A DNA stretch of 64,000 bases from a phage, in NCBI GenBank assembly GCA_016389475.1, contig GCA_016389475.1_3042.1, one strand, 5' to 3'. This document shows positions 1-64,000 of the stretch, one piece after another. The notes under the pieces were generated by a model. The model was not told the origin of the DNA, made no database searches, and saw only the letters and a program-made list of their open reading frames with translations. Position 1 is the stretch's first letter. Every line of letters begins with the position of its first letter. A program made the position numbers and the translations under genes.

Positions 1-1306
1 GATGAATATTCAAAGTGTTATTAAATTCACTATCATCTAACGCGTGTGCTAATCCACGGACAATATTAACACGATTTTTAATATTATCAATAACGATATT
101 AATTTTTGTTGTATTAATACCAAACAGACGATAACTTGATGCAACGGCTGAAGTTTCATGACTTTGCTTAATGCGTTTCAGTCGAGGGTCAAGATTTACT
201 TCATACACCACGCCTGCATTACATAACTTACTGTCAGGTTCAAACATGCTCTGCATCTTTTTATATGACAGATTTTTAGTCGTGAATTTGACTGAATTAC
301 TAATCATATAATCTCGAGCAGAATACCCCATCTTCATCAATTCACGATATGTGTGACGAGGAGATGTAGATTCTTTAAATCGTTTTACATCTTCATTAAA
401 TGCTTTCTCACTGAGTTCTTTAACTCGTTCAATAATATTTTTACGAGTACGATCATCCAGTGAAAGAGCCTCACGAGATGGAGCAATATCAAGTGAACCC
501 ATTGGAAATTTAATGTAATTCACTTCATTACGAATGCTTAGCCAGTTACGGTCTCTAATAACACCATCGATAGGATAAACGATACCGCCGTAGATAGCAT
601 ATAATCCACCACGATCAGGCCAGTATCTTTCTGGATTTACACCGTAATAATCATCAAAATCCGGAAAATAATCAATTTCACGGTCAAGACCATTAATAAT
701 AGCTAAATCTTTGAACGGTCGCATGATATAAGAAACTTCATAAGCAAAGTTTCTAAAGTCTTTTTCTTCAACTGGAACTACGATTTCAATACCGGTTTTA
801 TCATCTGGACCCATTTCTTTTACGAATGTAGGTTTAATCTGTGGGCCATCACCATCCATGTAAGCTACATAACCACGAATTTCACCTTTATGATACGAAG
901 TAATACTAAATGTATCAGTATAACTAAACGGAGATTTAGAACCTAAACCAAATCCGCCAATGAAATCGTTAGATTCAGCCTTAGATGAACTGAAGTATGA
1001 ATTATACAGCCCAGGAGAATTATCATCACCCTGAATATCAAAATCACTCATACCCGGACCAAAATCTCGGCAAACAAATCGTGGATCTAATCGTCCTGGA
1101 ACTTGAATGATAAATTTTTCAGGATTTCCATTGAGTGCATGGGCATCAATCATGTTAGTAATCAATTCACGGACTACTGCGCGAATTTTGTTTGTATACA
1201 AATCAGATGACAGAATTTTAAATACTTTAGGAGATGCTGTGATGCTAAATGCTTTTGATTTAGAACCATTACCAAGAATTGTTTCTTTTTCAGTGGTGAT
1301 AATCAT
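1..1306 (-). CDS. rIIA: rIIA protein, N-terminal ~435 codons (gene continues past window start)
   Basis: Minus-strand translation from ATG at 1306 reads [60 protein letters not shown], recognised as T4 rIIA; GAGGA RBS upstream; no stop before coordinate 1. Confidence 0.9.
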
Positions 1307-1316
1307 AATTTCCTCA

Positions 1317-1520
1317 TTAATTCATATTACGCTTAATAACTTCAGCAACTTCTAGTAGTTCATCTTTAGTTGCGGTGTCGGATTGAATTTTATCTCTAAT
1401 ATCTTTAAAGCGGTTTTTAAATTCTTCGGCTTCTCCCATATCGAAAAAGCGTTGAATGATTCTATATTCTCGATGAACTGCTTTATCAAAAAGTTCTAAA
1501 TTTACTTTATATGATTTCAT
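1317..1520 (-). CDS. rIIA.1-position small protein (67 aa)
   Basis: ORF track; ATG at 1520 with GAGGA RBS; lies between rIIA and gene 39 just downstream of an early promoter. Confidence 0.6.
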
Positions 1521-1545
1521 TCCAATATCCTCATTTGCCCAATTA

Positions 1546-1575
1546 ATTATACCACATCCTTGTGGTAAAGTAAAC
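1546..1575 (-). promoter_or_regulatory. T4-type early promoter (GTTTAC-N18-TATAAT on minus strand)
   Basis: plus-strand attata at 1546-1551 and gtaaac at 1570-1575; drives rIIA.1/rIIA. Confidence 0.6.
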
Positions 1576-3395
1576 TACTGGCTCATCCATTCTTTACGAA
1601 GGTCAGCATTATCTCCCATGAGCATTTCAAAAAGCTCTTTCCAGTTCTCAGGAAGTTTAACAACATCATATACTGGGTTTTGAATCATCTCACGATATTC
1701 AGATTTTTCCAAAGAGCCAAGTCCCTTAATATAACGGATGCTATGTTTAGGTAGAGCATCTTTGGCACTCTCATATTCAGCGACTGTATAAAACCATTCT
1801 TGTTTTTTACCGACCTGAGCGATGATTACAGGAGTTTTGACAAAGCGAATTCTTCCTTGTTCAAACAGTTCTGGCCAATTACTAAAAAATCCGAGCAGAG
1901 AAGGATAAATGCTTCCTAAACCATCATGGTCAGCATCGGTCATAATAGCAATATTATGATAATTCAAGTTTTCAGCTTTTTCACCAAGAACTAATCCAGT
2001 GATTGCGCAAATATCAAATAGTTCTTTGTTTTTAAGCATATCAGCATATGACATACCCCAACTGTTGAGAACTTTACCACGCAATGGATAACCACCATGA
2101 AGTTCTTTATCACGAACATCAATAAGATATCCGATAGCAGAATCACCCTCAGTCAAGAAAAGAGTAGTGTCAGCATCTTTACCGCAAAGATTCGCTTTGA
2201 TATGTTTATGAACCTTAGCTTTAGAAGCCTTTTTAGCTGCTTTAGTTTCTGCTGCTTTTTCTGCTGCTAATTTACGTGCTAAAGCAGCTTCAATAATCGG
2301 CATTAAAATTGCTTCATTATTTAGAATAGCGCGTGAAATCTTTTTAGCATCAAGTTGAATATGACTACGAATTTCACCAAAAGGAGAAGTAAGTCGTTCT
2401 TTAGTTTGAGAATCAAATCGCATGTTTTTCATATCACGAACAAACATAACGATAGTCAAACATTCTTTGACACGTGCTTTAGTTACATCAATTTTGAACT
2501 TACGTTTGATTTGTGGAATAAGGTCTTCACAAATATCATCCATAACACAGTCAATGTGATGGCCACCATTCTTAGTGTGAATGTTATTCACATAAGTTAA
2601 TTGACGAAAACCATCAGGTGAACGACCAACCGCAATAGAACAATTTTCTTGTTCTTGAACAATAGCATGTTCATCATACTGCCGTGCATATTTCTTAAAA
2701 TTGCCCTGAACCTTTTTACCATTAAAAGTAAATTGAATATCAGGATAAACAACAGCAAGTGTCTGAAGACGATCTAGTGTAATGTCAAGATAAACTTGGG
2801 ACAGCTCATTAGTTTCAAATGACATAAAATCAGGAATGAAAGTAACACGAGTTCCTTTCCATTTTCCTGGAATAGTTTCCCATGATTTATTTTCCATGCC
2901 ATTTGAACAACGAACTACAATATTATTTTGACCATCGCCAGTTTCACCGACAAACATCACAGAAAAAATGTTAGTTAAACTAGAACCAACACCATTCATA
3001 CCACCGGTGACACGTTCTTTATCATCACCAAAGTTACCACCTGCTTTTGGAATAGTCCACGCAGCAACAGGACCAGGAATTTCTTCACCAGTAGGTGTTT
3101 TAACCATCGCTTGTGGAATACCGCGACCGTTATCTTCAACTGTCACCTGATTATTTTTAATGGTAACATTAATTTTATTTGCGAACTTAAATTTAGTACG
3201 AATACCTTCATCGACTGAGTTATCGATAATTTCATCAATAAGCTTAACAAGACCAGGTACATACTGAACACTTTCCCATTTACCAAACAGAAAGCGCTCA
3301 TGCATTTCATTAGCAGAAGAGCCAATGTACATGCCACTACGCTTTTTGATATGTTCAATATCGCTCAGAATTTTAATTTCATTCTTAATCATCAC
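1575..3395 (-). CDS. 39: DNA topoisomerase II large subunit, single uninterrupted ORF (606 aa)
   Basis: ORF track; MIKNEIKILSDIEHIKKRSGMYIGS N-terminus and GHKL ATPase motifs match T4 gp39; the C-terminal part that T4 encodes separately as gene 60 is fused in-frame. Confidence 0.95.
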   Translation of the reverse strand: MMIKNEIKILSDIEHIKKRSGMYIGSSANEMHERFLFGKWESVQYVPGLVKLIDEIIDNSVDEGIRTKFKFANKINVTIKNNQVTVEDNGRGIPQAMVKTPTGEEIPGPVAAWTIPKAGGNFGDDKERVTGGMNGVGSSLTNIFSVMFVGETGDGQNNIVVRCSNGMENKSWETIPGKWKGTRVTFIPDFMSFETNELSQVYLDITLDRLQTLAVVYPDIQFTFNGKKVQGNFKKYARQYDEHAIVQEQENCSIAVGRSPDGFRQLTYVNNIHTKNGGHHIDCVMDDICEDLIPQIKRKFKIDVTKARVKECLTIVMFVRDMKNMRFDSQTKERLTSPFGEIRSHIQLDAKKISRAILNNEAILMPIIEAALARKLAAEKAAETKAAKKASKAKVHKHIKANLCGKDADTTLFLTEGDSAIGYLIDVRDKELHGGYPLRGKVLNSWGMSYADMLKNKELFDICAITGLVLGEKAENLNYHNIAIMTDADHDGLGSIYPSLLGFFSNWPELFEQGRIRFVKTPVIIAQVGKKQEWFYTVAEYESAKDALPKHSIRYIKGLGSLEKSEYREMIQNPVYDVVKLPENWKELFEMLMGDNADLRKEWMSQ

Positions 3396-3445
3396 TTATC
3401 CTCGTTTGGTTTCGGGAATATTATACTCCGGCAATCATAAAGCTA

Positions 3446-3461
3446 AAGGCCCGAAGGCCTT
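3446..3461 (-). terminator. C(UUCG)G tetraloop hairpin after 39.1-position gene
   Basis: aaggcc-cgaa-ggcctt inverted repeat; on minus RNA it is GGCC-UUCG-GGCC followed by U-rich tract. Confidence 0.45.
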
Positions 3462-3731
3462 TTATTTAAAACGAATAGTTGAATCCTTAAAGAACAGCCC
3501 AGAACATACTGTTCCTTCTACTTTCTGCCCGGTAGGTCCAATAGCACGAAATCCAGTATGCTGGAAATCATTTTCAGAGCAACCGAACCAGTTATATCCA
3601 GTGATTTCAATATTCGTAAAACCACTTGATGATAAAATTTTAGTTGCATTATCAGCATCAGTACATCCTACTAAAGATACTGCTAATACTAATGCTGCGA
3701 TAGAACGATTAACATATTTCATAATTTTCAC
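3462..3731 (-). CDS. small lipoprotein (89 aa), 39.1 position
   Basis: ORF track; signal peptide with LVGC lipobox (MKIMKYVNRSIAALVLAVSLVGC). Confidence 0.6.
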   Translation of the reverse strand: MKIMKYVNRSIAALVLAVSLVGCTDADNATKILSSSGFTNIEITGYNWFGCSENDFQHTGFRAIGPTGQKVEGTVCSGLFFKDSTIRFK

Positions 3732-4102
3732 TTAAATTTAATGGCTTGAAGGAGACTAATAATTCTCAAACGGCTTCTTTCATCTTTAACTGTAAAAGAA
3801 AGAGGGTCGCCAGATTTCATGGTAATAGTGCATTCAAAATCAAAATCTTCAGTGACTTCTTCGAAGAAGTCAAATTCTTCATCATAAATTAGAACACTAC
3901 TTTGCAGACTGTGAAGAGTTTTTCCAGCATTTCTGCTAACTGCTGTACTAATCATTGTAACATTATGACCTTTCATATCTTCAACGATAAATTCACTAGT
4001 CAATATTACAGCATTAATAGAACTATTCCTATTACTAGCAGAAAGTAGAAATTTCTGCTCTTCACCTTCACGAATACGATATTTCTTACCAATTTTAAAC
4101 AT
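3728..4102 (-). CDS. hypothetical protein (124 aa), 39.2 position
   Basis: ORF track; ATGA start/stop overlap with neighbour. Confidence 0.55.
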   Translation of the reverse strand: MFKIGKKYRIREGEEQKFLLSASNRNSSINAVILTSEFIVEDMKGHNVTMISTAVSRNAGKTLHSLQSSVLIYDEEFDFFEEVTEDFDFECTITMKSGDPLSFTVKDERSRLRIISLLQAIKFK

Positions 4103-4104
4103 AA

Positions 4105-4281
4105 TTACCCTTTAAGTAAATCGTAAAATCCACCATTCACATGCTTAGGAGCAGAAGGCCGACGAGTAGACAAACGATGACATTTAGGACAAACATCATT
4201 TTCTCGTTCAGAAATCTTTTTAATTTTTTCATATTCATGCCCGCAATCTTCGGATTGGCATTTATAATCATACATTGGCAT
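4105..4281 (-). CDS. zinc-ribbon micro-protein (58 aa), absent from ORF track
   Basis: Hand translation MPMYDYKCQSEDCGHEYEKIKKISERENDVCPKCHRLSTRRPSAPKHVNGGFYDLLKG; C-x4-C...C-x2-C; AAGGA RBS; exactly fills gap between flanking genes. Confidence 0.5.
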   Translation of the reverse strand: MPMYDYKCQSEDCGHEYEKIKKISERENDVCPKCHRLSTRRPSAPKHVNGGFYDLLKG

Positions 4282-4283
4282 AA

Positions 4284-4709
4284 TTATTCCTTAAAGTGTG
4301 CTTTCAACATCTGATACAAAGACCATGCCTGTTCATTATTTTCAATAGTAACTTTCATGACCGGGAATTCTGTGAAATCTTCTATTTGTTCTTGCTCTTT
4401 CTCTTCCTGCTCTTGCTCTTCAGCTGCCTGGTATGGATTTTCCACTTCATCAAAGAACACAGCTTCACTCGTTGAAAGCCAGATAAAATCTTCATCCAAA
4501 ATATCTTTACCAGAAGATAACGCCAATTTTCCACTAGATGTCACAAGTTTAGTAGGACGACCAAGATAGTCAATATCTGTAACTCTAAAAGGTTCCATAC
4601 CAAGACGTCGTGCATAAATTCCGTTTTCAGTATGGTCCTTGATAAAATCTTCTTGAGCTTGTTTATTTTTAAATTGATACCATTTATTAACTTCAAATTT
4701 AATAGCCAT
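4284..4709 (-). CDS. goF: GoF (comC-alpha)-position protein, 141 aa from the ATG
   Basis: ORF track ORF begins at an upstream TTG; ATG at 4709 shares one base with upstream stop (TAATG); acidic [12 protein letters not shown] stretch; assignment by position and length. Confidence 0.5.
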
Positions 4710-4924
4710 TAATAAGTTTCCTTCCAATAAGTTGTACCATCTTCAGTAATTTCGCGAAACACACCATAAATTGGTTGTTTATCACCAACTTTTTCGTACA
4801 CATAAACCGAAGTCAAGTGAGTAAACTTGATGGTGTGTTCCTTTTGAACTACTACAAGATTTGGATCAAATAATACATCTTCAAATTCGTCATTAGTGCA
4901 ATTCTGAACAATTTTACGTTTCAT
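4709..4924 (-). CDS. hypothetical protein (71 aa), cef position
   Basis: ORF track; positional only. Confidence 0.45.
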
Positions 4925-4937
4925 TACAATTTCCTCA

Positions 4938-5207
4938 TTAATTGAACAGTGGAGCGATGCGTTTCAGAAGAGTAGCAGCACCTTTAGCGAATTTTACATC
5001 ATGAAAAACAGTTTCTTCTTCCGTTACAACACGAGCTTTAATGTTTTCACAATCCCAATTTTTGCGAACAATCTTCAAAAGCTGCAGTAAATCTTTACAT
5101 TCAGCAATATCGATAACACATCCACGAGAATTTTCCATTATCGCACGATAACCGTAAGCCATACCATAATCGTTGAAAGATTGCTCGATGATAATTAAGT
5201 TTTCCAT
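4938..5207 (-). CDS. hypothetical protein (89 aa from ATG)
   Basis: ORF track (start given as TTG at 5219); ATG at 5207 preceded by GGAG RBS; first gene behind a promoter-like leader. Confidence 0.5.
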   Translation of the reverse strand: MENLIIIEQSFNDYGMAYGYRAIMENSRGCVIDIAECKDLLQLLKIVRKNWDCENIKARVVTEEETVFHDVKFAKGAATLLKRIAPLFN

Positions 5208-5304
5208 TTTATTCTCCAAGTTATTTTCTGTATCAGTAGTTGATATTGATATAGTACCATAATCAACTACTGATGTATATAGTTTTATGAAAAAATTTTA
5301 AACT

Positions 5305-5802
5305 TTATGCATAGCGAGCTTTGCTATAGTGTTTAATCCAACTTTCAGGAATGACTTTGTATGTTCCTAAAAATACCGCGTTGTACAGCTTAACACCGTC
5401 TTCTACCCACTGATCGGTAATGTATGCGCACATAGCACGAGTACGGTGTTTTTGAACAACCCCTTCCTCATCTTCAGTAAATTCGAATTCATAAGGAGCA
5501 ACGAACTTAATAGCCTGACCGAGTTTCCACTTAAAGTCTACACCTACATGCGAAGTATCAATCGTTTCAATTCCTTTAGCAGGAACAGCTTTCAAAAACG
5601 CAGATTCAAGAAATTTCGCACGAACATAGCCAAACTGAGGTTTAGACTTTCCATCTTTAGGAATGATACGCACTTTTACTTCAGAATCTTCATCTTTAAC
5701 GCCGTGTTTAAGCTGAATGCTTACAATTTCGACCAATTTTCCCGCTGCTTTAGAACGGGATTTATCAGATACACGAGCAATTTCACCAATATTAATAATC
5801 AT
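5305..5802 (-). CDS. MotB-position protein (165 aa), paralog of next gene
   Basis: ORF track; C-terminal ITDQWVEDGVKLYNAV motif shared with 5879-6418 product. Confidence 0.55.
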   Translation of the reverse strand: MIINIGEIARVSDKSRSKAAGKLVEIVSIQLKHGVKDEDSEVKVRIIPKDGKSKPQFGYVRAKFLESAFLKAVPAKGIETIDTSHVGVDFKWKLGQAIKFVAPYEFEFTEDEEGVVQKHRTRAMCAYITDQWVEDGVKLYNAVFLGTYKVIPESWIKHYSKARYA

Positions 5803-5878
5803 AGTTATCTCTCACTTGTTAAAAAGATTTTATACTCCACAGGACCATTATACTCTGGTCCCAAGAGTTTGTAAACTA

Positions 5879-6418
5879 TTAATTCAAAATAGCTACCACT
5901 GCACTACGAGGTACTACGCTAAAATCACCTGCATGAACAACGTTCAGAAGTTCAACACCATCTTCAATCCATTGGTCTGTTACCCAACCACAGACCGAAA
6001 TAAATGGAGTCTTGATAGCTACCGCATGAGTTAGAAGGTCAGTAGGATCGCATTCTTGAAAGAGGATGAACTCTGCTTCAAAAACTATAGTTTTAATTAC
6101 TTCATCATTATCTAAACGGCGTACTCGAATCACGTAAGCTTTATTCTTATCATACCAGTTACTTTTTGAAAAGCTTTTAACCACAAACTCGCCTTCACCA
6201 AAAGCATTAGTCAATGCTTTATAACCCAAATTTAGTTCAGTAGTTTTAATTTCAGTTTCAACCAGTTTGTAGGTTTTGCCGATTTCAATAGCGGTAGTCA
6301 TAGTAGGTTCCTTAATTTCCAGTGGTTTAACAGGGCATACATAAGTGCTTACAACATCAAAATCAATCAGTTTAGCTACCGGATTTGGTATGTATTCAGG
6401 ATTATAATTAAATTTCAT
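5879..6418 (-). CDS. hypothetical protein (179 aa), paralog of 5305-5802
   Basis: ORF track; C-terminal VTDQWIEDGVELLNVV motif. Confidence 0.55.
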   Translation of the reverse strand: MKFNYNPEYIPNPVAKLIDFDVVSTYVCPVKPLEIKEPTMTTAIEIGKTYKLVETEIKTTELNLGYKALTNAFGEGEFVVKSFSKSNWYDKNKAYVIRVRRLDNDEVIKTIVFEAEFILFQECDPTDLLTHAVAIKTPFISVCGWVTDQWIEDGVELLNVVHAGDFSVVPRSAVVAILN

Positions 6419-6420
6419 AA

Positions 6421-6921
6421 TTATCTCATTTCAATAAAATCTACAAGTTCAGCATGGGATTTACGGAACATTACTTGATGCCCACCAATGATAACTTGGT
6501 CATCTGGTACTTCGTATACAGCGAGATAAAATCCTTTAGAAGATAATTCTTCCCGCTCTTCTCGTGTGAACCATCTCATCATATCATATTCGCTAGCGAA
6601 AGCAAAATGATAAAGAGCTATAAACCATCCTGGAATATGATATTCTACTCCAACATAATCTTTCTTGAACTTAGTATTAATTACTATATTAGCGTTTTTA
6701 ACTAATAGTTTATCTTCGTGTGGTAAAGGAATTCTTTTATTATTATCGCTATGATGCATAAAATTAGGTCTGTCATAACCTACGTGTAATAGCCACTCTT
6801 CGCTCCATGAATCTATTATACTCCTGTACGGCGTTATTTGAACACAAAGATTTCGACGTATTGTTATAGCATCTTCATAATCAAGAATACTAAACGATGA
6901 TTCAACACGATAAATTTTCAT
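6421..6921 (-). CDS. hypothetical protein (166 aa from ATG)
   Basis: ORF track start is a TTG upstream of the promoter -10; ATG at 6921 with GAGGA RBS lies downstream of promoter. Confidence 0.55.
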   Translation of the reverse strand: MKIYRVESSFSILDYEDAITIRRNLCVQITPYRSIIDSWSEEWLLHVGYDRPNFMHHSDNNKRIPLPHEDKLLVKNANIVINTKFKKDYVGVEYHIPGWFIALYHFAFASEYDMMRWFTREEREELSSKGFYLAVYEVPDDQVIIGGHQVMFRKSHAELVDFIEMR

Positions 6922-6948
6922 TTTATTATCCTCAGTAGCTATGGTGTT

Positions 6949-6978
6949 ATAATACCACAACTAACCGAGGAAGTAAAC
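6949..6978 (-). promoter_or_regulatory. T4-type early promoter
   Basis: gtaaac at 6973-6978, ataata (TATTAT) at 6949-6954, 18-nt spacer. Confidence 0.55.
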
Positions 6979-6984
6979 AACTTT

Positions 6985-7668
6985 TTATCGTTTTGTTGGA
7001 AGAGATAGAGGATCGCACTCTTCCTCTGACGGAGCATCTTCAAGACCCATAGCGTATCGCAAAGCATACTTCATCATCAGGATGTCTTTCGCACAGTCAT
7101 GAATAGAATCATGTGCAACGAATCCATCTAAAGTTCCCTTTGGAAGAGGGCAAGTGGTCATATCACGAACAAGGAGAAGTGCTTCAATTCTAGTACGAAT
7201 GTCGCGTTGATTCCAGAATTTACACGGTTCTAACTTAAATGTATCAAGCTCATTCTCGGAAACGCCGTTAAGACGTTGAATATCGCGAATGAGATCGACT
7301 AAAATTGGAAAATCAAACGACATTCCACGGCACCAACCTTGAGATTTCCAAGGATCGATGTTATGTGCATTGATGTAATCATTGAATTTTGCAATACCAT
7401 CGATAGTGCTTACATCTTCATCTGATGGTGCAATATTTTTTCTAGCTTCAGGAGATTGATTCTTCCACCATTCGATAGTGCTTTTAGTAAAAAGACGATG
7501 TCCTTTTTGACTTTTTAAGTCAAATTTAATTTTAATGCCACGTGAAACTAGTTCATCGAATGTTTCAACAACTTCCGGGTTAGGGTCAAAAGCAATTACA
7601 GCCAAATCAATAACAGCTGCTTTTTCACCGCTTCCCATCGTTTCAAAATCTATAATAAAATCAAACAT
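6985..7668 (-). CDS. dexA: exonuclease A (3'-5' DEDD exonuclease)
   Basis: ORF track 227 aa; MFDFIIDFETMGSGEKAAVIDLAV Exo I motif; size and position match T4 DexA. Confidence 0.85.
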   Translation of the reverse strand: MFDFIIDFETMGSGEKAAVIDLAVIAFDPNPEVVETFDELVSRGIKIKFDLKSQKGHRLFTKSTIEWWKNQSPEARKNIAPSDEDVSTIDGIAKFNDYINAHNIDPWKSQGWCRGMSFDFPILVDLIRDIQRLNGVSENELDTFKLEPCKFWNQRDIRTRIEALLLVRDMTTCPLPKGTLDGFVAHDSIHDCAKDILMMKYALRYAMGLEDAPSEEECDPLSLPTKR

Positions 7669-7910
7669 TAAACTCTCCTCGCTAAATCGCGAATTTGACC
7701 TACAGTATAATCTTGGATATAAACTTTATTAATGGGCTCATCAATAAATTTTGCCATAGATTCAATATCTTTTTGCATCTCTTCAAGACTGTATACTATC
7801 TTTGAAGCTTTTTCACGAATAGTTACATTTTCAGGTCCTGGATTTTCTTCAATGACAGCTTTAACATTTGCCATAAGAGATTTAAACTGATACCAACTTA
7901 ATTCAATCAT
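7668..7910 (-). CDS. hypothetical protein (80 aa)
   Basis: ORF track; ATG start. Confidence 0.5.
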   Translation of the reverse strand: MIELSWYQFKSLMANVKAVIEENPGPENVTIREKASKIVYSLEEMQKDIESMAKFIDEPINKVYIQDYTVGQIRDLARRV

Positions 7911-8163
7911 TAATAATCGCCTTATAAAGATGGCTAATTTCGCCTAAAACATAATCACTGATTGTAACAGTTTTCACTTCACCACAAAAGAATTCTAACG
8001 CAATTAAATCTCGTTCAATTTCTTCTAATTGAAGCATTAACTTGCCAGATTCAATTTTTACATTTCTACGATTTTTACTATAAGCTATTTCATAAATTTC
8101 GCTCACTTTATCTTGAAGCAGATAAAACTGGTCTTTAGTTATTTCCACGAATAGCTTCCTCAA
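7903..8163 (-). CDS. hypothetical protein (86 aa; likely GTG start at 8148 giving 81 aa)
   Basis: ORF track start is TTG; GTG at 8148 has GAGGAAG RBS 8 nt upstream. Confidence 0.45.
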   Translation of the reverse strand: MRKLFVEITKDQFYLLQDKVSEIYEIAYSKNRRNVKIESGKLMLQLEEIERDLIALEFFCGEVKTVTISDYVLGEISHLYKAIIND

Positions 8164-8395
8164 ATTTAATTAGTAATTTACAGACACTTTCATCTAATGT
8201 AATTACTGTATCTGTATTACTATGATATGATTGTTTTTCAATTCGTTTAATTGCTAATATAGTATCACTTATAAGATAAAGCTTATGAAGGAGCTCAGCT
8301 CCTGTTACCATAACATCGAGATTATCTTGCTTATTAGTATGCTTCCTTATACCATCTATTAGACGATTTAAATATTTTGAATTGATGTTAATCAT
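8135..8395 (-). CDS. hypothetical protein (86 aa)
   Basis: ORF track; ATG start. Confidence 0.5.
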   Translation of the reverse strand: MININSKYLNRLIDGIRKHTNKQDNLDVMVTGAELLHKLYLISDTILAIKRIEKQSYHSNTDTVITLDESVCKLLIKFEEAIRGNN

Positions 8396-8401
8396 ATAGC
8401 C

Positions 8402-9721
8402 TCACACATAAAATACGTCATAACGACCACGGGTAACACCAACATAAAGAAGTTGTTGAGCTAGTTCAGCATCTGCATAATGAATACAAGGCGTATAAAT
8501 GAAAGCACGGTCTACAGACATACCCTGAGCTTTATGGAATGTTGATGCAGGAAGTGCTTTCACTTTACTGAACTGTGATTTAGCATCCCAAAAATCACTC
8601 CACGGAGCTTTTCCGCCTTTGTTCCAATTTTTATAAGTTTCTGCCGTTTTACCTAAAAATAGGTTAAACTTATATAACTCTTCATCAGATGAAATTATTT
8701 TAATCTTTTCACGATAATATTCATCATCACCGTAAGTTTCTACTGTTAAATCCCAATGACGAATTAGATATTCTCCAGGAACACCACGAGCTTTAACAAA
8801 CGTCGATGTATACTCTGCTTCTATAATACGAACTAATTGTCCGTTATTAAAAATAATTTCTGACACAGGCTTTCCATCAATTTTATATGTTTTAATTAAT
8901 GGTTCCTGCATTACAATAATTTCACCGACAATAAAATCTTTATCAGTTTCAAAAATCTTTTTACGAATAATGCTATTTAACTTGTCAACAGATTTATTCG
9001 TAAATGCCATTACGCGATTTTCAAACAAATCATCTAGAGATTTGACGATTGAAAAATAATTTACCATAAAATCGCGTAAAGCGGTATCACCAGTAAATCC
9101 ACGTACTCCATGCCCGTCAACAATTTTATCATAAATCCACTTACCGTTACGAACGTCAGTAGCTACATCAATAATAGGAGCATTACTGCGTTTAACTTCA
9201 GTAAGTTCACACTGATAAAAATCTTTGTGTGTAAAGAATGGACTGATATAAGCAGTATTTTCTCCTGGATCAACAGGTCTAATTTGCTTATTATCACCTA
9301 TTCCAATTATAGTACACCAAGGTGGAATAGTTGAAAGCAGAATTTTAAATAGCTTTCTATCATACATTGACACTTCGTCGCAGATTAATACCCTGCATTT
9401 AGCTAAATCTGGTACTTCCTTCTGTTCAAAAAGAACATTTTCTTCATATGTTACCGGGTTAATTTTAAGAATACTGTGAATAGTACTCGCTTCTTTCCCC
9501 GACAGTTTTGAAAGAATCTTTTTAGCTGCATGTGTAGGAGCTGCCAAAATGATACCAGTTTCGCCCGTAGATATTAAAGCTTCAATGATGAACTTAGTAA
9601 GAGTAGTCTTACCAGTACCAGCAGGTCCATTAATAGTTACATGATGTTTCTTTTCTTTAATAGCCCTCATAACGATGTTAAAGGCATTTTTCTGACCTTC
9701 GGTCAAATCATCAAATGTCAT
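8402..9721 (-). CDS. dda: Dda DNA helicase (SF1B)
   Basis: ORF track 439 aa; GPAGTGKTT Walker A; length equals T4 Dda. Confidence 0.95.
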   Translation of the reverse strand: MTFDDLTEGQKNAFNIVMRAIKEKKHHVTINGPAGTGKTTLTKFIIEALISTGETGIILAAPTHAAKKILSKLSGKEASTIHSILKINPVTYEENVLFEQKEVPDLAKCRVLICDEVSMYDRKLFKILLSTIPPWCTIIGIGDNKQIRPVDPGENTAYISPFFTHKDFYQCELTEVKRSNAPIIDVATDVRNGKWIYDKIVDGHGVRGFTGDTALRDFMVNYFSIVKSLDDLFENRVMAFTNKSVDKLNSIIRKKIFETDKDFIVGEIIVMQEPLIKTYKIDGKPVSEIIFNNGQLVRIIEAEYTSTFVKARGVPGEYLIRHWDLTVETYGDDEYYREKIKIISSDEELYKFNLFLGKTAETYKNWNKGGKAPWSDFWDAKSQFSKVKALPASTFHKAQGMSVDRAFIYTPCIHYADAELAQQLLYVGVTRGRYDVFYV

Positions 9722-10029
9722 CGTAAATTCCCTGCAATTGGTATACTAACAATACGCCCAGTATCTAAAATTCGCCGATATAATCTTTGTGTGTCTACAT
9801 CAGGCTTAACGTGTTTAACTTCTATTTTATTAAACCAAAACTTGCGTGGAGTTTCAACTAATCTTGGAATTCCCATACCTAAAGCTAGTCGATACTGCTC
9901 TTTAAGAGTGGTAAATACTCTATCAGCAATCTCCCTTTCAAAAAATACAGCAGGACGATGTTCATCAAGAGGAACAGGCACCGCAAATCCATCTTTATCT
10001 CTATACACTATCGCATATACATAAACCAT
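9718..10029 (-). CDS. dda.1-position protein (103 aa)
   Basis: ORF track; ATGA overlap with dda. Confidence 0.55.
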   Translation of the reverse strand: MVYVYAIVYRDKDGFAVPVPLDEHRPAVFFEREIADRVFTTLKEQYRLALGMGIPRLVETPRKFWFNKIEVKHVKPDVDTQRLYRRILDTGRIVSIPIAGNLR

Positions 10030-10030
10030 A

Positions 10031-10777
10031 TTATCCTCGGATAAGTTTAAAAATTGAACAATTTAGCGGGTATCCTCTTTTCAGTTTAAGTTTATCAATA
10101 AAAGACAAGTTTTGATACCGCTCTACACCTTGAATAATTTTATCACACATATCATATTGCATTTCTGCTTCTGACAACTTTTTCACAATTTTCCAATCCG
10201 AGCCTTTAAGAAGAACGTTCAGTTTAACAACTTCAGCGCCTTCTGCTATGCGAGAACCATCAATACGAGCTTTAAGTGCTATAATCGTTAGCTTAATGTC
10301 AGAGGTCTGTTTTGATTTAGAAAGCTGAGAAATGTGTTCAATTCGATTTTCACGTTTTTTCTGTATAGCTTTAATTTGATTATAAGTCTTTTTGATTTTA
10401 GCCCATTTCTTTTCATCTAAATTTAGTTTATGAACTTTTTTCGCAGATGAACGGCCAATTCGCAAAGCAAATAAATCACGCTTTTCAATCAACTCTTCTA
10501 AAGTATAATCAGAACGAAATGTATTATACTTTTTCTTTACTGCAATAACATTCCCTTTAATGTATCCAATGTTATTATCAAAACGTTCTAATGATAATTT
10601 CTCTCCTTCAATACGATTATCAAAAGGTTCTCCTGAATAGGCACAAACTTTTTGATCTAAAATGTTCTTAATGTAATTGAAGTCTAAGTTAAAATCTTTA
10701 GAACGTCTTTTTGCAGATGCCTGAGTGTGCTCTAAACGACGTTTAATTTTACGAATTTGATTATTAGACAGTTTCAT
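10031..10777 (-). CDS. basic protein with degenerate HNH-like segment (248 aa), srd position
   Basis: ORF track; CAYSGEPF...SLERFDNNIGYIKGNV resembles C-x-Y-C-G...DRIDN-x-KGY-x-x-NV motif of phage HNH endonucleases but lacks second Cys pair; lies between dda.1 and modA. Confidence 0.55.
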   Translation of the reverse strand: MKLSNNQIRKIKRRLEHTQASAKRRSKDFNLDFNYIKNILDQKVCAYSGEPFDNRIEGEKLSLERFDNNIGYIKGNVIAVKKKYNTFRSDYTLEELIEKRDLFALRIGRSSAKKVHKLNLDEKKWAKIKKTYNQIKAIQKKRENRIEHISQLSKSKQTSDIKLTIIALKARIDGSRIAEGAEVVKLNVLLKGSDWKIVKKLSEAEMQYDMCDKIIQGVERYQNLSFIDKLKLKRGYPLNCSIFKLIRG

Positions 10778-10812
10778 ATTTTTCTCACATCTTACGGACG
10801 ATTGACTACTAT

Positions 10813-10842
10813 ACTATAACATTTTTACCTTAGCTTGTAAAC
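10813..10842 (-). promoter_or_regulatory. T4-type early promoter
   Basis: gtaaac 10837-10842, actata (TATAGT) 10813-10818, 18-nt spacer. Confidence 0.55.
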
Positions 10843-10899
10843 AACTTTATGTAAAAATGCTTTAAAACTTTCATGGTATAATGAATCTAAGTCCTTCCA

Positions 10900-11502
10900 T
10901 TATAGATTAAATCTTTCAAAATCAAGAGTATAGATAGTGTATGTTGAATACTTTTTATACTCATATCTATCTGCAATTCTAAATACACTTCCAGCTGGTA
11001 TCATTACTTCTTGTTCATCTGAAACTAATTCCATATTACGATAACGATGACTATCCGGAAACTTAAAGTTTGGATTGTATTCTTTACAGCGTAGAGCTTT
11101 TATAGCATACTCCTGGAAATTGAATACCATAGGAGCTTTGAATTCAAAAATAACCTGTGTGTTATACTCTAAACCGGAAGCAAAATGTAGAGCTATATTT
11201 TTATCATATGAAGCTGATACTACTTTATCAAATGTAATAATATCAATTCCTTGATTTAACACTTGCTTAGTCTCGACTGGAACACCTCTCCAAAGAGGTT
11301 TATCGTTTGGTTCCAAACGAGATTTGATTATTTCATTTAACCAAGTATGGTCATCTGGTTTGTTGGTAATACAATGAATTAAAAGTTCAATTTCAGATAA
11401 ATTAAACCCTTCAGAAAGTAATTCTTCACGAATAGAAGCACGCACCGATGCATCCATTGATTTTATTTTAAAATCTTTTAGTTGCATTACTGAGTATTTC
11501 AT
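10900..11502 (-). CDS. modA: ADP-ribosyltransferase ModA
   Basis: ORF track 200 aa; R (LWRG), STS-like (VSAS) and EQE (EQEVMIP) ART motifs. Confidence 0.85.
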   Translation of the reverse strand: MKYSVMQLKDFKIKSMDASVRASIREELLSEGFNLSEIELLIHCITNKPDDHTWLNEIIKSRLEPNDKPLWRGVPVETKQVLNQGIDIITFDKVVSASYDKNIALHFASGLEYNTQVIFEFKAPMVFNFQEYAIKALRCKEYNPNFKFPDSHRYRNMELVSDEQEVMIPAGSVFRIADRYEYKKYSTYTIYTLDFERFNL

Positions 11503-12122
11503 TCAACTACCTCAATATCATAAACTTTAAATGTTCCAAATGAATCGTGTAATTTTTCTTTTGAAATAGAAGTTATTTTATACTTTCCAATTGGAATCAT
11601 CCATTCTTGTTCACGTACAATCATCATTAAGTTATCAGTACGTTCTGAATCTAATCCATCAGTATCTTCATATGTATACTTAAATTCAGTATTAGGAGAA
11701 GAAAGTATAATATCGCTGATATGGTCAGAATAATTAAAAGCTTTATCAGTTTTTAAGCGAAATATTATTTCAGTGAAATACTCAACATAAGAAAAACCAC
11801 ATGCTGTGTGCAAACTAGTAGTAAATGAATCTACTCTGTTCGTTGAAAACACTTCTCCAACTTGTAAATCTTTAATGAGTTCTTTTGTCGATTTTGATAT
11901 ACCACGATATAGCTGATAAGGCGATTTAGTTAAATGCTTTTTAACGATTTTATTCAACTGCCGATGAAGAGCTTCATTCTTTTTGGCTTCCATACATTGC
12001 CAAAGAACAGACTGCTCAAAGTCAGTAAATTTTTCACAGACTTTTTTATACATATCATATTGAAAATCAACGCTTTCAGCTTTTATAGATAACTGTTCAA
12101 CATCTGCAAGATTAATAATCAT
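11499..12122 (-). CDS. modB: ADP-ribosyltransferase ModB
   Basis: ORF track 207 aa; LYRG, FTTS, EQEWMIP motifs; paralog of modA. Confidence 0.85.
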   Translation of the reverse strand: MIINLADVEQLSIKAESVDFQYDMYKKVCEKFTDFEQSVLWQCMEAKKNEALHRQLNKIVKKHLTKSPYQLYRGISKSTKELIKDLQVGEVFSTNRVDSFTTSLHTACGFSYVEYFTEIIFRLKTDKAFNYSDHISDIILSSPNTEFKYTYEDTDGLDSERTDNLMMIVREQEWMIPIGKYKITSISKEKLHDSFGTFKVYDIEVVE

Positions 12123-12148
12123 GATAGCCTCCGTATACTTCAGAAGCT

Positions 12149-12178
12149 ATCATATCATTGTTAGAAAGGAAAGTAAAC
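12149..12178 (-). promoter_or_regulatory. T4-type early promoter
   Basis: gtaaac 12173-12178, atcata (TATGAT) 12149-12154. Confidence 0.55.
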
Positions 12179-12189
12179 AACTTTTTGAA

Positions 12190-12372
12190 TTATTTTGCCC
12201 AGGGAGCCCAAGGCGGAGGGTCAAGATGGTATGAAGCTAGTTCTTCTAGAAGAGCATCTGGGGCTTCAATTCCATAATTCTGTAATACTATACGGTATTC
12301 TTTCTTATAATCACTAGAATCATTCCGGATATTCGTAGAATGATTATCTTCTAACATCTCAAATAAATCCAT
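12190..12372 (-). CDS. hypothetical protein (60 aa)
   Basis: ORF track; ATG start. Confidence 0.45.
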   Translation of the reverse strand: MDLFEMLEDNHSTNIRNDSSDYKKEYRIVLQNYGIEAPDALLEELASYHLDPPPWAPWAK

Positions 12373-12380
12373 ACTAATTC

Positions 12381-12851
12381 CTAGCGATAAAAACCAAATT
12401 GACGATTAGCTTCAATAATCTTTCTTTCTTCTTCGGACATTCTCCAGCGTAGTCCAACATCAAAATGAGCCCAGACCATCTTAACAAATGCATTTATATC
12501 TTTAATATCTTCAATAATGAATGTTTTACTTTTAGAAGGTTGGCTTGCTAATTTAACCTTATCATCTTCAAACAAATCAAAAAGGCTATATTCATGAGCT
12601 CTTTTATAACCTTTAATTATTAAAGCTTCAGAAGAAGAAAATGGAGAATCAGTATTATGTAGAATATCTTCAGTATGCTTTATCATTAGAATAACATTTT
12701 CTGGATATTTTCTTTCTTTTATATCTTTAATTAAAAAATCCGGATTTTCTGCTAAAGGAATAATTAATGAGCATTTTTTATCAAGTGTATTTACTGATTT
12801 ACCTTCTTTAGACATAAATTCTATTGAATAGAATTTTGCTACTTCAATCAT
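12381..12851 (-). CDS. hypothetical protein (156 aa)
   Basis: ORF track. Confidence 0.55.
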
Positions 12852-13008
12852 GTGTTTTCCTCTTGCCTACTAATGGACCATCAGGAATTTTATTTTCCTG
12901 AATATACTTCTCATTTTCTTCCATCATTTTACTACCAATTTTAAGAAGCAAATCTAAGGCTTCATTTGCTTTAGCCTTGGCCTCTTCTAACGTCATATCT
13001 TTGGTCAT
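12844..13008 (-). CDS. micro-ORF (54 aa), absent from ORF track
   Basis: Hand translation [54 protein letters not shown]; ATGA overlaps on both sides. Confidence 0.35.
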
Positions 13009-13208
13009 GATTTATCACCATAGATGTCTCTCATCAATTTAAGCGCTGAGCGCTCTAATTTCTTTTCTTGCTCAGCTTTAATCATAGATTTCATCCACTC
13101 TTCTGATTCATTCTGCATTTCTTTATTTGCTTGTTCAACCCAGCCATCATCAATATACATTGAGTTTGGTCGATTAAACCATTCAAATATTTTCTTTAGG
13201 ACTTTCAT
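13005..13208 (-). CDS. hypothetical protein (67 aa)
   Basis: ORF track. Confidence 0.5.
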
Positions 13209-13677
13209 TCATTTTACCTAAAACAATAGTAGGAGCATCGTCAAATTTATGAATTTTTAGCAAATTTGGAGTTAATTTATTCCATAAAGAAGTAATAAAA
13301 TATGATAGCGCAATTTCTTCCGCAATTATGAATTTATTTCCCTTATCTCCCTTATCTATTTTCCAGTCATGTACTGAATCATATGAATAGAAGGACAGCG
13401 GTTTATTGTTATAAAATGCTTCACCAACATCAATATAGTTAGATTTAGTAAATGCTTGAATTGACGTAAATGGAGAATTTTGTACAGTTTCAATAATTCC
13501 GATCTTTTTAAGTTTTATTTCAACATCTTCTGGAACTGGCATTGAAATAAAATCTTCTACTAGATACATGCTATTGTCATATCTTTTGTCAATCATTACT
13601 GCTACAGTAATTGGAACATCCTTGACAAACGCCATACTAATACTATTAATAAACATTTCAAACAAAATTGCTTCCAT
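13183..13677 (-). CDS. hypothetical protein (164 aa from ATG)
   Basis: ORF track start is TTG; ATG at 13677 with GAGGA RBS. Confidence 0.5.
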
Positions 13678-13685
13678 AATTTTCC

Positions 13686-14018
13686 TCAATCACAAGATGT
13701 AGATGAACAACTAGAATCACAAGAACTTCCGCATGAATCACTTGCCCATACGTGAACAGGAACATTTGTATCATATGAAGAATTAGAACTTTTAACTTCG
13801 TTAGAAGATGTAGGTACTGACCATCGCCAAGGATTTTTATAATATTCTTGGGCTTCTTCATAAGTCATAGTAACTGCTTCTACTGTTCCATCTCCCATAT
13901 AAACATACTCAACTACAGTTAAAGGAAGGTAGTCATTTGAAATAGGAACTACACCTTCCCCAGGAGTCGTAGAGAAAAAATCCGTAAAGAAACTTTTAAA
14001 CCAATTAAAGATAAACAC
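13686..14018 (-). CDS. hypothetical protein with Cys/Ser-rich C-terminal tail (110 aa)
   Basis: ORF track; C-terminus ...[20 protein letters not shown]. Confidence 0.5.
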
Positions 14019-14224
14019 TACAAAAAACCTCTCTTGAATTCAACTTGCTTCTCGCCATAATCATATCGAATCTCTGCATTAAATTCGACAGAACCATCTG
14101 CGTACATCATAAATGAATGCACAACAACTTCTGTGGACCATGGCTGCAGTTCATATTTCTTCATTACATGTCGTGAAATGATAATATCTAAATCTTCATT
14201 TGGTTTAATCCAACGATTTAACAT
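14018..14224 (-). CDS. hypothetical protein (68 aa)
   Basis: ORF track; first gene downstream of promoter 14251-14280. Confidence 0.5.
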   Translation of the reverse strand: MLNRWIKPNEDLDIIISRHVMKKYELQPWSTEVVVHSFMMYADGSVEFNAEIRYDYGEKQVEFKRGFL

Positions 14225-14250
14225 AGTGCTCTCCTCTATAAGATAATTTT

Positions 14251-14280
14251 ATTATACCATACTCATTTTGGAAAGTAAAC
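14251..14280 (-). promoter_or_regulatory. T4-type early promoter with consensus -10
   Basis: gtaaac 14275-14280, attata (TATAAT) 14251-14256, 18-nt spacer. Confidence 0.6.
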
Positions 14281-14296
14281 CGGTAAAATGAAAAAA

Positions 14297-14314
14297 GGAC
14301 TCCCTAGGGAGTCC
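14297..14314 (-). terminator. intrinsic terminator after soc
   Basis: ggactccc-tagg-gagtcc hairpin followed on minus RNA by UUUUUUCAUUUU. Confidence 0.6.
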
Positions 14315-14322
14315 TTGAATTA

Positions 14323-14559
14323 TTAACCACCTATTTCTGTAGGCGTAAACATTGCAGCATTCTTAGTTTTCCAAGTTGCTGCATCGGAAACTACATCAGA
14401 ATAAGCTGCTTTTTCTGACGGAAAGATTTGATAATGAGAATCTGCAATACGGTGTTCATTTGAATATACATCAAATGCTACAGAAACTTCCATACCTTTA
14501 ACTTCTTTGCCTTCACCTGCTGGATGAGTAAAGGTCTTGATGTTAACGAAACCACCCAT
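14323..14559 (-). CDS. soc: small outer capsid protein Soc
   Basis: ORF track 78 aa; VNIKTF...VSVAF...HYQIFPSEKAAYS matches T4 Soc; AAGGAG RBS. Confidence 0.85.
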   Translation of the reverse strand: MGGFVNIKTFTHPAGEGKEVKGMEVSVAFDVYSNEHRIADSHYQIFPSEKAAYSDVVSDAATWKTKNAAMFTPTEIGG

Positions 14560-14590
14560 AATAAACTCCTTTATTGTTTAATTACAGGTG

Positions 14591-14598
14591 TATTTATA
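14591..14598 (-). promoter_or_regulatory. T4 late promoter TATAAATA upstream of soc
   Basis: plus-strand tatttata = TATAAATA on minus strand, about 30 nt upstream of soc ATG. Confidence 0.55.
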
Positions 14599-14600
14599 AC

Positions 14601-14741
14601 TTACAATTTAGCGGCTTTCCAGAGTTGTTCAATAATCTCTTGGTCTATTTCTTTAGTTATTTCATTACGTAATAAAGCAGTAAGGGCTTTCGCCCTTTTC
14701 TTATTCAACTTTTTGAGTTGACGTTTATTTAAACGAGACAT
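14601..14741 (-). CDS. basic micro-ORF (46 aa), absent from ORF track
   Basis: Hand translation MSRLNKRQLKKLNKKRAKALTALLRNEITKEIDQEIIEQLWKAAKL; start overlaps gene 56 stop. Confidence 0.3.
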   Translation of the reverse strand: MSRLNKRQLKKLNKKRAKALTALLRNEITKEIDQEIIEQLWKAAKL

Positions 14742-15259
14742 TAATAACCTCGGTCCTGACGTGCGAAATTTTCAGCATTTTTCAGGTAATAAAGTTTAAA
14801 GATTTCTTCAGCTGTAAGACCAAGACCCTGGAACATATTCAGAACGAAATGAAGAATATCAATCATTTCAAATTTAATTTCTAACTGGTCTTGCGGAGAC
14901 AAATCAGTAATCAGAGTTTCACGACGCTCACCATGCTGCGACTTCCAAGGTTTCCATACAGCAGATGCGTCTTTTTCACCATTACTCATACCACCAAGAG
15001 AAGTCAGAAGTTCACGGAATTCATCGTCAATATAATCTTTCTGATTACGCAACCAATCAACAACTTCACCGGCAGTAGCCAAGTCATCAGGATGACGATT
15101 ATATTCAGGTTTATCTTTAGCTAAACGAATTTGCAGAGATTTCTGCATGTCAAGCATTACCTGCAGCGGGTCTTTTTCATCACCGAGAATATCCCAATAT
15201 TCATTTTGAGCTTTATCAGCGCCTTCGATCAGTTGACTACATTCGTTGAAATGTGGCAT
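14741..15259 (-). CDS. 56: dCTP/dUTP pyrophosphatase (MazG-like)
   Basis: ORF track 172 aa; size and position match T4 gp56. Confidence 0.85.
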   Translation of the reverse strand: MPHFNECSQLIEGADKAQNEYWDILGDEKDPLQVMLDMQKSLQIRLAKDKPEYNRHPDDLATAGEVVDWLRNQKDYIDDEFRELLTSLGGMSNGEKDASAVWKPWKSQHGERRETLITDLSPQDQLEIKFEMIDILHFVLNMFQGLGLTAEEIFKLYYLKNAENFARQDRGY

Positions 15260-15295
15260 GTTATTTTTCCTTTCAATTCATGGGTTAGTAGATTA

Positions 15296-15320
15296 ATTAT
15301 ACAATAAATATATAAAGCAA
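15296..15320 (-). promoter_or_regulatory. putative MotA-dependent middle promoter for gene 56
   Basis: minus strand reads TTGCTTTA (MotA box), 11-nt gap, TATAAT. Confidence 0.35.
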
Positions 15321-15332
15321 TAAGGAGGACAT

Positions 15333-15533
15333 ATGGTACAAAAATTAATGGCACTTGTTAATGCCATAAAAGGTAATAAAAAACGTATAGCTTTTACTAT
15401 TTCTGCTATGGTAGGAATTTTACTCTGGAACTTTATTCTATCACCTGTTGCAATTGCGCATGGTATTAATATTCCAGTAGTTACTCTTGATACATTTGTA
15501 GATTTAGCATTTGCTTTAGTTGGGTTAATTTAA
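15333..15533 (+). CDS. small hydrophobic protein (66 aa) on the opposite strand
   Basis: ORF track; AAGGAGG RBS 4 nt before ATG; two predicted TM segments; fills the gap between genes 56 and 61; stop overlaps gene 61 stop convergently. Confidence 0.35.
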   Translation: MVQKLMALVNAIKGNKKRIAFTISAMVGILLWNFILSPVAIAHGINIPVVTLDTFVDLAFALVGLI

Positions 15534-16558
15534 ATCTTAGCATATTTAGATAGCCGCATTTTAGCCATCAACCCCTGGGCAATATTATTTTTCATATATT
15601 CCATAATTTGTTCAGGGGTTGCACCTTCCTTTCTAATCATATCATTAACATCTTTTGATTTCCAGGGAGATTTATCCCAAAACATAACCCTTTCTCCTGC
15701 ATCAACTAATTTAGTCATTCGCTTAATAGTGTCAGGATGACGAGGTTCATTATCTAAGACCCACACACGCCTATCTTTAAATGGAACAACTTCTAGGTCT
15801 AATTGACCACCCGTAATAGCTATACCATTTTCAATAAAAAGTGAATCTATAGGTCCTTCTAGAACATATACATCGCCATCTTTAACTCGTTCAACACCGT
15901 AAATTTTTGTTGCCTCAGGATAAGCTTTAATGGTGATATATTTTTGAGGAGCATCTTTCTTTAATGCACGTCCTTGAAAAGACTCAGCTTTTCCATTAGC
16001 ATTATAAATTGGAATAACAAGACGAGGCTCAGAAATTTCCTTTTTGTATGTTCCCGGTGCTATGCTATTAACTAATTTAGGCCATTCGGTTGTAAACCAA
16101 AGATATTTCCATTTATCCTTTGGAATACAACGAGCTTTTACATATTTTATAATTGGATGGTCTTCCGCCAGTTTATCTAATCTAACACACGACGGAAGAG
16201 ATTTAATTATTTTCTTCTCAGGTTGTTTAGGAAGTTCTTTAGGTTTTTCTACTGGACGACTTTTACCTTTTTCTTTTCTTATTTCAAAGATATACTCACG
16301 ATATAAATCGGGTTCAAACTCCTTTAAATATATTCCGATTGGTGCATGATAGTTACAGTTATAACAATGAATATTTCCTTCATTATTATCACCATAATAC
16401 CATCCACGAGCTTTATTCTGATCGGTTTTTGAATCTCCACAAACGGGGCATCTAAACCGCAATTTAAAAGTTGAACTATTATTTACTTGTGTGAATTTAG
16501 GTAAATGAGCCAATGCACGATACGCAAACTCATTATCAATCCAAGGTATTGATGACAT
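15530..16558 (-). CDS. 61: DNA primase
   Basis: ORF track 342 aa; zinc ribbon CPVCGDSK...CYNC and toprim region; length equals T4 gp61. Confidence 0.95.
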   Translation of the reverse strand: MSSIPWIDNEFAYRALAHLPKFTQVNNSSTFKLRFRCPVCGDSKTDQNKARGWYYGDNNEGNIHCYNCNYHAPIGIYLKEFEPDLYREYIFEIRKEKGKSRPVEKPKELPKQPEKKIIKSLPSCVRLDKLAEDHPIIKYVKARCIPKDKWKYLWFTTEWPKLVNSIAPGTYKKEISEPRLVIPIYNANGKAESFQGRALKKDAPQKYITIKAYPEATKIYGVERVKDGDVYVLEGPIDSLFIENGIAITGGQLDLEVVPFKDRRVWVLDNEPRHPDTIKRMTKLVDAGERVMFWDKSPWKSKDVNDMIRKEGATPEQIMEYMKNNIAQGLMAKMRLSKYAKI

Positions 16559-16560
16559 TT

Positions 16561-16725
16561 TTACTCTTCTTTTTCTTTAGATTCCTCTTTTTTCTTTTTA
16601 GGAATCTGTTCAGGACCTTTATTTACTACAGCACCTGACGTTGTTCCAGTAGAGATATTTTCAGGATTACCACCTGAATCTCCAGCAACCATATCTTCTT
16701 TAATAAATTCTTTATATGTTTTCAT
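16561..16725 (-). CDS. Lys/Glu-rich micro-ORF (54 aa), 61.1 position
   Basis: Hand translation MKTYKEFIKEDMVAGDSGGNPENISTGTTSGAVVNKGPEQIPKKKKEESKEKEE; fills gap exactly. Confidence 0.4.
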   Translation of the reverse strand: MKTYKEFIKEDMVAGDSGGNPENISTGTTSGAVVNKGPEQIPKKKKEESKEKEE

Positions 16726-16726
16726 A

Positions 16727-17368
16727 TTAACCTTTATTCATAAAAGCATTAAAAATTTGATCGTCAATAGAAACATTTACTTTAGACTGTTTTTCTGATG
16801 GTAATTCATATCCACATATTACAATTTTGTGATCAATATCAAAATACACAGAAGCAATATGATTAATGATGTTTTCAGTAAAGTCTAAATCAACATCAAT
16901 ATCTTTTTGACCACAGCCCAAAGGATAAATAATGCGAGTAATTCGATTATCTTTAACAAATATTCCACCGACATACTCTGTGCTGCGTTTAAAGTTTACA
17001 CGTTTCCTAAATGAAAAATATTCAGGTTCTTTATGAGCCCGACTCATAGGACACAATGAGTAGCTAGAATAAGAGATGTCAAATCCTACACCTTCAATAT
17101 GAGCCAACGCGTCATGATTAAACCAATTATAATCATATGCCAAATCCATTATATTGTAATATGTGAAAGGCACCGGATTAACATCATGTGTTGTACCTTT
17201 AAAATCTGCCCAGGCAACGATTTCGTTATCTTTAACAATTACAAAAATTGTGTCAATAAGATATCCACGGTTATTTTCATCAGGCGTTATATTATAACAT
17301 TGTGCATCAGGAAATTTACCGTATTTAAACGGTGGATTTTTGTGCATATAATAAATCATATTATTCAC
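16727..17368 (-). CDS. hypothetical protein (213 aa), 61.2 position
   Basis: ORF track. Confidence 0.55.
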   Translation of the reverse strand: MNNMIYYMHKNPPFKYGKFPDAQCYNITPDENNRGYLIDTIFVIVKDNEIVAWADFKGTTHDVNPVPFTYYNIMDLAYDYNWFNHDALAHIEGVGFDISYSSYSLCPMSRAHKEPEYFSFRKRVNFKRSTEYVGGIFVKDNRITRIIYPLGCGQKDIDVDLDFTENIINHIASVYFDIDHKIVICGYELPSEKQSKVNVSIDDQIFNAFMNKG

Positions 17369-17654
17369 CTGTGATTTCGGTTACGATATCTTTGTTATTA
17401 AAGTTTTTATCGCAATACAGAACATAATTATACTGCATTACACCACCAGACTTAAGTTGTTTTTGCACTTCAGCTTTCATTTTAGGACGATCGCGCTCAA
17501 CAATATTCATAATATCCGCTTCAATTTGAGTTTCAACTTCAGTCTGATCTGCAGTCATAGACCATTCACACAAGTCTTTATCATATCCTGCCATAGCAGG
17601 CTGAGCAGCACAAGAAGCCAAAGTAAAAATTGTAGCAAAAATAAATTTTTTCAT
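17361..17654 (-). CDS. sp: Spackle periplasmic superinfection-exclusion protein
   Basis: ORF track 97 aa; signal peptide MKKFIFATIFTLASCAAQPAMA; size and position match T4 Sp. Confidence 0.75.
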   Translation of the reverse strand: MKKFIFATIFTLASCAAQPAMAGYDKDLCEWSMTADQTEVETQIEADIMNIVERDRPKMKAEVQKQLKSGGVMQYNYVLYCDKNFNNKDIVTEITGE

Positions 17655-17682
17655 GATAATCTCCTCAGTAGTTTATGTTTAT

Positions 17683-17712
17683 ATAGTATCTCAATTTCCA
17701 ACAAAAGTAAAC
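17683..17712 (-). promoter_or_regulatory. T4-type early promoter
   Basis: gtaaac 17707-17712, atagta (TACTAT) 17683-17688. Confidence 0.5.
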
Positions 17713-17714
17713 AG

Positions 17715-17972
17715 CTATTTTAAAACTTCTGCATAATCACATGTTACAAACTGTTTCTCTAGCTTAACGATCTTACGAAAGTATCTTTTGCATTGACGAA
17801 TCTGCCGTTTCGTAGGACGTACAGCAAACTTAATAAATTCCACTCGACCAAATGGAGGGCTTTCTTCTGCCGGAATATCTAACACCAATTCCCACGTATC
17901 CGCAATAAGTGCTTTGAATTGAGTATTTTTCCTGACGTTATACGGAGTAGGTTTAAATAAAACAATATGCAT
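17715..17972 (-). CDS. hypothetical protein (85 aa from ATG), 61.4 position
   Basis: ORF track extended to TTG; ATG at 17972 has GAGGA RBS and abuts dmd stop. Confidence 0.5.
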   Translation of the reverse strand: MHIVLFKPTPYNVRKNTQFKALIADTWELVLDIPAEESPPFGRVEFIKFAVRPTKRQIRQCKRYFRKIVKLEKQFVTCDYAEVLK

Positions 17973-17973
17973 A

Positions 17974-18156
17974 TTATCCTCGGCAATCCACTTCGCACAC
18001 TTTCTTGTCATCAATGAAAGCTTTAACTAATGCTTTATTAACTTCAGCATATTGAGTAGTAGCCCATTGAACGTCATCTTTCATCATTGTGATTTCTTTA
18101 GTAAACATGCTTTCATTCTTAAACCACCCCATAAAAACTACCTTTACCAATTCCAT
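17974..18156 (-). CDS. dmd: Dmd antitoxin (inhibitor of RnlA/LsoA)
   Basis: ORF track 60 aa, MELVKVVFMGWFKNE...; matches T4 Dmd from memory and position. Confidence 0.65.
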   Translation of the reverse strand: MELVKVVFMGWFKNESMFTKEITMMKDDVQWATTQYAEVNKALVKAFIDDKKVCEVDCRG

Positions 18157-18185
18157 AACAATCTCCTCATTTAACCAACAAGACT

Positions 18186-18215
18186 ACTATACCATAGTCT
18201 TGTCAGTTTGTAAAC
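18186..18215 (-). promoter_or_regulatory. T4-type early promoter
   Basis: gtaaac 18210-18215, actata (TATAGT) 18186-18191. Confidence 0.55.
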
Positions 18216-19642
18216 TAAAATTTTAATTCATTTGCCAAAGCATCTAACTGAGCTCGAGTGGATTCATTTCTTTGATAGCGATTCTGTTCAGCCTGAATCT
18301 GTTGTGAACCTGCTACTTCACTCACTTCGGTTGGAGTAGAATCTTGTTCAATTTCTACCCATTTTTGATTTCCTTTTTGAACACCCATCAAAAACTTATT
18401 CCACTTATTCTTATCACCATATCGTGATTTGATTTGCTTAATAAGTTGTTGTTCAGCAGCTGCTAGCTCCTCGGTTTCAATGACCGCAAGCATAAAATCA
18501 GCTGTTGCTGGAAGACCAGCAGATTCTGCAATATCGCTCATGTTAACATCGGAAGAGTCCCAAGCTTGTTTACCGACCTGTGCTGCAGTCCAAAGAACAG
18601 TTTCGGTTTCAACAGCCAGAGCACGCAATTCCTCTGCGATAGCTTTAACAGTTGTGTAACTATTTTCTGAATAAACTCTAATGCGGCAAGATTTACAAAT
18701 ACCTAGATAGTCGACAATAATGATTGTTGGAACAAAATTCTTTTTGAGCTTTAATTCATTTAAAAGCGATCGAAATGTATTAGCGTCTGCCCCACCAGTA
18801 GGATACTGTTTAACGATTAAACGACCGAGAGTAGATTTCTCACGCCATTTTTCCATTTTTCCTTTATACTCAGCGTAAGAAATATGCCCATCATCAATAT
18901 CGTCAAGAGAAACATCGAGCATGTTAGCATCAATACGTTTAGCACAGACTTCTTCTGCCATTTCCATGGAGATATAAAGAACGTTATGACCAAGCTGCAA
19001 ATAATCTGCTGCTAATGAACAAAGTCCTAATGACTTACCAACGTTAACGCCAGCCATTAAAACGTTCAGTGTTCCTGTTTCAGCTCCGCCTTTAGTAATT
19101 TTGTTTAGAATTCTGAGTTTAAATGGAACTTTACGAGCTTTATTCATATAAGATAGCCAGCGTGCTTCGTAGTCATCCATCCAATCATGACCAACGTAGC
19201 TATCAAATGAAATTGATAATGCTTGACGCATGATGTCAGGAATAGCACCAACATCCGGCATTTTCTTATTTCGTTTTTCCGGAGGAAGCTCAGCATTAGT
19301 TTGAATTTCGATTATTTTAGACGTAGCATTAAACATCGCCCTTTGCTGAACATATTTTTCTGTTTCTTTTACTAACCAACTGTGGTCTTCTGGAGAATCG
19401 GCTAGTTTTGAAATAAGTGTTTTTACACCAGAATATTCTGTTTCAGTAAATGAACTATTTTCTAATGCAACATTTAACGCATTAATAGATGGAACGCTAT
19501 GGTACTCATTAACGTGAGATTTAATTAATTTGAATGTATTTTTAGCTGGACCACTTTCAAAATATTCTGAATCCATATATGGCCAAACTTTTGAAAAATA
19601 AGCTTGATCAAATATGAGATGAGAAAGAATAATTTCTACCAC
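18215..19642 (-). CDS. 41: replicative DNA helicase (DnaB-like)
   Basis: ORF track 475 aa; Walker A GVNVGKS; length equals T4 gp41. Confidence 0.95.
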   Translation of the reverse strand: MVEIILSHLIFDQAYFSKVWPYMDSEYFESGPAKNTFKLIKSHVNEYHSVPSINALNVALENSSFTETEYSGVKTLISKLADSPEDHSWLVKETEKYVQQRAMFNATSKIIEIQTNAELPPEKRNKKMPDVGAIPDIMRQALSISFDSYVGHDWMDDYEARWLSYMNKARKVPFKLRILNKITKGGAETGTLNVLMAGVNVGKSLGLCSLAADYLQLGHNVLYISMEMAEEVCAKRIDANMLDVSLDDIDDGHISYAEYKGKMEKWREKSTLGRLIVKQYPTGGADANTFRSLLNELKLKKNFVPTIIIVDYLGICKSCRIRVYSENSYTTVKAIAEELRALAVETETVLWTAAQVGKQAWDSSDVNMSDIAESAGLPATADFMLAVIETEELAAAEQQLIKQIKSRYGDKNKWNKFLMGVQKGNQKWVEIEQDSTPTEVSEVAGSQQIQAEQNRYQRNESTRAQLDALANELKF

Positions 19643-19651
19643 ACTTACTCC

Positions 19652-19996
19652 TTAAAAGAATTTAAATTTTTTCTTTGACCTTTTATTAAATGCATCTTGT
19701 AGTTGCATTGTAATACATTTTTCTACATGAGGAGCTAACTCAGCTTTTCTTTCTTGGTCAAGAACAGCAAAGTCCATTACGACTTTTCCATCAACCCAAT
19801 CTAATTTTGTCACATACACAATGTGTGTAGAACCATCTTCTAGTTTAATGACAATCTCCTGGATAACATTTTCCATGGCAGATTTAATTATCTTAAGAGA
19901 TTCATTAAAAAGACGTTCTTTTCTTTCTTCTTCCCCCTCCGAAGAGGGGGATTCATCGATAATTTCTAGATCTAAATCTAAATCATCTTTATTCAT
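19652..19996 (-). CDS. 40: head vertex assembly protein gp40 (114 aa from ATG)
   Basis: ORF track starts at GTG 20014; ATG at 19996 overlaps uvsX stop by 8 nt. Confidence 0.65.
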   Translation of the reverse strand: MNKDDLDLDLEIIDESPSSEGEEERKERLFNESLKIIKSAMENVIQEIVIKLEDGSTHIVYVTKLDWVDGKVVMDFAVLDQERKAELAPHVEKCITMQLQDAFNKRSKKKFKFF

Positions 19997-21170
19997 TAAA
20001 TTCTTCCATATCACTTAACTGCTCGAGGTCAGTTTCTAAATCAGCAGCTGATTTACTTTTACTTTCTGGAGATTTAAATTTTTCAACCTTTGAGTTAATT
20101 AATTCATCAACTTCAGCTTCAACAATTTCATTACTATCAATAGCACCTAACTGATAAGCGCGTTTAATAGCATCTCGGAATGGTTGATGCTTAAATAAAG
20201 GACCCCAGAATGTAGTGCAGTTGGTATCTTTTGCACGCCAAGATTTTTCTTCGCGAATCATCTCGCCGGTTTCTTCGTCAAGAAATTCACGAGCATACCA
20301 GCCATTTTTAGGTTTTACTACAAATCCTAATTCTAGAGCCATATCTAACAATCCAGAATAAGGATCGATACCACCGTCAAATTTAACATCAATAAAGAAT
20401 TTACTTTTTTCTTTAACGGTACGAGATTTTTCTACATTTAGAACAAATTGATACCCCTGAAGATCAGAACCATCTTTAATCTGGCGTTTACCGATAATGA
20501 ATACAGTATCAGCCGAATACATTACGCCTGTACCACCTGTCATCACGGTTTTACTAAACATTTCAATTGTTTCAATTGTATGGTTAACCGCAACACATGG
20601 AATATTTTTAATGCTAAAGTAAGGAGTAACAATACGGAATAATGACTTCAGTGATTTAGCACGAGTCATATCTGCCACAGATTTTTCATTCAAGGCATCT
20701 TCCGTTTCTTTCTTAGAAGCCATATTACCGATTGAGTCGATGAATACAATAACCTTTTCACCACGCTCAATAGCTTCAAGCTGATTCACCATATCAATTT
20801 TCAGCTGTTCAACTGACTGAATTGGCGTATGAATTACTCGTTCCGGGTCAACTCCCATGGATCGCAAATAAGCTGGAGTAATACCAAATTCGCTATCATA
20901 GAATAGACAAACCGCGTCAGGATATTTGTTCAAATATGCCGCAACCATAGTCAAAGACATATTTGATTTAAAGTGTTTAGAAGGCCCTGCGAAAATAGTT
21001 AAACCAGACTGCATGCCGCCATCAATCGCACCAGAAATAGCAATATTAAGCATTGGAATTTTTGTACGAATTACATCCTTTTCATTAAAGAATTTAGATG
21101 TAGTCAGTTCAGCAGTCATTTTAGAAGTGGAAGCTTTAATCAAACGGGATTTTAAATCTGCAATAGACAT
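19989..21170 (-). CDS. uvsX: UvsX recombinase (RecA-like)
   Basis: ORF track 393 aa; RecA fold motifs; position between 41/40 and 42. Confidence 0.95.
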   Translation of the reverse strand: MSIADLKSRLIKASTSKMTAELTTSKFFNEKDVIRTKIPMLNIAISGAIDGGMQSGLTIFAGPSKHFKSNMSLTMVAAYLNKYPDAVCLFYDSEFGITPAYLRSMGVDPERVIHTPIQSVEQLKIDMVNQLEAIERGEKVIVFIDSIGNMASKKETEDALNEKSVADMTRAKSLKSLFRIVTPYFSIKNIPCVAVNHTIETIEMFSKTVMTGGTGVMYSADTVFIIGKRQIKDGSDLQGYQFVLNVEKSRTVKEKSKFFIDVKFDGGIDPYSGLLDMALELGFVVKPKNGWYAREFLDEETGEMIREEKSWRAKDTNCTTFWGPLFKHQPFRDAIKRAYQLGAIDSNEIVEAEVDELINSKVEKFKSPESKSKSAADLETDLEQLSDMEEFNE

Positions 21171-21247
21171 TCATTTTTTCCATAGGCATCATTATATTTT
21201 CCTCACTGGTTAAAGATAGAGTAATTATAACACAATAAATTTAGGCA

Positions 21248-22090
21248 TTAATCAACTGCTATTGGATGAATAGCATTAAACTTATGAAATGCTTCTGATT
21301 TTTCTTTACGCGAAACACACATGCGAAGAACCTTTAGTGGTTCATCTTCTTCACCCAACGATTTTCGTTTTTCAATATTAGAAGTTTTCCAACGAGCTTG
21401 CTCTGGAAACTCTCTATTGATTTGCTCAAGCGCTCTATTATGTTTAGAATTACTGCGAATTGAACTACACCCACCAGGAGCTTGTGCTTTTCCAGATACA
21501 ACCAGATATTTGAACAAGGCCAAATGCGGATAACCTTGATTAATTAAATTGAGAAATGCATACATATCTTCGCACAAATCAATTTTTCCATACCCAATTT
21601 GTTCTGTCGTAAGTTTTCCGAGGTCATACCATGTATTCGTGAATCCATATGAGTTTTCACGATAATTACCCCAAGATGAAGTAATTTTAAAAATTGGTAG
21701 GCGAGCATGACCGTGATAATACCCGCAATCCATGGCATCTTCGACGTATTGAATCAATTCATAGAACTGTTCATGAGTCAATTGATTGACTTTATCTACA
21801 CAACGACGGTCATCTCTTTTTCGCATTGAACTCATACGAATAGTAGTATCATCGTCAATCATCCAGATTCGTTGACCTGCATACATATCAGTAATTGCTT
21901 TACGAGTACCGGCAATTCCGTTTACATCATCAGGAATAGTTACAATTTTAGCTCTAGACCCATAGGCATCATAATAAGCTTTTTCTTCATGTTCACGCAC
22001 TACAATATGGGGTTCATAATCAGTCGGAAACATATCAAGGGCAGAAACTGCCCCGACACGCTGATAACTTGGAATTACGAATTGAATCAT
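21248..22090 (-). CDS. DxD-motif glycosyltransferase in the beta-gt slot (280 aa from ATG)
   Basis: ORF track (GTG start at 22096); ATG at 22090 in ATGA overlap with gene 42; IWMIDDDTTI DxD motif; much shorter than T4 beta-gt (351 aa, GT-B). Confidence 0.6.
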   Translation of the reverse strand: MIQFVIPSYQRVGAVSALDMFPTDYEPHIVVREHEEKAYYDAYGSRAKIVTIPDDVNGIAGTRKAITDMYAGQRIWMIDDDTTIRMSSMRKRDDRRCVDKVNQLTHEQFYELIQYVEDAMDCGYYHGHARLPIFKITSSWGNYRENSYGFTNTWYDLGKLTTEQIGYGKIDLCEDMYAFLNLINQGYPHLALFKYLVVSGKAQAPGGCSSIRSNSKHNRALEQINREFPEQARWKTSNIEKRKSLGEEDEPLKVLRMCVSRKEKSEAFHKFNAIHPIAVD

Positions 22091-22827
22091 TTCCACTCAC
22101 CGTTATAGTCTTTTTTCACAATATGAGTTTCGCCAGTATTCCACCAATGATCAACCAAGTAAAAATGACGAGAATATACATGAAGACTTCCGACATTCCA
22201 TATAATAGAACCTGCTTTATACTGACGAGTTGAATCGCCTGCATTCAAATCAGATACTAATTTATCTAATACGTATTTTTGCCATGCATAATCATTACGG
22301 AATCCGAAGACCACGTCATTTGAGCGCATGCTTACTACTGCATTGACTTTCTTATCACGAATCAAGTACTGTACTGTATTAGTACACATGAAATCTGACA
22401 TACCATCTTTATTGTAATCAAATTGCATGGATGGACGAGTATAAATCATGATACCACGTCGAGAATCAGGATTTTGACCAAGTTCAGCTAAACACATATC
22501 ATACTGGGCATAGTTATCTTCTGACCAAATAGCCCAACCATAATTCGAGTTAATTTCGCCTTTAGAAGATGCTACCTGCTGCCAAATCTTTGGTGTTTCA
22601 CCTGGAATATCTTTAACAAACAAACTCTTAGATTTATACCATTCAAGTTCGCGCTGAATGTATTCATCATTGAGAGCGCCAAAAATAAACGGTTCATCTG
22701 CTACAAATGATGCGCCAATAATTTCAATAGTTTTAACACCAGTTTTATCAACTACGAAATCTTTTTCCTTTAATGCAAGCCCCAAATGAAGACGGATTTC
22801 TTCAACTGTCATAGAGTCACTAATCAT
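22087..22827 (-). CDS. 42: dCMP hydroxymethylase
   Basis: ORF track 246 aa; thymidylate-synthase-like fold; length equals T4 gp42. Confidence 0.95.
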   Translation of the reverse strand: MISDSMTVEEIRLHLGLALKEKDFVVDKTGVKTIEIIGASFVADEPFIFGALNDEYIQRELEWYKSKSLFVKDIPGETPKIWQQVASSKGEINSNYGWAIWSEDNYAQYDMCLAELGQNPDSRRGIMIYTRPSMQFDYNKDGMSDFMCTNTVQYLIRDKKVNAVVSMRSNDVVFGFRNDYAWQKYVLDKLVSDLNAGDSTRQYKAGSIIWNVGSLHVYSRHFYLVDHWWNTGETHIVKKDYNGEWK

Positions 22828-22980
22828 TTAAACCTCAATTGATGCATTCATATTTAAATTGTAACAGTAATAAACCCCACCCTATGATAAGAGTTGGAAT
22901 CATAGCAGGAACTGTTACGCTATAGTATATACTTATTATAACCATCAAGATTAAAAGCAACACTGTTATAATTTTGCTTT

Positions 22981-23232
22981 TCATTCTTTCTCTCTGATGA
23001 TAATTACCTGATTTGGCTGTGCAGACTTTTTAGTTTCACCAGCAATTGACCAAATAAATGTAATAAACCAACCAATAATTGACCAGTTAAACAGTAAAGA
23101 TGTGAAAAAGATTCCTACTGTCGATTTTGACCCACGCATCAAGGCGATAAACCATGGAAGCATGTATATAATAATAGCCAACACACCTGAAACTAAAACC
23201 ATAAAAATTGAACCTGCTACTAAAGTTTCCAT
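22981..23232 (-). CDS. imm: immunity (superinfection exclusion) membrane protein
   Basis: ORF track 83 aa; two TM segments; matches T4 Imm. Confidence 0.85.
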   Translation of the reverse strand: METLVAGSIFMVLVSGVLAIIIYMLPWFIALMRGSKSTVGIFFTSLLFNWSIIGWFITFIWSIAGETKKSAQPNQVIIIREKE

Positions 23233-23239
23233 GTTTTCC

Positions 23240-23620
23240 TCACTTAGTCAAATTTTTTACACATGAATTATAAGAATTCACTACATACTCCATCGGAGCA
23301 TTTTTACCAGTACGCCATTGGTAATTATTAGCCCAATTAGCCCAAATTTCGGCGCAGTAGTTTTCAATTTTTTCTTCGTGTGTAATTACATCAGAATTAC
23401 GATATGCTTGAGCAGATTCATCTGGACGAATAGCTTCGTCAAAATTCGCCTGCATTTGTTCGACTGTTTGCTTTGGAGCTTCTTTATAACACTTGACATT
23501 AGGATTATAAAATTTGCTTGAACAGTTTACAATTTTTCCTACATCAGACTGATTTACTACCGGTCCTTGAGCCACACAACCAGTAAGACCTAATGCAATA
23601 ACCAAAATAGCGATTTTCAT
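23240..23620 (-). CDS. lipoprotein (126 aa)
   Basis: ORF track; signal peptide with LTGC lipobox. Confidence 0.55.
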   Translation of the reverse strand: MKIAILVIALGLTGCVAQGPVVNQSDVGKIVNCSSKFYNPNVKCYKEAPKQTVEQMQANFDEAIRPDESAQAYRNSDVITHEEKIENYCAEIWANWANNYQWRTGKNAPMEYVVNSYNSCVKNLTK

Positions 23621-23630
23621 AATAATTTCC

Positions 23631-23867
23631 TCAAATGCAAGTAGTAATTACTCCAGTAGTGCTTATGCAGGTATTACTCATTTGCACACCTAAAGATCCA
23701 TTTGTATTCACATGAAGATTATCATCAATTTTAACTGATATTTTACCATTAGTGTGAATAACGGTGCTAGATTTAATCACAGGTTGAGTATCATTTTCAA
23801 CACTAACAAATGGAACTGCTACTAATGCAACTAAACAAACTGCTAAGCATCCCATAACAATTTTCAT
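23631..23867 (-). CDS. secreted small protein (78 aa from ATG)
   Basis: ORF track starts at upstream TTG; ATG at 23867 with GGAG RBS; cleavable signal peptide. Confidence 0.5.
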   Translation of the reverse strand: MKIVMGCLAVCLVALVAVPFVSVENDTQPVIKSSTVIHTNGKISVKIDDNLHVNTNGSLGVQMSNTCISTTGVITTCI

Positions 23868-23904
23868 TTTATTCTCCAAATCTGTATCAGTAGTTGATAG
23901 TTGT

Positions 23905-23934
23905 ATAGTACCACAGAAGAACAGTCTTGTAAAC
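23905..23934 (-). promoter_or_regulatory. T4-type early promoter
   Basis: gtaaac 23929-23934, atagta (TACTAT) 23905-23910. Confidence 0.55.
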
Positions 23935-24020
23935 AGTTTTGTGAAAATTTTTTAGGGAATTCTAAAGGTCCAGAATCATCTGTTTTTCATAAGTATAGAT
24001 TTATATTACTTGTATGAAAA

Positions 24021-24038
24021 AGGGACCCGGAGGTCCCT
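24021..24038 (-). terminator. intrinsic terminator after gene 43
   Basis: agggacc-cgga-ggtccct hairpin followed on minus RNA by UUUUUCAUAC. Confidence 0.6.
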
Positions 24039-24050
24039 AGATTTATTCTA

Positions 24051-26747
24051 TCAGCCAAACAGGAAGTCTAACGAAGCTTTTTCTTCATAGTCCATACCAG
24101 CCGATTCACACATGCCCGCAAGCGGTTTAACAAACGATTTTTGGAACAAAGTTGAGTAGTCAATCCAAGACAGTACGTCAGAACGAATTTCTTTTGGAAG
24201 TTCTGTACCCGACGGCCAAGCAATGCACTTATCACCAAATGGATTTCCTTCACGCAATGGAAGAACCATTACCTTATTTCCATCCAAAATTGGAGCTACA
24301 CCTAAACCGCTAACAGCTCGACGATAAGTTAGCACACCACGAATATGGAACGGGCATTTAAATCCTGGCCAACCTTTATCATCATATTTCGCTATATCGT
24401 TCGCAGTTTTTACTTCAGCAATAACTTTATAGTCGAGTTGACGATATTCTTTCTCGAAGTTCTTGTAATATTCTTGGACAGACTCTTCACCTTCCTGAAG
24501 AATACGACGAATACTTTCTTCGAGAGCTTCTTGGACCGCTTTGGGCGTTGAACTCTGCTGGGTTTCCATACCCATGATTTTTAGATGCGGTTCAGCAAAT
24601 CGCTTATCTTCCATATCATAAACGTTCAGAGCATAACGCTTTTTCGCTTTCCAAAATCCACCAACGCCCTTTGAACCAAGTGGAGGGCAAGAAATAGCTT
24701 CACGGTCCATATGCATCAGATGCTCGCGGTTATTCATATAATCACATAACTCACGATATGCAACATCAATCATAGGTTCCATCTTTTTCTTACCGAACTG
24801 ATTCATGAATTCAACTAAATCGTTCTGCTCTTTGAATCGGTCAAGACCAACTTTTTCAATAACTTTATCTACACAAACATATACCGAATCAGTATCACCT
24901 GCTGCGATGAAATCTTCGCCATTGGTTCCGCATACTTTATTCAGATATTCATTAATTTTACGAGCAATCCACTGAATACCAACTTGTCCGAAAATTGTGA
25001 TAGCAGTAGCATTTCGCAAATCATAGTAACGGAAATGAATATTACCAAGAGCACCATAAAGACTGTTAATAAGAATTTTACGGTTAAGCTGATTTGTATT
25101 AGCAAGTGTAGCTGCTTTTTCACATTCTTCGATCAGACTATTAAGAACAGATTCAGTGTAATTCGATAATTCGTTTAAGAAATCATCACTGAACTTAACA
25201 TATCGTTTAACTTCAGGTTTAGTTGAACAAGACCCTGCGCCTTTCATAATAATCTTTTTAATAGCTTCGGCATTCATTTCTTCAGCGAACATTTTCTTTT
25301 TCCAATCTTTACGCTGGAAAAATACTTTAGCGATTTCCTTTGGAATGATACCTTCTTGATGCTTATCGTACATCCATCCATTCGGAGAACAAGAATATTC
25401 ATCACTCGGTTTAGGAGCTGTTCCTGCGATATATTCATGAATTGGATGAACTTTAAACTGACCACGAATAGTCTCAGGACTAATGTTAACCTGACGAATA
25501 ATGCTCGGATACAGAGACGTCAAGTCAAAACTCATAATGTATCGACGAGCAATCGGTTTAGGTTCAAACACAAATGCACCTGGAAAACTCTGTTTAACGT
25601 GCGAACCTTGTTGAGGAATAACCTTATGTTCACCTTTCAATGAGTTAAAAATAATAGCATCCCAAGTTTTAATAGGACTCATTACACCGGAAAAAGGCAT
25701 TTTAGCGTAATAAGACATACTTAAAACTAGATCGATAAACCCGCGAATTTTATCAATTGCTTGAACTGATTCTACGTCAATGATGTTATAACTAATGTAT
25801 CGTTGATGATTAGTCTCACGAAGTTTATTAATAGGACCGTCGTATGGTAATTTACCTTTTTTGGTTTCATGTTGAGCAACTGATTCCAAAGAGAATGACG
25901 GCAAATTAGTAAATGCGAATTTCTTGTACAAATCTAAATAATCAAGAATAGATACGCCATCAATAGAATAAATTTCTTTGCTACCGTACATATTTTGAAT
26001 TAGTTTAGATTTTACTCGACCGATTGGAGAGAAGCGTTTCATACTACGTTCACCGAGAACCATTTTAACGCGATTCATGATATACGGAACGTCAAATCCC
26101 TCAATATTCCAACCAGTAAAAATAGCAGGTCGTTTCTGTTCCCAGAGATTGATATATTCCATGAGCATATCACGCTCATTATCGAATGGCATATAAATTA
26201 CTCGGTCAAGAATTTCTTGAGGAACTTCATCACCACCTTCACAGTCAAGCTTAGCAGCTAACTTTGCATCCCATTTTGATACTGAACCATACATTGAATT
26301 CAAAAGGTCGAAAACATAAAAACGATCATCAATTGAATCGTAATGAGTGATAGCATCAATTTCATATTCAGCTTTCATTGGGTCAGGAAATTTATCACCA
26401 GTAACCTCAATGTCACAGTTAGCTACACGAACAAATTTTCGGTCATAAACAATTTCTGAACCGTATGTATCACTGATATAAGCGAGTTTAAAATCGTTCA
26501 TACCGAGAGCTTCGAGACCGATGTCTTCCATTCGTTTCATCCAATCTCGAGCATCTTTCATTGATGGAAATTTTTGAGGAGAGCAGTTTTTACCATAAAT
26601 GTCTTTGTACTTTGACTCTTCCTTACAATGCCTAAACATAGTTGGAAGATATTCTACTTCACGAGTACGTTCCTTTCCGTTTTCATCAATATAACGTTCA
26701 ACAATGTTATTTCCGACTGTTTCAATAGAGATATAAAATTCTTTCAT
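24051..26747 (-). CDS. 43: DNA polymerase (family B) with 3'-5' exonuclease
   Basis: ORF track 898 aa; MKEFYISIETVGNNIVERYIDENGKERTREVEY N-terminus and polymerase motifs near-identical to T4 gp43. Confidence 0.97.
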   Translation of the reverse strand: MKEFYISIETVGNNIVERYIDENGKERTREVEYLPTMFRHCKEESKYKDIYGKNCSPQKFPSMKDARDWMKRMEDIGLEALGMNDFKLAYISDTYGSEIVYDRKFVRVANCDIEVTGDKFPDPMKAEYEIDAITHYDSIDDRFYVFDLLNSMYGSVSKWDAKLAAKLDCEGGDEVPQEILDRVIYMPFDNERDMLMEYINLWEQKRPAIFTGWNIEGFDVPYIMNRVKMVLGERSMKRFSPIGRVKSKLIQNMYGSKEIYSIDGVSILDYLDLYKKFAFTNLPSFSLESVAQHETKKGKLPYDGPINKLRETNHQRYISYNIIDVESVQAIDKIRGFIDLVLSMSYYAKMPFSGVMSPIKTWDAIIFNSLKGEHKVIPQQGSHVKQSFPGAFVFEPKPIARRYIMSFDLTSLYPSIIRQVNISPETIRGQFKVHPIHEYIAGTAPKPSDEYSCSPNGWMYDKHQEGIIPKEIAKVFFQRKDWKKKMFAEEMNAEAIKKIIMKGAGSCSTKPEVKRYVKFSDDFLNELSNYTESVLNSLIEECEKAATLANTNQLNRKILINSLYGALGNIHFRYYDLRNATAITIFGQVGIQWIARKINEYLNKVCGTNGEDFIAAGDTDSVYVCVDKVIEKVGLDRFKEQNDLVEFMNQFGKKKMEPMIDVAYRELCDYMNNREHLMHMDREAISCPPLGSKGVGGFWKAKKRYALNVYDMEDKRFAEPHLKIMGMETQQSSTPKAVQEALEESIRRILQEGEESVQEYYKNFEKEYRQLDYKVIAEVKTANDIAKYDDKGWPGFKCPFHIRGVLTYRRAVSGLGVAPILDGNKVMVLPLREGNPFGDKCIAWPSGTELPKEIRSDVLSWIDYSTLFQKSFVKPLAGMCESAGMDYEEKASLDFLFG

Positions 26748-26765
26748 AGATATTCCTTAGTTTAT

Positions 26766-26783
26766 AGCCCGAGTTATTAGGCT
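26766..26783 (-). promoter_or_regulatory. possible gene 43 translational operator hairpin
   Basis: short stem AGCC/GGCU with ~10-nt loop just 5' of the gene 43 RBS on the minus RNA; weak by eye. Confidence 0.25.
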
Positions 26784-26805
26784 CTTGATATATTATACTC
26801 CAAAT

Positions 26806-26823
26806 AAGGGGCCGAAGCCCCTT
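26806..26823 (-). terminator. C(UUCG)G tetraloop hairpin
   Basis: aaggggc-cgaa-gcccctt; on minus RNA GGGGC-UUCG-GCCCC followed by UUAUUUGG. Confidence 0.5.
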
Positions 26824-26825
26824 GC

Positions 26826-27047
26826 TTAAATTAGTACTATTTGCCGGGTGAAAATTGTCAATCCATCTGCATTAATTGACTTAACGACTGCAGTAAAATG
26901 TTTTTGTTCTGGGTGAACTAATTTTTGAAATTCTACCTGAAATTTTAATTGGAGGTTTTCTGGTAAATCAAAAAGTGTTTCTGTTGCAGAAAGATTATAT
27001 TTTTCTTTAAGAGACGCCATGTATTCTTGCGGAGTTATAGCAGTCAT
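26826..27047 (-). CDS. hypothetical protein (73 aa from ATG) between regA and gene 43
   Basis: ORF track starts at TTG 27059; ATG at 27047 abuts regA stop. Confidence 0.4.
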   Translation of the reverse strand: MTAITPQEYMASLKEKYNLSATETLFDLPENLQLKFQVEFQKLVHPEQKHFTAVVKSINADGLTIFTRQIVLI

Positions 27048-27048
27048 A

Positions 27049-27417
27049 TTAATTACCAATCGTATATTTAGGAACGAGTTTCCATTCGTGTTTTTGTTTA
27101 AAAGAAATAACTCGGAAGTTATTAGTTAAATCTTTCATAAAAGTTCTTTGACCAGGAACGATTTCAATCAGTCCCCAATCTTCTAACAGCCATGCAATCG
27201 AATCACGACGAACTTCATCTTCTTCTGTCATTTCAACTTGACGGCCATCCATACGAAGCATTTCTTTAAAATGAACGATATAGTATAGTCCTTTTTTCTG
27301 AAGAATATGACAGGACTGATACAGAACTTTATCTTTATTATTAGCAATTCCCATACGAGTCAAAGTTTCTTTTACTTTCAGAAAATCTTCAGGTTTTTTA
27401 AGAGTAATTTCAATCAT
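27049..27417 (-). CDS. regA: RegA translational repressor
   Basis: ORF track 122 aa; MIEITLKKPEDFLKVKETLTRMGIANN matches T4 RegA. Confidence 0.9.
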   Translation of the reverse strand: MIEITLKKPEDFLKVKETLTRMGIANNKDKVLYQSCHILQKKGLYYIVHFKEMLRMDGRQVEMTEEDEVRRDSIAWLLEDWGLIEIVPGQRTFMKDLTNNFRVISFKQKHEWKLVPKYTIGN

Positions 27418-27418
27418 T

Positions 27419-27982
27419 TTACCATTCCAATGCTAGTTTTTTGAGTTGTTTCTGTTCTTTTACGTTCTTAGTCACTTCTTTCAAAAAATCATCCGTGACT
27501 AATCCTTTAAGTTCTTTTAATACTAAAGGTAGTTTTCCATTTTTAGTAAGAATTGATTTATAGTTAATTGCATCATTTGTATTAACTTGATAACGCTTAG
27601 CAAGTAACTTAATAATCAATACTTCGGTGGAATCTTCAACTAGTTTTGCCCATTTACCATATCTTTTACCACGAGGAACTGCAGCCATTAGATAATTAAA
27701 ATGAGCTTCATCACTTAATCCAGAACCGATTAAATTCATAGCATATACAGCTGGCATGCACTCTGGAAATTGTGATAATGCATTTTCAACCATGAATTTT
27801 GAATAATCTTTTTGAGCAATAGAGCATTTAGTTTTATTATTAATAGCTCCAATTATTTCAAAAAACTCATTTTCAGCTTTTTCTTTAAAAGAATCAGCAG
27901 CGGATTGGACAGCTGTCCAATCTTTTGAATACCAAGCAACTTGATGCTCGTTTAATTGAATATCATCTTCAAATAAGCTCAT
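27419..27982 (-). CDS. 62: clamp loader small subunit (187 aa from ATG)
   Basis: ORF track extended upstream; ATG at 27982 abuts gene 44 stop; position 62-44-45. Confidence 0.8.
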
Positions 27983-27983
27983 A

Positions 27984-28943
27984 TCACTTCCACTGCATTT
28001 CACATGCTAACTGAATGAAAAGATAAGCTAAATGCAATTCAGTATTAGCTGCAATACCATGATACTGATTATTTTCGCCGACAATTTCGTACATACGAAT
28101 AATACTCTGTGGAGTTACACGTGAATAGATTTCTTCGGCAAGTTTACCCACGAACCACGAATAATCGGCTGCATATTTTGGTGCTAAAGCTCTGAGTTGT
28201 TTAACATCTTTATTTTTGAGAGACTCAAGAACATCATCAATAGCACCACGATCGTTAGTAACCAGTGATAAAATACCAGCATCCAAAACACCCTTAGATG
28301 AATAACTATCGAGCTCACCAATAGTTTTACGAAAATCAGGAAAATTCTTTTTAACCAAAGCTGCTACAACTTTCATATCAGCTATAGCAATTCCTTCATG
28401 CTTGCAGATTTCAGTCAATCGACGAATCATCTGCTTCATCATTTCAATTTTATCTTCATCGGTCGGTTGACCGAATGTAATAACTCGGCAGCGTGACTGA
28501 AGTGGTTTAATAATACCATCAATATTGTTAGCAGTAATAATAATACTACAGTTTGAACTATAAGCTTCCATAAAGGAACGAAGATGTCGCTGAGACTCTG
28601 CTAGCCCTGAACGGTCAAATTCATCAATAACGATTACTTTTTGACGACCATCAAATGAAGCTGCACTAGCAAAATTAGTCAAAGGACCGCGAACGAAATC
28701 AATTTTACAATCTGACCCATTCACAAACATCATATCAGCATTTACATCATGACACAATGCTTTTGCTACAGTTGTTTTACCTGTTCCTGGAGAAGGAGAA
28801 TGAAGAATAATATGTGGAATCTTACCTTTACTTGTAATAGATTTAAAGGTTTCTTTATCAAAGGCGGGAAGAATACATTCATCGATAGTAGATGGACGAT
28901 ATTTCTGTTCAAGAATGTGTTCTTTTTCATTTACGGTAATCAT
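27984..28943 (-). CDS. 44: clamp loader AAA+ ATPase subunit (319 aa from ATG)
   Basis: ORF track; Walker [11 protein letters not shown]; ATG at 28943. Confidence 0.9.
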
Positions 28944-28977
28944 AATTTCCTCATTCAAGTTTTAGTGTAAATTATAA

Positions 28978-28991
28978 AGGGCCGAAGCCCT
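28978..28991 (-). terminator. C(UUCG)G tetraloop hairpin between genes 45 and 44
   Basis: agggc-cgaa-gccct. Confidence 0.4.
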
Positions 28992-28994
28992 CTA

Positions 28995-29681
28995 TTAAAA
29001 ATCGTGGGTAGAATCAGCTTCAAGAGCTACTACATAATTCGCGTGTTCACCTTCAAATTTAGCAGCACCTTGTTTACCTTTTGCCCAGAGCAGAAGTTTA
29101 TAATTTCCTGGTTGCATTTTCATATTTGCCATATTGATAATAAAATTAAATGTATTTTCACCATCATAATCACCAAGAGTCAAAGAATATTTAACACGGG
29201 TCAGAGCAGAATCTTCTACTTTATTAAAACCGTTAATTACGATTTTACCTTCTTTTACCGTGATAGCAATTGTATCAATTTGCAGACCACGAGATACACG
29301 CAACAGTTGTTGAAGGTCTTCAGCTTTAATTTCAGTAACAACAGATGCTACCGGGAATGGAATTGGTTTATTAGGAGCAACTACTGTACTCGGATCGGCT
29401 GCTGGCCAAAAAATTGTTGAACGGGCATCAGCAATTTTAATATTTCCATCTTCTGACTGGGAAATTTCTGCATCATCATTAACTAAAGACAGAATACCGA
29501 GAAAACCGTTCAAATCGTAAATTGCTACATCAAAATCAATAACGTCAGAAATATTTGCTTCCGCATAAGTTGTACCATTAACTGCGCGAGTCATAATAAA
29601 TTGACCAGATTTAAGCATAATGCCAGAGTTAATAGTAGCGAAATTTTTGAGCAGAGCAGTAGTATCTTTAGACAGTTTCAT
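28995..29681 (-). CDS. 45: sliding clamp
   Basis: ORF track 228 aa; MKLSKDTTALLKNFATINSGIMLKSGQFIMTRAV matches T4 gp45. Confidence 0.95.
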   Translation of the reverse strand: MKLSKDTTALLKNFATINSGIMLKSGQFIMTRAVNGTTYAEANISDVIDFDVAIYDLNGFLGILSLVNDDAEISQSEDGNIKIADARSTIFWPAADPSTVVAPNKPIPFPVASVVTEIKAEDLQQLLRVSRGLQIDTIAITVKEGKIVINGFNKVEDSALTRVKYSLTLGDYDGENTFNFIINMANMKMQPGNYKLLLWAKGKQGAAKFEGEHANYVVALEADSTHDF

Positions 29682-29712
29682 GTAATTTCCTTCAATTCAA
29701 ATGAGATTTAAT

Positions 29713-29736
29713 TTTATAACCAATTTAATAAAGCAA
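29713..29736 (-). promoter_or_regulatory. putative MotA-dependent middle promoter for gene 45
   Basis: minus strand TTGCTTTA MotA box (29729-29736) then TATAAA about 10 nt downstream. Confidence 0.35.
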
Positions 29737-30126
29737 TTAACGATTAAAATCGGCAGCAATTGTTTCCGCAACAATTTGAGCAGCAACAATTAGACGTTCA
29801 TCTGCATTACCACAATAATCATCTTCAAGGCGTTCACCACATGAAGTCATAATAAATTTAGCACCAGCATTTAGAGATTCTGACGTATGTTTGCGCATTA
29901 GTTCAATCCATTTATCACTCACTTCGCGATCGATGGCTTCATAATACGCATGGCGAGCAGGTGCAGATTTAATTTTGCTCTGAATAACTTCCATCGCGTT
30001 ATCAGAAAGAGACAAAACCCATGCTCGACGAATTTTATTTTGGTTTTGTGGATTTGATTCAGAACGCACGTGTTTTGGCTGAATATCTTTTACATCAACA
30101 GTATAATTCACAGTAATTTTAGTCAT
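29737..30126 (-). CDS. rpbA: RNA polymerase binding protein RpbA (positional)
   Basis: ORF track 129 aa; located between genes 45 and 46 as in T4. Confidence 0.5.
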
Positions 30127-30135
30127 AATACACCT

Positions 30136-30336
30136 TTAGTCATAATAATCAGTAACAGTCCAAGCTTCATTTCTGTTGGACATTATTTTCGTATATTCTG
30201 CTTTAAATGCATTCTTAAGCATAGATTCAGTAACTATATGCTCTTCATTAGAAAAATTATTTCTCAGAATATATCGTTTTATTTCAGGAATAGTTAATAG
30301 ATGCTGTCCAGTTGAATATTCCATGTTTTCCTCCAT
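30136..30336 (-). CDS. hypothetical protein (66 aa), 45.2 position
   Basis: ORF track. Confidence 0.45.
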   Translation of the reverse strand: MEENMEYSTGQHLLTIPEIKRYILRNNFSNEEHIVTESMLKNAFKAEYTKIMSNRNEAWTVTDYYD

Positions 30337-30378
30337 AGAGATTATACTCTAATAAATTAAAGCATAATCTCTTATAAA

Positions 30379-32061
30379 TTAAACCATTATAGTAAATCGA
30401 CCAACTTTCTTCATTTGAAGATGCTGACCGTATGCTTGCGGGTCATGGTCTCTATGTGAAATAACAAAAACATTAGTATTTTTTAAACTATCTAAAATAG
30501 TTGAAATAGCTTTTACACCTTCAACGTCGGTCGCTGAATCAAAAACTTCATCAAGAATTAGTGTGTTTATTTTAACACCTGAAACTTTTTCAGCAATATC
30601 ACGCCAAGTAAATAAAAGAGCAATATCAATTCGTGCTTTTTCACCTTGACTGAATGAAGCATAACTAAAATCTTCACGACCACGGGATTTAATTGTCTCA
30701 TTAAATTCTTCATCTAATGTAAACACATAATCCGCTTCCATTATTTTAAGATAATGGTTAATCTGCTTATTAAATAATGGAATGTACTTTTTAATAATAG
30801 CACCTTTAATACCAGAATCTTTGAGCATATCAGTCAAAATTCCTCGGTGGTATTTTTCCATTACTAAATTAGTTTTTGTCTTAACAATTTTATCAAGTTC
30901 TTCTTGAAGCAGTGCTATTTCATCAGCATGGTCAATAAACTCAGAAGATGCTTTTTCTATAGCTGCTTTAACTTTTTTAGCTTTATCTACCGTCGTGATT
31001 AGAGATTGCTTTTTATTGCGAATATCATTTGCCAACGACTGCTGGGTTTTAATATTATCTCGGTATTCATCAACAAGAACTTTTAAATTATCACGGTGTG
31101 TTGAAAGCTGTTCAAATGAATGCGTACATTCAGAAACTTTATCTTTAATTTTAGAAACAACTTTATCACCGGAACTTAATTGTGACAAACAGGTTGGACA
31201 TAATCCACCTTCGTGATACATATTAATGACTTTATTATACGAGTCAATTTTTGATTTAATTAAAAATGCTTCTTGACCGATTTTATTAAATGCATCAGTC
31301 GGGTCTTCATCCAAAACAATATTAACTAATCTTTCATTAGCTTCTTCTATTTCCGATTTTAGCGTTCTAGCTTCTTTTGCCAAATCATCATACATATTTT
31401 GAAGACGAGTAAGGTTGTCACCCGTTAATTTTTTCTGACGTTCAACATTATCATTATATATTTTAATTTGTTGGATAATACTATCTTTTTTAACATCAAG
31501 CACTTGGTTTTGTGAATTTAATTCACGTATTAGTGCTTTATTAAGCTTATCCATTTCAGCTAATGTTCCTACCTCAAGCAGGTCTTCCACAAGCTTTCTT
31601 CGTGCAGGGGTCGACAAACCCATGAAAGGGGTATACCCTGCTGTACCAAGGACAACAATCTGCTTGAAACTGGCATATGACATTCCGATAAGCTGTTCAA
31701 ATTCTGCTTGGAAATCTTTACTGCTGGCAGATTCATTAAGACGTGTACCGTTAACGGTGATTTCGAAAACGTTTGGTTTTTGTCCTCTTTTGATATAGTA
31801 CTTTTTCTCATCATATTCCATCCACAGTTCAACTAAAAGTTCTTTCTTATTTGTGCTGTTTATTAATTGACCTTTCTTTACATCACGAAATGGCTTACCA
31901 AAAAGCCCAAATGTGATGGCTTCTAGCATAGTAGACTTACCACCGCCATTTCGTCCAGTAATAAGAGTTTTTTGAACCTTATCTAATTGAATGTCAATAG
32001 GATTTCCACCTACTGACATTATATTTTGATACCTAACTCGGTTTAGTTTAAAATTCTTCAC
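30379..32061 (-). CDS. 46: recombination endonuclease subunit (SbcC/Rad50-like ATPase)
   Basis: ORF track 560 aa; Walker A GRNGGGKST, central coiled coil with CPTC zinc hook, Walker B LILDEVFD. Confidence 0.95.
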   Translation of the reverse strand: MKNFKLNRVRYQNIMSVGGNPIDIQLDKVQKTLITGRNGGGKSTMLEAITFGLFGKPFRDVKKGQLINSTNKKELLVELWMEYDEKKYYIKRGQKPNVFEITVNGTRLNESASSKDFQAEFEQLIGMSYASFKQIVVLGTAGYTPFMGLSTPARRKLVEDLLEVGTLAEMDKLNKALIRELNSQNQVLDVKKDSIIQQIKIYNDNVERQKKLTGDNLTRLQNMYDDLAKEARTLKSEIEEANERLVNIVLDEDPTDAFNKIGQEAFLIKSKIDSYNKVINMYHEGGLCPTCLSQLSSGDKVVSKIKDKVSECTHSFEQLSTHRDNLKVLVDEYRDNIKTQQSLANDIRNKKQSLITTVDKAKKVKAAIEKASSEFIDHADEIALLQEELDKIVKTKTNLVMEKYHRGILTDMLKDSGIKGAIIKKYIPLFNKQINHYLKIMEADYVFTLDEEFNETIKSRGREDFSYASFSQGEKARIDIALLFTWRDIAEKVSGVKINTLILDEVFDSATDVEGVKAISTILDSLKNTNVFVISHRDHDPQAYGQHLQMKKVGRFTIMV

Positions 32062-32321
32062 AAAAGATTCCTTTTAATGTATCTTTTAGACCATTCTATC
32101 ATATCATCATAATCTAAAAAGTATTCATCAAATTCAGCCACGCAAACAACGCCTTGTGCTGTTTTTGATGTAATATAAATTATTCCAACATATCTAGAAT
32201 CTTCTTCGGTATAATCAATATTTGCTATGAATTCATCATTAATGTCAAATGTCGAAAACTTCACAGTATGCATCCTTAATACAAGATACAGCCATATCTT
32301 GTAATGATTTAGGTGTGTCAT
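32058..32321 (-). CDS. hypothetical protein (87 aa), 46.1 position
   Basis: ORF track; start uncertain (overlaps next ORF by 77 nt; internal ATG at 32273 possible). Confidence 0.4.
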   Translation of the reverse strand: MTHLNHYKIWLYLVLRMHTVKFSTFDINDEFIANIDYTEEDSRYVGIIYITSKTAQGVVCVAEFDEYFLDYDDMIEWSKRYIKRNLL

Positions 32322-32508
32322 TATCTAAAATGTTGAAGTTAAAAGATACAGCCCAGTCAGTGCAGACCGTAACCTTTTTAATACAATTATCTTCAACCTC
32401 TAGCGGTTCAAACCAATATTCAATAATTTCTTTATGACCAATATCATCTTTTACTTCGCATTCAAAATGCTGACTCATCATAACATTTTTAAATTCATCA
32501 AAAGTCAT
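32245..32508 (-). CDS. hypothetical protein (87 aa), 46.2 position
   Basis: ORF track; ATGA-type overlap with gene 47. Confidence 0.45.
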   Translation of the reverse strand: MTFDEFKNVMMSQHFECEVKDDIGHKEIIEYWFEPLEVEDNCIKKVTVCTDWAVSFNFNILDNDTPKSLQDMAVSCIKDAYCEVFDI

Positions 32509-33524
32509 TGTGTTGCCTCTACATATAACTGATTTGCATATTGAATAAGTGCTTCGCGATCAGAATCAGTGATGTCTGGAATTGCATTAATGTATTCTTC
32601 CATCAACGTCTGAAGAGATTGAACTTCAACTTCTTCACTGTCATCTGACTCGACAGAGTTATCAATCTTTGACACAACTCGTAATGAATGCACAACTTTT
32701 TCTAGTTCAGATTCGAACTTCGTTAGATTTTTGTCTACTTCAGTTACTATAACACGTACTGATAGATTTGTAAAATCTTTATAGTCAATTTTTCCTTTAA
32801 ATGGATAATGAATTCTACGATGCCAGGTAGTATTGTTTGGAATAAATTCCATTCGTTCTGTTTCTGTATCAAACATCCAGAACCCACGAGGGTCATTCTC
32901 GTCACCTGCAGTTAGTGTCCATGGTGTCCCAATATATCTAACGTTAGCAGCCTCAGAGATAGTATGGAAGTGACCAGACCACACTTCTTTATAAGTCTTA
33001 AGGAAATCAGGTTCAAGACCATGAGATTTCATTCCTTTATAAAAATAAAATCCATTCAGTTCCCAGTGACCAACACAAAAAGAAGCAGATGAAGTTTTGA
33101 TGTGTTCAAGAATTTCACCAGTATTTTCTTCACACATCCAAGGAATTAAATCAATTAAACATCCGTCAAAATCTACTGTAGTAGGCTTATCATATACTTT
33201 AACATTAGGATATTTAGCCAAAAGCTCAGTAGAAGCATTTGGATGCATTACATTTTTGTAGTGAAGATCGTGATTTCCTACAATAGTATGTAGGGTAATA
33301 CCAGCATCATCAAGCATTTGAACTATTTCACGAGCAAACTCCATAGTTTTATGCGTGATCGCTTTTCGCACATCAAAAATATCACCGTATTGAATCCATA
33401 CCGTAATTCCATTTTTCTTAGAATATTCTATCGCTTGCTTAATTCCATCAATTTGAATACCGCGAATCCACTCATCATCAGCTTTAACGCCTAAATGCCA
33501 ATCACCTAAATTTAAAATTTTCAT
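32505..33524 (-). CDS. 47: recombination endonuclease subunit (SbcD/Mre11-like phosphoesterase)
   Basis: ORF track 339 aa; calcineurin-like motifs (LGDWH, GNHD, GHWE). Confidence 0.95.
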   Translation of the reverse strand: MKILNLGDWHLGVKADDEWIRGIQIDGIKQAIEYSKKNGITVWIQYGDIFDVRKAITHKTMEFAREIVQMLDDAGITLHTIVGNHDLHYKNVMHPNASTELLAKYPNVKVYDKPTTVDFDGCLIDLIPWMCEENTGEILEHIKTSSASFCVGHWELNGFYFYKGMKSHGLEPDFLKTYKEVWSGHFHTISEAANVRYIGTPWTLTAGDENDPRGFWMFDTETERMEFIPNNTTWHRRIHYPFKGKIDYKDFTNLSVRVIVTEVDKNLTKFESELEKVVHSLRVVSKIDNSVESDDSEEVEVQSLQTLMEEYINAIPDITDSDREALIQYANQLYVEATQ

Positions 33525-33661
33525 ATATCAAGAACCGTCATTGAAATGCAAAATAAAATTATTGAAATAAACCCATCTGGTGTGCTAAAGAACCCAATCC
33601 AACATGCTCTAGTGAATAGATAAAATGCGAGAAAAAGTATCACATATCCAAGAAATATCAT
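33521..33661 (-). CDS. hydrophobic micro-ORF (46 aa), absent from ORF track
   Basis: Hand translation MIFLGYVILFLAFYLFTRACWIGFFSTPDGFISIILFCISMTVLDI; ATGA overlap with gene 47. Confidence 0.4.
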   Translation of the reverse strand: MIFLGYVILFLAFYLFTRACWIGFFSTPDGFISIILFCISMTVLDI

Positions 33662-33684
33662 TATATCAAACTCCGTATAAAGCT

Positions 33685-33702
33685 AAAGGGCCGAAGCCCT
33701 TT
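33685..33702 (-). terminator. C(UUCG)G tetraloop hairpin overlapping alpha-gt stop
   Basis: aaagggc-cgaa-gcccttt. Confidence 0.45.
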
Positions 33703-34903
33703 ATTTTGTAATAATGTCAAACTGTTCTTTAAAGCAGAAGCTTGAATCTTGGTGCTGATACAAAAATTCATATGCTTTTTCTCGCTCACGGTCATAAAGA
33801 GTTCGGTCAGATGACAGTTCTTTAATACGTTCAAATGTTGATTCCATGTCATTTTCATCAAACCAAATGATACCGCTATCATGCGAGGTCAAAGGAGTAT
33901 TATCAACACGGAATTTTAAATTTTCGCCAGTAGATTTCCAAAATACCGGAATTGTTCCACATGCACCAAGCTCGAGATGAGTATATTCTAAAGAACGTTG
34001 TAGATATTTTTTATCCAACTTACTCAACTGATAACCAAAACCGGATTTACTCATACGTTCAAGCATTTCGCTATTTACATAACGGTCAAGAATTTGCGTT
34101 GGCAAATTAGGAGCAATTTTAATTTGGTCTACTTGATGAAGACGATAATACTCGTATGGAATTCCTTTTTCTTTAATAGGAATGAACGCTGGAGAACGTT
34201 CCAGACCTTCCATAATAGTACTTAGTCCTGCAGGTTTAAGATGTTTTTCATGAAAATCAAACATCTGATAAAAACCTTTCCATGTAGTCGTACGACCAAT
34301 CCAACGGTTGATATTCATGTTAATTTCAGAAACATCTTTCCAGTAAGTTGACCGAACCTTCGCAATATCCATAGGAGGCTGAAAGTTATATACGGTCGGT
34401 GCTTCTTCAATATCATCAAACAGAGAAACAGTTTCTGGATACCACTCTTTCATCAGAACTTTATTAAAATCACCATTATCAGAATGGCTAAAAATAACAT
34501 CAGCTCGACGAACAGTTTCTTCTAATCCCAAATTTCGACGCAAAGAAAGAGAAGAATGGTCATGTTGATAAACTACAACACGAACAGAAGGTTTAATGTT
34601 ATCAATAATTTTTTTATAGTTATTAATAGTGTCTTCTTCAACCGAAGTAGCAGGAACTGAATTGATAATTAGAATATCACAATCATTTACCAGCTTAAGT
34701 GTTTTATCATATTCTTTTGCCAATAAAACCGGAATTGAAAATGATTTATAATCATGCGCGCAATTACGAGTAAATGATTTATCTTTAGCATAAACCAAAG
34801 TCACTTCATGACCATTTTTAATAAACCAATCACGTTGCTCGAGTGAGAATTTAGTTACACCACAGCCTTCAAGACCTCGAGCCATAAAAATACATACTTT
34901 CAT
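33701..34903 (-). CDS. a-gt: DNA alpha-glucosyltransferase
   Basis: ORF track 400 aa; CIFMARGLEGCGVTKFSLEQRDWFIKNGHEVTLVYAKDKSF matches T4 alpha-gt. Confidence 0.9.
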   Translation of the reverse strand: MKVCIFMARGLEGCGVTKFSLEQRDWFIKNGHEVTLVYAKDKSFTRNCAHDYKSFSIPVLLAKEYDKTLKLVNDCDILIINSVPATSVEEDTINNYKKIIDNIKPSVRVVVYQHDHSSLSLRRNLGLEETVRRADVIFSHSDNGDFNKVLMKEWYPETVSLFDDIEEAPTVYNFQPPMDIAKVRSTYWKDVSEINMNINRWIGRTTTWKGFYQMFDFHEKHLKPAGLSTIMEGLERSPAFIPIKEKGIPYEYYRLHQVDQIKIAPNLPTQILDRYVNSEMLERMSKSGFGYQLSKLDKKYLQRSLEYTHLELGACGTIPVFWKSTGENLKFRVDNTPLTSHDSGIIWFDENDMESTFERIKELSSDRTLYDREREKAYEFLYQHQDSSFCFKEQFDIITK

Positions 34904-34927
34904 TTAATATCCTCTTTGTTTTGGTTT

Positions 34928-34952
34928 ATTTTACCAAAAATTTATAAAGCAA
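34928..34952 (-). promoter_or_regulatory. putative MotA-dependent middle promoter for alpha-gt
   Basis: minus strand TTGCTTTA (34945-34952), 11-nt gap, TAAAAT. Confidence 0.35.
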
Positions 34953-34954
34953 TA

Positions 34955-34972
34955 TAGGAGCCGAAGCTCCTA
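34955..34972 (-). terminator. C(UUCG)G tetraloop hairpin
   Basis: taggagc-cgaa-gctccta. Confidence 0.4.
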
Positions 34973-35146
34973 TCCGCATAATACACCGTATAGAGGCTCA
35001 TTAGAGCTTCTAAATTTTATACGCTTATATGTTATAGTTCCTTCTGCTTTAGCTTTATCATGAGACTCTTTAAAGCGTCTCATCATTTCCTCTTTAGAGG
35101 AACGAACTTTATTATAATCTATTTCAGAAGTCTGGGTGTTCATCTT

Positions 35147-35353
35147 TCATAACTGCCACCATTTTTTGACTTGATAAGAATCAACCCACACTTTCATATT
35201 AGGGTCTGCTCTTACAATAGGAGGATTAACTTCTTTAATTGAACTATCATGGTATTCTTTTTCAGAAATTTTCACACAAAGATGACCATTCAAAGATTCA
35301 GTAAATCCTGCATTAATTTTAAGACGCTTGAATTTTACATGTGTAAGCATCAA
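35147..35353 (-). CDS. hypothetical protein (68 aa; ATG at 35350)
   Basis: ORF track. Confidence 0.4.
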   Translation of the reverse strand: MMLTHVKFKRLKINAGFTESLNGHLCVKISEKEYHDSSIKEVNPPIVRADPNMKVWVDSYQVKKWWQL

Positions 35354-35636
35354 TCATATCCTCAATCTGTGATCTAGTAGTCTTCCAAAGAATACTAATA
35401 AGTTCATCGTTATATGGCTGTTTTAGAATATCCCGACTTTTCTTGATAGCATATTCGTATTGAGCAAAATTATTGTTTTCAGCTGCGATCTGAGCGTGCT
35501 TATAAAGACGATTCAGTTCGCGTTTGTTTTTAGACAATAACTTATTTGCTTTTCTTTCTGCTTCAAGACGGTTCTTTTCTTCAATAGAAGAAATAAGCTT
35601 TTCCACTTCATCATTAATTTCGGGTTTATCAGTCAT
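35319..35636 (-). CDS. hypothetical protein (105 aa)
   Basis: ORF track; helical, charged. Confidence 0.45.
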   Translation of the reverse strand: MTDKPEINDEVEKLISSIEEKNRLEAERKANKLLSKNKRELNRLYKHAQIAAENNNFAQYEYAIKKSRDILKQPYNDELISILWKTTRSQIEDMIDAYTCKIQAS

Positions 35637-35637
35637 A

Positions 35638-35856
35638 TTATTTCTCTAATATAAAATAAAAATCATCATCTGTTAAATGATACCGATAGTTTAATTCTAC
35701 ACCATTAGATTTAAAAGCGGTATCATACGGATTTTCTGGATCAATATCAATGTCAAGAGCTAAAACTTCCCTGAGATACATTTTAAGTAAATAGGGAATA
35801 GCTTCAACTTCAGGTATTTCTTCCAAGAATCCGGAGAGGTTAATCGTTAGCCTCAT
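35638..35856 (-). CDS. hypothetical protein (72 aa)
   Basis: ORF track. Confidence 0.45.
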
Positions 35857-36397
35857 ATAAAAAATCCAAACTAGGAGAATCGTCTACAACACTTTTCTTT
35901 TCAGCCCCCGGTGTTCTATAGGTTGATTCTTCGTAATGCGTCATTTTATCATAGATGTCTTGAATAAAAGTTTCATCTACTAACGCAACCATATCGTCGT
36001 CACGGCTGTCATAGACATTGTGAACGAAGTAACTATATTTCTTTGCAACTTCCTTACGTTCTTTTTTAATACGTTGGACGAATGCATTAAAACAAGCTTG
36101 AGTTATATATGCATGTGGGTTTTTATATTTCGTTTCATCAAAATTGTGAAGCCCCTTAATAGAAGCTTCTATACCATCTGCAATCATTTCTTGTTTCCAA
36201 GACTGGGTGTATCCTGAAAAGTTGAAACGTTTAGATAAGCCTTCTGCAATAAGCATAATGGCTAATCCGATAGTATCATTCTGACGAACTACTTTATTTG
36301 GGTCTTTATTATTTGCTAATTCTGTTTTCCAATCAATAATAGCTTGTAAAAGCTCTTTATTGTTTACGTAATTATATTTAGGCTTAGTTTCTGACAT
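35840..36397 (-). CDS. 55: late-transcription sigma factor gp55 (185 aa from ATG)
   Basis: ORF track from GTG 36403; ATG at 36397 with AAGAGG RBS; length equals T4 gp55. Confidence 0.85.
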
Positions 36398-36475
36398 TTT
36401 CACCTCTTAGCTCAATTCATAGATCTATTATATCATAATATTTGAAGATCTATCTTAAAGCATAGAGGATATCAG

Positions 36476-36745
36476 TTATCTAAGTAAACAGTATGCTTGG
36501 AACACTTTCTCCATCATCTTTTTAAATTCATGAATATCTATATAATGACTAGTTAGATCAGCATGATATAAAAAGTCTAAAAACTTTTCATGTGTACTAG
36601 CATATTCGCTTTCATTTAATTCAGAAACATGGCTTTCCCAATATCCAACACCAGTCTTATTTGGGAAAAATGAAATTTTCATGTATTGATCAACATAGAA
36701 AATGCCATAATTTTCAATAGTAATAGAAATATTAATAAATTTCAT
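36476..36745 (-). CDS. hypothetical protein (89 aa)
   Basis: ORF track. Confidence 0.45.
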   Translation of the reverse strand: MKFINISITIENYGIFYVDQYMKISFFPNKTGVGYWESHVSELNESEYASTHEKFLDFLYHADLTSHYIDIHEFKKMMEKVFQAYCLLR

Positions 36746-36957
36746 ACATTCATCAACTTAGCCGCTCCAAGAGCTGCATCTAGTGAATCAAATTGGTCAA
36801 CATATTCAATCAATTCGCCGTAATTGGCATATAACCACCATTGGCTAAATTCATACTCAAGGATGAATCCATTTCCTTCAATTTGAGTTAAACCATTGCC
36901 GTTTGTATTTACTTCATATCCGGCAAGACGCAAATCGTTAATAAGAGATTCGTTCAT
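36742..36957 (-). CDS. hypothetical protein (71 aa)
   Basis: ORF track. Confidence 0.45.
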   Translation of the reverse strand: MNESLINDLRLAGYEVNTNGNGLTQIEGNGFILEYEFSQWWLYANYGELIEYVDQFDSLDAALGAAKLMNV

Positions 36958-36959
36958 AA

Positions 36960-37286
36960 TTATACCTTAGTAATTTTCAGGTCTGCAAATTTTTTCTTGC
37001 GTTGATTTTTCATGCGACGAATAGTTTTATCGGAAATTTCATGCTTTTGATAAGCTTTAGATTCTACACCAAAAGCTTTAACATCAAATTCTGACAAGAT
37101 ATATTGAACCAACAATTCACGGACAGTATTGCGTCCAATTTTCTGATCATTCTGTTTCATCGTCTGATGAAGTTCTTTTTCCCATTTATCCAAAATTTGA
37201 GGAGTTACAATATCGCCTTTTTCTAGCAAAGAAACTACTTTATCATATGCGTAAGAATTGATGGCGTTTTTAATTTGAATAGTCAT
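36960..37286 (-). CDS. hypothetical protein (108 aa)
   Basis: ORF track. Confidence 0.5.
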   Translation of the reverse strand: MTIQIKNAINSYAYDKVVSLLEKGDIVTPQILDKWEKELHQTMKQNDQKIGRNTVRELLVQYILSEFDVKAFGVESKAYQKHEISDKTIRRMKNQRKKKFADLKITKV

Positions 37287-37326
37287 ACATTATCCTCAAT
37301 TGCGTTAAAATTTTATTATCCAAAAA

Positions 37327-37342
37327 AAGGGCCGAAGCCCTT
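37327..37342 (-). terminator. intrinsic terminator with C(UUCG)G tetraloop
   Basis: aagggc-cgaa-gccctt followed on minus RNA by UUUUUUUGG. Confidence 0.6.
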
Positions 37343-37541
37343 AGCTAAACTGTTTGGCACCCTTCCAGCCTTCGTACATCATTGCGACTGACAATGACAA
37401 AGCTCCTTCGCATGCTGCATACTTATTATTCCAGAACCAATTTAGAAAAACTTCATCCTCAATACCATTGTGTTTCATGTTCTGGAAAAATTTGGCGCGT
37501 TCTTCACGAAGCTTTTGCGATAACATAGATTCAGGATTCAT
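37341..37541 (-). CDS. hypothetical protein (66 aa)
   Basis: ORF track. Confidence 0.45.
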   Translation of the reverse strand: MNPESMLSQKLREERAKFFQNMKHNGIEDEVFLNWFWNNKYAACEGALSLSVAMMYEGWKGAKQFS

Positions 37542-37673
37542 TTAAATTTTCCAGTTACCGTTTTCATCAATAAATTTAATCCAGTCATTTACTGACCACT
37601 TAGTTGTATCGCCTTTTGGAGTAACATTTAAAGTATATAGCCCTTGCTTAAAAAGCATTCGTTTGATATTCAT
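37542..37673 (-). CDS. micro-ORF (43 aa), absent from ORF track
   Basis: Hand translation MNIKRMLFKQGLYTLNVTPKGDTTKWSVNDWIKFIDENGNWKI; GAGGA RBS. Confidence 0.4.
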   Translation of the reverse strand: MNIKRMLFKQGLYTLNVTPKGDTTKWSVNDWIKFIDENGNWKI

Positions 37674-37680
37674 ATTTTCC

Positions 37681-37974
37681 TCAGCTGTAACGATAGCACT
37701 CGTTTGATTTACGCTTAGCAACTAGTTGAGAAGTATTATAATCAAAATCATCGTCAATGTAAACAGATTTTTTCAACTTTCTTACTTCACCACGCAGTTG
37801 ACGATTCAATTCATTCTTAACCTCTGAATCAACACCTCGCATACGTCGCCATTTATCTGAACGAAAAATGTTTTCAACCATATCTTTATGACTTACCCCA
37901 TCAGGAGCTTTACGCTTTCCGAAATAGTCATAATCACGAACTTTCAAGTCTTTACGACGATACGTTTTACCCAT
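37681..37974 (-). CDS. basic hypothetical protein (97 aa from ATG)
   Basis: ORF track from GTG 38019; ATG at 37974. Confidence 0.45.
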   Translation of the reverse strand: MGKTYRRKDLKVRDYDYFGKRKAPDGVSHKDMVENIFRSDKWRRMRGVDSEVKNELNRQLRGEVRKLKKSVYIDDDFDYNTSQLVAKRKSNECYRYS

Positions 37975-38143
37975 GGAGTTTAATTTCCTTAGCAACTGAA
38001 CTAAATACAGCACGGTCACAAATCATACGTTTGTTCCATTTAATCACAGTATAATGAACATCTAAATCATCGACTGCTGTAACAATAACGATATGTCCGT
38101 TAACACGATAGTACTGGTCAATTTTAATCTCTTTATCAACCAT
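37964..38143 (-). CDS. micro-ORF (59 aa), absent from ORF track
   Basis: Hand translation MVDKEIKIDQYYRVNGHIVIVTAVDDLDVHYTVIKWNKRMICDRAVFSSVAKEIKLHG; GAGGA RBS; first gene behind promoter 38174-38203. Confidence 0.45.
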
Positions 38144-38173
38144 ATCAATTCCTCAAAGGTAATTCATATGTTA

Positions 38174-38203
38174 ATAATACCACGGTTTGAACTTCTTGTA
38201 AAC
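38174..38203 (-). promoter_or_regulatory. T4-type early promoter
   Basis: gtaaac 38198-38203, ataata (TATTAT) 38174-38179. Confidence 0.55.
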
Positions 38204-38301
38204 AACTTTGTGAAAATTATTTTAGGGAATGATAAGAAGTGAACGATAGCTTAGAATGGTAATATACAGAATGTGAGAAAGAAAGGCCCAGAGGGCCCGT
38301 C

Positions 38302-38625
38302 TTAGTCTTCTATGATATCTCTATCATATCCAAGTGAAATGAGAGTTTCTTTGAAGTGTTTAATGTTCTTTTGTCTAGAATCATTAATGAAAATGACTGG
38401 ATAACGAATGTTAAGAGATGTGAATCCGGCGCGTTTGGCAAGAGATACAATCAGTGGACGATCATACTCAATCTTACCATTATTTGTAAGAACTTTATAG
38501 AAAGTAAAAGGAGCACTGAGCTCCTTTAGAAGTTTTGTAACTGATTGACATCCAGGACAACGACCTACTTCATCTGGAATTCCATAGACTTCAATCTTAT
38601 TCTTTAAGTTCGAGTTTTGTTCCAC
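38302..38625 (-). CDS. nrdH: glutaredoxin-like protein NrdH (107 aa from proposed GTG start)
   Basis: ORF track ORF 38302-38754 overlaps upstream gene by 158 nt; CPGC redox motif; GTG at 38625 has AAGGA RBS; start uncertain. Confidence 0.6.
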   Translation of the reverse strand: MEQNSNLKNKIEVYGIPDEVGRCPGCQSVTKLLKELSAPFTFYKVLTNNGKIEYDRPLIVSLAKRAGFTSLNIRYPVIFINDSRQKNIKHFKETLISLGYDRDIIED

Positions 38626-38908
38626 GAGAAATAATTCCTTGATAAGCCCAGTATGGCGGGTTAACAGAATCCTCACCAGAGTTTTCTTCAGGAAAATAAA
38701 CCTGGATAACGAAGCCGGATTCATCAAAGGTGAAATAAGTAGTAGGCAGTTCACCTAACAAATCAGCACGAGCGTTGATTTCTTCGAGGTCTTGTTCACG
38801 TCCAGCCCAGAAGCTTGGGTTCAGACTACATTCATAGAAATAATAGTCATTACCGAACATATCAAAACCATTCCAACTCTCTACTACATACCGCTCAAAA
38901 CTAATCAT
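38597..38908 (-). CDS. hypothetical protein (103 aa)
   Basis: ORF track. Confidence 0.5.
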   Translation of the reverse strand: MISFERYVVESWNGFDMFGNDYYFYECSLNPSFWAGREQDLEEINARADLLGELPTTYFTFDESGFVIQVYFPEENSGEDSVNPPYWAYQGIISRGTKLELKE

Positions 38909-38910
38909 AA

Positions 38911-39126
38911 TTAAGCCTTTTTATCAAGAACAGCATTCAGCTTATTAGTAATTTTATCCAGACGCTCATTGAACTCACTAGAAGATAAGCCCTTTTCTGG
39001 AGAAATCAAACTAATTACGAAAAATATAACAATAAAAGGAATAAGGAAAATAGCTCCAACTGCCATGAACAAAAAGAATGTTACAGTTGTAAGAAAATCA
39101 GCTAAACCTTTACGAAATTTATACAT
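38911..39126 (-). CDS. small membrane protein (71 aa)
   Basis: ORF track; one long hydrophobic segment. Confidence 0.5.
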   Translation of the reverse strand: MYKFRKGLADFLTTVTFFLFMAVGAIFLIPFIVIFFVISLISPEKGLSSSEFNERLDKITNKLNAVLDKKA

Positions 39127-39241
39127 ATTTTACCCTTAATTGATTAACCAAGCATTGATAAGCACTAAACTATATTGCGAATAAAATTCTGGACCAAAAT
39201 GAAAAATCATATCATTTATAGTATCCATAATGTAATTCAAT

Positions 39242-39712
39242 TTAATCATGTTTCCACACCCCATCGGTATTTGACCAAAGTCGCTGATTATCTGATCCTC
39301 GCCACAGCTTTTTGGTCGGAAGATTTTTCTCATACTTCCCATCAATAATAACATCAACATATTTAAGCATTTCTAGTTGTTTAATATCTTCAAACTTATA
39401 TCCTGTCCACAACCAAATGCTTTTATTGGGATAAAGATTTTTAATAGTTTGAACCACAGAGTGAATCATGTCTCTGTTATCAGGATAAAGAGGGTCACCT
39501 CCAGTTATAGTTAATCCTTCTATATAATCATTATTCAAACATTCAATTAATTGCTCTAGTGTCTCTCCAGTGAATGGAATACCATTTCTAGCATTCCATG
39601 TTGATTTATTATAACACCCTTCGCATTTATGCAAACAACCTGTAACGAAAAGAACGACCCTGCAACCAGGGCCATTAACAAAATCGCAAGGATAAAATCT
39701 ATCATAATTCAT
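39242..39712 (-). CDS. nrdG: anaerobic ribonucleotide reductase activase (radical SAM)
   Basis: ORF track 156 aa; CLHKCEGCYN radical-SAM cysteine cluster. Confidence 0.9.
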   Translation of the reverse strand: MNYDRFYPCDFVNGPGCRVVLFVTGCLHKCEGCYNKSTWNARNGIPFTGETLEQLIECLNNDYIEGLTITGGDPLYPDNRDMIHSVVQTIKNLYPNKSIWLWTGYKFEDIKQLEMLKYVDVIIDGKYEKNLPTKKLWRGSDNQRLWSNTDGVWKHD

Positions 39713-41526
39713 TGGTGTTTAACCCTATGCATGATTTCTTTATTTTTACCGAGATTAAATCCGCGCTCGTTCGGATTTCCCAAATAACCACATGTTCTTC
39801 TTATGGTATTCATCTTTTTAGGATCAGTTTCTCCACAAATAGAACAAACAAATCCGTTTTCAGTAGGAGTCATTTCATGGGTACTTCCACACGTAAAACA
39901 TTTATCTACCGGCATATTAACACCAAAATAATCTAAATGTTGTGCAGCATAATCCCACACGGCCTCAAGACCTTTTAGGTTATTTTTCATATCAGGAAGT
40001 TCAACATAAGAAATGTGACCACCTGTCGCAATGAAATGATATGGCGCTTCACGAGAAATCTTTTCAAACGGAGTAACATTTTCTTCTACTGAAACGTGGA
40101 AACTGTTAGTGTACCAACCTTTATCAGTAACATCCTTTACACTTCCATATTTTTCTGTATCAAGTTTACAGAAGCGATAGCAAAGGTTTTCAGCAGGAGT
40201 AGAATACAAGCTAAAAGCAAACCCAGTTCTTTCAGTCCACTGTTTAAGATGAGCATTCATTTTAGTTAAAATTTCCTGTCCAATATCACGACCGATAAGA
40301 ATATTCAATTCGTGAATACCAATGTATCCTAAAGACACTGAACTTCTACCGTTTTTAAATAACTCAATTATGTCGTCATCAGGTTTAAGACGAACCCCGA
40401 ATGCACCTTCTTGGTAAAGAATAGGAGCAACAGTCGCTTTAACTCCTTTTAAGGAACTAATTCTGCACATCAAAGCTTCAAAACATAAATCCATTCGTTC
40501 ATTGAACAATTCGATAAATTTCTGTTCATTGAACTGTGTTCCAATATAAGAATCTAACGCGATGCGAGGAAGATTCAGTGTTACAACACCAAGATTATTA
40601 CGTCCATCAAGAATTTCATTGCCAGTCGAATCTTTCCATACGCTCAAGAAACTACGACAACCCATTGGAGAAACAGGAATAGATGAGCCGGTGATAGCTT
40701 TATTGTTCTTAGCTGAAATAATATCAGGATACATTCTTTTGCTTGCGCACTCTAGAGCAAGCTGTTTAATATCATAGTTCGGATCGTCTTTATAAAGATT
40801 AACACCTTCTTCAACGAACATAACAAGCTTAGGGAAAATAGGAGTTATCCCATCACGACCAAGACCTTTAATACGATTTTTCAGAATTGCTTTCTGAATC
40901 ATTCGTTCAGTCCAGTCAGTTCCCGTACCAAATGTAATTGTTACAAAAGGCGTTTGTCCGTTTGAACTAAAGAGAGTATTTACTTCATATTCATAAGCTT
41001 GGAATGCATCGTATACGTCTTTTTCTGTTTTAGATTGAGCATAATTCAACGCATCAGCGATTTGCCATTTTTCTGCATCCTCAATATGTTTTGCATAGGT
41101 GCGTTTAACATAAGGAGAAAGTACTTTATCTACATTAGCAAAAGTCGTTCCGCCGTATTGATGGGAAGCAACCTGTGCAGTAATTTGTGCCATAATTGCA
41201 GTAGCAACACCGATTGATTTAGGAGTTTCAATCTGTGCATTACCAAGCTTAAATCCATTCTCAAGCATTCCTTTTAAATCTACTAAACAACAATTAGTAA
41301 ATGGAAGAGCAGGGGAATAATCAATATCATGGAAATGGATAATTCCGCTTTCATGCGCTTTCATAATAAAAGACGGGACCATATTTTTGGCAATGTGTTT
41401 AGACACAATACCAGCCATAAGGTCCCGTTGAGTTGGAAAAACACGAGAATCTTTATTAGCATTCTCGTTTAAAAGGTCTTTATTAGTTTTATGAATCAAT
41501 CCTTCAATTTCTTTTTCAATTGTCAT
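39709..41526 (-). CDS. nrdD: anaerobic ribonucleoside-triphosphate reductase, uninterrupted
   Basis: ORF track 605 aa; single continuous ORF, no intron-like interruption. Confidence 0.9.
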   Translation of the reverse strand: MTIEKEIEGLIHKTNKDLLNENANKDSRVFPTQRDLMAGIVSKHIAKNMVPSFIMKAHESGIIHFHDIDYSPALPFTNCCLVDLKGMLENGFKLGNAQIETPKSIGVATAIMAQITAQVASHQYGGTTFANVDKVLSPYVKRTYAKHIEDAEKWQIADALNYAQSKTEKDVYDAFQAYEYEVNTLFSSNGQTPFVTITFGTGTDWTERMIQKAILKNRIKGLGRDGITPIFPKLVMFVEEGVNLYKDDPNYDIKQLALECASKRMYPDIISAKNNKAITGSSIPVSPMGCRSFLSVWKDSTGNEILDGRNNLGVVTLNLPRIALDSYIGTQFNEQKFIELFNERMDLCFEALMCRISSLKGVKATVAPILYQEGAFGVRLKPDDDIIELFKNGRSSVSLGYIGIHELNILIGRDIGQEILTKMNAHLKQWTERTGFAFSLYSTPAENLCYRFCKLDTEKYGSVKDVTDKGWYTNSFHVSVEENVTPFEKISREAPYHFIATGGHISYVELPDMKNNLKGLEAVWDYAAQHLDYFGVNMPVDKCFTCGSTHEMTPTENGFVCSICGETDPKKMNTIRRTCGYLGNPNERGFNLGKNKEIMHRVKHQ

Positions 41527-41996
41527 TTTAAACTCTTTCTAAGCTGCTTCTTAAATGAAGCTATTAATTGTGTTTTAGTGTCAGATTCATTATATTCAAA
41601 TCCTCTTTGAAGCATCTCAGCCATCATTTCCTCTTTTCCTAAACGAGAAAATTCCTTTGATTTATCTCCAACAAAGTTAGGGTGAATATTATTTTGGGTG
41701 TAATCGGATTTTAAATAAGTAAGTAAATTTTCTAACCATTCAAGATAATCAACACCTTGCCCCTTTAAGCCAGAACGATTAAATTTATGCTTCATTTGAC
41801 CTTCTGCGGCATTGCAGAGATTACAAAGCAATCCACGCACCTTTCCTGCTTTTGGTCCATTTAATTCATGGTCATGATCAAGATGATTAGCTTGAACATC
41901 AGGATTTAGTTCTCGTTGGCAAATTAAGCATTTACCATTTTGTGCATCATAAAATTTCTGTTTTTCTTCTTTGTATAATTTGCCAGTCAATAACAT
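41523..41996 (-). CDS. 49: recombination endonuclease VII (Holliday junction resolvase)
   Basis: ORF track 157 aa; CLICQ...HLDHDHELNG zinc/His motif. Confidence 0.9.
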   Translation of the reverse strand: MLLTGKLYKEEKQKFYDAQNGKCLICQRELNPDVQANHLDHDHELNGPKAGKVRGLLCNLCNAAEGQMKHKFNRSGLKGQGVDYLEWLENLLTYLKSDYTQNNIHPNFVGDKSKEFSRLGKEEMMAEMLQRGFEYNESDTKTQLIASFKKQLRKSLK

Positions 41997-42001
41997 AATA
42001 A

Positions 42002-42026
42002 ACCCTTACCTTAAATAGATAAGGGT
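42002..42026 (-). promoter_or_regulatory. RBS-sequestering hairpin upstream of gene 49
   Basis: 7-bp stem accctta/taagggt with 11-nt loop; 3' arm on the minus RNA contains the AAGGG Shine-Dalgarno of gene 49. Confidence 0.4.
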
Positions 42027-42037
42027 ATTTATTATTT

Positions 42038-42214
42038 TCAAGTATTGTAAAAGGCTCGATGCAATCGCTTATATTGTCGAATCATCTTTTTAGTAGGACG
42101 AGAATAAGTTCCTACACAAGTGGTCATATTAGGGTCGGTAGGACTTCCTTTAATAAAAAGTTTCCAAACCTTACCGCCATTTAACTTTTCAGTATAAATC
42201 AATTCAGTTTTCAT
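42038..42214 (-). CDS. micro-ORF (58 aa), absent from ORF track
   Basis: Hand translation MKTELIYTEKLNGGKVWKLFIKGSPTDPNMTTCVGTYSRPTKKMIRQYKRLHRAFYNT. Confidence 0.35.
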   Translation of the reverse strand: MKTELIYTEKLNGGKVWKLFIKGSPTDPNMTTCVGTYSRPTKKMIRQYKRLHRAFYNT

Positions 42215-42660
42215 TAAAACGCTCGGTCAGAAAAAGAAATTTGAGTTTCAAGCCATTCAATATATTCTGCCGCGGCTTGCATTAAATTTCCTTCGTAATC
42301 ATCAATATCTTTTTTCAACGCCGATTTAGATAATGCATATGAAATGCGTTCACCCTGAAATCCAGCTTTAGGTTTATGAAGAACTTGATCAATTCGTTCT
42401 ACAACTTCTTCAATTTCGCCATTTTCTGCGGATTCAGTATTCCACAAGCACCAATACGTAATTGGCTTATCGTAGATGTTAATAATCTTTCCATCAGAAA
42501 GTTCAATTTCAATAATTCCAGTATCAGGTTCTATATCATCTTCGCATTCTTTTGCAAGTTCACGAACTTTAAAGACAGTACCTGCACTAAGTTCCGGCCA
42601 GTAATTACACAGCCCTTTATCAGCACGATTAATTCTAAACCACTTATCTACTGCAATCAT
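42214..42660 (-). CDS. hypothetical protein (148 aa from ATG)
   Basis: ORF track from TTG 42678; ATG at 42660 with GGAG RBS. Confidence 0.5.
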   Translation of the reverse strand: MIAVDKWFRINRADKGLCNYWPELSAGTVFKVRELAKECEDDIEPDTGIIEIELSDGKIINIYDKPITYWCLWNTESAENGEIEEVVERIDQVLHKPKAGFQGERISYALSKSALKKDIDDYEGNLMQAAAEYIEWLETQISFSDRAF

Positions 42661-42783
42661 ATCCCATCTCCATATCAATTAAGTCATTTATCGTCGGTTC
42701 ATTATATATTGTTTCTTCATCAGTGTAAACCGGTTCTTCCGGCTCTGGCTCTGCAGTTTCCCATCTAGCCGCCCACCAAGGTT

Positions 42784-43104
42784 TTATAGCGTAATCCATT
42801 CTCGTACTATCTGAGTTACTACACGTTCACGGGGCTCGACTAGTTCAACAGTCGGAACTGCATAATACCAGTCAGAATGATAAGAACCTGACCGAGATTC
42901 ATTTACCGCTACATGTACATTATGTTTTGGACTAAAGTAAACACACTGACGATATTGACATTTACCATCTTGCACCCAGTCTTCTATTTCGACAGGTTTA
43001 AGATAATCGGAAAAATCGAAATCATAGTTTTCCGAAAATGCATCATGGTCTTCAATGATTTCGCTCAGAACTGCATCAACATCTAATTTATTTTCAATAG
43101 TCAT
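42784..43104 (-). CDS. hypothetical protein (106 aa)
   Basis: ORF track. Confidence 0.5.
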   Translation of the reverse strand: MTIENKLDVDAVLSEIIEDHDAFSENYDFDFSDYLKPVEIEDWVQDGKCQYRQCVYFSPKHNVHVAVNESRSGSYHSDWYYAVPTVELVEPRERVVTQIVREWITL

Positions 43105-43114
43105 TTTTCACCAA

Positions 43115-43324
43115 TTAATTTCGCAATTTATTAAGTTCTTCATCATCAATCCAGGATTCTAGTCCTGATGGCAGGTCACATTCAATTTCCCAAAGAAGTT
43201 CTTCAATTTTCTGAAGACGATCTAATTCTTCGGCTGGAATAGTAACCATTGACGGAGCTCGTGATACATTAATATCGTAAATCATATTTACCCCAGTTTG
43301 ACCATGCAATCGCCGTATTTCCAC
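43115..43324 (-). CDS. hypothetical protein (69 aa)
   Basis: ORF track. Confidence 0.45.
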   Translation of the reverse strand: MEIRRLHGQTGVNMIYDINVSRAPSMVTIPAEELDRLQKIEELLWEIECDLPSGLESWIDDEELNKLRN

Positions 43325-43503
43325 TTAGAAATAGACTTTTCACCATTAGAATAATAAACTTCGAGTTTAGCACGATTATTTTTAATTTGAATAACCTTGG
43401 CTGTCATCAAAGTTCCATACCCATAATAAACTGCAACCTCATCACCTACATATACCGCGCTTCCGCGGTAGTCATGGATATAATCGGTTCCTTCGAGCAT
43501 CAT
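43288..43503 (-). CDS. hypothetical protein (71 aa)
   Basis: ORF track. Confidence 0.45.
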   Translation of the reverse strand: MMLEGTDYIHDYRGSAVYVGDEVAVYYGYGTLMTAKVIQIKNNRAKLEVYYSNGEKSISKWKYGDCMVKLG

Positions 43504-43763
43504 TTAAAGTATTCCCGCAATTGGTCAAATCCACCAATATGACTTCCATCTGGAGCGAATACCTGCGGCATTGTCAATCCAATTTGAGTATCACGACCTA
43601 GTTTAGTCAGAAGCTCAGCGATTTTCTCATCATCAAAAACACCTTTTTCCGGCATAATGTTGATAAATTCAAACGGCTGTTTCTTCACGGTCAAAAGACG
43701 TTTTGCATTATCGCAATACACACATTTATGAATGTTGCTATCATAACCATATACTTTAAACAT
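43500..43763 (-). CDS. nrdC: thioredoxin/glutaredoxin NrdC
   Basis: ORF track 87 aa; CVYC redox motif. Confidence 0.85.
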   Translation of the reverse strand: MFKVYGYDSNIHKCVYCDNAKRLLTVKKQPFEFINIMPEKGVFDDEKIAELLTKLGRDTQIGLTMPQVFAPDGSHIGGFDQLREYFK

Positions 43764-43764
43764 A

Positions 43765-44007
43765 TTATTCCTTAATTCCTAATACTTGTTTAAAAGTCTC
43801 GTCGTAATCAAGACTTTGGCCCGTTTGTTCTTTATGTTTGTATATAATATCACTTACTTCTGATAGCATATTTTTATATGAACGAGTTAAAGCAGATTTA
43901 AGCACGCTGTATCTATCAGGAAATTTACCATGTTCATTATAATAAGCTATTGCTAATTCACGGACTGCCTTTTCAGCAGCCTCCATATATTCTTTACGCT
44001 TGGTCAT
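43765..44007 (-). CDS. hypothetical protein (80 aa)
   Basis: ORF track. Confidence 0.5.
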
Positions 44008-44009
44008 TT

Positions 44010-44399
44010 TTAATCCAAAATATTATTAGGCATTGGTTGAACACTCACAAGTTCTTTAAAGAACTCAGTAGAGTCAGGCAATTTAACCATTTCCGGAGCA
44101 TGCTTACTGAATTTATGTTTACATTGACGGCATTTATATTCAAGCTCTGGTTTACGCCAGTTAATCAATTGAACTTGTTCAGTACCGCATTCAGGGCAAT
44201 TAGGAACGTTTTTAGAAGCTCTTTCACGTCGTTCAACCATAGCCATAATAGCATCCCATGCTGGAGGTTTAAAATCTAAATCGTCGCAGCCGTGAATCTT
44301 TCCACGCATTTCCATATCATCTTCCTCACCAGCCATAATAATTTTAATTAAACTGGAATTACTTGAAGCTGCAATGTCTTCTAATAAACGCTTTTTCAT
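44010..44399 (-). CDS. zinc-ribbon protein (129 aa)
   Basis: ORF track; CPECG...CRQCKH. Confidence 0.5.
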
Positions 44400-45322
44400 T
44401 TCAATACCTCAATAGCATTACGTAAACCATTTGCTTTGGCGGTTAAAGCCTTAAGAACTTTAGTATGCTCTTCAATTTGTTTTTCAACTTCAGTCAAACG
44501 GACATTGAGATATTCACGTTCTTCTTTCATAGTATCATTTCCATGATTGGATTTTGGTATAGGTTTAAATTCACTAGGGTCCTTTAATTTAATAACAAAT
44601 TTAGTTTCAAACAGTGAAAGACCATAATTCGTATTATCATCAAAGGATTTGACTACATCCATATCAGATAATAACACGCGCAAATTATAAGCCAAAGAAC
44701 TAATAGTTTCATTGTGTTTATTAGCTTCGCGTGGTTTCATATACGGAAGATTTTTATATATCTCATGCGGAGCGCAAACGATAATTGACAATTCAAATTG
44801 TCCATTCTGGGACGATGGAATGAATTTAGCCGTAACCCAGTCTTTTACATTCACATTAATAGTACGGTTATCACCATGACAAAACAGTCTACGAGAATGC
44901 TTAAAAAGCATATTCACGTTATTATTGAATTCGTGTGAAAATTCACTAGCAAATTTTTCTTTACTATCTTTAGAAAACCATTCTTCTAAATAAGTTCTTT
45001 TCACGTCGTTAATAATATTAAATGTAACAACACTAGCATTTGATACATTAGTCTTAATGTAGCTTGGATACATAAATTTTTTAACATTATTAACAGCTAT
45101 CACAGAAGATAGTAATCGGGAACGTTTGAACCACTCGAGCAAAGAACCAAGAGAATGTGAATACGCATTTTGTGTATCTTTACAAATATGGTTTTCCCAT
45201 CCAATATAGTCTAAAAAATCACGAAGAATATTATTGATTACTGCTCTGTGTCCGATTTGATAATTACGGTGTTTAGTAATAAGACTGTCAAAATAATCAA
45301 TATAATGTTTACGAGTTTTCAT
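44396..45322 (-). CDS. coiled-coil-tailed protein, paralog family member 1 (308 aa)
   Basis: ORF track; N-terminus MKTRKHYIDYFDSLI...AVINNIL; C-terminal ~40-aa heptad-like segment. Confidence 0.6.
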   Translation of the reverse strand: MKTRKHYIDYFDSLITKHRNYQIGHRAVINNILRDFLDYIGWENHICKDTQNAYSHSLGSLLEWFKRSRLLSSVIAVNNVKKFMYPSYIKTNVSNASVVTFNIINDVKRTYLEEWFSKDSKEKFASEFSHEFNNNVNMLFKHSRRLFCHGDNRTINVNVKDWVTAKFIPSSQNGQFELSIIVCAPHEIYKNLPYMKPREANKHNETISSLAYNLRVLLSDMDVVKSFDDNTNYGLSLFETKFVIKLKDPSEFKPIPKSNHGNDTMKEEREYLNVRLTEVEKQIEEHTKVLKALTAKANGLRNAIEVLK

Positions 45323-45373
45323 GTTCTTCTCACTTGTTAATGATTTATACTCCGAGCCATCCTTGGCTTTAAA

Positions 45374-46375
45374 TTACTTAATTAACTGTAAAGCTTGTTC
45401 AAGACGATCCAAGCGATTAACAGATTCTTCCCAAATCTTTTTAGCCTTCTCATATTCTTTCTGCGCTTTATTAGAAATTTCTAGAACTTCTTTATAAGCT
45501 TTTTCTAGTGCAACAACTTCTGGACGAATTTCTACCGGTTCAAGTGAATCGTCAAGATTATCCATTAGTTCCTCAAGGGTAGTTTCTTCTTTAGGAGTAT
45601 TCACAATTTCTTCGCATTTTTGTTGGTAAATTTCTTTATCAGTTAGTGAATAAGCACATTTCACTTCACGAAGACTAATTACAATTTTATATCCTTCCCA
45701 ACCACCAATATTTTTGAAAGGATATGTATGAATACTTTTTACAGTTTCCATACAATCCAAAGCCGTCTCTAATTGATGAGTTATAGTGCTAGCAATTGAG
45801 AAAAATTTATTAATATTCTTTTGGTTAGCTTCTGGTGTAAAAAATTCATAATTCACAAAAATAGCTACTTTATTTTTATCAAGCTCATATTCTTTTACGA
45901 TAATCATATCAGAAGCCAAAGGATGAATTTGACGATAATCGCCATAACATAATTTAGAAGCTGATTTTAGAATTTGTCCTTTAAAAAGTCTGAAATTACT
46001 AATCCAACGACGAGTAAAAATATTCTTAGGGTCTTCTTTGATATTAAGATGATAAGAATTAACATCACCGAACCAATTGTATCCTATTACACCTTTAGTT
46101 CGTTTAATTTCTTTCCCAAAATTACCAAGAATATCCCGATTAACTAAATATGAAAGAAGACGAGACCCTTTAAAGATTATCTTAATATCATCTTTATCTA
46201 CACGGCTAGAAATTTCACGAACTTCATGAATAAATTTACTGGAAGAAACAATACTTGCATCAATACTGCTGAGCCATTGATTGATAATAGAAAGAACAGC
46301 ATTCTGACTAGACATGGGTTTAACTTTATCATCAATAACCCTATTGAATGATTTGATATATTCGTTACGAGTCAT
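45374..46375 (-). CDS. coiled-coil-tailed protein, paralog family member 2 (333 aa from ATG)
   Basis: ORF track extends to 46426 above the promoter -10; ATG at 46375 with GAGGAG RBS; MTRNEYIKSFNRVI...AVLSIIN resembles member 1. Confidence 0.6.
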   Translation of the reverse strand: MTRNEYIKSFNRVIDDKVKPMSSQNAVLSIINQWLSSIDASIVSSSKFIHEVREISSRVDKDDIKIIFKGSRLLSYLVNRDILGNFGKEIKRTKGVIGYNWFGDVNSYHLNIKEDPKNIFTRRWISNFRLFKGQILKSASKLCYGDYRQIHPLASDMIIVKEYELDKNKVAIFVNYEFFTPEANQKNINKFFSIASTITHQLETALDCMETVKSIHTYPFKNIGGWEGYKIVISLREVKCAYSLTDKEIYQQKCEEIVNTPKEETTLEELMDNLDDSLEPVEIRPEVVALEKAYKEVLEISNKAQKEYEKAKKIWEESVNRLDRLEQALQLIK

Positions 46376-46403
46376 ATTAATCTCCTCAGTAGAAAGTAAG
46401 AAC

Positions 46404-46433
46404 ATTATACCACATCCTTGTGGCAAAGTAAAC
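46404..46433 (-). promoter_or_regulatory. T4-type early promoter, near-duplicate of 1546-1575
   Basis: attataccacatccttgtgg-c-aaagtaaac, one mismatch versus the rIIA.1 promoter. Confidence 0.6.
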
Positions 46434-47452
46434 TAGTTCAGTGCATTTAATGCACTGTTCAGTTTAGAACGTTGCTTTGTCAGATTTTGAACCCTTGACT
46501 GAGCTTGTTCTAACGCCTTTTCAGCTTCTAGCACTTCATTGGTCGCTTTAACGAGTTCATCATCTACTGCCTTGATAGACTTCTCAATCGCATCCGCGTG
46601 CCATTTTTCAACAGGTTTAAGACTCGGATTTTCAACAGGAAGAAAATTCACTTTATTGAATTTCCATGCATCATTATTACCTGAACTATACATCCAAAAT
46701 TTAGGATCGTTTGATAAGTAATTGGATAAATTTAAGTTATCTTGTACTTCCTGCTTTTTCTCTTGCGGGACTTCGTCCTTTCTCAAAAAATCGTATTTAA
46801 ATGAAACGATCATATCAAGTTCATATGATGTTGTATCTAACTTAAATCGTTCAAAACGAGGTAAAATCTTAGACTGAACAGCGGCAACAACATCCATATA
46901 CTTAAATGCTTCTGTCAACTGTGATTTAAGGCATTCACAAATTGAAAGAGAATTTTTTGTATTAGGTTTAAAGCTAATTCGTGCAGTTCTATTATTTTCT
47001 TTTAATGGTCTTACTTCCATCTGAAGAGTATAACCATCAAATTTCAGGTTCTTTAAGTTATTGTCAGAACCTTTTAATCGACTAGCTGTCGACAAAATTT
47101 GCTTTAACTGTTTACGGAATAGAGCAATAAATCTCCATTCAATACGATAATGATTGGGATTGAAAAATCCAGATGATAAATCAACCTTACTCTGACCAAC
47201 ACCTTGAACAAATAGAGGATTTTTATAATCAATAGTTTTACAGAAATCGGTGAGCTGCTCACGAGCAGTCATTTGTGTAATATATCCCGCTTTACTAAAA
47301 TGACGTAACCATTCACTGCTATTCATATACTTAAAGTGAATGGAACTATTAACTCTATCAGGGTCTAAATTATTTTGGCACAAAAATGTCATAACATCAC
47401 GAGTATAGCTGGCATTACGAACCATATCTTCAATTTGAGAACGAGTTTTCAT
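46433..47452 (-). CDS. coiled-coil-tailed protein, paralog family member 3 (339 aa)
   Basis: ORF track; N-terminus MKTRSQIEDMV; C-terminal coiled coil. Confidence 0.6.
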   Translation of the reverse strand: MKTRSQIEDMVRNASYTRDVMTFLCQNNLDPDRVNSSIHFKYMNSSEWLRHFSKAGYITQMTAREQLTDFCKTIDYKNPLFVQGVGQSKVDLSSGFFNPNHYRIEWRFIALFRKQLKQILSTASRLKGSDNNLKNLKFDGYTLQMEVRPLKENNRTARISFKPNTKNSLSICECLKSQLTEAFKYMDVVAAVQSKILPRFERFKLDTTSYELDMIVSFKYDFLRKDEVPQEKKQEVQDNLNLSNYLSNDPKFWMYSSGNNDAWKFNKVNFLPVENPSLKPVEKWHADAIEKSIKAVDDELVKATNEVLEAEKALEQAQSRVQNLTKQRSKLNSALNALN

Positions 47453-47460
47453 AGTGTTCC

Positions 47461-48348
47461 TTAAGATTTAAGTAAATCAACAATTTTAATTAACTTTTCA
47501 CGCTCAGATTTAGCTTTACTACTCAATCCAGATAGTCTAAAGATTTCATCGTCATATTGTTGAATAGAAATATTCAGCTCTTCAATTTGCTTATTAAAAT
47601 AATCAATTTGCTCAGAATGTTTTTCGTTACTACGAACTGGTACAGGTTTTGTAGGCAATTTAGTTGAACTGGATTCATCCGGGCGATAAATTAAAATACA
47701 ACTTGAACCAATTGGACATTTTGCACCAGATGAATATTCTAATGTTCCAGATTCTTTTAAAACTTCAAAAGCTAAACAGAGATGATGACCCATATTGACA
47801 TAATCAGTAGAGCAAGCTCTGATGTAATAATCATCTCCACGAGTACTAAATTTAAAGCATTTAAGGTCTTCTGTATTATTGGTCTTAAAAATCATTTGTT
47901 TATCTAGACCTTTAGCTAATCGAGCGCCTAATGCTAATAATCGTCGTTGATTTTCCCACAAATCTGCAATCATTTGGTCAAATGATAATTTTGGCATTAG
48001 TCGACCATAAAGGTCATATCCTTTATTATAATTACGAAGAATTTCACTCGCATTAATACGAGACAATGCTCCAATTTTATTAAGGGCTTTCATGATGCGA
48101 TTAGATAAACTCATTCCAGATCCGTTTGTTCGCTGTAAATGTTTTTCTAATCCAAATCCAATATCAACTTTAAATTTATCTAAAATTTCAGCATGAACAT
48201 CTCTGTCAATAACATTCAAATCCAAAGTTGGGTTAAATCTATGAAAAAATTTATCTGGCTCTCCACGACGAAGTACAGTCCATTCATTCAATTTTTTATT
48301 AACTAAAGATTTAATTACTGTATTGACATTATTAATTACTACTGACAT
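47461..48348 (-). CDS. coiled-coil-tailed protein, paralog family member 4 (295 aa from ATG)
   Basis: ORF track from GTG 48384; ATG at 48348 with GAGGA RBS; C-terminal coiled coil. Confidence 0.55.
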   Translation of the reverse strand: MSVVINNVNTVIKSLVNKKLNEWTVLRRGEPDKFFHRFNPTLDLNVIDRDVHAEILDKFKVDIGFGLEKHLQRTNGSGMSLSNRIMKALNKIGALSRINASEILRNYNKGYDLYGRLMPKLSFDQMIADLWENQRRLLALGARLAKGLDKQMIFKTNNTEDLKCFKFSTRGDDYYIRACSTDYVNMGHHLCLAFEVLKESGTLEYSSGAKCPIGSSCILIYRPDESSSTKLPTKPVPVRSNEKHSEQIDYFNKQIEELNISIQQYDDEIFRLSGLSSKAKSEREKLIKIVDLLKS

Positions 48349-48355
48349 ATTTTCC

Positions 48356-48763
48356 TCACTCAATTTCAATTTTACTAAATACACAGAATATGATGGAAAA
48401 GACTATATAAGCACCGCATACAGATTGAACTAATACCATTCCAAAGAACCAAACGATATTATCAAACAATGTCTGTTTTACGTCGAAAGGACGTAAACTT
48501 ACAGTAATATTATCACCTTTTTCTATTGAAGAATACATCTCTGGGGAAATATATTCACTAAATCTATAACCGTCTTTGAGTTCATATACGGCAATAAACG
48601 ATAAACTAGACCCCTTTCCTTGAGTTCCTGTAATGGTATTAACTACAGTAACATCATAATCTTTATAATGCATATAATCATTAATAGCATAATAACCATA
48701 TGCAATTACTATACATAAACAACATATCAATAAATTCAATCTTTTAATTATCAACTGTTTCAT
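48356..48763 (-). CDS. membrane protein (135 aa)
   Basis: ORF track; N- and C-terminal hydrophobic segments. Confidence 0.55.
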   Translation of the reverse strand: MKQLIIKRLNLLICCLCIVIAYGYYAINDYMHYKDYDVTVVNTITGTQGKGSSLSFIAVYELKDGYRFSEYISPEMYSSIEKGDNITVSLRPFDVKQTLFDNIVWFFGMVLVQSVCGAYIVFSIIFCVFSKIEIE

Positions 48764-48818
48764 AATAATCTCAATTAAAAGGGCTTAGAACCATTATACC
48801 ATCCTTGGTATAAAGCGG

Positions 48819-49346
48819 TTATGCGAGTACCGTCTTTAACCGTTCTTCAAATTTCCGAAGAGTGTTCTGGCGTTCAGCTCTTTGCTTTTTGTAAGTTTCA
48901 ATACGCTCTGAAATGAGAGTGTATCGTTCATTTACTGATTCTTTCATAAAATCAGGAATTTCACGAGAAGCTTTAATCTCATCAAATTTATCAATAACAG
49001 CTTGCTCTTCAGCAATTAAGTTATCATACATTAAAATATCTTTCTTGATGAACTCAATATCTTCTTGAGTTACACGAGATAATTTAGATGCTTTATCCTT
49101 TTTGTACTGTTCGTTAGTATCACGAGACCAGTGTAATGTACGATTTTTATTCGTATTTTTGTAAATTTCTACAATACCAATTTCATCAATAATAACGATC
49201 CAATTCCAACGGGATTTGTAAATTTGTCCTCCATCAACAGTGATTTCACCTCCGATTGAGATGTCATTAAAGAACTTGCTTTGTGCTTCAGATTTAAATT
49301 TACCGTCGTTATAATTTACCAGGTTGAAAATATCTTTAGCGTTCAT
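48819..49346 (-). CDS. hypothetical protein with C-terminal coiled coil (175 aa)
   Basis: ORF track. Confidence 0.55.
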   Translation of the reverse strand: MNAKDIFNLVNYNDGKFKSEAQSKFFNDISIGGEITVDGGQIYKSRWNWIVIIDEIGIVEIYKNTNKNRTLHWSRDTNEQYKKDKASKLSRVTQEDIEFIKKDILMYDNLIAEEQAVIDKFDEIKASREIPDFMKESVNERYTLISERIETYKKQRAERQNTLRKFEERLKTVLA

Positions 49347-49373
49347 GTTTTACCTCCAGTAGTTGATAGGTCT

Positions 49374-49402
49374 ATAATAACATAACCATAGACCTTGTAA
49401 AC
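49374..49402 (-). promoter_or_regulatory. T4-type early promoter
   Basis: gtaaac 49397-49402, ataata (TATTAT) 49374-49379, 17-nt spacer. Confidence 0.5.
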
Positions 49403-49404
49403 AA

Positions 49405-49692
49405 CTAAAAGAAACTTTTTTCGGTATTTTTTCCACTGAACCAAACAGACTTCGGGATTTTTTGTAATTTTTCAGATTTAAGTTTCTCTTCCTGTTCTTT
49501 CTTATATACACTCTTGTCGTACTGGAGCATCTCTAGGGCATTCTTTTGCAAACGATCTAAGGTAATTAAGGCTTTAGTTTTTCCTTTCAAGGAAGAGTCC
49601 TGGCGAACTTCCTCGCTATATTGCATCGTAGAACTAACCATACGATGTGCATACAGTTCGACTGCGGCTTTAATTTTTTGCATAAAATCCAT
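49405..49692 (-). CDS. hypothetical protein (95 aa)
   Basis: ORF track; AGAGGA RBS. Confidence 0.5.
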   Translation of the reverse strand: MDFMQKIKAAVELYAHRMVSSTMQYSEEVRQDSSLKGKTKALITLDRLQKNALEMLQYDKSVYKKEQEEKLKSEKLQKIPKSVWFSGKNTEKSFF

Positions 49693-49830
49693 AACATATC
49701 CTCTTTGATTTGTACATCATTATTTTTAAATATTTCTATGCCCTCAGTAGGTTCCTGGTGTCCTTCTTTGAGGTAAGCCATATGATTATTCATCTTTATG
49801 GCTTTTGTTACCTCAGAACTTCCTATAAGC

Positions 49831-50799
49831 TTATTTCAGTAAAGTAACTTCCGAGATTTCTTCCCAACCATCTTTATCAGTTGAAATAAAATCTGCTACA
49901 TAAAGAGCCGTACGTAATGATACATTGCGAAGACGAGATACGTTAGCCTTCATCCAGGACAATGCTTTATACGTTTCTGCATCCGTCAGACCACGTTTCT
50001 GCATCATGTCAGTAGATAATATTACATCTTCAACTCGAACCATAATCTCTTCATTAGAGTGTACTCCAAGGTCGAGATACACTGAACGAGATACTAAAGC
50101 TTGAAGGTGTGGAGCAAGTTTCGAACCCCGTTCTAACTCTTTATCGATATCAACGTTTGTAATGAAAACGATAGTACCTTCAAACTCAAATTCTTTATCA
50201 ATACCCTTATCCTCGAGATAAGATGACGCAGTGCTCCAACAAACTTTGCGTTTATCTCCGGTATCTAATGCTGCTTTAAGAAGGTTCAGGATGTCCATAT
50301 CTGAGAATACGTCAACGTCATCGATTAAGAGAACGCTGTCTTCATCACGGTTGAGCCAAAGTTGTTCGTAAAGGCCAATACCAGAGATTTTACCATTAAT
50401 GCTTTTGTATTTGATGAAACCGTTATCATTAGCATTATTAAGTGCTTTATCCAGAGAATACGTTTTACCAATACCTGCTGCTCCCGAGATAATTAATGAA
50501 CGAATGTTTCCGTTAATAATACCATTCGTCATCATTCCCATAACATTAAATCTTTTATTAATGCGGGTTTTCATATCTTCATACGATTCTTTAACTTCTT
50601 CAACTTTTACACCATCATATGAAATGTCTGATTTGTAAACCCAAACACCGCGACGCTTACCGTCAATTTCAACAAAAACTTTACCATCTCCTTGTGCATC
50701 TACCGGAGCATTATCTGGGAACCATTCACCTAAGAGCTCAAAAGTTCCAGAGATTTCTTTACCGAAGTAGATACCCTTATTGATAGTTACAGTTTTCAT
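49831..50799 (-). CDS. P-loop ATPase (322 aa from ATG)
   Basis: ORF track; Walker A GAAGIGKT and Walker B LLIDDVD; ATG at 50799. Confidence 0.65.
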   Translation of the reverse strand: MKTVTINKGIYFGKEISGTFELLGEWFPDNAPVDAQGDGKVFVEIDGKRRGVWVYKSDISYDGVKVEEVKESYEDMKTRINKRFNVMGMMTNGIINGNIRSLIISGAAGIGKTYSLDKALNNANDNGFIKYKSINGKISGIGLYEQLWLNRDEDSVLLIDDVDVFSDMDILNLLKAALDTGDKRKVCWSTASSYLEDKGIDKEFEFEGTIVFITNVDIDKELERGSKLAPHLQALVSRSVYLDLGVHSNEEIMVRVEDVILSTDMMQKRGLTDAETYKALSWMKANVSRLRNVSLRTALYVADFISTDKDGWEEISEVTLLK

Positions 50800-50833
50800 T
50801 TTATTCTCCAAATCCGTATCAGTTGATAGTTGT

Positions 50834-50863
50834 ATAGTACCATAAAGCTTTATGCTTGTAAAC
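50834..50863 (-). promoter_or_regulatory. T4-type early promoter
   Basis: gtaaac 50858-50863, atagta (TACTAT) 50834-50839. Confidence 0.55.
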
Positions 50864-50893
50864 CGTTTTGTGAAAAATTTTTGAAATAAAAAA

Positions 50894-50911
50894 GGGAGCC
50901 CGAAGGCTCCC
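50894..50911 (-). terminator. intrinsic terminator with C(UUCG)G tetraloop
   Basis: gggagcc-cgaa-ggctccc followed on minus RNA by UUUUUUAUUU. Confidence 0.65.
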
Positions 50912-50913
50912 TA

Positions 50914-51927
50914 TCATTTATAATAACTTCGGTGGTTTTCAAGATAGACCTTCTCAAGGAAGTCATCCCAGAAACCCATGTCTACTTTTTGCTGCATACC
51001 GTTCTTAGAAGCTTCAGTAGATGCTGCTTCTACTTGATCGACCACATCTTCCAAAAACTCTTGAACTGTTTTAAATGGATGTTTACCCAACTTCACGTCG
51101 AGAATAAATGGAGCATCTTGGAGTGGATAAACCAAGTCACCAGTTTTGTAAATTTCCAATAGTTGGAGTCCACCACGACAAGCATGACTCAGAGCTTTCC
51201 AGTCAATGCCTTCATTAGCTTCGGCTTTACGAGCACGTTCACCATATTCAGCATCTAATTTATTCAGTGACTGCTTAAGCTCAATAAGAGAAAGTGTTGT
51301 CTGATATTTACGACCCAACACAGTGTAGAACGTTTGCGGGCCTGTTTTCTCGTGATTATGGAACACCCATTCACAGAATTCGTTTTCTGGAAGACGATGC
51401 TTAATATCTTCAACTTTAGTGCGACGCTGCTTAATAGAACCATCTTCTTGGTAATCAACCCATTGCTCGGGGATTTGATTAACTACTTTCAATACATCAC
51501 GTAATGCAGCCAAACGAGAACCCTTGACACCGTATTTAGAAGCTTGCTTGCGAACATATCCTAAATAGGATTTCATGTTAGTCGTATAAAAACGAGAACG
51601 GTTGTCTTGAATAAACTTCCACACATCAGGCAAATCAGATTTAACCACTAGTTCAGGTGGAGTGTGAAGCATATCCAATGCTACAGTTTCACCATCTGCT
51701 GCTAATTTAAAGAAATATTTAAGACTGTATAGTTCATGGTCAATATCATCTTTAGTGTTTTTAGATGATGTGTTGTTAGTGTTTTTACTCATGTGCTCTT
51801 TGACATTTCCGATAAGAATATCACGAGCAGGAGGAACAAAAATTTCTTTAAAATCTACATCAGATTCTGGGGTAGAAGTTCCATAAAGATGACTACCAAA
51901 ATAGCTTTTCATTACTGTTTTCATCAT
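50914..51927 (-). CDS. nucleotidyltransferase-fold protein (337 aa)
   Basis: ORF track; YFGSHLYGTSTPESDVDF matches minimal NTase G-S-x(9-13)-D-x-D motif; later VALDML third acidic site. Confidence 0.6.
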   Translation of the reverse strand: MMKTVMKSYFGSHLYGTSTPESDVDFKEIFVPPARDILIGNVKEHMSKNTNNTSSKNTKDDIDHELYSLKYFFKLAADGETVALDMLHTPPELVVKSDLPDVWKFIQDNRSRFYTTNMKSYLGYVRKQASKYGVKGSRLAALRDVLKVVNQIPEQWVDYQEDGSIKQRRTKVEDIKHRLPENEFCEWVFHNHEKTGPQTFYTVLGRKYQTTLSLIELKQSLNKLDAEYGERARKAEANEGIDWKALSHACRGGLQLLEIYKTGDLVYPLQDAPFILDVKLGKHPFKTVQEFLEDVVDQVEAASTEASKNGMQQKVDMGFWDDFLEKVYLENHRSYYK

Positions 51928-52385
51928 TCAGCCTTATATTCAATAACAGGACATACTTTAGCTTTACGAGCTTTTAAAAATTCAACGATAATCGATTTCT
52001 TGGGTTGAATAGGAGGTAAACCTTTATACGCCCTATCAATATTTTCTACGTGTAAAGCATAATCCTTTTTCCATTTATAATCTTTATATTTTTCACGCAA
52101 ATGTGCAGGAATAACAAATGAACCGATAATAAGTAAAACAACCAAAAGCGCAAGTATAAATGCTGATGGAAGCAAAGTCCATAAACTACCAAAAATAAGC
52201 CAACGCTGTAGGCTTTCTGCACAAATAATTGTTAGCCCTACGAGTATAGCACATCCAAAAATAGAAACGAAAAATGTAGGAATGGCAATAGACCAAAAAT
52301 ATGCGCATAGTGTCTTAGGTCGTTGCCATTCATCGTTAAACAATTTGAATAATTTATAGTGCCAAGAGTTTTCATTAATAATCAT
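51924..52385 (-). CDS. membrane protein (153 aa)
   Basis: ORF track; 2-3 TM segments. Confidence 0.55.
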   Translation of the reverse strand: MIINENSWHYKLFKLFNDEWQRPKTLCAYFWSIAIPTFFVSIFGCAILVGLTIICAESLQRWLIFGSLWTLLPSAFILALLVVLLIIGSFVIPAHLREKYKDYKWKKDYALHVENIDRAYKGLPPIQPKKSIIVEFLKARKAKVCPVIEYKAE

Positions 52386-52387
52386 AA

Positions 52388-52909
52388 TTATCCTTTCATT
52401 GAAGGCGTAACGGTTGTTAAATACTTAATCATAGCTTCAGCTTCTGATTTTGACAATGAAATTTCTTCATTGTTTTGACGAATAGAAATAAAATCCGGAT
52501 GACGGTCACCACCAGCTTTTAAAACACACATATAAGTATCAACTTCATCTTCAATATTTGAAATGATTGAAGCAGTTCCACATGAATGCGGTTTTTGATA
52601 AATCAATGCAGCTTTTCTTCCGCCATTTGACTGTTCATAAACTTTTAATACATCAAACAAATCACTTCTTTTATCAATAGCTAAAATGTTATTTTCATCT
52701 TCAATGTTAAATCCTTCGGATACTTCATAAAGTGTCACCCATAAATCGCCAATATCAATAACAGCATTTACTTTTCCATGACTTTCAAGAGCATGACAAA
52801 TTTTCTTGATTTCGTCATAACTCATTTTAATAATATCATCTCCTTGACTAAGAAAGATGTCATTTTTAAATTCAACACGAATTAAACCGCTTCCACTTGA
52901 AATAAACAT
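52388..52909 (-). CDS. hypothetical protein (173 aa)
   Basis: ORF track. Confidence 0.5.
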   Translation of the reverse strand: MFISSGSGLIRVEFKNDIFLSQGDDIIKMSYDEIKKICHALESHGKVNAVIDIGDLWVTLYEVSEGFNIEDENNILAIDKRSDLFDVLKVYEQSNGGRKAALIYQKPHSCGTASIISNIEDEVDTYMCVLKAGGDRHPDFISIRQNNEEISLSKSEAEAMIKYLTTVTPSMKG

Positions 52910-52915
52910 ATTTCC

Positions 52916-53473
52916 TCACTTTGAAATCATAGTTGGAATAACAGAATCAAGATAAGTCTTTAGTGCAATAGTTTCGTCTTTGGTAAATGTGACAATATGT
53001 GCTCGAAAATCATCAATTTGACGAATAGTTAAGACATCTCCATCTTCATAACATTTTGATACGTTTAAAACAGTTTCATCATTCTGATTGCAAGCGTTAG
53101 TAATAATAGCATTGCAATTTTTAAACCATTTTAAACTATGTTTTCTTTCATTAGAATAATAAAAATATTTAATCTTATCTATAAAACTATCCCAATGGAT
53201 AACTGATAAGCATATTGACTCGCTTTCAATATTAAATCCTGGGCATGAAGAATAAAAATGAATTTTATGCTCATCATTAATGCTTATAATTTTATCAGTA
53301 TAAGGATTTTCAATTTTGGTTAAATGAATGATTTCACTAGGCGTAAAATACAGCATATCGTCTTCTTGTGTCAAACGATACATATTATTTACTTTTTCTA
53401 TAGCCAATTCACCAAAAAGTGAACTAACTTCTAATACTAATCGTTTCATATTGATTCTCTTCGACTCGCTCAC
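52916..53473 (-). CDS. hypothetical protein (185 aa)
   Basis: ORF track. Confidence 0.5.
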   Translation of the reverse strand: MSESKRINMKRLVLEVSSLFGELAIEKVNNMYRLTQEDDMLYFTPSEIIHLTKIENPYTDKIISINDEHKIHFYSSCPGFNIESESICLSVIHWDSFIDKIKYFYYSNERKHSLKWFKNCNAIITNACNQNDETVLNVSKCYEDGDVLTIRQIDDFRAHIVTFTKDETIALKTYLDSVIPTMISK

Positions 53474-53607
53474 AATTACATACTCCTTTGAATAATATCA
53501 ATAATGTTGTTCACCAGATTATAGGTAAACAAAGGATAATTATATTGAATCATCACATACACAACAAACAAAATTTTCATTCTCTTCTCCTCAGTAGTTG
53601 ACAAGAT

Positions 53608-53637
53608 TACTATACCATAACCTTGCCAACTTGTAAA
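53608..53637 (-). promoter_or_regulatory. T4-type early promoter
   Basis: gtaaac 53632-53637, actata (TATAGT) 53608-53613. Confidence 0.55.
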
Positions 53638-53814
53638 CCATTAAATGGCGTTTTCAATAAAATTCTGAAGCTTTGTGTGAGCATCAACCATGATTTTCAT
53701 TTCTTCTTTGGCGAAAGCTGTACCTCTTTCCCGAGAAGAACATTCATAGTCAGAAACTGCATTAGCATATTCTTCGATTAGTTTCATTAAAAACATCTGT
53801 TTTTCAGTTTTCAT
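53635..53814 (-). CDS. micro-ORF (59 aa), absent from ORF track
   Basis: Hand translation MKTEKQMFLMKLIEEYANAVSDYECSSRERGTAFAKEEMKIMVDAHTKLQNFIENAI. Confidence 0.35.
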
Positions 53815-53998
53815 TATTCCACCTAATCATTTCAAGATATTGAACTAACTTAGCTTTAGATTTATCCAAATCCTTTTTAGCTGCTTCTATACCGTCGTAT
53901 GAATATCCTTCACAATGCTCAACTGCTAATTGATATGAATCTATTTCAATATCACGTGCTAATTTAATGATTTTTTCAAACTGTTCGCGTGTTAGCAT
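53804..53998 (-). CDS. hypothetical protein (64 aa)
   Basis: ORF track. Confidence 0.45.
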   Translation of the reverse strand: MLTREQFEKIIKLARDIEIDSYQLAVEHCEGYSYDGIEAAKKDLDKSKAKLVQYLEMIRWNNEN

Positions 53999-54000
53999 AC

Positions 54001-54240
54001 TTACACTCTCGTATTATGATCGATAATTTCATCAAGAAACATATCTAACGCTTCTATAGCATTATCCACTTTAGTTTCAAAGTCTTTAATGCCTTTATTC
54101 GAAATACCCGATGAATACCAAGCAAAGTCAATCAGCTCTTCATCTGCTTTACGAATTGAAGCCACTAATTCCTTGATTTTATCTGCTTGCTCTATACTAA
54201 TCATTATTCCACCACATATGACAGAGAGAATATTGCGCAC
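54001..54240 (-). CDS. hypothetical protein (79 aa)
   Basis: ORF track. Confidence 0.45.
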
Positions 54241-54392
54241 GCCATGTGAGTTGCAACTTCATCACACATATTATAACGTTTCTTAAGAAGTTCTACAAGT
54301 TCTTCACTAGTAACTTCATCCATGTCGACGAAAAAATCACCATTAATGATGACGTAGATATTTCCTTCTTGATTGAGTGCTTCAATTTTCAT
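54204..54392 (-). CDS. hypothetical protein (62 aa from ATG)
   Basis: ORF track start 54437 lies inside the promoter; ATG at 54392 has GGAGGAG RBS. Confidence 0.45.
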
Positions 54393-54420
54393 GATATTCT
54401 CCTCTTTATCTGATAGTTGT

Positions 54421-54450
54421 ATAGTATCACAGCTCAAACGGAAAGTAAAC
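54421..54450 (-). promoter_or_regulatory. T4-type early promoter
   Basis: gtaaac 54445-54450, atagta (TACTAT) 54421-54426. Confidence 0.55.
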
Positions 54451-54465
54451 CGGTAAAATGAAAAA

Positions 54466-54483
54466 AGTCTCCCGAAGGAGACT
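54466..54483 (-). terminator. intrinsic terminator with C(UUCG)G tetraloop
   Basis: agtctcc-cgaa-ggagact followed on minus RNA by UUUUUUCAUUUU. Confidence 0.65.
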
Positions 54484-54487
54484 AATG

Positions 54488-54874
54488 TTATTCGAGGGAA
54501 AGAAGATACTTACTCTGGTAAAACATTCCAGTAATATCATCTATCGTGCTTTGAATGGCTGGAGGCATTTCTTTATAAATGCTGTTAGATTGGTCTAGTA
54601 TGCGATCAATCATTTTAATTGTGTCGGTAGGAAGTTTACTGGCATCTGGAATTGAAGGCGTGTATTTTCTACCAGAATACCCCAAATATTGCTCACCAAA
54701 TTTATCAATCAAATCTGGCAACTCGGAGAAAATAAAATCGTATGCTTTGTGTCTAGCATAACTTTTAGTTTCAAAATGTGCAGAATGAAAATAAGCTTGT
54801 GCAGCCATTAATAAACCTAAGTATTCATCTGCCTTTGAAGGTTTTCCACTTTGTGAAAAGTCGCTGAATTTCAT
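54488..54874 (-). CDS. hypothetical protein (128 aa), rI.-1 position
   Basis: ORF track. Confidence 0.5.
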
Positions 54875-55164
54875 TCAGTCTCCAATTTAATGTTCATAAT
54901 TCTAGCGTATGATTGTGCCATCTCCGCGCCTCGTTCTATACATTCAAAATCAGAAGAGCACGGGTCATTTTTATAGGTCGTTCTCATAAAACTATAGAAC
55001 TGTTCAGATGATTCTACGCTTTTATTTTCAAAAAGCATATAAACATGTCTAATACCAGATTCCATAAATTTATCAAAATGAGGATCGACATTCGCTTCAA
55101 TCGGTGGAGATAAAGCAAACGCTAATCCTAGCATGGCAAATAGTGCCGTTGCTTTTAAGGCCAT
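54871..55164 (-). CDS. rI: lysis inhibition regulator RI (antiholin)
   Basis: ORF track 97 aa; MALKATALFAMLGLAFALSPPIEANVDPHFDKFMESGIRHVYMLFENKSVESSEQ matches T4 RI. Confidence 0.85.
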   Translation of the reverse strand: MALKATALFAMLGLAFALSPPIEANVDPHFDKFMESGIRHVYMLFENKSVESSEQFYSFMRTTYKNDPCSSDFECIERGAEMAQSYARIMNIKLETE

Positions 55165-55176
55165 AAAGGCCTCCTA

Positions 55177-55389
55177 TCATTTTTGTCCTGTATTTACTTT
55201 ATGCCGATGCACGGCCTTAACTTTATCAAGGTATTTTTCAAAATTTCGCAATCTAGTATAGTCTGCCGGAGATTGGTTGAGTGATACTTCTCGACGCAAA
55301 GCTGAAATGATATTTCCAACTTTCCTACGAATTTCATCTAATTGAAGCACAGTAAGATTGCGAAGTTGCTTTTCAGTTAATTGTAGCAT
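55177..55389 (-). CDS. hypothetical protein (70 aa), rI.1 position
   Basis: ORF track. Confidence 0.45.
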
Positions 55390-55431
55390 ATATACCCCTT
55401 TAGTTAGATAAACCTATTTATAACTTTTGCA

Positions 55432-56013
55432 CTAACCAAGCTTTTTAGTTAATTCATTCCAATGTTTTCTGCACAAAGAAACATAAATTTCATCACCAAT
55501 ACAGATTTGATTACCTTCTTTAACTGGTGTTCCATCTTCCATTAATCGAGCTGTCATAATCGCTTTTTTGCCGCAATGACAAACTGCCTTTAGTTCAATA
55601 AGTTTATCTGCAATCGCTAAAAGTTCTTTAGAACCTTCAAACAATTTTCCAGCGAAATCAGTCCTTAATCCATAAGCCATAACAGGAACATTATATGTAT
55701 CAACAATTCGGCTTAATTGGTGCACCTGTTCAGTTTTTAAAAATTGGGCTTCATCCACAAATACGCAATGAATATCTTTTTGTGCTTCAGCCCATTTATA
55801 GAACTCGAAAATATCCATATCATCTGTAATAATATTCGCTTCCTGTTTAATTCCAATGCGAGAAACAACTTCACAGACAGAATCGCGAGTATCAATAGCA
55901 GGCTTAAGAACTAATACACTCATTCCACGTTCTTTATAATTATGTGCAGCAGTCAAAAGAGAAGCAGATTTTCCAGCATTCATTGCTGCATAAGTAAAAA
56001 TTAAACTCGCCAT
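55432..56013 (-). CDS. tk: thymidine kinase
   Basis: ORF track 193 aa; Walker A AMNAGKS and C-terminal zinc ribbon CHCGKK...CRKH. Confidence 0.9.
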   Translation of the reverse strand: MASLIFTYAAMNAGKSASLLTAAHNYKERGMSVLVLKPAIDTRDSVCEVVSRIGIKQEANIITDDMDIFEFYKWAEAQKDIHCVFVDEAQFLKTEQVHQLSRIVDTYNVPVMAYGLRTDFAGKLFEGSKELLAIADKLIELKAVCHCGKKAIMTARLMEDGTPVKEGNQICIGDEIYVSLCRKHWNELTKKLG

Positions 56014-56022
56014 ATCACCTTC

Positions 56023-56208
56023 TTAAAGCGTATTCACATAAGCTATTAATTCATTTTCTTTCTTATCAAACCGATCAGCAAATTCTTCCTGCTGTTCAGG
56101 AGATAGCGGGCCGTATTCATCATAAAAGGTGTTTGCTTCTGTATGCTCATCTAGAAGTTCATGGATAAGCTCAAACAATTTATCTTTTTGTTCTTTACTC
56201 AGACTCAT
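56023..56208 (-). CDS. hypothetical acidic protein (61 aa)
   Basis: ORF track. Confidence 0.45.
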   Translation of the reverse strand: MSLSKEQKDKLFELIHELLDEHTEANTFYDEYGPLSPEQQEEFADRFDKKENELIAYVNTL

Positions 56209-56374
56209 ATATTAATTTCCAGGAGTTTTAAAATAATTCGCTTTTGCTTAAATATTTCCATAGTTAAATGACTAGTATCTTTTTGACCGATTCCAATGGC
56301 AAAACCTTTATTAACAGCGAGTTCAATTAAATTATCAAGCTCACGTAACACTTCGTATTGTAACTCAAAACTAT

Positions 56375-56602
56375 TCATTTTGGTTTACCTTCTTTAACGA
56401 AATCAGGATAAGGATAAAATCCTGAATAAAATCCTTCACCTTTATGATTGATGCATCCTTTATTAGAACAATAGCACCAATAATCGAAATCACAAGCCAT
56501 TTCATCATTACATAAAGCAAAAACAACAGGCCACTTACACTTTTCACAGTGGGCATTTTTAAGAATACTAGTTTGGCTCATAACCATGTAACCTTTAAGC
56601 AA
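56375..56602 (-). CDS. cysteine-rich small protein (75 aa, 9 Cys)
   Basis: ORF track; HCEKCKW...CNDEMACDFDYWCYCSNKGC. Confidence 0.45.
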   Translation of the reverse strand: MLKGYMVMSQTSILKNAHCEKCKWPVVFALCNDEMACDFDYWCYCSNKGCINHKGEGFYSGFYPYPDFVKEGKPK

Positions 56603-56790
56603 TATTCTTCTACATGTTGTTTACGACCTTTCTTATCAATAAAGGTATATTCAACGAATGTTCCAATGTAGTCTTTATCTACATCATGTGGACTATTAAT
56701 TGGACATTTAGTACGGCAAATGCGTTCCCATTGACGAATAATTTCCACTTTGTTTTTAGGATCAAACGGATGTGGGTAATGTACTTTCAT
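56578..56790 (-). CDS. hypothetical protein (70 aa)
   Basis: ORF track. Confidence 0.45.
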   Translation of the reverse strand: MKVHYPHPFDPKNKVEIIRQWERICRTKCPINSPHDVDKDYIGTFVEYTFIDKKGRKQHVEEYCLKVTWL

Positions 56791-57241
56791 AATCCACCAC
56801 TATTAAATCAATATCAGGAGTAAACATGTCGATTAATTTAGAAACCTTATCCCAATCGCCGCCAGCAATACCACAACCTATGCGTGGAATGTAAATTACT
56901 GGTTTAAACAAAAGGGTTTCTGCCTGTAGATTTAATTCTATCATGCAGTTTACTAAAGCACCATAATCAAGATTAGGACCTGGTTCGTATTGCGTATACA
57001 AGTTATAACATATGCCAAAACCATTAGGTTTATGTTTAAAAACTATAGACATATCGCCTAATTTATCACGAGAACCGTACTCAGTAGTGGTTTTATCTAT
57101 TTCTAAAATTTTGGGATAGGCTCTTGCTAATTGACCCGCTACACCTGAACCCATAGTATGAAAACAATTGCACCCGTGCGCAATAATATTACCTTGAAGA
57201 AATAGGGCGACAATATCGCCCTTGATATATTTTACAATCAT
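56762..57241 (-). CDS. macro-domain protein (159 aa)
   Basis: ORF track; GDIVALFLQGNIIAHGCNCFHTMGSGVAGQLA resembles macrodomain ADP-ribose-binding N-terminal motif. Confidence 0.55.
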   Translation of the reverse strand: MIVKYIKGDIVALFLQGNIIAHGCNCFHTMGSGVAGQLARAYPKILEIDKTTTEYGSRDKLGDMSIVFKHKPNGFGICYNLYTQYEPGPNLDYGALVNCMIELNLQAETLLFKPVIYIPRIGCGIAGGDWDKVSKLIDMFTPDIDLIVVDYESTLPTSV

Positions 57242-57579
57242 CTAGTACTCAATCCTCGATTATAAGAATCTACCAAACGGTCAACCATTGAATGACAAGC
57301 GGCTTTATCTTTCTCCTCCGCAACTGAACATTCTAAAGTATTCCACTTTTTAGCATATCGTTTTAACAATGTATCGTTTTTGTATCTACTTGATTTATCT
57401 CTTTCTCCGTCTTTATATGCATATATTAATTTCTGCGCAAATTCAGCTTGGCATGCTTTATTTTTCCCGCAATAATCCGCTGCAGTACGGTTTACATACT
57501 CTCTAATTTCAGTATATGATGTATCTGCTAACGCAGAAAATGAAATTAATCCTATACATAAAACCAAAATTTTAGTCAT
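57238..57579 (-). CDS. secreted protein (113 aa)
   Basis: ORF track; signal peptide MTKILVLCIGLISFSALA. Confidence 0.5.
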   Translation of the reverse strand: MTKILVLCIGLISFSALADTSYTEIREYVNRTAADYCGKNKACQAEFAQKLIYAYKDGERDKSSRYKNDTLLKRYAKKWNTLECSVAEEKDKAACHSMVDRLVDSYNRGLSTR

Positions 57580-58117
57580 TTACTATTTCCAAAAGTTTAT
57601 TATTTTTAAGGTAATTAGCCTTTTCTAGGACTTCAGAAGCATATTTAGAACCTGCTTTAACATTCCATCCCGAATTATAAGAGGATATTGCTTTTCTTAT
57701 ATCGCCCTTATGTATATTTAACCAATAAGAAAGTTCAATGTACGCCCAGGAAGCTGAATTGGACCGTTTATTCAACATTCTTTTTATTTCAGCATCGGTC
57801 ATATTATAACCAAGTTCCTTAACTCTTGCTCGCATAGTAGGCAAATAATTTTGGAACATTCCGTAGGCGTGATGCTTTGGTTTAGATTTTAAATTAACTC
57901 CGCCAGAGCTTTCTTGCCATAAAATAGCAGCCATTATATGACCTAATCCACTCTTGTGGATGTTTTTATGTGTTTTATATTTTCCATCCTTAGAAAATTG
58001 TTCCCCGAATTGATACGCGTAACGCATGTTATCGAGTTGGACATTACTGAAAGTATGCTCGGAGCTATGTGCCATCATTGAAATGGCCAATAGACCAGCG
58101 AGTAGTGCTTTTCTCAT
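57572..58117 (-). CDS. periplasmic lytic-transglycosylase-like protein (181 aa)
   Basis: ORF track; signal peptide; AILWQESSGG and YGMFQ motifs resemble the SLT domain. Confidence 0.5.
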   Translation of the reverse strand: MRKALLAGLLAISMMAHSSEHTFSNVQLDNMRYAYQFGEQFSKDGKYKTHKNIHKSGLGHIMAAILWQESSGGVNLKSKPKHHAYGMFQNYLPTMRARVKELGYNMTDAEIKRMLNKRSNSASWAYIELSYWLNIHKGDIRKAISSYNSGWNVKAGSKYASEVLEKANYLKNNKLLEIVND

Positions 58118-58124
58118 GCTTACC

Positions 58125-58586
58125 TCATTGAGTTTTAATTACTGCTTTAGAAGCCTTTCCTGGTAAACGACGACTGTTGATAATTGCCATCCTGCATTGG
58201 AGTGACGGGTCTTTGAACTTCTCATTAGGTTTACAAACTGTAAATCCAAGCCAAAGATTTCCATCTGTGATTTCTAAACGTCCAGGACGATATTCAACCC
58301 CATCAATAAAATCCTCGTCAATGTCAGGACGCGGAGGCATACTCAGGAATTCATTAACTTCTAAAACATGGTCTTTTATTTTGTGGAATAATTCAAAAAC
58401 ATATGTCTCATCAATCTCCCGTTGAATTGCACGATCAAGAAGATGTTGAGAATATTTTAGATGAAACGATGAGACTCCTGCTGCTTTTGATGCCTCACGA
58501 ATCTCATTGTTAATTTGACGAAACTCCGACTCAAAATGACGACGAAGCTTATTTCGACGGATAAAAACTTCTGTATTGATAGTCAT
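58125..58586 (-). CDS. regB: RegB site-specific endoribonuclease
   Basis: ORF track 153 aa; length and position match T4 RegB. Confidence 0.8.
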   Translation of the reverse strand: MTINTEVFIRRNKLRRHFESEFRQINNEIREASKAAGVSSFHLKYSQHLLDRAIQREIDETYVFELFHKIKDHVLEVNEFLSMPPRPDIDEDFIDGVEYRPGRLEITDGNLWLGFTVCKPNEKFKDPSLQCRMAIINSRRLPGKASKAVIKTQ

Positions 58587-58613
58587 GTTGTTCTCCTCTT
58601 AACTGATAGAAAA

Positions 58614-58643
58614 ATTATACCACAGTCAAGAGGAAAAGTAAAC
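58614..58643 (-). promoter_or_regulatory. T4-type early promoter
   Basis: gtaaac 58638-58643, attata (TATAAT) 58614-58619. Confidence 0.6.
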
Positions 58644-58645
58644 AG

Positions 58646-58924
58646 TTATTCTTTAAATCTAATCAATTTATTCATAGACTTTGAAACTTCTGCACGAACC
58701 TCATGTAAGTTTTTAAGCTGTTCAAGACGCTGCTCATAGTAAGCAATTTCATCTTCTTCGAGACAGTCCTGTGAATCTTCTTTAAGATAACGTGCATAGT
58801 CCTGAAAAGCTTTACGGACTACTTCCTGGAAGTCATCAAGACTTTGAATTTTCTTAGGAGCGGCAGATACACGACGAGGTGCAGTATAATACTCATAACC
58901 AAACCCTGCGCTTAATTGAGCCAT
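58646..58924 (-). CDS. hypothetical protein (92 aa from ATG)
   Basis: ORF track from GTG 58966; ATG at 58924 with GAGGA RBS. Confidence 0.45.
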
Positions 58925-59190
58925 TAGTATTTTTCCTCTGGTTGGAACACTGCGCGACAAGCCCACATACTAGCTTCTTTGAGTTTCGTTTTAGCAATAG
59001 TTAACTGATCGAGGCTTTCAGCATAATTCTTCGCGAGTTCATCATCTTCACAGCTATCGAATGCTTCCCAGAATTCATCGTATAAAGCATCAAAGATAAG
59101 TCCTAAACGAACTTCAGCGTCTTTGATAGCATTCACTTTACCGATTTTCTCTTCAGTATGCGGCTTATAACCTTTAATGTCTTCAATCAT
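58924..59190 (-). CDS. hypothetical protein (88 aa from ATG)
   Basis: ORF track from TTG 59226; ATG at 59190 with GAGGAAG RBS. Confidence 0.45.
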
Positions 59191-59404
59191 ATTTGACTTC
59201 CTCACCAGTACATAAATCATATTCAACTAAACGAATAGGTTCATGAATGCCATATCCTTGAACAGAAATTTCTGTCGTAGGATAAATTCCATCAATATCA
59301 CCCATATTCCAGGCTTCATTAAATTGCTGTTCGCCTGAATTACTAAACCACTCGGCGAAAGCATTTAGCACATCTTCAGAACCTTCAATAATTATCTTTG
59401 CCAT
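59183..59404 (-). CDS. hypothetical acidic protein (73 aa)
   Basis: ORF track. Confidence 0.45.
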   Translation of the reverse strand: MAKIIIEGSEDVLNAFAEWFSNSGEQQFNEAWNMGDIDGIYPTTEISVQGYGIHEPIRLVEYDLCTGEEVKYD

Positions 59405-59766
59405 TACAAACTCTCGGTGAATGTACGAGCGATAACGTCGCGCTGCTGTTCCGGAGTCAGAGAGTTAAAGCGAACTGCATAACCTGATACACGGATGGTC
59501 AGCTGCGGATATTTTTCCGGATGCTTAACTGCATCTTCCAGAGTTTCACGACGCAGAACGTTAACGTTCAGGTGTTGACCACCTTCAATTTTAACTGCAG
59601 GCTGTTGCTCAATTTCAATTTCACGGGCATGCAAACCATAGAAAATTTCTGGGTCTACAAAAGAGTCCTCTTTAAAGGTTTTAGAAACGATAATTCGTGC
59701 TTGAATACCATCTTCAAAATAAATAGTACCTTTGTGTATGCCTTCAAGAATTTGATATGCTTTCAT
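59404..59766 (-). CDS. autonomous glycyl-radical cofactor (GrcA/YfiD-like)
   Basis: ORF track 120 aa; C-terminal ...[29 protein letters not shown] carries the glycyl-radical motif and appears near-identical to E. coli GrcA from memory. Confidence 0.75.
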
Positions 59767-59773
59767 ATAAACC

Positions 59774-60103
59774 TCAATTAGAAAATAAATTTATCCAAGA
59801 TTGTTCTTTAATTAAAAACGGCTCAGAATCATATGCCATTAAACTTTGCGTAATTAATCCTTTAAAAGGTCCATCAATAAATTCCATGGTAAAATATGGA
59901 ATTTTATTCATTAGCCGTGCATTAGGAGCAGTACATAAAACTCTGCATCCTTTGAATACACCTTTTTGTAATTTGTATTGCTTGGGATAAAATTCGCTCA
60001 AAATGTTATTATTTGCTAAAATTTCAAAATGATTCACCAATTTATTTTTAATAGTTTTTGGCGAAAAATAAAGATATTCGAAAAGTTGCGTATCTGTCAT
60101 CAT
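59774..60103 (-). CDS. hypothetical protein (109 aa from ATG)
   Basis: ORF track extended upstream; ATG at 60103 in ATGA overlap with preceding stop. Confidence 0.45.
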
Positions 60104-60690
60104 TGCATTCCAATTACGAAAAACTGCGGACGAGTAATACCACCAATACAGCATTTACTATTGCAGCAATATTGCACAGTTTCAATATGAATATCGTAAA
60201 TTTTATCCATATCAGGAGATTTAACAGGCTCATCGATTATATACAAAATTCGAGAAAGCGATAAACCTCTGAACTTGCTACCTCTATTACCAACAAAACT
60301 ACGGACAGAATCAGTAAATAAACGGAATCGAATATCATCGCTAGAATAACGAGAAAATTCTTTTTTAATGCGGCCCACAGAAATTTTAGCGTAAGCTGAA
60401 GTATTAGAAAGAACAATAACTGTTCCACCATCATACAACCAATTAGCGGCAAAATTAGTTACTGCAGTTGATTTACCGGATTGTCTGCCACCATCTAAAC
60501 GAAGTGTACAATATTCTTTAAATAAATACGACGAATCAGGTACATAAAATCCACTATTACAAATTTCTTCTACTCTAGCGTCAGAATGGTGTGTAAAAGC
60601 ATTCATCAGGGATAGATAAGGACCAGTTAAAAATGTTCTCATTTTATTCTCTCTAAATTTGGGCCATTCCATGGCGCATGAATTGTCCAT
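60100..60690 (-). CDS. P-loop NTPase (196 aa; start may be ATG at 60642)
   Basis: ORF track; Walker A GGRQSGKST and Walker B ILYIIDEP; best RBS precedes internal ATG at 60642. Confidence 0.55.
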   Translation of the reverse strand: MDNSCAMEWPKFRENKMRTFLTGPYLSLMNAFTHHSDARVEEICNSGFYVPDSSYLFKEYCTLRLDGGRQSGKSTAVTNFAANWLYDGGTVIVLSNTSAYAKISVGRIKKEFSRYSSDDIRFRLFTDSVRSFVGNRGSKFRGLSLSRILYIIDEPVKSPDMDKIYDIHIETVQYCCNSKCCIGGITRPQFFVIGMQ

Positions 60691-60783
60691 TTCTGTATTT
60701 ACCCATTACCGCACTTGGGCTCGACCTTATTACAGGTTGGCGGGAATCCCTCACAGAATCATGAGGTCCAGCTTGTTCCCATA

Positions 60784-61257
60784 TTATTTGAACGATTTAA
60801 CGTACTGAATAGAACCTTTACTATTTACAAAGGCAATTTTACCATTTTTATTATACATGGTAGCAGTACGCTGATAGCCATAAGTTTGCTTACCAGATTG
60901 ATAACCAACTAATGCAAAATTATCTTCACCCATTTTATTCTGTTTAGCGCGAATGCGTTCATGACCATGTGCCATAAGAACCTTAGCATCACCAGTTACA
61001 ATGGATCGACGAGTTTTTTCATCTTCAACTGTATTAACAAAGTCGTCAAATGAATCAAATTTAGCATGAGATTTATTATACAGTTTTCCATCTACTGCAT
61101 AATTATATCCCTGTACATCCATCTCAACTTCTGTACCATCATCCAATACAGCAGTAATTTTCTGTCCTTTTTTAAATTTCAAAAGATCAGTAAAAGATTC
61201 AGCAATAATTTGAGAATTAATAGCTGCTTCAGTGATAAATTCTTGATATGTTTTCAT
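60784..61257 (-). CDS. capsid-targeted internal protein (157 aa)
   Basis: ORF track; N-terminal MKTYQEFITE resembles the T4 internal-protein capsid targeting sequence; sits in the ipII/ipIII slot upstream of e. Confidence 0.6.
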   Translation of the reverse strand: MKTYQEFITEAAINSQIIAESFTDLLKFKKGQKITAVLDDGTEVEMDVQGYNYAVDGKLYNKSHAKFDSFDDFVNTVEDEKTRRSIVTGDAKVLMAHGHERIRAKQNKMGEDNFALVGYQSGKQTYGYQRTATMYNKNGKIAFVNSKGSIQYVKSFK

Positions 61258-61301
61258 GTGTTTCCTTTAAATATTTTAATTAGTAATTTGTCTCTTCAAG
61301 C

Positions 61302-61331
61302 AACTGTGAATATACTATCACAATTCTAGGA
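61302..61331 (-). promoter_or_regulatory. T4-type early promoter (weak -10)
   Basis: gtaaac 61326-61331, -10 about TAGTAT. Confidence 0.4.
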
Positions 61332-61345
61332 GAAAGTAAACAACT

Positions 61346-61876
<531 letters not shown>

Positions 61877-62317
61877 TTAAAAGAGGCTGTTCATTATTCG
61901 GTAAAGTGAAGGACCCATCACATATTGCCACTGAGTACGAGGAATAAGAGCAAAAGCATCCATCTCTGGAATCATAACGCCATCTTTATTTTCAAAATAA
62001 GACTCGCAATGGCAATTTCTGAACATCTCATGCTCTACTGGAATCGTATAATAAAATAACTGTAAGTCTTTATTACTAGAATATTTAAATATACCTAGGT
62101 CTTCTAGAAGGTCTGGATTATAATTGCTAAAACCGGTCTCTTCTAAGCATTCTCTTTTTGCAGCTTCCAGTGCATTCAAATCAGAACTTTCTACACGCCC
62201 CTTTGGAATATCCCAGCGATGTGCCATCATTCCAGGCTTACGAGAACCAGTAACCCGACCCATAAATAAATCTTTATCTTCTGTCATAAAGATAATACCA
62301 GCTGATAGTGTTTTCAT
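61877..62317 (-). CDS. nudE: NUDIX hydrolase (146 aa from ATG)
   Basis: ORF track; Nudix box GRVESSDLNALEAAKRECLEETG; ATG at 62317 with AGGA RBS. Confidence 0.85.
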   Translation of the reverse strand: MKTLSAGIIFMTEDKDLFMGRVTGSRKPGMMAHRWDIPKGRVESSDLNALEAAKRECLEETGFSNYNPDLLEDLGIFKYSSNKDLQLFYYTIPVEHEMFRNCHCESYFENKDGVMIPEMDAFALIPRTQWQYVMGPSLYRIMNSLF

Positions 62318-62802
62318 TTTAATTTCCTGCATTCAGTGATAAAGTTATTTAAATTTTGAGTATATTTCTTTTCATCAAAAATCTTTTGTTGTCTGCGTAG
62401 TCGCCATGGCATTTCAATGAACGTGTACCATATCCCAGATAATATTGCTGCAGTAAAAATATTAACAAGTATAGTTAAAAGAATCCAATCTCCTATTCTG
62501 TCCATTGGATTTTTTATAAAAAAGTAAAATACGAATGATGTCACAGGAAGACTAATAATATACCACAGAATCATAATTTTATCTGTGAACCAATCAGCGT
62601 TCGTTAACTTAGCGCGACCATTATGAATACACACGAATTTATCATCTGTTATAATAGATGGCTTAGCTGCTTGATATCCCATTCTAAACTCCCTAATCAA
62701 CAAATTTTTCATATCTTCGGAACAACCATTCCAGTCAACTCTATCAACTGAAATGCCATCATCCCCATCATCTAAATCATACCAGCGAGTTTTTAAAATC
62801 AT
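62314..62802 (-). CDS. membrane protein (162 aa)
   Basis: ORF track; 2 TM segments. Confidence 0.5.
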   Translation of the reverse strand: MILKTRWYDLDDGDDGISVDRVDWNGCSEDMKNLLIREFRMGYQAAKPSIITDDKFVCIHNGRAKLTNADWFTDKIMILWYIISLPVTSFVFYFFIKNPMDRIGDWILLTILVNIFTAAILSGIWYTFIEMPWRLRRQQKIFDEKKYTQNLNNFITECRKLK

Positions 62803-63173
62803 TTAATTTTCCTACAATCACTCACAAACTCTTCCATTGATTCTTTTTCAATATAAGACATGTAGCTATTATATTCCTTTAATTGTATTTTGTAATCTTT
62901 TTTTCTTTGCCAATTTATTTTAAAATTATCATAATGAAAATATAACATGGTACCAAAGAATGAAAATAATGAAATCGCTATAGTATAATGAAGTTCACTC
63001 CAAACTTCTATTATATCTATTATACCGCTGACGTTACTACGGATGTTTAAAATAAGACAGTCAATTAACAATCCAAAAAGACTACCCGCAAGAGCTGCAG
63101 CCAACGCTACAGCAAAAATTAAAAATGACTCAGGAAGAGAATATTTGACTTTATTTAGTTTTGGCTTTTGCAT
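62799..63173 (-). CDS. membrane protein (124 aa)
   Basis: ORF track; 2 TM segments. Confidence 0.5.
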   Translation of the reverse strand: MQKPKLNKVKYSLPESFLIFAVALAAALAGSLFGLLIDCLILNIRSNVSGIIDIIEVWSELHYTIAISLFSFFGTMLYFHYDNFKINWQRKKDYKIQLKEYNSYMSYIEKESMEEFVSDCRKIK

Positions 63174-63568
63174 CGTGATTCCTTAACAAATTTCATAATT
63201 TCATCAAATTCATGCGCAGCAAGTTTAAGCTGATGTTCCTTTTTAATCTTTTTACACTGAGCTTTCCAATCACGTACACGTTTACGATAGTGTCTTCCTT
63301 GATACCAATATCCTATCCAATTTATAGGTACTAATAAAAGCGGAACTACCAACGGAAGAATTAGTGTTGCTCCAAATATTGCACCAGATTCAATATCAGT
63401 CATAACGTCTATAACCATTCCAGCAATCACCAGAATCACAAATGATACAACTACCACAGGACCTATTAACACATCAGTAGAAATTATCTGACGCTTTAAT
63501 TCATACTTCAACGGTTTACTTGGAAGGTATAGTGATGGTTTTGACATATTCTCTACATTCCTTAACAA
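63155..63568 (-). CDS. membrane protein (137 aa; ATG at 63547 gives 130 aa)
   Basis: ORF track start is TTG. Confidence 0.5.
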   Translation of the reverse strand: MLRNVENMSKPSLYLPSKPLKYELKRQIISTDVLIGPVVVVSFVILVIAGMVIDVMTDIESGAIFGATLILPLVVPLLLVPINWIGYWYQGRHYRKRVRDWKAQCKKIKKEHQLKLAAHEFDEIMKFVKESRCKSQN

Positions 63569-64000
63569 ATTTTTCTAATAATAAATCGCTTTCAAAATTG
63601 GGATTTTCTACGAATTTATCAAAAAGATCATCGACAATAGTTAAGATATTCTTTTTACTAAGAATACGTTTATTTTCATATTTTGTTTCAGAGTCAACTA
63701 TAAGAGTAAAGAAATATTTCTTGCCCTGAAATTTTACAGTAGTATCAATATAGAATAAATTTGACTTTTGTAAATTACGTTTAAACCATGCATCACTTAA
63801 ACTATAAACGCCAAGATAATCATAATCGTCGTTTAAATAACAGACCGTCCATTCAGGAGAAACAAAATCAGTAAATTCAACGTCAAAATCGCATGTTAAT
63901 GAATGAATTGATTCAATACTGTTAATAAGTATTCCAGGACGTATTAAAGACTTTTTACCTCTAGAAAATCTTCCAGAAAGATTTTCATCAGTTTCATATG
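63516..64000 (-). CDS. hypothetical protein, C-terminal ~160 codons (start beyond window end)
   Basis: Open minus-strand frame from window end to TAA at 63516-63518; fragment ends ...KFVKECREYVKTITIPSK. Confidence 0.45.
   Translation of the reverse strand, partial: YETDENLSGRFSRGKKSLIRPGILINSIESIHSLTCDFDVEFTDFVSPEWTVCYLNDDYDYLGVYSLSDAWFKRNLQKSNLFYIDTTVKFQGKKYFFTLIVDSETKYENKRILSKKNILTIVDDLFDKFVENPNFESDLLLEKFVKECREYVKTITIPSK

Follow-up and report, generated by a model that had tools for sequence, protein, structure and literature searches.

The gene beside lysozyme in a T2-like Tequatrovirus encodes the precursor of internal protein Ip4, carried as a cassette bounded by leader and stop codon

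Introduction

What kind of protein is encoded beside the lysozyme gene of this T4-like phage, would it travel into the host cell with the phage DNA, and what might it act on there? The locus lies in a 64,000-nucleotide stretch of phage DNA (the window), in which a minus-strand open reading frame (ORF) at 60784..61257 comprises 157 codons plus stop in the program-made ORF list and specifies a 157-aa product starting MKTYQEFITE (MKTYQEFITEAAINSQIIAES...; program translation, MKTYQEFITEAAINSQIIAESFTD...). An earlier note on this DNA had taken the N-terminus for the capsid-targeting sequence (CTS) of T4 internal proteins and the gene for an occupant of the ipII/ipIII slot of T-even phages, and had raised the possibility of an injected anti-defence protein. 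Injected internal proteins act before phage gene expression and thus set the host range with respect to nucleases that destroy incoming DNA.

Results

Identity of the gene product and extent of its family

The product matched Pfam DUF7412 (PF24183) along its full length (residues 1-157 on a 158-position profile; E 2.5e-95, 317 bits, the curated cut-off being 27 bits) and PHROG 3155, 'internal virion protein' (E 2.3e-101), and is a member of both by a full-length profile match above the curated threshold. A structure search of BFVD returned Q38388, 'Ip4 [Enterobacteria phage K3]', with 98% identity to the window protein; a homologue in a Salmonella phage is likewise named Ip4, and the name in the K3 UniProt entry reportedly derives from Repoila et al. 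1994. Phage T2 (AP018813) has ip4 at the same place with a single substitution relative to the window, and seven records (ACG-C40, fPS-2, NiC89, ECP52, KMB39 and RefSeq duplicates) are 100% identical to the window gene in nucleotide sequence. The ORF list, the Pfam and PHROG matches, K3 Ip4 and T2 thus agree on 60784..61257 (minus strand) as the full precursor ORF. The copies in K3, T2, ACG-C40, fPS-2 and KIT03 are identical or near-identical and represent the same protein as that of the window, with no substantive difference in Ip4 between the window phage and these carriers; the phage itself is a mosaic, for which the best record is only ~96% identical over 24 kb. The product of the gene is accordingly the precursor of internal protein Ip4, and the phage a T2-like Tequatrovirus; Ip4 is already known and not new, and the main outcome is the confirmation of a correct annotation, in support of the interpretation given in the earlier note, rather than a new gene.

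By megablast, ip4 was found in 320 phage records, with full-length conservation in at least 311, under labels that vary among hypothetical, internal virion protein and 'IpIII'. Its carriers are phages of Escherichia, Shigella, Yersinia, Citrobacter, Salmonella and Serratia. The cargo part of T4 ipIII was found in 245 records and that of ipII in 188, and Ip4 is the commonest of the three cargoes in sequenced phages. In the T2 record, ip4 (AP018813 4430-4903) is mislabelled 'valyl tRNA synthetase modifier', and product names are wrong or shifted across the region, grcA for example being labelled 'tail sheath monomer'.

At 90% identity this small family, restricted to T4-like phages, falls into 14-16 clusters. 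When 1.84 billion representatives were searched exhaustively with an HMM, only 7 matched, each an Ip4 family member or a fragment, and the family was connected to no larger one. Three of these matches are distant members (34-37% identity) that keep the length and architecture and have the leaders MNFEQFLNES and MNFKDFLNES. The most distant DUF7412 homologue (P0017) is carried by metagenomic contig ERR6050427_5810 (5322-9557), where three GIY-YIG (Seg-like) homing-endonuclease genes flank it; the surrounding region is T4-like and bordered by homologues of dNMP kinase and of vs/rI. The start called for P0017 is probably placed too early, a leader-like MVTFKEIYNSKNAFSLNES starting at residue 36. 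In phage G4507 (MK327946, H8/H9), a 1-nt indel splits ip4 into two annotated CDSs, and a 39-aa truncated product (P0020) occurs in metagenomic data; such occasional frameshifted or truncated copies fit a dispensable accessory gene. ACG-C40 carries Ip5 and Ip6 at the other internal-protein (IP) locus, and if this repertoire is common to both phages, the window phage would have no overlap with the Ip1-3 repertoire of T4.

The leader and its processing sites

Comparison with the T4 leaders translated from NC_000866 (MKTYQEFIAE in both IPII and IPIII) showed 9 of 10 residues of the Ip4 leader to be identical, and the recognition of a T4 CTS at the start of the 157-aa product therefore holds. In the review by L. 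Black, positions 4 and 7 of the leader matter for targeting and positions 8 and 10 for processing, gp21 cutting after the Glu of L/I-X-E (PMC9026906). All four of these experimentally mapped positions (Y4, F7, I8 and E10) are identical in Ip4, and the sole change, A9T, falls at a position not implicated in either. Ip4 thus has a CTS with the targeting residues 4 and 7, closed by an L/I-x-E site at which cleavage is predicted; this segment (codons 1-10, 61228..61257, minus strand) ends in the gp21-type site I-T-E↓A. GenBank X04567 annotates the corresponding residues -10 to -1 of IpII and IpIII as a removed peptide, and residues 1-10 of IPIII suffice to package foreign proteins, which are then delivered into cells (PMC3012670, PMC9026906).

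The resemblance is a matter of homology and not of chance, because a 776-nt block of T4 homology (95.6% identity) includes, over 120 nt, the T4 e-ipIII junction aligned with the window from the e stop codon through the spacer to nucleotide 32 of the ORF. The following ten codons (11-20, AAINSQIIAE; 61198..61227, minus strand) form a linker that ends in a second site, I-A-E↓S. This second motif, [I/L/M]-x-E-[S/A] at residues 18-20, is kept in nearly all Ip4 family members, the relatives at 34-37% identity included, and aligns with the true cleavage site I-T-E↓A of T4 IPI at residues 17-19. IPI begins MKTFKEFTSTTTPVSTITE↓ATLT, its cleaved tripeptide (ITE↓A) being identical to Ip4 residues 8-10, and the structure of IPI* (PDB 2jub) starts at residue 20, right after the ...STITE↓ATLT cut. 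Alignment to the IPI, IPII and IPIII leaders and inspection for L/I-x-E sites, the check suggested beforehand, hence placed the leader in register and located both I8-T9-E10↓A11 and I18-A19-E20↓S21. From family conservation and the IPI alignment, the linker is probably a second propeptide segment that would be cleaved at its end. Since the motif at residues 18-20 aligns with a real IPI cleavage site, the mature protein (Ip4*) is predicted to consist of residues 21-157 (60787..61197, minus strand; 137 aa, 15.5 kDa, pI 9.3).

A leader regex run over six frames of the 64-kb window returned only ip4 and one other ORF. The latter (16561-16725, minus strand) encodes 54 aa, MKTYKEFIKEDMVAGDSGGNPENISTGTTSGAVVNKGPEQIPKKKKEESKEKEE, with a CTS-like N-terminus identical to the Ip leader in 8 of 10 residues and an I-K-E cleavage-type motif. 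From its position, with the DNA primase gene (61) on one side and the AdfA/61.2 gene on the other, it is probably the homologue of T4 61.1; it was assigned to PHROG 1823 (unknown function), matched neither Pfam nor NCBIfam, and is annotated as an internal protein in none of the records seen. Packaging as a small peptide is conceivable, as is an origin as a relic of recombination through the leader. The directly adjoining gene (16727-17368, minus strand) strongly matches AdfA, anti-DarT factor A (PF23813, E 1.5e-136), which is T4 61.2, a known anti-defence gene.

Anatomy of the locus and of the cassette

The gene order in the window is e - ip4 - vs.8 - vs.7 - vs.6(grcA) - ... - regB - vs - tk, as against e - ipIII - ipII - denV - vs.8 at the same locus of T4. 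Gene e, the T4-type lysozyme (61346..61840, minus strand; Pfam Phage_lysozyme, and identical ACG-C40 locus annotation), is the immediate upstream neighbour of ip4 on the same strand. The assignment of ip4 to the ipII/ipIII slot is therefore right, whereas its placement upstream of lysozyme, made in the earlier note with the strand left unstated, needs reversal: ip4 is on the minus strand, transcriptionally downstream of e, and lies to the left of e only in plus-strand coordinates.

Homology to T4, which covers e, the spacer and the leader, ends at 61226, 32 nt into the ORF (blastn against T4 and Sf25), and resumes at 60784, where the last base of the ip4 stop codon coincides with the end of T4 denV; from there, 60784..59700 aligns with T4 2943..1854 at 90.5% (blastn). 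As the homology stops at the end of the leader and returns exactly at the stop codon, ip4 is a clean cassette swap bounded by these two elements, in which ~1.44 kb of T4 (ipIII cargo, ipII and denV) is replaced by 0.44 kb of Ip4 cargo. Compared with T4 (2940-3356), the denV gene (endonuclease V, pyrimidine-dimer repair), which T4 carries in the replaced segment, is absent from the e-vs.8 slot of the window, lost with the ipIII-ipII segment.

The 5' side of the cassette is a conserved module of ~90 nt before the ATG (61258..61345, minus strand), which is common to the window, T4 e-ipIII and T4 ipIII-ipII and was aligned with Sf25 as well. It consists of a stem-loop (arms at about 61318-61322 and 61305-61309) and a ribosome-binding site (AAAGGA, 61261-61270), the Shine-Dalgarno sequence AAAGGAAACAC preceding the ip4 ATG as a good ribosome-binding site; GenBank X04567 annotates the same inverted repeat and ribosome-binding site in T4. 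With this shared module, ip4 is placed between e and vs.8 in one of the two polymorphic IP loci, which adjoin either e or 57B.

The content beside e differs among T4, Sf25, T6 and S16-like phages, and the locus, described beforehand as hypervariable in T-even phages, is indeed so. In Shigella phage Sf25, one more Ip cassette, which encodes an unrelated protein of 105 aa and is likewise delimited by the leader, separates e from ip4; in T6 (MH550421, 2495-3512), e directly adjoins regB and the locus holds no Ip; and Salmonella S16-like phages have a DUF7412 gene beside e together with denV and an IpIII homologue. Leader-bounded shuffling of cassettes has reportedly been described earlier for the T-even IP loci. 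In T6, the ip genes, denV and the vs.3-vs.8 block are all missing from the e-regB locus.

On the other side of ip4, the vs.8 homologue of the window (60690-60784 and 60100-60690, minus strand) has the T4 start codon ATG changed to GTG, and a frame change ends the frame after ~33 codons; the main ORF restarts internally and comprises 196 aa, compared with 180 aa annotated in ACG-C40 and 219 aa in T4. The vs.8 protein gave weak P-loop and terminase-N-like matches. The GC-rich spacer between ip4 and vs.8 was considered as an RNA element and rejected (no Rfam match, folding z-score -0.04), being the disrupted 5' end of the T4 vs.8 coding sequence.

As for expression signals, a pattern search found TATAAATA, the T4 late-promoter consensus, upstream of e (61867..61874, minus strand) as the only exact match near the locus, and no exact late promoter directly upstream of ip4. 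The promoter upstream of e is a possible source of late read-through transcripts into ip4. The ip4 spacer contains TATAAAAA and an early-like GTTTAC...TAGTAT, and a sigma-70 scan there was not above chance.

The cargo domain

Like other Ips, Ip4* is basic, containing 22 K+R in 137 residues. Prediction by AlphaFold2 of the mature domain alone gave a pLDDT of 92.6 and a pTM of 0.87, a high confidence reached from only 15 sequences, for two beta-hairpin/sheet segments around three short helices. Within the close family (60-99% identity) 49 columns are invariant; when distant members are included in a 12-sequence alignment, the invariant residues are only G, V, K, N, A, L, Q, Y and T. We rejected an enzyme on the ground that this alignment has no invariant His, Asp, Glu or Cys column, and the pattern argues for a binding protein, as judged from conservation. 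The dN/dS ratio is 0.03-0.06 within Tequatrovirus and ~0.12 against the Salmonella-phage orthologues, and ip4 is thus under purifying selection. Although some phages carry frameshifted copies, the notion of a chance ORF or of a gene in decay, with a leader preserved solely as part of a recombination module, is effectively refuted by the selection and conservation data, namely full-length conservation in at least 311 records, this dN/dS of 0.03-0.13 also across genera, a conserved ribosome-binding site, a confidently predicted fold from so few sequences, and the retention of length and architecture at 34-37% identity.

Sequence, profile and fold searches found neither a motif nor a fold relative for the mature portion, in which no motif had been recognised beforehand either. 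A structure search gave no fold relative among enzymes, and the fold, as modelled, is an orphan. BLASTP found the mature parts of Ip1, 2, 3, 5, 6, 7, the Sf25 Ip and Ip4 to be mutually unrelated, and no homology of the Ip4 mature domain to the proven GmrSD inhibitors Ip1*, Ip2 and Ip3 was detected in sequence or fold. An apparent homology of the cargo to IPI* (BLASTP E 3e-4; hhalign 89% probability for Ip4 residues 1-48 against IPI residues 1-51) was discarded, the hhalign probability falling to 0.6% once both leaders were trimmed, which attributes the signal to the leader only. Also dismissed were a PDB sequence match to 7on6, a designed Kelch-like repeat protein, whose E of 1.9e-4 is an artefact of summing six repeats with an E above 600 each, and sub-threshold matches to the NCBIfam curli synthesis inhibitor (17.5 bits against a cut-off of 300) and to BOW99_gp33.

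Discussion

The explanation towards which we incline, if only by a little, is that Ip4 is a packaged, gp21-processed and injected binding protein, probably an inhibitor of a modification-dependent nuclease. In the proposed sequence of events, the 10-residue CTS would bind the gp22 scaffolding core, by which Ip4 is built into the prohead; gp21 would then cut after Glu10 (I-T-E↓A) and probably also after Glu20 (I-A-E↓S), leaving the compact, basic 137-residue domain in the head with the DNA; and the mature protein would be ejected into the cell with the DNA at infection, before phage gene expression. There it would act by binding, not by catalysis. Its most probable action is the stoichiometric inhibition, with narrow specificity, of a host nuclease directed at glucosyl-hydroxymethylcytosine DNA; this enzyme would belong to the GmrSD family or be another one of Type IV, outside the pairings made so far. 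The gene itself would be one interchangeable cassette of a locus at which recombination through the common leader exchanges one cargo domain for another.

The two halves of this scheme differ in strength. Packaging, processing and co-injection follow from the identity of the leader and of its functional residues and from the proven sufficiency of the leader for foreign proteins, and with the T4 precedent we consider them highly probable; the literature searched contained no proteomics or other direct evidence of Ip4 in virions. The genes for the gp22 core and the gp21 protease, which map outside the 64-kb window, are inferred to be present in this phage, as the window is that of a Tequatrovirus 95-96% identical to complete T4-like genomes. 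An anti-restriction role, argued from locus and family analogy, has close to an even chance. In T4, Ip1, Ip2 and Ip3 each specifically inhibit one GmrSD-type Type IV restriction enzyme, a different one in each case and with no cross-protection, and heterologous Ip1-3 rescued infection only against the cognate enzyme (Silas et al. 2025, PMC12373910). The claim that injected proteins of this locus are anti-restriction effectors has thereby gained a stronger precedent, all three being GmrSD inhibitors (PMC12373910). Since the mature domains have no detectable relation, the functional analogy of Ip4 to Ip1-3 is drawn from just the locus and the delivery route.

Comparison with individual internal proteins makes the same division apparent. 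T4 IPIII and IPII, inhibitors of GmrSD-ECOR17 and GmrSD-ECOR21 (PMC12373910), resemble Ip4 in their locus beside e, the 5' module with its stem-loop and ribosome-binding site, the 10-residue leader (9/10), basic character and comparable size, but their mature domains are unrelated to it, BLASTP finding the leader only. T4 IPI (IPI*; PF11634, PDB 2jub), which inhibits GmrSD-CT596, shares with Ip4 a two-part leader of ~20 residues that ends in I-x-E↓[A/S].

Outside the T4-like phages, the Dar proteins of phage P1 (DarA, DarB, Hdf and others) are capsid-packaged, injected anti-restriction proteins. They are similar to Ip4 in the general strategy of head packaging and delivery with the DNA, which for Ip4 is deduced from its leader, but belong to another phage lineage, are large, use another incorporation pathway and are directed to Type I restriction-modification systems; no relation of sequence or fold between Ip4 and the P1 Dar proteins was seen.

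Which enzyme Ip4 might inhibit is narrowed by published data. In the experiments of Silas et al., expression of ip4-10 did not reproducibly inhibit any of a panel of GmrSD variants (PMC12373910 Supplementary Fig. 9); of the 15 groups represented in this panel only 8 showed activity, and GmrSD diversity is very large (PMC12373910). This negative screen is the one functional study of Ip4 in the literature searched, whose coverage did not extend to Repoila et al. 1994 and Rifat et al. 2008. T2, which lacks Ip2 and Ip3, is restricted by the targets of these two, GmrSD-ECOR17 and the leaky GmrSD-ECOR21 (PMC12373910), and because T2 carries Ip4, neither enzyme is the target of Ip4. From the panel and from the restriction of T2, the target, if it is a Type IV enzyme, would be outside the tested set.

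The same screen has been counted in favour of two other readings, both of which we regard as unlikely and to a similar degree. Ip4 might be an injected effector with a non-Type IV target, such as an early defence (an abortive-infection sensor, another nuclease or a toxin-antitoxin system), phage or prophage exclusion, or a host takeover process. Besides the negative result with the GmrSD variants tested (PMC12373910), this accords with the injection by T4 of Alt, an ADP-ribosyltransferase with a takeover function, which indicates that injected cargo need not be anti-restriction (PMC9026906), and with the lack of relation between the folds of Ip4 and Ip1*; furthermore, the frequency of Ip4 as the commonest occupant of the locus (320 versus 245 and 188 records) in phages of many host genera suggests a broadly distributed target. 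However, no positive evidence points to any particular alternative target, all three Ips of known function from the two IP loci act on GmrSD-type enzymes, and the panel sampled just 15 groups, 8 of them active, from a very large diversity (PMC12373910).

Alternatively, Ip4 might be mainly a structural or physical component of the head, pictured as a basic, lysine-rich protein at hundreds of copies that neutralises DNA phosphate charge and aids head-core assembly or DNA packing and ejection, with no specific host target. The basic mature protein (pI 9.3, 22 K+R/137) is like T4 Ip2 and Ip3 in this respect, in T4, internal proteins touch DNA phosphates through their lysines, and loss of IPIII by mutation leads to aberrant head assembly (PMC3012670, PMC9026906); the GmrSD panel screen was negative (PMC12373910), and the high conservation of Ip4 (49 invariant columns, dN/dS about 0.1) is unlike the rapid diversification expected of an arms-race inhibitor. 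On the other hand, viable phages have unrelated cargo domains (T4, Sf25) or no Ip (T6) at the locus, and frameshifted ip4 copies exist. Ip1-3 are equally basic and yet each proved to have a specific nuclease target (PMC12373910), and a 137-residue globular domain, confidently folded in prediction and with a conserved surface-type motif set, exceeds what charge neutralisation needs.

Returning to the preferred reading of an injected binding protein, Ip4 stands out now that Ip1-3 are each paired with a GmrSD-type enzyme, being found in a larger number of sequenced phages than ipII or ipIII, the classic T2 among them. We entertain, quite tentatively and as a rather doubtful extension, that it is an injected inhibitor of a previously unseen fold, whose target is outside the tested GmrSD variants and belongs to another class of modification-dependent nuclease or to a non-nuclease early defence. 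Such a target might be suited to DNA of the T2 type (alpha-glucosyl or gentiobiosyl, hmC in part unglucosylated) and not of the T4 type. If this is true, the target would be a widespread and so far unrecognised barrier to Tequatrovirus infection in Enterobacteria, Ip4 being the commonest cargo at the locus. To name it would be to identify another common restriction barrier and would help to predict or engineer the host range of therapeutic T4-like phages, and the leader-bounded ip cassette illustrates how new cargo plugs into a delivery system.

The window also contains a minus-strand gene (21248-22096) for a 282-aa glycosyltransferase with a Pfam match to TET-associated glycosyltransferase (TAGT), beside the gene for dCMP hydroxymethylase (gene 42, 22087-22827). 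The beta-glucosyltransferase of T4 has 351 aa. The enzyme of the window is not of the T4 size, suggesting hmC glucosylation of the T2/T6 type and not of the T4 type, which could bear on the restriction enzymes that the Ips of the window phage must counter.
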